NCBI GenBank assembly: GCA_027623195.1
Contig: JAQBUT010000042.1
Coordinates: 1 to 17,305 of the forward strand
DNA length: 17,305 bases
Direction of reading: 5' to 3'
DNA from: Chloroflexota bacterium
Lineage (GTDB): Bacteria; Chloroflexota; Dehalococcoidia; Lucifugimonadales; JADFKI01
Shown here: positions 1 through 17,305 of the stretch, one piece after another
Layout of the letters: every line of letters begins with the position of its first letter
How positions within the stretch are numbered: the first letter of the stretch is position 1
Notes under the pieces: generated by a model
Database searches by the model: none
What the model was told of the DNA's origin: nothing
What the model saw: the letters and a program-made list of their open reading frames with translations, nothing else
Translations under genes and position numbers: made by a program

Positions 1-149
1 CATATATTGTCAACCATCCCAAAATGGCGTGCCGGTGAAGGAGCCAAATGCCATCTGGGAAATATCGGTCAACAATGCTTTTCACACATTGAGGTCCGTG
101 GGTACCTAGATAGCGTCCAGGATATCCGCGGGGAAGGAGACAGGACCAT

Positions 150-491
150 ATGGGATTTGCAGAGGACGTAAGGGCCAAAATTAATGAGTCGCTGGCTGAA
201 CGAATGCAGGCCGCAGAGGCAAGCATGAAGAAGGCCGGGGAGACCAAAACCGTATGCGTTAACGATGCTGCGGCGAGCAAGCTAGATCTACTGGTGCTTC
301 GCAGGACGCCAGCTGGACCAAATAATCCGGAGCGCCTGGCAAAAGAGAGCTCACTGCAGACGAAGATCCGTGAGTCTAGAGAGAGTTACATCAAAGTCGA
401 ACAGGAAATGGAAGCTTCTCGAAAAGACGTCACCATGTATCAGGGGATTAAAGCAGATCTTCAAAAGGGAGCCCTTCAGCTCATCGCCTAG
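150..491 (+). CDS. Hypothetical protein, 113 aa, predicted alpha-helical/coiled-coil
   Basis: ATG preceded by SD-like GAAGGAG (133-139); Lys/Glu/Ala-rich helical composition; followed by an intrinsic terminator. No family recognised. Confidence 0.7.
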   Translation: MGFAEDVRAKINESLAERMQAAEASMKKAGETKTVCVNDAAASKLDLLVLRRTPAGPNNPERLAKESSLQTKIRESRESYIKVEQEMEASRKDVTMYQGIKADLQKGALQLIA

Positions 492-515
492 CAATATTCT
501 GTTGCATTAATCTCT

Positions 516-549
516 AGGGGGCAGGACACAATCCTGCCCCTTTATTTTT
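516..549 (+). terminator. Rho-independent terminator
   Basis: Stem GGGGCAGGA (518-526) / TCCTGCCCC (532-540), loop CACAA, followed by TTTATTTTT; about 25 nt after the stop of 150..491. Confidence 0.85.
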
Positions 550-568
550 GCTCATTTCAAATCCAATA

Positions 569-805
569 TTCAGGCTTGTATCGTCCGCCAATACTCAGCA
601 GGCCTACGATACGCTGGATGGGTTCATGGACCCGCTGGGGGCGACAAGTCTGGAGGCGGTTGTGGATGCTGACAACACCTGGGGCGGCAGCGTGGACGAC
701 GGCCGTCTGACGTCCGTGGACAATATCGGCCTGCGTAAGCTATGGGGTGGTGCCTACGTGGGCGCGGATTTCCACTTCAGATTCGTCAAAAGCGTTAGTG
801 GGTAA
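569..805 (+). pseudogene. 5'-truncated remnant resembling the C-terminal part of a phage tail-completion/tail-terminator-like protein
   Basis: Translation FRLVSSANTQQAYDTLDGFMDPLGATSLEAVVDADNTWGGSVDDGRLTSVDNIG...YVGADF follows the pattern Q..LD.(F/Y)....G..S..A.(I/V)..D.T.GG..DD.R......G......Y..A(D/E)F that I recall from tailed-phage head-tail module proteins. The track's TTG start (548) lies in the terminator U-tract with no SD. Recall-based, not searched. Confidence 0.45.
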
Positions 806-844
806 CGAAGCATCGATCAAACAATTCCCCTAGACATTCTTGGC

Positions 845-857
845 GTGCTAAAATACC
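845..857 (+). promoter_or_regulatory. Extended -10 promoter (TGnTAAAAT) for rplY
   Basis: GTGCTAAAATACC, about 75 nt upstream of the rplY ATG; the same motif recurs at 2807-2819 (-) and 9575-9585 (+). Confidence 0.65.
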
Positions 858-929
858 TTGGTGTGGCCCCGAGGTATCGGGGTCGAGTTTTGTTAATTTA
901 ATCAACCACAGCCCAGGAGTAGCATCAAC

Positions 930-1577
930 ATGGATGTCCAGACCGTTAAACTGACGCAGCGAACATTAGTAGGCAAAAAGGTTAAACGACTTCGCAAAGT
1001 GGGGATCTTGCCTGTACACGTTTACGGAACGAAGGCGGATCCGGAATCTTTGCAAGGTGACATGCTCATGTTCCGGCGACTGATCCTACAAGTTGGCACC
1101 AACATCCCGGTGTCCTTGGAAGTAGAAGGCAAGCAAGGGAATGCCCTTTGCTTCATCAGGGTTATCCAGCGGCATCCTGTTACCGAAGACCTGCTGCACA
1201 TCGATTTTATGCGCGTTGATGTGGCTCTTACTACACGGGCGGAGGTGCCCATTACGCTGGTGGGAGAAGCGCCGGCCACCAGGATCGGTGGGACGCTTTT
1301 GCAGCCGCTCCAGTCCATAATGGTGGAGGCGCTGCCCATGAACATACCGGGATCGCTCGATGTGGACGTCTCCGACATGGACGATTTCGAGAAGGCCATA
1401 TATGTAAGAGATATCACATCATTGGGGTCGAACGTTACGATTATCACTGACCCAGACGAGATGGTTGCCAGGGTTATCCCGCCGCGTGTTGAGTCTGAAA
1501 TGAGAGTAAGTAGTGAAGAGACTCTAGGCGCCGCTGAGGAAAGCGCGAAAGGCGAGTCTTCAGAGGACGAGTCCTAG
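930..1577 (+). CDS. rplY: 50S ribosomal protein L25 (bL25; CTC/TL5 long form)
   Basis: R...GKK.KRLRK.G..P..VYG N-terminus, IQRHPVT..LLHIDF, C-terminal VPI.LVGEAPA...GG.L...VEALP..IP..VDVS domain, acidic tail; SD AGGAG upstream. Confidence 0.96.
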   Translation: MDVQTVKLTQRTLVGKKVKRLRKVGILPVHVYGTKADPESLQGDMLMFRRLILQVGTNIPVSLEVEGKQGNALCFIRVIQRHPVTEDLLHIDFMRVDVALTTRAEVPITLVGEAPATRIGGTLLQPLQSIMVEALPMNIPGSLDVDVSDMDDFEKAIYVRDITSLGSNVTIITDPDEMVARVIPPRVESEMRVSSEETLGAAEESAKGESSEDES

Positions 1578-1593
1578 CGAGAATAAGTCCTGT

Positions 1594-1637
1594 AAATACA
1601 AAGAGGGCCGCATATGATGGCGGCCCTCTTTGTATTT
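1594..1637. terminator. Bidirectional intrinsic terminator between convergent rplY and enolase-family genes
   Basis: Perfect 18-bp inverted repeat AAATACAAAGAGGGCCGC (1594-1611) / GCGGCCCTCTTTGTATTT (1620-1637), 8-nt loop, T-rich run on both strands. Confidence 0.9.
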
Positions 1638-1661
1638 TGTCCCCCCAATGGCGGTTGGCGC

Positions 1662-2759
1662 TTACGCCACTCGGTGTGGGGCCAATGCCTGCATGTTGGG
1701 CGTGAAGCCCAGGCCGGGACGGTCCGGCGCGAACACGAAACCGTCTGCTACCTCAAGTTTCTCCTCGAACATTTTGCCCCACATTGGGTCCGTTGAATCG
1801 CTGTAGTACTCCAAAATCAGTCCGTTGGGGATTGCCGACACAAGATGTATATGCACCTCCTGCTTGCCGTGAGGCGCTATCGGCAGATCATGTGACTGGG
1901 CCATGGCGGCAACCTTCATGAACTCTGAAATGCCACCCATGATCAGGGCGTCGGGCTGTATGATTGCGGCGCAGCGATTGTTGATCAGGTCGCGAAAACC
2001 ATACTTTGTATATTCGTTTTCCCCGGTGGCGATGGGTATGGATGTAGACCTGCTGATTAACCGGTGGCCCTCGTAATCATCAGGGTTAACGGGCTCCTCA
2101 AACCAATAAACGTCGTATTTTTCAGTCTTTCTGGCAATCTCAATTGCCTCGTAGTATCGGTAAGCGCAGTTGGCGTCCATCATTACCTTAACGTCGGGGC
2201 CAACAGCCTCCCGCACCACCCTGACCCTCTCGGCATCCTCGTTGATGGGAGCGCCGCCAATCTTCATCTTGACCGCCCTGGCGCCCATGTCTACCGCCTT
2301 TTCCATCTCGGCGGATAGCTCTTTCAGGCCTTTGCCCTCCTCGTAGTAGCCGCCTGCGATATATACTGGCACCTTGTCGGCAAACCCACCTAGCATTTGG
2401 TGAACGGGACGGCCTGCTACCTTGCCTTTAATGTCCCATAGGCCGATATCTATACCGCTGATAACCCTGGTGCTTACTCCGCGCCTGCCCACCAGTTTGG
2501 GCTGCCACATGGCATCCCAAATGCGTTCGTTGTTGAACGGGTCTTGGCCGATAAGGTACTGCTTGAAGTGGTCCATCATGCTGATGCCTACCTCTTCCGA
2601 ACCCTGGATGCCCCCATAGTAGCCGTAACCCGTTATTCCTTCGTCGGTTTCGATCTTCACGACGTTGAGTCCTGAAGTGGGGTAGGTATACATACCGTTT
2701 CTAATGGCCGTATGCCTTTCCCATCTATAAACCTCAATGTTAACCTCGGTAATCTTCAT
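1662..2759 (-). CDS. Mandelate racemase/muconate-lactonizing enzyme family protein (enolase superfamily; probable acid-sugar dehydratase/racemase), 365 aa
   Basis: Capping domain (VKIETDEGITGYG; SGIDIGLWDIKGK), KxK motif (KMK), metal ligands MDAN / FEEP / GENE, QPD and APH. Start moved from the track's TTG 2780 to ATG 2759 (MKITEV), with GGAGG upstream. Substrate not determinable. Confidence 0.93.
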   Translation of the reverse strand: MKITEVNIEVYRWERHTAIRNGMYTYPTSGLNVVKIETDEGITGYGYYGGIQGSEEVGISMMDHFKQYLIGQDPFNNERIWDAMWQPKLVGRRGVSTRVISGIDIGLWDIKGKVAGRPVHQMLGGFADKVPVYIAGGYYEEGKGLKELSAEMEKAVDMGARAVKMKIGGAPINEDAERVRVVREAVGPDVKVMMDANCAYRYYEAIEIARKTEKYDVYWFEEPVNPDDYEGHRLISRSTSIPIATGENEYTKYGFRDLINNRCAAIIQPDALIMGGISEFMKVAAMAQSHDLPIAPHGKQEVHIHLVSAIPNGLILEYYSDSTDPMWGKMFEEKLEVADGFVFAPDRPGLGFTPNMQALAPHRVA

Positions 2760-2806
2760 GAGCCCCCAGACCTCCAGCAAAAGTTATAGTTTTCTTGAAA
2801 AGCGTC

Positions 2807-2819
2807 GGTATTTTAGCAC
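2807..2819 (-). promoter_or_regulatory. Extended -10 promoter for the enolase-family gene
   Basis: Reverse complement reads GTGCTAAAATACC, identical to the 13-mer upstream of rplY; about 50 nt upstream of ATG 2759. Confidence 0.6.
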
Positions 2820-2882
2820 AGCCATAATTTAGGAAAGGTCTTGGAAAGAGTAATCTGAATCGGTAGGACTAATTTCAAAGCC

Positions 2883-2893
2883 TGTGCTAGCGT
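2883..2893 (+). promoter_or_regulatory. Possible extended -10 promoter for the 2972-6741 operon
   Basis: TGTGCTAGCGT fits TGnTAnnnT and shares the GTGCTA core of the other motifs; about 80 nt upstream of ATG 2972. Confidence 0.35.
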
Positions 2894-2971
2894 AATAACT
2901 AGGCAGGACTGACTGTTTGTGATTGAGAAAACGGTTCAGGAGAATGCCGTCGTATGGGAGGAGGCAGGCGC

Positions 2972-4345
2972 ATGACGATTCGTCCAGTAATCATATTCAC
3001 GTTCTTAGCAGTGCTGGTTGGCTCTGCGATAGCGGGTGGCACTCTGCTGGGTCGAAGCCTTAGCGCGTCACCTCCAGCAAGCGTCGTGGTGTCACCGCAA
3101 CTAGCGCATGGTGAAGGTCAATATCCGTTTACCATGCAGGGCCTGCTTCTAGACGAAAACGGCGACCCGGTGTCGAACAGCTCCCATTCCCTGACCTTCG
3201 CCATTTACCATGACCCCGATGTCAGCGCCGCACTCTGGAGCGAGACCATAACGGTTTTTACATTGGACGGCCTGTTTACTGTCCAACTTGGGGTAGATGA
3301 TGAGATAGATCCTGATATATTCGCCAACAATCCGACCACGTGGCTTGGCGTAAGAGTTGGATTCAATCCAGAGCTGACGCCTCGAATACGCATGGCCTAT
3401 TCCCCCTATGCAATTCACGCCGTAACGGCGGACACTCTGGTAACGGCTCCTCCGAATCCCAGGCAGGTGGCCATACTCCGCTGGTACGAAGCGAACAACT
3501 CTGAGCTCGAGATTGCGTTGGATGATCGGCCGGGGGCCATCGCCTTTGACGGCGAAAGCATGTGGGTGGCCAACCGAGGTGATGACGCCGACCCCGATGA
3601 CGATGCCGTGACCAAAATCACAGCGTCTACAAAAAAGGTCGTTGCAGACTTTCCCACAGGTCAAAGCCCCAGTGCCATTGCATTTGACGGAGAGAACATT
3701 TGGGTTGCCAATGCAGACAGCGACGACCTGACCAAGTTCAACAAAGACGGCTCTAGGAAACGCACGCTTCCGTCGGGGGGCCAACGGCCTGTTGCGCTGG
3801 CGTTCGATGGTGAGTTCATGTGGGTCGTTAACGAAGGCGACGATACCGTTGTGAAATACGATGTTCGCTCGGAGACAATTTCGGACACTATACCTGCGGG
3901 CAACAGCCCCTCCGCAATTGCCTTTGACGGTGAACTTATGTGGGTTCTAATTTCGGGCAGCCGTAACGTAATGCGGATTAATGCCAAGACGGGCGCTGAA
4001 GTGGACAGACTTGGGGCCGGCGACGGACAGTCCTCTTTGGCTTTCGACGGCACTAATATGTGGGTCGCAGACGAGAGTGACAACTCCGTTACAAAGGTCC
4101 GTGCCGGCGACGGTGAGGTCCTGGGTTCCTTTGGACTGGGCGGGGCTAGGCCGGTCGCCATAGCATTTGACGGCCGGGACATTTGGGTGGTGAACCGCAA
4201 CAGCGACACCGTAACGAAACTCAGGTCGTCTGATGGCTCTGTCATCGGCACATACGGTGTAGGTCTAACTCCCGTTGGAATAGCTTTTGATGGCGTTAAC
4301 CTGTGGGTTGTAAATCAGGATGACGACACGGTGACGATAAAGTAA
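2972..4345 (+). CDS. Exported fibre/adhesin-like protein A: N-terminal signal/anchor, 97-aa QG..PYA domain, 7-bladed YncE/YVTN-like beta-propeller, 457 aa
   Basis: GGAGG (2960-2964) favours ATG 2972 over 2954. Hydrophobic N-terminus; shared domain 3122-3412; NPRQVAILRWY linker; seven ~40-aa repeats P.AIAFDG..(M/I)WV.N...D.V.K. Confidence 0.85.
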   Translation: MTIRPVIIFTFLAVLVGSAIAGGTLLGRSLSASPPASVVVSPQLAHGEGQYPFTMQGLLLDENGDPVSNSSHSLTFAIYHDPDVSAALWSETITVFTLDGLFTVQLGVDDEIDPDIFANNPTTWLGVRVGFNPELTPRIRMAYSPYAIHAVTADTLVTAPPNPRQVAILRWYEANNSELEIALDDRPGAIAFDGESMWVANRGDDADPDDDAVTKITASTKKVVADFPTGQSPSAIAFDGENIWVANADSDDLTKFNKDGSRKRTLPSGGQRPVALAFDGEFMWVVNEGDDTVVKYDVRSETISDTIPAGNSPSAIAFDGELMWVLISGSRNVMRINAKTGAEVDRLGAGDGQSSLAFDGTNMWVADESDNSVTKVRAGDGEVLGSFGLGGARPVAIAFDGRDIWVVNRNSDTVTKLRSSDGSVIGTYGVGLTPVGIAFDGVNLWVVNQDDDTVTIK

Positions 4346-5125
4346 ATGAGACTGCTCAAGCTTATCGCAACCAGACGCAAGCACAGGAGGTACGCCGTCG
4401 TTGCCCTGGCCGCGGCATTTGTCGTCGCAACCTTTGGGGTTAGCTTCGTCGCCGCGCAGGAGTCCAGAAACTTCATGCCGTGGTTCAATCAGGCCAATGG
4501 AGGTGGTGCTCTCGCGGATAGAGACACCATCTTGCGGACCTCCATGGGGCAGGCGGCGATGGGCAGGTCCACGTCGGATGATTTTGAGGTTGTTCTAGGA
4601 TTTCATACTGGGGTGCTGGCTGGTGCGCCTGCTTTCGCCGCAAGAGTTCAAGAGCTTGCCCTGACTCCGTTGCCCACTTCAACATCTACTCCGCCCCCTA
4701 CCAGGACTCCCGAGTCTACAGAGGAGCCTGCAGAGGCTACAGCAACTGCTGAGACTGTGGGAGAAACTGCGACGCCTGATCCGGTTGTTGAGGATACGCC
4801 AACGCCTGAAGAAAGGCCTACTTCTACCGCTGTGCCGCCTACCCAGACACCGGCATTACCAGGGACGCCCGGAGATTTGCCCACCACCACACCGGTCGTG
4901 ATAGTAGTTACATCGGTGCCTGAGCCTGGACTTGAACCGGAGGCCACGGCGACGCCTTACATAATTGTCGTTACTGCTCCTCCTTCGGACGTTCCCACTC
5001 CCGAGCCGCCTTCCGGTGGCGCCTGCGGATTGCCGGCCAATAACGGCCCTATTCCGCTGGATCTGGGGATGATAATGCTCCTGGTTGCCCCACTTATGCT
5101 TTGGAGGATCGGATTTAAGCCATGA
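4346..5125 (+). CDS. Membrane-anchored surface protein: signal peptide, short GGG..GQ..GF motif domain, Pro/Thr/Glu-rich stalk, C-terminal GGACG + TM segment
   Basis: ATG directly follows the previous stop (TAAATG); basic n-region plus hydrophobic h-region ending VAA|Q; stalk ~4661-5010; tail SGGACG...DLGMIMLLVAPLMLWRIGFKP. Confidence 0.8.
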   Translation: MRLLKLIATRRKHRRYAVVALAAAFVVATFGVSFVAAQESRNFMPWFNQANGGGALADRDTILRTSMGQAAMGRSTSDDFEVVLGFHTGVLAGAPAFAARVQELALTPLPTSTSTPPPTRTPESTEEPAEATATAETVGETATPDPVVEDTPTPEERPTSTAVPPTQTPALPGTPGDLPTTTPVVIVVTSVPEPGLEPEATATPYIIVVTAPPSDVPTPEPPSGGACGLPANNGPIPLDLGMIMLLVAPLMLWRIGFKP

Positions 5126-6741
5126 TACTTTGGAGCAGGTCAAAAGCCTTTGCCCTGGGATTACTGGCGCTCGCCTTGATGACGGCCGCCGGGGCTGGGG
5201 CTGCGTATGCCTTCAGCAGTGCGGATACAAACGCCTTGGCAATTTCGACTCTGCAGGCATCTCCGGTGGAATACCCTATATCGATTCAAGGGATTCTTAC
5301 CGATACCAGCGGCAAAACTGTCGCCAATGGCGCGCACGACATTACCTTTTCGATATACGATGAGGTCGCTGGCGGAAAGCGACTTTGGCAGGAATCGCAG
5401 ACGGTGGTTAGCTCTGGTGGCCTGTTCGATGCTTTATTAGGCAGCGCAAATCCCATAGACCCGTCCGTCGTAGATGACAACTCGGAGACGTACCTTGGGG
5501 TCAAGGTGGGCTCGGACGCCGAGTTGGACCCTCGTATTCGACTAGCCTACGCGCCGTATGCAATCCAGGCTGTGGCATCGGACGACTCGGATACGCTGGA
5601 TGGATTCGACTCCTCCGATTTCGCCCTGAAAGGGGAATTACAATCCTCCGGGAGTGTGACCCTAGCCGCATCATCTTACAGCCCATTCTCCTCCAACACT
5701 GTAGATAATGACGACAACGTAGGCACATTCTCAGATATCGCTATAGGACTAGATGGGTTTCCCATCATCAGCTACTACGATGAGTCCGGGCGCGACCTCA
5801 AAGTTGCCAAATGCACCACCTCTGACTGCTCCAGTGCCGTAATTAATACGTTGGATAGCGACGGACTCGTTGGCCAATATACATCCATCGCCATTAGTGA
5901 GGATGGCCTGCCGGTAATTAGTTACTTCGACGACACAAATGACTCTTTGAAGGTGGCTCGCTGTTCCAATTCGGTATGTTCCAGGACGACAATCACCACA
6001 CCGGACACCGGGGGTGTTGGACAATACTCCTCGATTGCAATTGGCAAGGATGGTATGCCGGTGGTCAGTTACTTTCAAAAGGACAGAAAGGATCTCCTCT
6101 TCATCCAGTGCGAAGATGAGGACTGTTCCGACGTAAACTTCAGCAGTGTGGATGAACCCGACGATGTCGGATTGTACAGCTCCGTGGCCATTGGGGCAGA
6201 TGAATTGCCGATAATCAGCTATTACAACGATTCCAACGATACTTTGAAGGTTGCCCACTGTACCAAAGACGACTGTGATACCGCCACAATAACCACCATC
6301 GATGATGCAGGCGATTCTGGCGAATACACTTCCCTGGCTATTGGAACGGACGGATTTGCTGTTATCAGCTACTACGATGCTGGTGATGAGGACCTCAAAG
6401 TTGCTCACTGCTCCAACGCTGCCTGCACGAGTTCCGCAATATCAACAGTGGATAGCGTCGGTAAAGTCGGCATGTACTCGTCGATCACCATTGGGGTAGA
6501 TGGACTGCCCCTAATCAGCTACTTTGATGAGTCCGGAGATAACTTAAAGTTAGCGCACTGCTCCAACGTCTCATGCAGTAGCACGGATAGGATCATGACC
6601 GTCGATTGGCCCGGGCGGGTTGGTGAGCACAGCGCAAATACATCCGGCATTGATGGCCTCCCAATCATTATCTATTACGATGCGACCTCGGAGGCCATGA
6701 AGGCAGTGCGATGCGCCAAGGTTGGCTGCGCGATTCCGTAG
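5122..6741 (+). CDS. Exported fibre/adhesin-like protein B: signal peptide, 97-aa QG..PYA domain, DTLDGFDSSDF fibre-like motif, seven Cys-paired ~50-aa repeats (probable beta-propeller)
   Basis: ATGA overlap with the previous stop; shared domain 5272-5562; seven repeats T.D....VG.Y.S.AIG.DG.P.ISY.D.....LKVA.CxxxxC. Confidence 0.85.
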   Translation: MILWSRSKAFALGLLALALMTAAGAGAAYAFSSADTNALAISTLQASPVEYPISIQGILTDTSGKTVANGAHDITFSIYDEVAGGKRLWQESQTVVSSGGLFDALLGSANPIDPSVVDDNSETYLGVKVGSDAELDPRIRLAYAPYAIQAVASDDSDTLDGFDSSDFALKGELQSSGSVTLAASSYSPFSSNTVDNDDNVGTFSDIAIGLDGFPIISYYDESGRDLKVAKCTTSDCSSAVINTLDSDGLVGQYTSIAISEDGLPVISYFDDTNDSLKVARCSNSVCSRTTITTPDTGGVGQYSSIAIGKDGMPVVSYFQKDRKDLLFIQCEDEDCSDVNFSSVDEPDDVGLYSSVAIGADELPIISYYNDSNDTLKVAHCTKDDCDTATITTIDDAGDSGEYTSLAIGTDGFAVISYYDAGDEDLKVAHCSNAACTSSAISTVDSVGKVGMYSSITIGVDGLPLISYFDESGDNLKLAHCSNVSCSSTDRIMTVDWPGRVGEHSANTSGIDGLPIIIYYDATSEAMKAVRCAKVGCAIP

Positions 6742-6798
6742 TCAGTAATCCTCTCTTAGGCATCTGGCCAGCCTGATACCGCGGTAGCCGATACCTCA

Positions 6799-6829
6799 TT
6801 GACACCGCTTACAAGGCGTGATGTATCAT
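6799..6829 (+). promoter_or_regulatory. Possible sigma70-type promoter for the VWA gene (TTGACA-N19-TATCAT)
   Basis: Consensus -35 at 6799-6804 and near-consensus -10 at 6824-6829; the spacer is longer than optimal. Confidence 0.45.
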
Positions 6830-6930
6830 GGCGACAACGGGAGGCCGTATGCACTCCGCTATGGCCTGTAGAACATTTACCCTCGGTAAACCCAATTCAA
6901 AAACGCGAGTCCTAGCGTTAAGGCTTTCTT

Positions 6931-8952
6931 ATGACTACTTACAGATACTCCCGATGGGACGGTAGCCAGAACATCTTCGGACTTGACGAAGATGACATTA
7001 TGGACAGTTTGGCAGACGACATTCTCTCTAATGGAGACCTTAATAGGGCGTTGCGTAATCTGATGCAACGCGGCATGCAGGACGAGAACGGTCAGCAGAT
7101 GCCCGGCCTACGCGACCTGCAGGAACGGCTCCGTCAGCAGCGACAGCAACAGCTTGAGCGCTACAACCTCGACTCTCTTATGGACGACCTCAAGGAAAAG
7201 CTGAAAGAGGTCATCGATACGGAGCGCAGTGGCATAGACAAAAGGCTGCAAGAGGCTCGGCAACAGCTTGAGGATGCTGGCGAGGGCAGTGAGCACCTGC
7301 AGGGCGCCATGCAGATGCTGGAAGATCGGGCGGAGGCCAACCAGGAGAAACTAGAAAGTCTTCCCGATGGCATGGGAGGCCAGATACAGGAGCTTCAGAA
7401 CTACGATTTCATGGACCCGGAGGCTCGACAGAAGTTCGAAGAGTTGCTGGACATGCTCAAGCAGCAGATGATGCAGAACTTCTTCCAGGGCATGAAGGAT
7501 CAGCTCCAGGACATGAGTCCAGAGGACATGGAAGGCCTGAAGAACATGATTCAGGCCCTCAATCAGATGCTGCGGGACCGGGCCATGGGCGAGGACCCTG
7601 ACTTCGAAGGGTTTATGGAGCAGTACGGGCAGTACTTCGACCCTAATCGCCCCGCCAGCCTCGACGAACTGTTGGAACAGCTTCAGCAGCAGATGGCGGC
7701 CATGCAATCACTCATGGAGAGCATGTCGCCCCAGATGCGAGACGAGTTAGAAGGCCTAATGCAGTCGGCTATAGATCCAGAGTTCATGAACGAACTGGGC
7801 GAGTTGGCGGGCATGATGTACGACATGTTCCCGTTCGACGACATGGCCAAGGAATATCCCTTCATGGGCGACGAGTCGATGACTCTGGACCAGGCGATGG
7901 ACGTTATGGGCCAGTTGCAGGGCATGGACCAGTTGGAAGAGCAGATTAAGCAGGTCATGCGCAACGGCAACGTGGAGGACCTGGACCCAGAGAAGGTGGA
8001 GGAGCACCTGGGAGAAGAAGCTCGCCGCCAGCTGGAACAGCTTCAGAAGGTGATCCAACAACTGGAGGATGCCGGCTACCTGAAGCGCAAGGGAGACCGG
8101 CTGGAGTTGACTCCCAGGGGCATTCGCAAGCTGGCGCAGAAGGCCCTCAAAGAGGTTTTCTCTGAGCTTAAGAAGGATAGAATGGGACGGCACGAGGTCT
8201 ACGATCGCGGCGAAGGCGGCGAGAGGACCGGCGAGACCAAGCCTTACGAGTTTGGAGACCCCTTCGATGTGGATTTGCACCGGACGCTGTTTAACGCGGT
8301 GCTACGCGAAGGGCCGAAGACGCCGCTAAGTCTAAGCCCTGACGACTTCGAGATTAATCGCACCGAGCACATGACTCAAACGGCCACGGTGCTGTTGCTG
8401 GACCAGAGCCGATCTATGGGCATGTTCGGCAGCTTCTCAGCCGCCAAAAAGGTAGCCTTGGCGCTGTACTGGCTAATTCACAGCGAGTACCCTCGGGACT
8501 ACTTCAATGTGATTGGCTTCTCTGACTACGGCATGGAGATAAAGACGGACGACCTTGCGGAGCTTACGTGGAATGCCTGGGTTTCCGGCACCAACATGCA
8601 GCACGGCCTGCTACTGGCCCGTAAGGCTTTGGCACGGCAAAAGGTCGCAACCAAGCAAATAATCATGATCACCGACGGGGAGCCAACCGCTCACCTGGAG
8701 GGTGGCCGCGCTCACTTTAGCTATCCGCCAAGTTGGCGCACTTTGGATGAGACTCTCAAAGAGGTGAAACGGTGCACGCAGGAAGGAATAACCATCAACA
8801 CCTTCATGCTTGAAGCTAACTATTACCTCGTTGACTTCATCGACAAGATGACGCGCATCAACAAGGGCAGGGCCTTCTATACCGACCCATCACAGCTTGG
8901 GCGGTATGTCATGGTGGACTACCTGAAGAGCAGGCGCAAACGAATTTCCTAG
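6931..8952 (+). CDS. VWA (MIDAS) domain protein with long Met/Gln/Glu-rich helical N-terminal region; Rv0959/COG4867-like
   Basis: N-terminal YRYSRWDG; LELTPRGIR.L...AL.EVF; ETKPYEFGDPF; complete MIDAS DQSRS...GTN...ITDGEPTAH; 673 aa. Confidence 0.88.
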   Translation: MTTYRYSRWDGSQNIFGLDEDDIMDSLADDILSNGDLNRALRNLMQRGMQDENGQQMPGLRDLQERLRQQRQQQLERYNLDSLMDDLKEKLKEVIDTERSGIDKRLQEARQQLEDAGEGSEHLQGAMQMLEDRAEANQEKLESLPDGMGGQIQELQNYDFMDPEARQKFEELLDMLKQQMMQNFFQGMKDQLQDMSPEDMEGLKNMIQALNQMLRDRAMGEDPDFEGFMEQYGQYFDPNRPASLDELLEQLQQQMAAMQSLMESMSPQMRDELEGLMQSAIDPEFMNELGELAGMMYDMFPFDDMAKEYPFMGDESMTLDQAMDVMGQLQGMDQLEEQIKQVMRNGNVEDLDPEKVEEHLGEEARRQLEQLQKVIQQLEDAGYLKRKGDRLELTPRGIRKLAQKALKEVFSELKKDRMGRHEVYDRGEGGERTGETKPYEFGDPFDVDLHRTLFNAVLREGPKTPLSLSPDDFEINRTEHMTQTATVLLLDQSRSMGMFGSFSAAKKVALALYWLIHSEYPRDYFNVIGFSDYGMEIKTDDLAELTWNAWVSGTNMQHGLLLARKALARQKVATKQIIMITDGEPTAHLEGGRAHFSYPPSWRTLDETLKEVKRCTQEGITINTFMLEANYYLVDFIDKMTRINKGRAFYTDPSQLGRYVMVDYLKSRRKRIS

Positions 8953-9019
8953 TAATGTTTATAAAGTCGCCAAGGTGTTTATATAGGTTTCATCCCCATT
9001 AACAAACGCCGAGGACTTA

Positions 9020-9538
9020 ATGCGTCGTTTTGCACCGCTCCTAGTCCTTTTGGCGATTGTGGTCACATTTATCGAGACGGCTTTCCTTCATGAGCTCTCC
9101 CATTTGGGCCTTGCCCACCTCCTTGGCATACCTGTTGTTCATTTTTACTGGATTGATCCTGTATTAAAGGTTCCCAGCGTATACTTCGACGTGGATGGCT
9201 GGTCGTGGCGGCTTTCTATGACACAGTTTGGCGGTGGTATCATCGCCGGAACCGTTTGGGGCGTTTTGCATGGACAGCTTCTGCGAAAAGGCTACTTGGA
9301 CCGCAGCGGCGCTTGGTGGGCCTTCGGCGCTTGGCTGGCCATTCTCACAGTGTGGCAGTTTGGGCAGGGACTTATAGAGGGTGCCCTGCACGGCATGTAC
9401 ATTGATGGCGCGAGGGAACTCGGCAGCGCCAGCCGCATGATGCAGATCGCGTTCATGACCATGGGTTTCCTGCTCCACGTCACCGCGACCAGAGCTAGTC
9501 TGCCGGGCCTACGACGTAGAGCCCTAAGTTCTGATTAA
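9020..9538 (+). CDS. Multi-pass membrane protein with HExxH motif (M50-like metallopeptidase candidate)
   Basis: SD GAGG upstream; FLHELSH at the end of the first hydrophobic helix followed by A.LLG; about four hydrophobic segments. Third zinc ligand not clearly identifiable. Confidence 0.6.
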   Translation: MRRFAPLLVLLAIVVTFIETAFLHELSHLGLAHLLGIPVVHFYWIDPVLKVPSVYFDVDGWSWRLSMTQFGGGIIAGTVWGVLHGQLLRKGYLDRSGAWWAFGAWLAILTVWQFGQGLIEGALHGMYIDGARELGSASRMMQIAFMTMGFLLHVTATRASLPGLRRRALSSD

Positions 9539-9574
9539 TTCTTTACCTATTGTGCTGGCTGCCACGCTCCGCTC

Positions 9575-9585
9575 TGCTAAAATAC
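9575..9585 (+). promoter_or_regulatory. Extended -10 promoter giving a near-leaderless transcript of the ATPase gene
   Basis: TGCTAAAATAC; the -10 hexamer ends at 9583, the ATG is at 9593, and there is no SD between them. Confidence 0.6.
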
Positions 9586-9592
9586 GCCCATT

Positions 9593-10396
9593 ATGACAAT
9601 CGACTTAAATACGCCAAACTGGTGGGGTGGAGAAGACCGAGCATCCGGGCGACCTTCCCTCCTGGCCCTGATCGAGAATGGCACGCTGGATCTTCGTACC
9701 GCGGCGCTGCTCTGGTTGCTGTTGGACCGCAAATCTTCTATTCTTGCCGCCGCTGGGCCTCAACTCACTGGCAAAACCACCCTGCTAACTACCCTTCTGG
9801 ACCTCATGTCACCCGCCTATCAGAAGATATTGGCCAGGGGCAGGGAGGAGGAATTTTCCTTTCTCGGGAGTGCTGTGCCGGAAGAGACCTACCTTCTCGT
9901 CGCGGAGTTGAGTGACCACACCCCTGCCTACCTTTGGGGCGATGCCGTCAAGACGCTTTTCCATGCCCTGGACTCAGGCTATTCCATGCTGGCCACTATG
10001 CACGCGGATACGCCGGAAGAGGTGCTGGACATACTTCGAGATTACCCCGTCTTTATCCCTGACACCCAGCTTCATCAGGTTGGCGTGGTGGTTAATCTGG
10101 TGCTTATGTATGGCGAGCACGAACTCATTCGTCGGGTGAGCGGTGTGACGCTGGTAGCGCCGGGCCCGTCCCTGGTGCCGTTGGTGGACTGGGACGCTAA
10201 GGATGAATCCATCAGTCACGCTACCGACTCTAAGGCCATGGGCGCACTGGCGAAGCACCTGGGTATGACGGTTCAGGAGGCACGGACCGGCATAGAACAG
10301 CGCGAGGATACGTTGCGGGGCTGGCTGTCACGAGGCGACCTTGCGCCGTCGGCAGCTGTTCGAATGGCTGAGGCACATCGCAGTGCCAACGCTTAA
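9593..10396 (+). CDS. P-loop ATPase, C-terminal domain of the VirB11/TadA(CpaF)/FlaI secretion-ATPase type, lacking the N-terminal domain
   Basis: LIENGTLD...AALLW lead-in, Walker A GPQLTGKTT, Walker-B-like YLLVAE, His-box ATMHA; only 267 aa. Confidence 0.8.
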   Translation: MTIDLNTPNWWGGEDRASGRPSLLALIENGTLDLRTAALLWLLLDRKSSILAAAGPQLTGKTTLLTTLLDLMSPAYQKILARGREEEFSFLGSAVPEETYLLVAELSDHTPAYLWGDAVKTLFHALDSGYSMLATMHADTPEEVLDILRDYPVFIPDTQLHQVGVVVNLVLMYGEHELIRRVSGVTLVAPGPSLVPLVDWDAKDESISHATDSKAMGALAKHLGMTVQEARTGIEQREDTLRGWLSRGDLAPSAAVRMAEAHRSANA

Positions 10397-10636
10397 CGAT
10401 GGCCACAACCTCCAATCCTTCGGTTAAATCCTAAGACGTACCATATATAAATAGTCTTTTTGAACCTACCCTTTCCTACTGACATACGACACAATCAAGG
10501 TATACGAGCGCGAAATCATTATTCGTGCGGATATTGATTAGACCGTTCGGCCTGTGGGTCCATATGGCAATTGGCGATGTACGCCTCATAACAGACTGAC
10601 GCGAAGCCGTCAGGACTTGGATGGGTAGGAGATGTC

Positions 10637-11203
10637 ATGACAAGATTATGGCTGATAGGCGGAAGCGTTTTCCTGGGGATATTGTTGATAGCCAGCTTGG
10701 TTTTGGCACTGACCCAGAAGGAGAACCTGCTTCCACTGGGTACAGCGGAGGCCGCAGTACAAAATTTCCTCATAGCCTCCGAGGCTGAGGACTTTCAGGT
10801 TGCCTACGATTTCCTTTCCGAAGAGCTAAAGGCGGACTGCAAATTGGAGGATTTCGCCGGGCAGCATAGATTTGACGGCGGCCAAGTTGAGGACTCCAGC
10901 GTGACTTTGGATAAAACCAGTACGGCGGACGGAGTAACCTTTGTTGACGTACGGATAACCCAATTTTACGGCACCAGTCCATTTGGTTCTTCAGAATCAA
11001 CGCAACAGCAGAGGTACAGTCTTCGGCAGGAGGATGGGTTGTGGAAGTTCTCCGTCTACCCGTGGCCGTATTACAATTGCGGACAGGACAGGTTTGCGCC
11101 TCCCTATTATGAGGTGCCTGCGCTACGGCCCACCCCCGCAGCGACGCCAGCGCCATTGATGGCGCCTACGGCCGAGCCGCCAGCGAAACCAGCCGCGCCC
11201 TAA
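10637..11203 (+). CDS. Single-pass membrane protein with extracytoplasmic NTF2-like domain and Pro/Ala-rich tail
   Basis: SD AGGAG; N-terminal TM; TAEAAVQNFL.A....DF..AYDFLS and L.QEDG.WK patterns typical of NTF2-like/DUF4878-type domains; two Cys. Confidence 0.75.
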   Translation: MTRLWLIGGSVFLGILLIASLVLALTQKENLLPLGTAEAAVQNFLIASEAEDFQVAYDFLSEELKADCKLEDFAGQHRFDGGQVEDSSVTLDKTSTADGVTFVDVRITQFYGTSPFGSSESTQQQRYSLRQEDGLWKFSVYPWPYYNCGQDRFAPPYYEVPALRPTPAATPAPLMAPTAEPPAKPAAP

Positions 11204-11279
11204 ACACGGATGTGGCTAGACGATAGGCTGGTCCAGGGCTGGCGAATGTCCATTGTCATCGTGGTGGCAAGGAATTGAG

Positions 11280-13094
11280 ATGAATATGTTATTTTTCCTA
11301 GCAGGGTTTCTACCCTACCTGGTTGTGCTGATCGTCATCGGGGTTCTTATATATGGCGTAATGGCTTGGCGCAGGAGAGAAAATGTCCCCGAGGTCGACC
11401 CTGGCATAGGCACGGTTCGCCGGGTCTACTTCTACATTGTGGCCTTCGCCGCTCTGATGATGACGGCCAACGGCGTTGTCTTGCTGGTCCGGTATGTGTT
11501 GGACGGCCTCTTTGGAGGTCCGGTTGTATCCTCATCAAGTGGCTGGCTAGCTGGCGGTGTCTCGTTAACGGTGGTCGGGCTTCCGTTGTGGGCCTTTCAC
11601 TGGCGACTGATTCAGCGTTACTTAGGCGAACTGCCTGTAGAAAGCCGTTCGCTGCTTCGCAAGCTGTACATCTACCTGGTTATGGTGGTTAGCGGTGGTC
11701 TGGTCATAGTATCCGCCGTGCAATTGCTTCGATGGGCGTTTGGAACCATTGATTTTAGCGCTTATCACTGGGGCGCAATTGTCATTTGGGGAGCCGTTTG
11801 GGCCTTCCATTGGCGTATCGAGGAGGCTGAAGGACAGCCAACGTCGGACGCCGTGGGCGTCAGGCGCCTGTACTTGTACGCGGCATCGTTGGCCACTCTT
11901 GTAATGCTTTCCTTCGGAATAGGCAGGGTTGCCTACCTGATACTACTGGGGGGCTACGAGGCTCTGACATTCGCCTCTGTGCTTCTCACCCAAGATGCTG
12001 GCCTGTGGCGTCCTGCTTTGAGGGGGGCTCTGGCCATCGGTATAGTTGGCGGGCTATTTTGGGGACTGCACTGGTTTTACCTTGCCCGACGAGATTTCGG
12101 GTCCGCATTGCGGCAGGTGTACCTGTACCTATTTGCAATTCTAGGAGGCGTGGTAACTATCCTGACGGCGTTGGCCGTCGCCCTGAGCGGAGTACTTGTT
12201 TGGCTGCTGGGAGCGGCAGACGACCCTGCAGCAATGCATTTTCGCTTTCTGCCGGGCGTGATCGCGTCGCTGGCAGTTGGCGTCGGCCTTTGGGCCTACC
12301 ACTGGATGGTCGTGCAAAAAGAGGCCCAGGTCTCCCCGCAGGAGGCCAAAGATGCTCGACGTGCGTACGTGTATATCGTGTCGGGCATTGGGCTAGCGGC
12401 GATGGCCATTGGCGTCTTCATTCTGGTGGGCACGGCGCTGGATCTTATACTGGACAGCGTAACCCAGGTAATCGCCGGTCGGGAGAGTCTGAGGCTGCAG
12501 CCCCTGGCGGGGAGCATCACGCTGCTGGCCCTGGGCGCTCCTCTGTGGGGTTACTTCTGGGTGTTTGCCCAGCGGATGGTAAGAGACGGCGGTACTGAGG
12601 AGACGCACACTCTTGCTCGCAGAATATTCGTCTTTGCAGCATTGGGTGCTGGCGTACTTTCGCTTCTAGGTAGCGTAAGTACGACGCTGTTCCTGTTTCT
12701 GCGGGACCTGCTTGAGGGCCGTCTGAGCACAGGGACGATTCATGAATTAACCGTACCAATTGCAATTATTGTCACCGCAATTATATTCGTGCCGTACTAC
12801 TGGAACGTCTACCGGCAGGATAGGGATGCCGGCCCCCAGAATGCAAAGGCGCGGCCAGTGCGCAAGGATGTGACGGTGCTTACGGCGACTGGTGGAGACG
12901 AGCTTGTGGTGCGGCTGGAGGCTGCCCTGGGCTACCGGGTCACCACCGCCCGATGGGCCGACGCCGACGCCGCTCCAACGTCCCTATCTGACGACGAGTG
13001 CCGTCAGGTCGCGTCCCGAGTGGACGCCGCTCCGGGCCGTCGCGTAATGGTAATCCCAGACCGCGCAGGCCTGAGAGTGGTGTCGTATCGGTAG
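11280..13094 (+). CDS. Polytopic membrane protein with six DUF5671-like repeats and a small soluble C-terminal domain, 604 aa
   Basis: Repeats start RRVYFY, RKLYIY, RRLYLY, RQVYLY, RRAYVY, RRIFVF and end with W..HW-like motifs; ATG 11280 preferred over TTG 11253 (AAGGA at 11269-11273). Confidence 0.82.
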   Translation: MNMLFFLAGFLPYLVVLIVIGVLIYGVMAWRRRENVPEVDPGIGTVRRVYFYIVAFAALMMTANGVVLLVRYVLDGLFGGPVVSSSSGWLAGGVSLTVVGLPLWAFHWRLIQRYLGELPVESRSLLRKLYIYLVMVVSGGLVIVSAVQLLRWAFGTIDFSAYHWGAIVIWGAVWAFHWRIEEAEGQPTSDAVGVRRLYLYAASLATLVMLSFGIGRVAYLILLGGYEALTFASVLLTQDAGLWRPALRGALAIGIVGGLFWGLHWFYLARRDFGSALRQVYLYLFAILGGVVTILTALAVALSGVLVWLLGAADDPAAMHFRFLPGVIASLAVGVGLWAYHWMVVQKEAQVSPQEAKDARRAYVYIVSGIGLAAMAIGVFILVGTALDLILDSVTQVIAGRESLRLQPLAGSITLLALGAPLWGYFWVFAQRMVRDGGTEETHTLARRIFVFAALGAGVLSLLGSVSTTLFLFLRDLLEGRLSTGTIHELTVPIAIIVTAIIFVPYYWNVYRQDRDAGPQNAKARPVRKDVTVLTATGGDELVVRLEAALGYRVTTARWADADAAPTSLSDDECRQVASRVDAAPGRRVMVIPDRAGLRVVSYR

Positions 13095-13097
13095 AGG

Positions 13098-14210
13098 CTA
13101 CCCAAACCGCTCCAGGCCGAAGCTGCCTACGGACAGGTCTGTTTTGCCCTGGGTGATGAGGTCTGACGTGGCCTTGCCCATGCCGGGGCTGATGAGGATG
13201 CCCTTCTTGCCCGCTCCTGTTGCAAGGTAGGCGTTGTCCCAGCCCGGCGTTGCGCCTACGATGGGAAGCCAGTCCGACGTCACGGGCCGCAGGCAAGCCG
13301 TGTGCTTGACGATGCGCGCATTGGCCAGGGATGGCATGATCTTGAACGCCCCGTCCAGCAGCTTCTTTTTGGCGGCCTCCGTAGGCTCATTGTCAAAGCC
13401 TTCGTCAGCCTCGGTTGCACCCACCCAGATAAGTCCATCAGCTCGCATGTAAAGCGATGAGCCCGCCCCGGAGAAATCCTGCTCCAGGGGGGCTCCCACA
13501 GGCTCTACGCGCACTATCTCGCCTTTTAGAGGCTGCACTGGTATCTTCACCCCCAGCCACTCCTCTGCGCCGCCGGACCAAGGGCCCGTGGCAATGACTA
13601 CGGATTCGCAGTCGATCTCACCTTCTTCCAGAATAACGCCTGTAACTCTGCTGCCCGAGGTCTTCAGTCCCATAGCAGCCTTGGCGATTACGCTGGCTCC
13701 CATGCCCTCTGCCGCCTTGCACAGGGCCATGGTGTAGTCGTACCCGGTCAGGCTGGCGTTGCCGTGGGTGTAGAGTCCCTTAATGGCGGCGGGGTTCAGG
13801 CGGGGTTCCAGGTCCAGCAGGTCGCTGGTCTCCATCCAGTGGGCGGAGAAGCCATCAGCTGCTTCGAATATTGCCAGCGTCTCAGCCATGTCATGCAGTT
13901 CGGCCCCATCGAAGGCCACGTCGATCATGGTAAGGGTCTTGAAGTGGATCGGGATCCCGGACTCCTGCGGCAAACGCTCAGCAAGGTCCTGGTGCATCTT
14001 GAACGACTCTGAGGCCAAGGCGGCAAGTGGACCGGGAATACCTGCGCCTTGTAAAGGGTTTAGGCCACCGGCGTTAAATCCGGACGCCTGGCTGCCGATG
14101 CCCTCGCGCTCGATTATTGTCGCCTTCACCCCGGCCTTAGCAAGGTAATAAGCGGTGGCGCACCCTGCAGCTCCTCCTCCGATGATCGCGACTTCCGTTG
14201 TGCTGGCCAT
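13098..14210 (-). CDS. FAD-dependent oxidoreductase, glycine oxidase (ThiO)/D-amino-acid oxidase family
   Basis: IIGGGAAG Rossmann motif, ASGFNAG, VVIATGPWS, P.KGE, LRP...D.LP.VG, ATG....GI..SP; SD AAGGAG. No adjacent thiS/thiG, so no symbol assigned. Confidence 0.92.
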   Translation of the reverse strand: MASTTEVAIIGGGAAGCATAYYLAKAGVKATIIEREGIGSQASGFNAGGLNPLQGAGIPGPLAALASESFKMHQDLAERLPQESGIPIHFKTLTMIDVAFDGAELHDMAETLAIFEAADGFSAHWMETSDLLDLEPRLNPAAIKGLYTHGNASLTGYDYTMALCKAAEGMGASVIAKAAMGLKTSGSRVTGVILEEGEIDCESVVIATGPWSGGAEEWLGVKIPVQPLKGEIVRVEPVGAPLEQDFSGAGSSLYMRADGLIWVGATEADEGFDNEPTEAAKKKLLDGAFKIMPSLANARIVKHTACLRPVTSDWLPIVGATPGWDNAYLATGAGKKGILISPGMGKATSDLITQGKTDLSVGSFGLERFG

Positions 14211-14267
14211 TGGACTTTCTCCTTAGATAGGCTTTCCGTAAGTATAGCGAAGGGTTTGTATTAGCGT

Positions 14268-15587
14268 TTACTCTCCGTCGAATCCCTCGGTTAGCGCACG
14301 GCCTGGCAACGTAGGGGGCCTGGCTGCGACCATGCAGACCAACGCGCCGAGGTACGCTACTACGCCGTAGAGGAACAGCCATTTGTAATCGCTGGTGTAG
14401 GCGAAAATAAGAGCTCCGAGAGTGGGGCCAAGCCCTAGCGCCCCCGTCTGAAACGGTCCCACCAGTCCAGTTATTGATCCAAAAGAGGTCCTGCCGAAAT
14501 ACTGAGCGATCATCATGTTGCCCAGGATGTTCAGGCCACCTGCTACTGTGCCGTAGAGCACCACAGCACCGAAAGTGAGAGCGCCATTGGGCAATAAGAG
14601 GAGCAGGGCTACGGCCAAGCTGGTTAGCGACAGCAGTCCCAGCACCATGTGTCGGGGAGAGAATCGGTCGGACATATGCCCCCAGACTGGATTCGCCAGC
14701 GAGCCTAACAGCGAGCTCAAACTCAGTCCGGCCGCCGCCACTGCCACGGACGAGCCTGAGTCTCTCAAATAAGGAACGATCTGAAAGTTGATCATGCCGG
14801 ACGTCATCGTAACCAGCGACTCCGCAATGACTATTAGCCAGAAGGCCCAGGTCAGGGCAGCCTCTCCAGCCGTCCAACTGAACTCAGGTTTATACCCTTG
14901 TGGACGCGTAGTTGGCTGGCCTGATGTCTGGTTTGCTTCAGATTGAGGCGGGTCGCCGTCAGGCTCCAACCCGATGTCCGAGGGCCTTCTCCGCATTACG
15001 ATTAATAGCGGCAGCACGATGGCCAGAGCGACCAGTCCGTGAATCCGGTACGCAGTCCGCCAACTATAGGCGTTTGCGATGAGCGAGAAGACCTGGATGT
15101 TGATAGAGCCGCCAAAGGGGCGGGCCATGGCGCTGAATCCCAGGGCTAGATTGCGCTTGCGCCGAAAGAAGTTGACGGCGGCCGTCCGAGGCACTACGCC
15201 GACCAGTATAGGGTTGGGTATGGCCCTGGCGATGATGTACGCGGCGTAGAATTGCCATACGGACTGGACTCCGCCTAACACGAGGAACGCCACGCCGCCT
15301 ATGAGTGCCGCCGCCGGCATGAGGCCGCGGGGTCCGTACTTATCGGCCATCCTGCCGATGAACGGCGTTAGAAAACCGGAGGTCCAGGTTCCGGCCGTCA
15401 CGGCATAGGCTATGGTACTGCGGTCCCAACCCATGTCCTCGAATATGAAGTTCTGGATTCCGCCCAGCACAAGCTGTGCAGAGCCGGATGCAGCGTACGT
15501 TCCCAGCGCGGACATCCCCAGTATTAGCCAGCCGTAATAAAAGGGGGTTTTGGGTCGCCAGTCCGCTATGGTCTTAAATAGTGTCAC
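14268..15587 (-). CDS. MFS transporter (OFA/monocarboxylate-like)
   Basis: FYYGW N-terminus, motif A GRMADKYGPR and its repeat GHMSDRFSPR, about 12 hydrophobic segments with a central loop; GTG start. Confidence 0.93.
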   Translation of the reverse strand: MTLFKTIADWRPKTPFYYGWLILGMSALGTYAASGSAQLVLGGIQNFIFEDMGWDRSTIAYAVTAGTWTSGFLTPFIGRMADKYGPRGLMPAAALIGGVAFLVLGGVQSVWQFYAAYIIARAIPNPILVGVVPRTAAVNFFRRKRNLALGFSAMARPFGGSINIQVFSLIANAYSWRTAYRIHGLVALAIVLPLLIVMRRRPSDIGLEPDGDPPQSEANQTSGQPTTRPQGYKPEFSWTAGEAALTWAFWLIVIAESLVTMTSGMINFQIVPYLRDSGSSVAVAAAGLSLSSLLGSLANPVWGHMSDRFSPRHMVLGLLSLTSLAVALLLLLPNGALTFGAVVLYGTVAGGLNILGNMMIAQYFGRTSFGSITGLVGPFQTGALGLGPTLGALIFAYTSDYKWLFLYGVVAYLGALVCMVAARPPTLPGRALTEGFDGE

Positions 15588-15607
15588 TAATTGTTATCAA
15601 ATCAGCT

Positions 15608-15907
15608 TTATGAATTTTGGACCTGGTTGTTGTCTTCGGTTGATGTAGCGTCCACTATAGCCTGGGAAAGCTCTCTCGCCCCTGGCATACGGCCATCAAC
15701 CCAGGACTCGCCGAAAATGTAAGCCACGCCGGGCACAACGATGGCAGCGCAGTGGGCAGGGCTCAACTCTATGCCGGCGACGGCGCAAAATACGAGTGCA
15801 CCGGCTGTTCCGACGCCAGTCAGCCATTTGCGGCTTAGAAGACGCCGATTCCTGTCATAGTCATTGGTTATCTGTTTAAAACTCGGGCCCGAAAACCTGT
15901 TTGTCAT
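15608..15907 (-). CDS. Small two-TM protein resembling a phage holin, 99 aa
   Basis: AGGAGG (15918-15923) supports ATG 15907 rather than 15967; LSRKW followed by two hydrophobic segments ending VAYIFGESWVDG. Confidence 0.6.
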   Translation of the reverse strand: MTNRFSGPSFKQITNDYDRNRRLLSRKWLTGVGTAGALVFCAVAGIELSPAHCAAIVVPGVAYIFGESWVDGRMPGARELSQAIVDATSTEDNNQVQNS

Positions 15908-15967
15908 ACTCTGTGTACCTCCTGTTGTTAGATAATTTCGAATTTTCTGACTAGCGACCCACGGCAT

Positions 15968-15976
15968 AATCTAACA
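15968..15976 (-). promoter_or_regulatory. Possible extended -10 promoter (TGtTAGATT) for the holin-like/MFS/oxidoreductase genes
   Basis: Fits TGnTAnnnT in an AT-rich gap, 60 nt upstream of ATG 15907. Confidence 0.4.
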
Positions 15977-16038
15977 TAATGGAGGTATTTCGTTGATGAA
16001 ATTACAATATATGCGCCAATGTGGCGTTCTCTAAAACT

Positions 16039-16902
16039 TCAAACCTCAAAAGACATAAGCTCGTCGGCGAAAAGCAACTGGCCGCTGTAGTGCTCCCTTA
16101 CGTCGCCGATACCCTTTTCCATGGGGCCGTGCTGGGACAGGTGGGGTCCGATGTGTACCAGCACAAGCTTTTTCACACCGGCGGCTTGCGCCATCTTGGC
16201 CGCGCCAATAGTACCGCACTGGCCTGGGGCCTCGCCATCCTGGTCCATGATTTCCTGGTCGTCCCAGCACATACACAGCATTACGTCGGCGTTCTTCGCC
16301 AGCTCTGTTACCGAGTCGCAAGGTTGGGTATCGCCGGTGAATACCACGCTGCCGTCCGGCGTGTCTACGCGGTATGCCAGCGAATCCAGGAACGGCTGCA
16401 CATGTTCTGCCGGGGCTGCGGTAACCTCCCAGTCCCGACCGGAAAAGACCTTGCCGGGTCCGATATCCTTAGCGATTACCTCCGGCGGCTTTCGAGGCAG
16501 CGTCCCTCCGCGGTTTACGTGAATCTTCTGGCTAAGGGGATGCCCGACTCGGGCCTGCCAGTCGTGGGCGAAAAGGCCCTCGTTCTCGTCCAGTATGCCG
16601 TGCGTGATCTTTTCCGTCAGAGTGGGGCCGAAAACTTGTAGGGTATTCTCGGTGCCGACGCTCTGGTCCCAGCGGCACAACAGGAAGCATGGGTAGTCGA
16701 TGTCGTGATCAAAGTGGTGGTGCGTGAAAAATAGCTGATCGATGTTGGTAGGCCAAAGTCCGGCCTTGACCAGCTTGTGCGTCGCCGCAGGACCGCAGTC
16801 GATCATAAATTGCTGATCGCCAACCTCCACAGCAAAGGATGAGCCGAATCGGGTAGGCGTGGGTGTAGGCGTACCTGCGCCCAAGACGTGTATTTTCGTC
16901 AT
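16039..16902 (-). CDS. MBL-fold metallo-hydrolase, RNase Z/ElaC/arylsulfatase (AtsA)-like
   Basis: LGAGTP, IDCGP, THHHFDH (HxHxDH), FTGDT, A..AGVKKLVLVH; SD GAGGAGG upstream. Confidence 0.92.
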   Translation of the reverse strand: MTKIHVLGAGTPTPTPTRFGSSFAVEVGDQQFMIDCGPAATHKLVKAGLWPTNIDQLFFTHHHFDHDIDYPCFLLCRWDQSVGTENTLQVFGPTLTEKITHGILDENEGLFAHDWQARVGHPLSQKIHVNRGGTLPRKPPEVIAKDIGPGKVFSGRDWEVTAAPAEHVQPFLDSLAYRVDTPDGSVVFTGDTQPCDSVTELAKNADVMLCMCWDDQEIMDQDGEAPGQCGTIGAAKMAQAAGVKKLVLVHIGPHLSQHGPMEKGIGDVREHYSGQLLFADELMSFEV

Positions 16903-17295
16903 GGCGTTGGTTTAGTCCTCCTCAAGTCCAAGACTTATAATTTAGGTGGAAGAGCAGGCCAAGTTTAGCAGGTAACGAAGGCGTATTTCCATTTTTAAGA
17001 TGGGAGAACTGCTGCCAATTGCAGTAAGGCAGGAAAGGGACGTTTGTATTAGGGCTAGTACGTTGGCCGCTCGAAACCTCGTGAATGATAAGTTCCTTAC
17101 AAAAACACGAATAATCAGATGTGTAAACTCTGGGTAAAGAGTTCTGAATCGTGGAAACCGCCAACAGGATTTCATAACGCCTTAATGAAGTAAGCGATAA
17201 CTTCTAAAGGGTAGCCTGAGGTGGTATCGGTTTTTTAGACAGGTAGCTAAGAGAGAGTCCCGCTCCTAAAATGACAGAAATAAAGGAGCAGGAAA

Positions 17296-17305
17296 ATGAA
17301 ACAAT
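17296..17305 (+). CDS. Probable start of a gene running off the window (MKQ...)
   Basis: AAGGAG (17283-17288) followed by ATG at 17296; only three codons visible. Confidence 0.45.

What the first reader, a model, noticed from the sequence alone, without database searches (positions are those of the whole stretch)
2972..6741. Candidate undescribed modular surface-fibre system: two adhesin-like subunits flanking a membrane-anchored stalk/adaptor
Seen: three translationally coupled genes (TAAATG at 4343-4348, ATGA at 5122-5125), all with hydrophobic export/anchor N-termini. Genes 1 and 3 share an N-terminal domain but have unrelated propeller heads. Gene 2 has a short conserved-looking motif on a Pro/Thr stalk with a C-terminal membrane anchor. 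Genes 1 and 3 have no C-terminal anchor. Knowledge: QG...PYA N-terminal modules head bacterial tail-fibre-like proteins, such as the mosaic adhesive trimer (MAT) fibres of Bdellovibrio. Inference: gene 2 is a cell-surface socket that captures interchangeable fibre subunits through their common domain. This would be a plug-and-socket adhesin display route in a probable monoderm, with no autotransporter or T9SS parts visible in the window.
Basis: partly seen in the sequence, partly recalled or inferred. Interest (0 to 1): 0.85.

Follow-up and report, generated by a model that had tools for sequence, protein, structure and literature searches.

The report
Three-pronged tether for surface adhesins
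A short three-part peptide on a membrane-anchored stalk is predicted to clip into three copies of a domain shared by its two neighbouring exported proteins, and the same peptide-domain gene pair recurs across many bacterial groups, so it likely is a general way of fastening sticky surface proteins to cells.

Summary
Observation confirmed; interpretation largely supported and widened. Genes 1 and 3 share a ~105-aa N-domain (47% identical; weak Bdellovibrio MAT_N match; 39,601 clusters; no Pfam) ahead of unrelated 7-bladed propellers. Gene 2 starts with a ~52-aa peptide ('S') of three ~19-aa quasi-repeats, then a Pro/Thr stalk and a Cys-motif/TM tail. A profile from distant relatives finds only gene 2 in this genome. 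S and N-domain genes co-occur (27 of 28 S-positive genomes among 301; 35 of 36 well-flanked S loci). S is fused to different surface-sorting tails (YLP-type, dockerin, T9SS/FlgD, IPTL-CTERM, PamT-like pilin). A 3:1 model scores 0.85 (best control 0.02): one peptide pairs its strands with all three N-domains. Best reading: a predicted donor-strand tether that displays trimers of interchangeable heads (confidence 0.7). Corrections: gene 2 is the plug, not the socket; these two proteins lack fibre stalks; the system is not monoderm-specific. Untested: binding, gene-3 or mixed trimers, Bdellovibrio. Many N-domain genes lack a detectable neighbouring S. Not found in 7 literature searches, nor as this pair in the scan's earlier notes.

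The parts
2972..4345 (+). Gene 1: exported protein, N-domain + 7-bladed AFDG-repeat propeller; conserved partner of gene 2
   Evidence: (PF10282 E 5.8e-7)
3119..3433 (+). N-domain of gene 1 (beta-sandwich, predicted acceptor of the S peptide)
3512..4342 (+). Gene 1 head: seven ~40-aa AFDG repeats
   Evidence: (TIGR02276)
4346..5125 (+). Gene 2: signal peptide, S peptide, Pro/Thr stalk, Cys-motif + TM tail (tether)
4460..4621 (+). S peptide: three ~19-aa quasi-repeats directly after the predicted signal cleavage; predicted to pair with three N-domains
4661..5011 (+). Pro/Thr-rich stalk, variable among homologues
5012..5122 (+). GG-x-C motif + hydrophobic helix + short basic end; the same tail type ends 5 other proteins of this genome
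5122..6741 (+). Gene 3: exported protein, N-domain + Cys-clamped 7-bladed propeller; accessory (missing at this place in G003, G004)
5269..5583 (+). N-domain of gene 3
5686..6738 (+). Gene 3 head: seven ~50-aa repeats, fold closest to PLL/PHL lectins

Best explanation
Gene 2 is likely a cell-surface tether whose three-repeat N-terminal peptide is predicted to add one beta-strand segment to each of three N-domains, so that a trimer of the exported gene 1 and/or gene 3 proteins would be held at the tip of a Pro/Thr stalk. Steps: (1) all three proteins are exported by Sec and their signal peptides cut (inferred from sequence); (2) gene 2 stays in the membrane by its C-terminal helix, possibly processed at the Cys motif (inferred); (3) the S peptide pairs antiparallel with strand 1 of each N-domain and with its ELxPR segment (predicted); (4) three propeller heads are displayed on the stalk and bind glycans or other surfaces (inferred from fold). 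Across bacteria the same S peptide is fused to whatever surface-sorting tail the host uses, and the N-domain to many different fibres and heads (shown by sequence), which makes it a portable adaptor.
For: Non-circular test: a profile from 28 peptides of distant same-phylum genomes, none from this clade, gives one significant hit among 41,675 ORFs of this genome, gene 2 (E 1.4e-5; next 0.21); it lies between the genome's only two N-domain genes. Phylum sample of 301 genomes: S in 28, N in 29, both in 27; on contigs not used for training 18 of 38 S hits lie within 6 kb of an N gene (17 of 24 without G055, where only 16 of 86 N candidates were scored) and 18 of 23 N hits near S. Own order: S in 7, N in 10 of 121, all 7 have N, 5 of 6 outside G000 adjacent. 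GTDB scan with S: 59 of 80 loci carry an N gene on the same strand, 35 of 36 with 3.5 kb on both sides; records are titled Chloroflexota, Planctomycetota, Binatia, Krumholzibacteriia, Latescibacterota, Sumerlaeales, Lysobacterales. Five such genomes: 24 of 27 S hits near N, 17 of 20 held out. Family of the Lysobacterales genome: 59 of 75 S hits outside the centre genome near N. Tails fused to S: dockerin, FlgD_ig/T9SS CTD, IPTL-CTERM, YLP-x-x-R/K ends, PamT-like pilin. S self-similarity peaks at lag 19-20. Complex N x3 + S x1: 0.85/0.86/0.84, best of 3 controls 0.02; runs share at least 92% of contacts; partner pLDDT 81-82; all three copies use the same face (residues 4-13, 76-97); the mark was reached by 116 of 157 solved complexes and 2 of 215 mismatched pairs, counts that hold only roughly for this job. 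No PDB sequence relative of either module, so recall of a solved like complex is unlikely. Predicted interface columns are more conserved (0.64 vs 0.46) and more alike between genes 1 and 3 (22 of 36 vs 27 of 69) (not independent of fold-core conservation).
Against: No binding was measured; the model supports binding and does not show it. Only gene 1's domain as a homotrimer was folded. N genes often lack a detectable neighbouring S: 31 of 55 near S in five genomes; in a 101-genome sample of a second phylum N is in 22 genomes and S in 8, and of 20 N loci fetched there only 4 gave a divergent S (leave-one-out E 4e-4 to 0.02). In same-family genomes G009, G013 and G018 gene 1 is kept but no S was detected nearby; in G009 and G013 the next gene is short, lacks stalk and tail and does not match the S profile. 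Genomes are kin and profiles were partly trained on them, so counts overstate independence. No CPBP protease was found for the Cys tail in this 87%-complete genome. Signal-peptide cleavage was judged by eye; gene 1's signal is atypical.
Confidence: 0.7

Rival explanations
1. The S peptide is a transient assembly chaperone or nucleator: it helps the N-domains trimerise at the membrane and is then released, so the heads are secreted or held by something else.
For: Many N genes lack an adjacent S; membrane-anchored strand-donating chaperones are proposed for Pam pili (PMC13278184); one S protein has no anchor-like tail by eye (L259).
Against: S is nearly always fused to a surface-sorting tail or a stalk plus tail, which suits stable display; the predicted interface is large (284-290 contacts); N proteins often carry their own S74 chaperone.
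Confidence: 0.12
2. Genes 1 and 3 are self-anchored by uncleaved N-terminal helices or bind the envelope directly; gene 2 is a co-regulated surface protein that does not bind them.
For: Gene 1's signal region is long and atypical; G009/G013/G018 keep gene 1 without a recognisable S.
Against: Gene 3 and gene 2 have clean A-x-A type sites (sequence); co-location recurs in unrelated phyla with different tails and heads; model 0.85 vs 0.02.
Confidence: 0.1
3. The pair binds, but not as 3:1 tether of adhesins: for example each repeat binds separate monomers, or the heads are enzymes or signalling scaffolds, not adhesins.
For: The 3:1 stoichiometry was my choice; the two proteins lack coiled-coil, collagen or S74 parts; the gene 1 head matches lactonase-like propellers and the gene 3 model also matches glycoside hydrolases (ranks 23 ff.).
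Against: Three repeats contact three copies on the same face; many relatives end in the trimer-specific S74 chaperone (5 of 14 N proteins scanned); top fold matches of the gene 3 head are lectins.
Confidence: 0.08

Closest known systems
Bdellovibrio MAT fibres (Caulton et al. 2024, PMC10769870; NCBIfam NF053851)
   Same: Signal peptide followed by a conserved beta-rich N-domain and a variable binding end; sub-threshold match to MAT_N positions 5-76 here and 108-148 in other relatives. The paper's discussion says the N-domain presumably binds a surface element not yet identified (passages read).
   Different: No fibre stalk, no S74, propeller heads; 23-26 bits vs cut-off 60; a partner gene is adjacent here. 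Bdellovibrio genomes could not be reached, so an S peptide there is untested.
Pam pili of CPR bacteria (Troman et al., PMC13278184; PamT NF058579)
   Same: Donor-strand assembly. S peptides match the N-terminal ~80 positions of the PamT model weakly (E 2e-4 to 0.1); S-bearing proteins in CPR-type loci match it over ~130 positions (E 2.6e-9, 2e-13) and lie near an N-domain fibre gene. The paper notes a conserved tail fibre-like gene by the pam operon.
   Different: No pilin, chaperone or polymer here. In the three parts read and a term search the paper proposes no PamT-fibre link; its supplements were not seen.
Cohesin-dockerin and WxL/WxLIP display (recalled)
   Same: A surface-anchored partner captures exported proteins through a modular domain pair.
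   Different: No sequence match; here a single short peptide is predicted to engage three domains by strand pairing.
Chaperone-usher donor-strand complementation (recalled; described in PMC13278184)
   Same: A beta-strand from one chain completes a beta-sandwich of another.
   Different: One pseudo-threefold chain against a trimer, no polymer, no usher; best structural matches of the N-domain are only Z 7.6 (rmsd 2.7, 81 aligned).
MYXO-CTERM and related Cys-containing C-terminal sorting signals (PMC11980579, abstract read)
   Same: Motif with Cys, TM helix, basic end; shared by 6 proteins of this genome.
   Different: Below the TIGR03901 cut-off (one paralogue 13.6 vs 20 bits; gene 2 no hit); no CPBP protease found.
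Photorhabdus PLL/PHL lectins
   Same: Seven-bladed propeller; top Foldseek matches of the gene 3 model (E 3.8e-14, TM 0.74 by target).
   Different: 11% identity; disulphide-clamped repeats; sugar binding not tested.

Membership tests
MAT fibres | Signal peptide then conserved ~130-aa beta-rich N-domain (NF053851 over cut-off 60) | tested here: not met
   22.9 and 25.8 bits, E 6e-5 and 7.6e-6: related, not a member
MAT fibres | Long trimeric fibre stalk | tested here: not met
   Only about 25-35 residues between N-domain and head
MAT fibres | S74 chaperone or NS74 trimeric tip | tested here: not met
   No PF13884 hit; heads are propellers
MAT fibres | Homotrimer | tested here: inconclusive
   Trimer imposed in the model, confident with S; not measured
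MAT fibres | Surface exposure and prey/glycan binding | not testable with these tools
   needs experiment
Pam pilus (PamT) | NF058579 over cut-off 240, with truncated Ig acceptor domain | tested here: not met
   12 bits, only the S region aligns
Pam pilus (PamT) | Operon with pilins and membrane-anchored chaperones | tested here: not met
   None among the window's neighbours scanned
MYXO-CTERM sorting | Cys motif + TM + basic tail | tested here: met
   Sequence; 6 proteins in the genome; gene 2's basic end is short
MYXO-CTERM sorting | TIGR03901 over cut-off | tested here: not met
MYXO-CTERM sorting | Cognate CPBP protease in the genome | tested here: inconclusive
   PF02517 not found; genome 87% complete
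Phage tail fibres | Match to phage protein families or genomes | tested here: not met
   No PHROG hit for 5 segments; no tblastn match in 50,697 phage records with one query
PLL/PHL lectins (gene 3 head) | Seven-bladed propeller fold | tested here: met
PLL/PHL lectins (gene 3 head) | Sequence family and sugar-binding pockets | not tested
   11% identity; pockets not examined

The most novel reading that the evidence does not exclude
A cross-phylum 'universal adaptor': one pseudo-threefold ~52-aa peptide completes the folds of a trimer of a huge unnamed N-domain family (39,601 clusters) and couples trimeric fibres and heads to any display route (Cys-CTERM, IPTL-CTERM, YLP tails, dockerin, T9SS CTD, the tip of CPR Pam-type pili). 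It would name the missing anchor type of MAT-like fibres and the tip adhesin link of Pam pili, and here allow mixed trimers of two different heads on one stalk.
Probability: 0.55. Interest if true: 0.92.

Novelty: categorically new. Interest (0 to 1): 0.85.

Why it matters
It proposes a partner and a binding mode for one of the larger unnamed bacterial domain families (39,601 clusters at 50% identity). It turns two published open points into direct tests: what holds MAT-like N-domains on the cell (PMC10769870) and why a tail-fibre-like gene travels with CPR pam operons (PMC13278184). A 52-residue peptide that captures a trimer would be a new design of protein tether, comparable in use to cohesin-dockerin, and gives a handle to annotate adhesin display in uncultured phyla.

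Tried and rejected
Pfam has no family for the N-domain or S. PDB sequence searches found nothing for either. Fold searches of the N-domain gave only middling beta-sandwich matches (best Z 7.6; no Foldseek E<=0.001), which neither place nor exclude a family. Phage origin: no match; plasmids: no match. ESM Atlas gave three 'hypothetical protein' clusters at 0.79-0.80, leads only. No RNA holder was listed, no evidence either way. Promoter/terminator scan was at chance level. The short gene after gene 1 in G009/G013 could not be tied to S (hhalign probability 0.4). Word-index homologue searches were insensitive (6 and 8 hits). Three locus scans failed for lack of a conserved stretch and were redone with closer alignments, which biases those sets to two subtypes. 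Bdellovibrio and Bacteroidota genomes could not be reached. Literature: 7 searches found no description of the pair; subscription journals are mostly missing and supplements of the two key papers were not read. Coevolution analysis was not attempted (83 related pairs are too few).
Full report
Observation. Genes 1 and 3 share 49 of 105 residues in an N-terminal domain and nothing in their heads. Pfam knows neither the domain nor gene 2. NCBIfam gives weak matches of the domain to Bdello_MAT_N (22.9 and 25.8 bits, cut-off 60) and a faint match of gene 2 to CPR_pilus_PamT.

Gene 2. After a signal peptide ending in V-A-A (by eye) comes a conserved ~52-aa peptide (S), a variable Pro/Thr stalk and a tail of GG-x-C, hydrophobic helix and basic end. 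The same tail type ends five other proteins of the genome. It resembles MYXO-CTERM in layout (PMC11980579, abstract and outline seen) but is below that model's cut-off, and no CPBP protease was found in this 87%-complete genome.

Close relatives. The N-domain was found in 10 of 41 genomes. G001 has all three genes, gene 3 being in frameshifted pieces. G003 and G004 have genes 1 and 2 only, so gene 3 is an add-on. G027 has a different passenger on the N-domain, followed by an S peptide on an Ig domain, stalk and different tail. In G009, G013 and G018 gene 1 is kept but no S was detected nearby; in G009 and G013 the next gene is short and anchorless and I could not tie it to S; this counts against universality.

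Wider co-occurrence. Neighbourhoods of 38 N-domain loci from the phylum showed the same peptide next door. A profile of 28 such peptides, none from this clade, has one significant hit in 41,675 ORFs of the window's genome: gene 2 (E 1.4e-5, next 0.21). Genome-wide in 301 phylum genomes S occurs in 28, N in 29, both in 27. In the own order S is in 7 and N in 10 of 121 genomes. A GTDB scan with a three-sequence S alignment kept 80 of 96 confirmed loci; 59 hold an N gene on the same strand, and 35 of the 36 with 3.5 kb on both sides. Five of those genomes from outside the phylum: 24 of 27 S hits near N, but only 31 of 55 N hits near S. A 101-genome sample of the phylum of G440: S in 8, N in 22, all 8 with N, 6 of 7 non-centre S hits adjacent; of 20 N loci without a listed S, 4 gave a divergent S by leave-one-out. 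Family of G441 (27 genomes): S in 23, N in 27; 59 of 75 S hits outside G441 near N (18 weak N matches were not listed). Kin are not independent, so these counts show a strong link, not a probability. The N-domain family has 39,601 clusters at E<=0.001.

Modularity on both sides. S is followed by YLP-x-x-R/K ends in Chloroflexota (label mine), dockerin, FlgD_ig/T9SS CTD and IPTL-CTERM elsewhere. N-domain proteins carry diverse bodies; 5 of 14 scanned end in the trimer-specific S74 chaperone. In 14 metagenome loci of CPR type (taxon inferred) an iterated profile finds S in 9 (two near duplicates; four of the other five contigs are under 4 kb), at the N-terminus of a pilin-like protein a few genes from the N-domain fibre; two of these match PamT over ~130 positions below cut-off. 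The Pam preprint (PMC13278184; parts 1-3 of 7 and a term search read) places PamT at the pilus tip and notes a conserved tail fibre-like gene nearby without linking them. The MAT paper (PMC10769870; passages read) says the N-domain presumably binds a surface element still to be identified; passages of a 2026 review (PMC13689555) add no anchor.

Structure. The N-domain folds as a beta-sandwich (pLDDT 85) with a disordered last ten residues; no clear solved relative. S shows self-similarity at lag 19-20 across 83 related sequences, i.e. three quasi-repeats. Folding three copies of gene 1's domain with one S scored 0.85, 0.86, 0.84 against a best control of 0.02; runs agree in at least 92% of contacts, partner pLDDT 81-82; the mark was reached by 116 of 157 solved and 2 of 215 mismatched pairs, counts that hold only roughly here. 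All three copies use residues 4-13 and 76-97; the best-resolved pairs (8-48, 9-47, 10-46, 11-45) read as antiparallel pairing of the third repeat with strand 1 (my reading of the contact list). The model supports binding and does not show it; the 3:1 ratio was my choice.

Mechanism. Shown: anatomy, repeat structure, gene linkage, tail swapping. Predicted: strand pairing of one S with three N-domains. Inferred: Sec export and cleavage, membrane retention of gene 2, adhesive function, mixed trimers. The stalk of gene 2 would supply the reach that the two stalkless proteins lack. Confidence 0.7; rivals are a transient assembly chaperone (0.12), no interaction (0.10) and another stoichiometry or head function (0.08).

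Comparison and verdict. It works like donor-strand complementation used as a cohesin-dockerin-type tether. It is not a MAT, Pam or phage fibre member by the tests listed. Seven paper searches and four look-ups of earlier scan notes found no description of this pair; e1-9998902 describes a different, C-terminal fibre socket. Coverage of the literature is incomplete. Rated categorically new, interest 0.85.

Noticed in passing
G000:C56:165526-167754 (L257): A protein with AFDG-type propeller repeats like gene 1's head (about twice as many) but with hydrophobic segments and a Pro/Thr stretch in place of the N-domain: the same head on a different anchor.
   Followed up: partly
G000 C6:31052-32365, C6:56612-57814, C16:5155-6621, C20:13083-15377, C37:77566-78696: Five further proteins end in the same GG-x-C + TM + basic tail; likely an unnamed Cys-type sorting signal of this lineage whose enzyme is not identified.
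   Followed up: partly
L017:7722-8138, L019:7653-8018: Short exported protein in the place of gene 2, without stalk or tail; 41% alike between the two genomes; no match to S. May be a strongly diverged S or a different partner.
   Followed up: partly
L014:3712-4749 (G001): Gene 3 orthologue in at least three frameshifted pieces; pseudogene or assembly error.
   Followed up: no
L202-L214: CPR-type operons: pilin-like gene(s), one or two chaperone-like TM proteins, S-bearing PamT-like gene and N-domain fibre; Pam-like pili that NCBIfam Pam models mostly miss.
   Followed up: partly
L053:3209-8212, L051, L054, L066: S peptides (two in tandem in L053) near the C-terminus of large enzymes or surface proteins, just before the YLP tail.
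   Followed up: no
P0018, P0023, P0025, P0028, P0029: Proteins with 2-4 tandem N-domains in one chain; three in one chain could bind one S as a single-chain pseudo-trimer.
   Followed up: no
window 9020-10396: A small membrane protein beside a stand-alone FlaI/TadA-like ATPase fragment (NF058587 E 9.6e-12, sub-cut-off), syntenic in G001 and G004.
   Followed up: no
window 6931-8952; 10637-13094: vWA/CoxE-like protein, and a DUF5671 membrane protein with a small exported partner; conserved synteny in G003.
   Followed up: no
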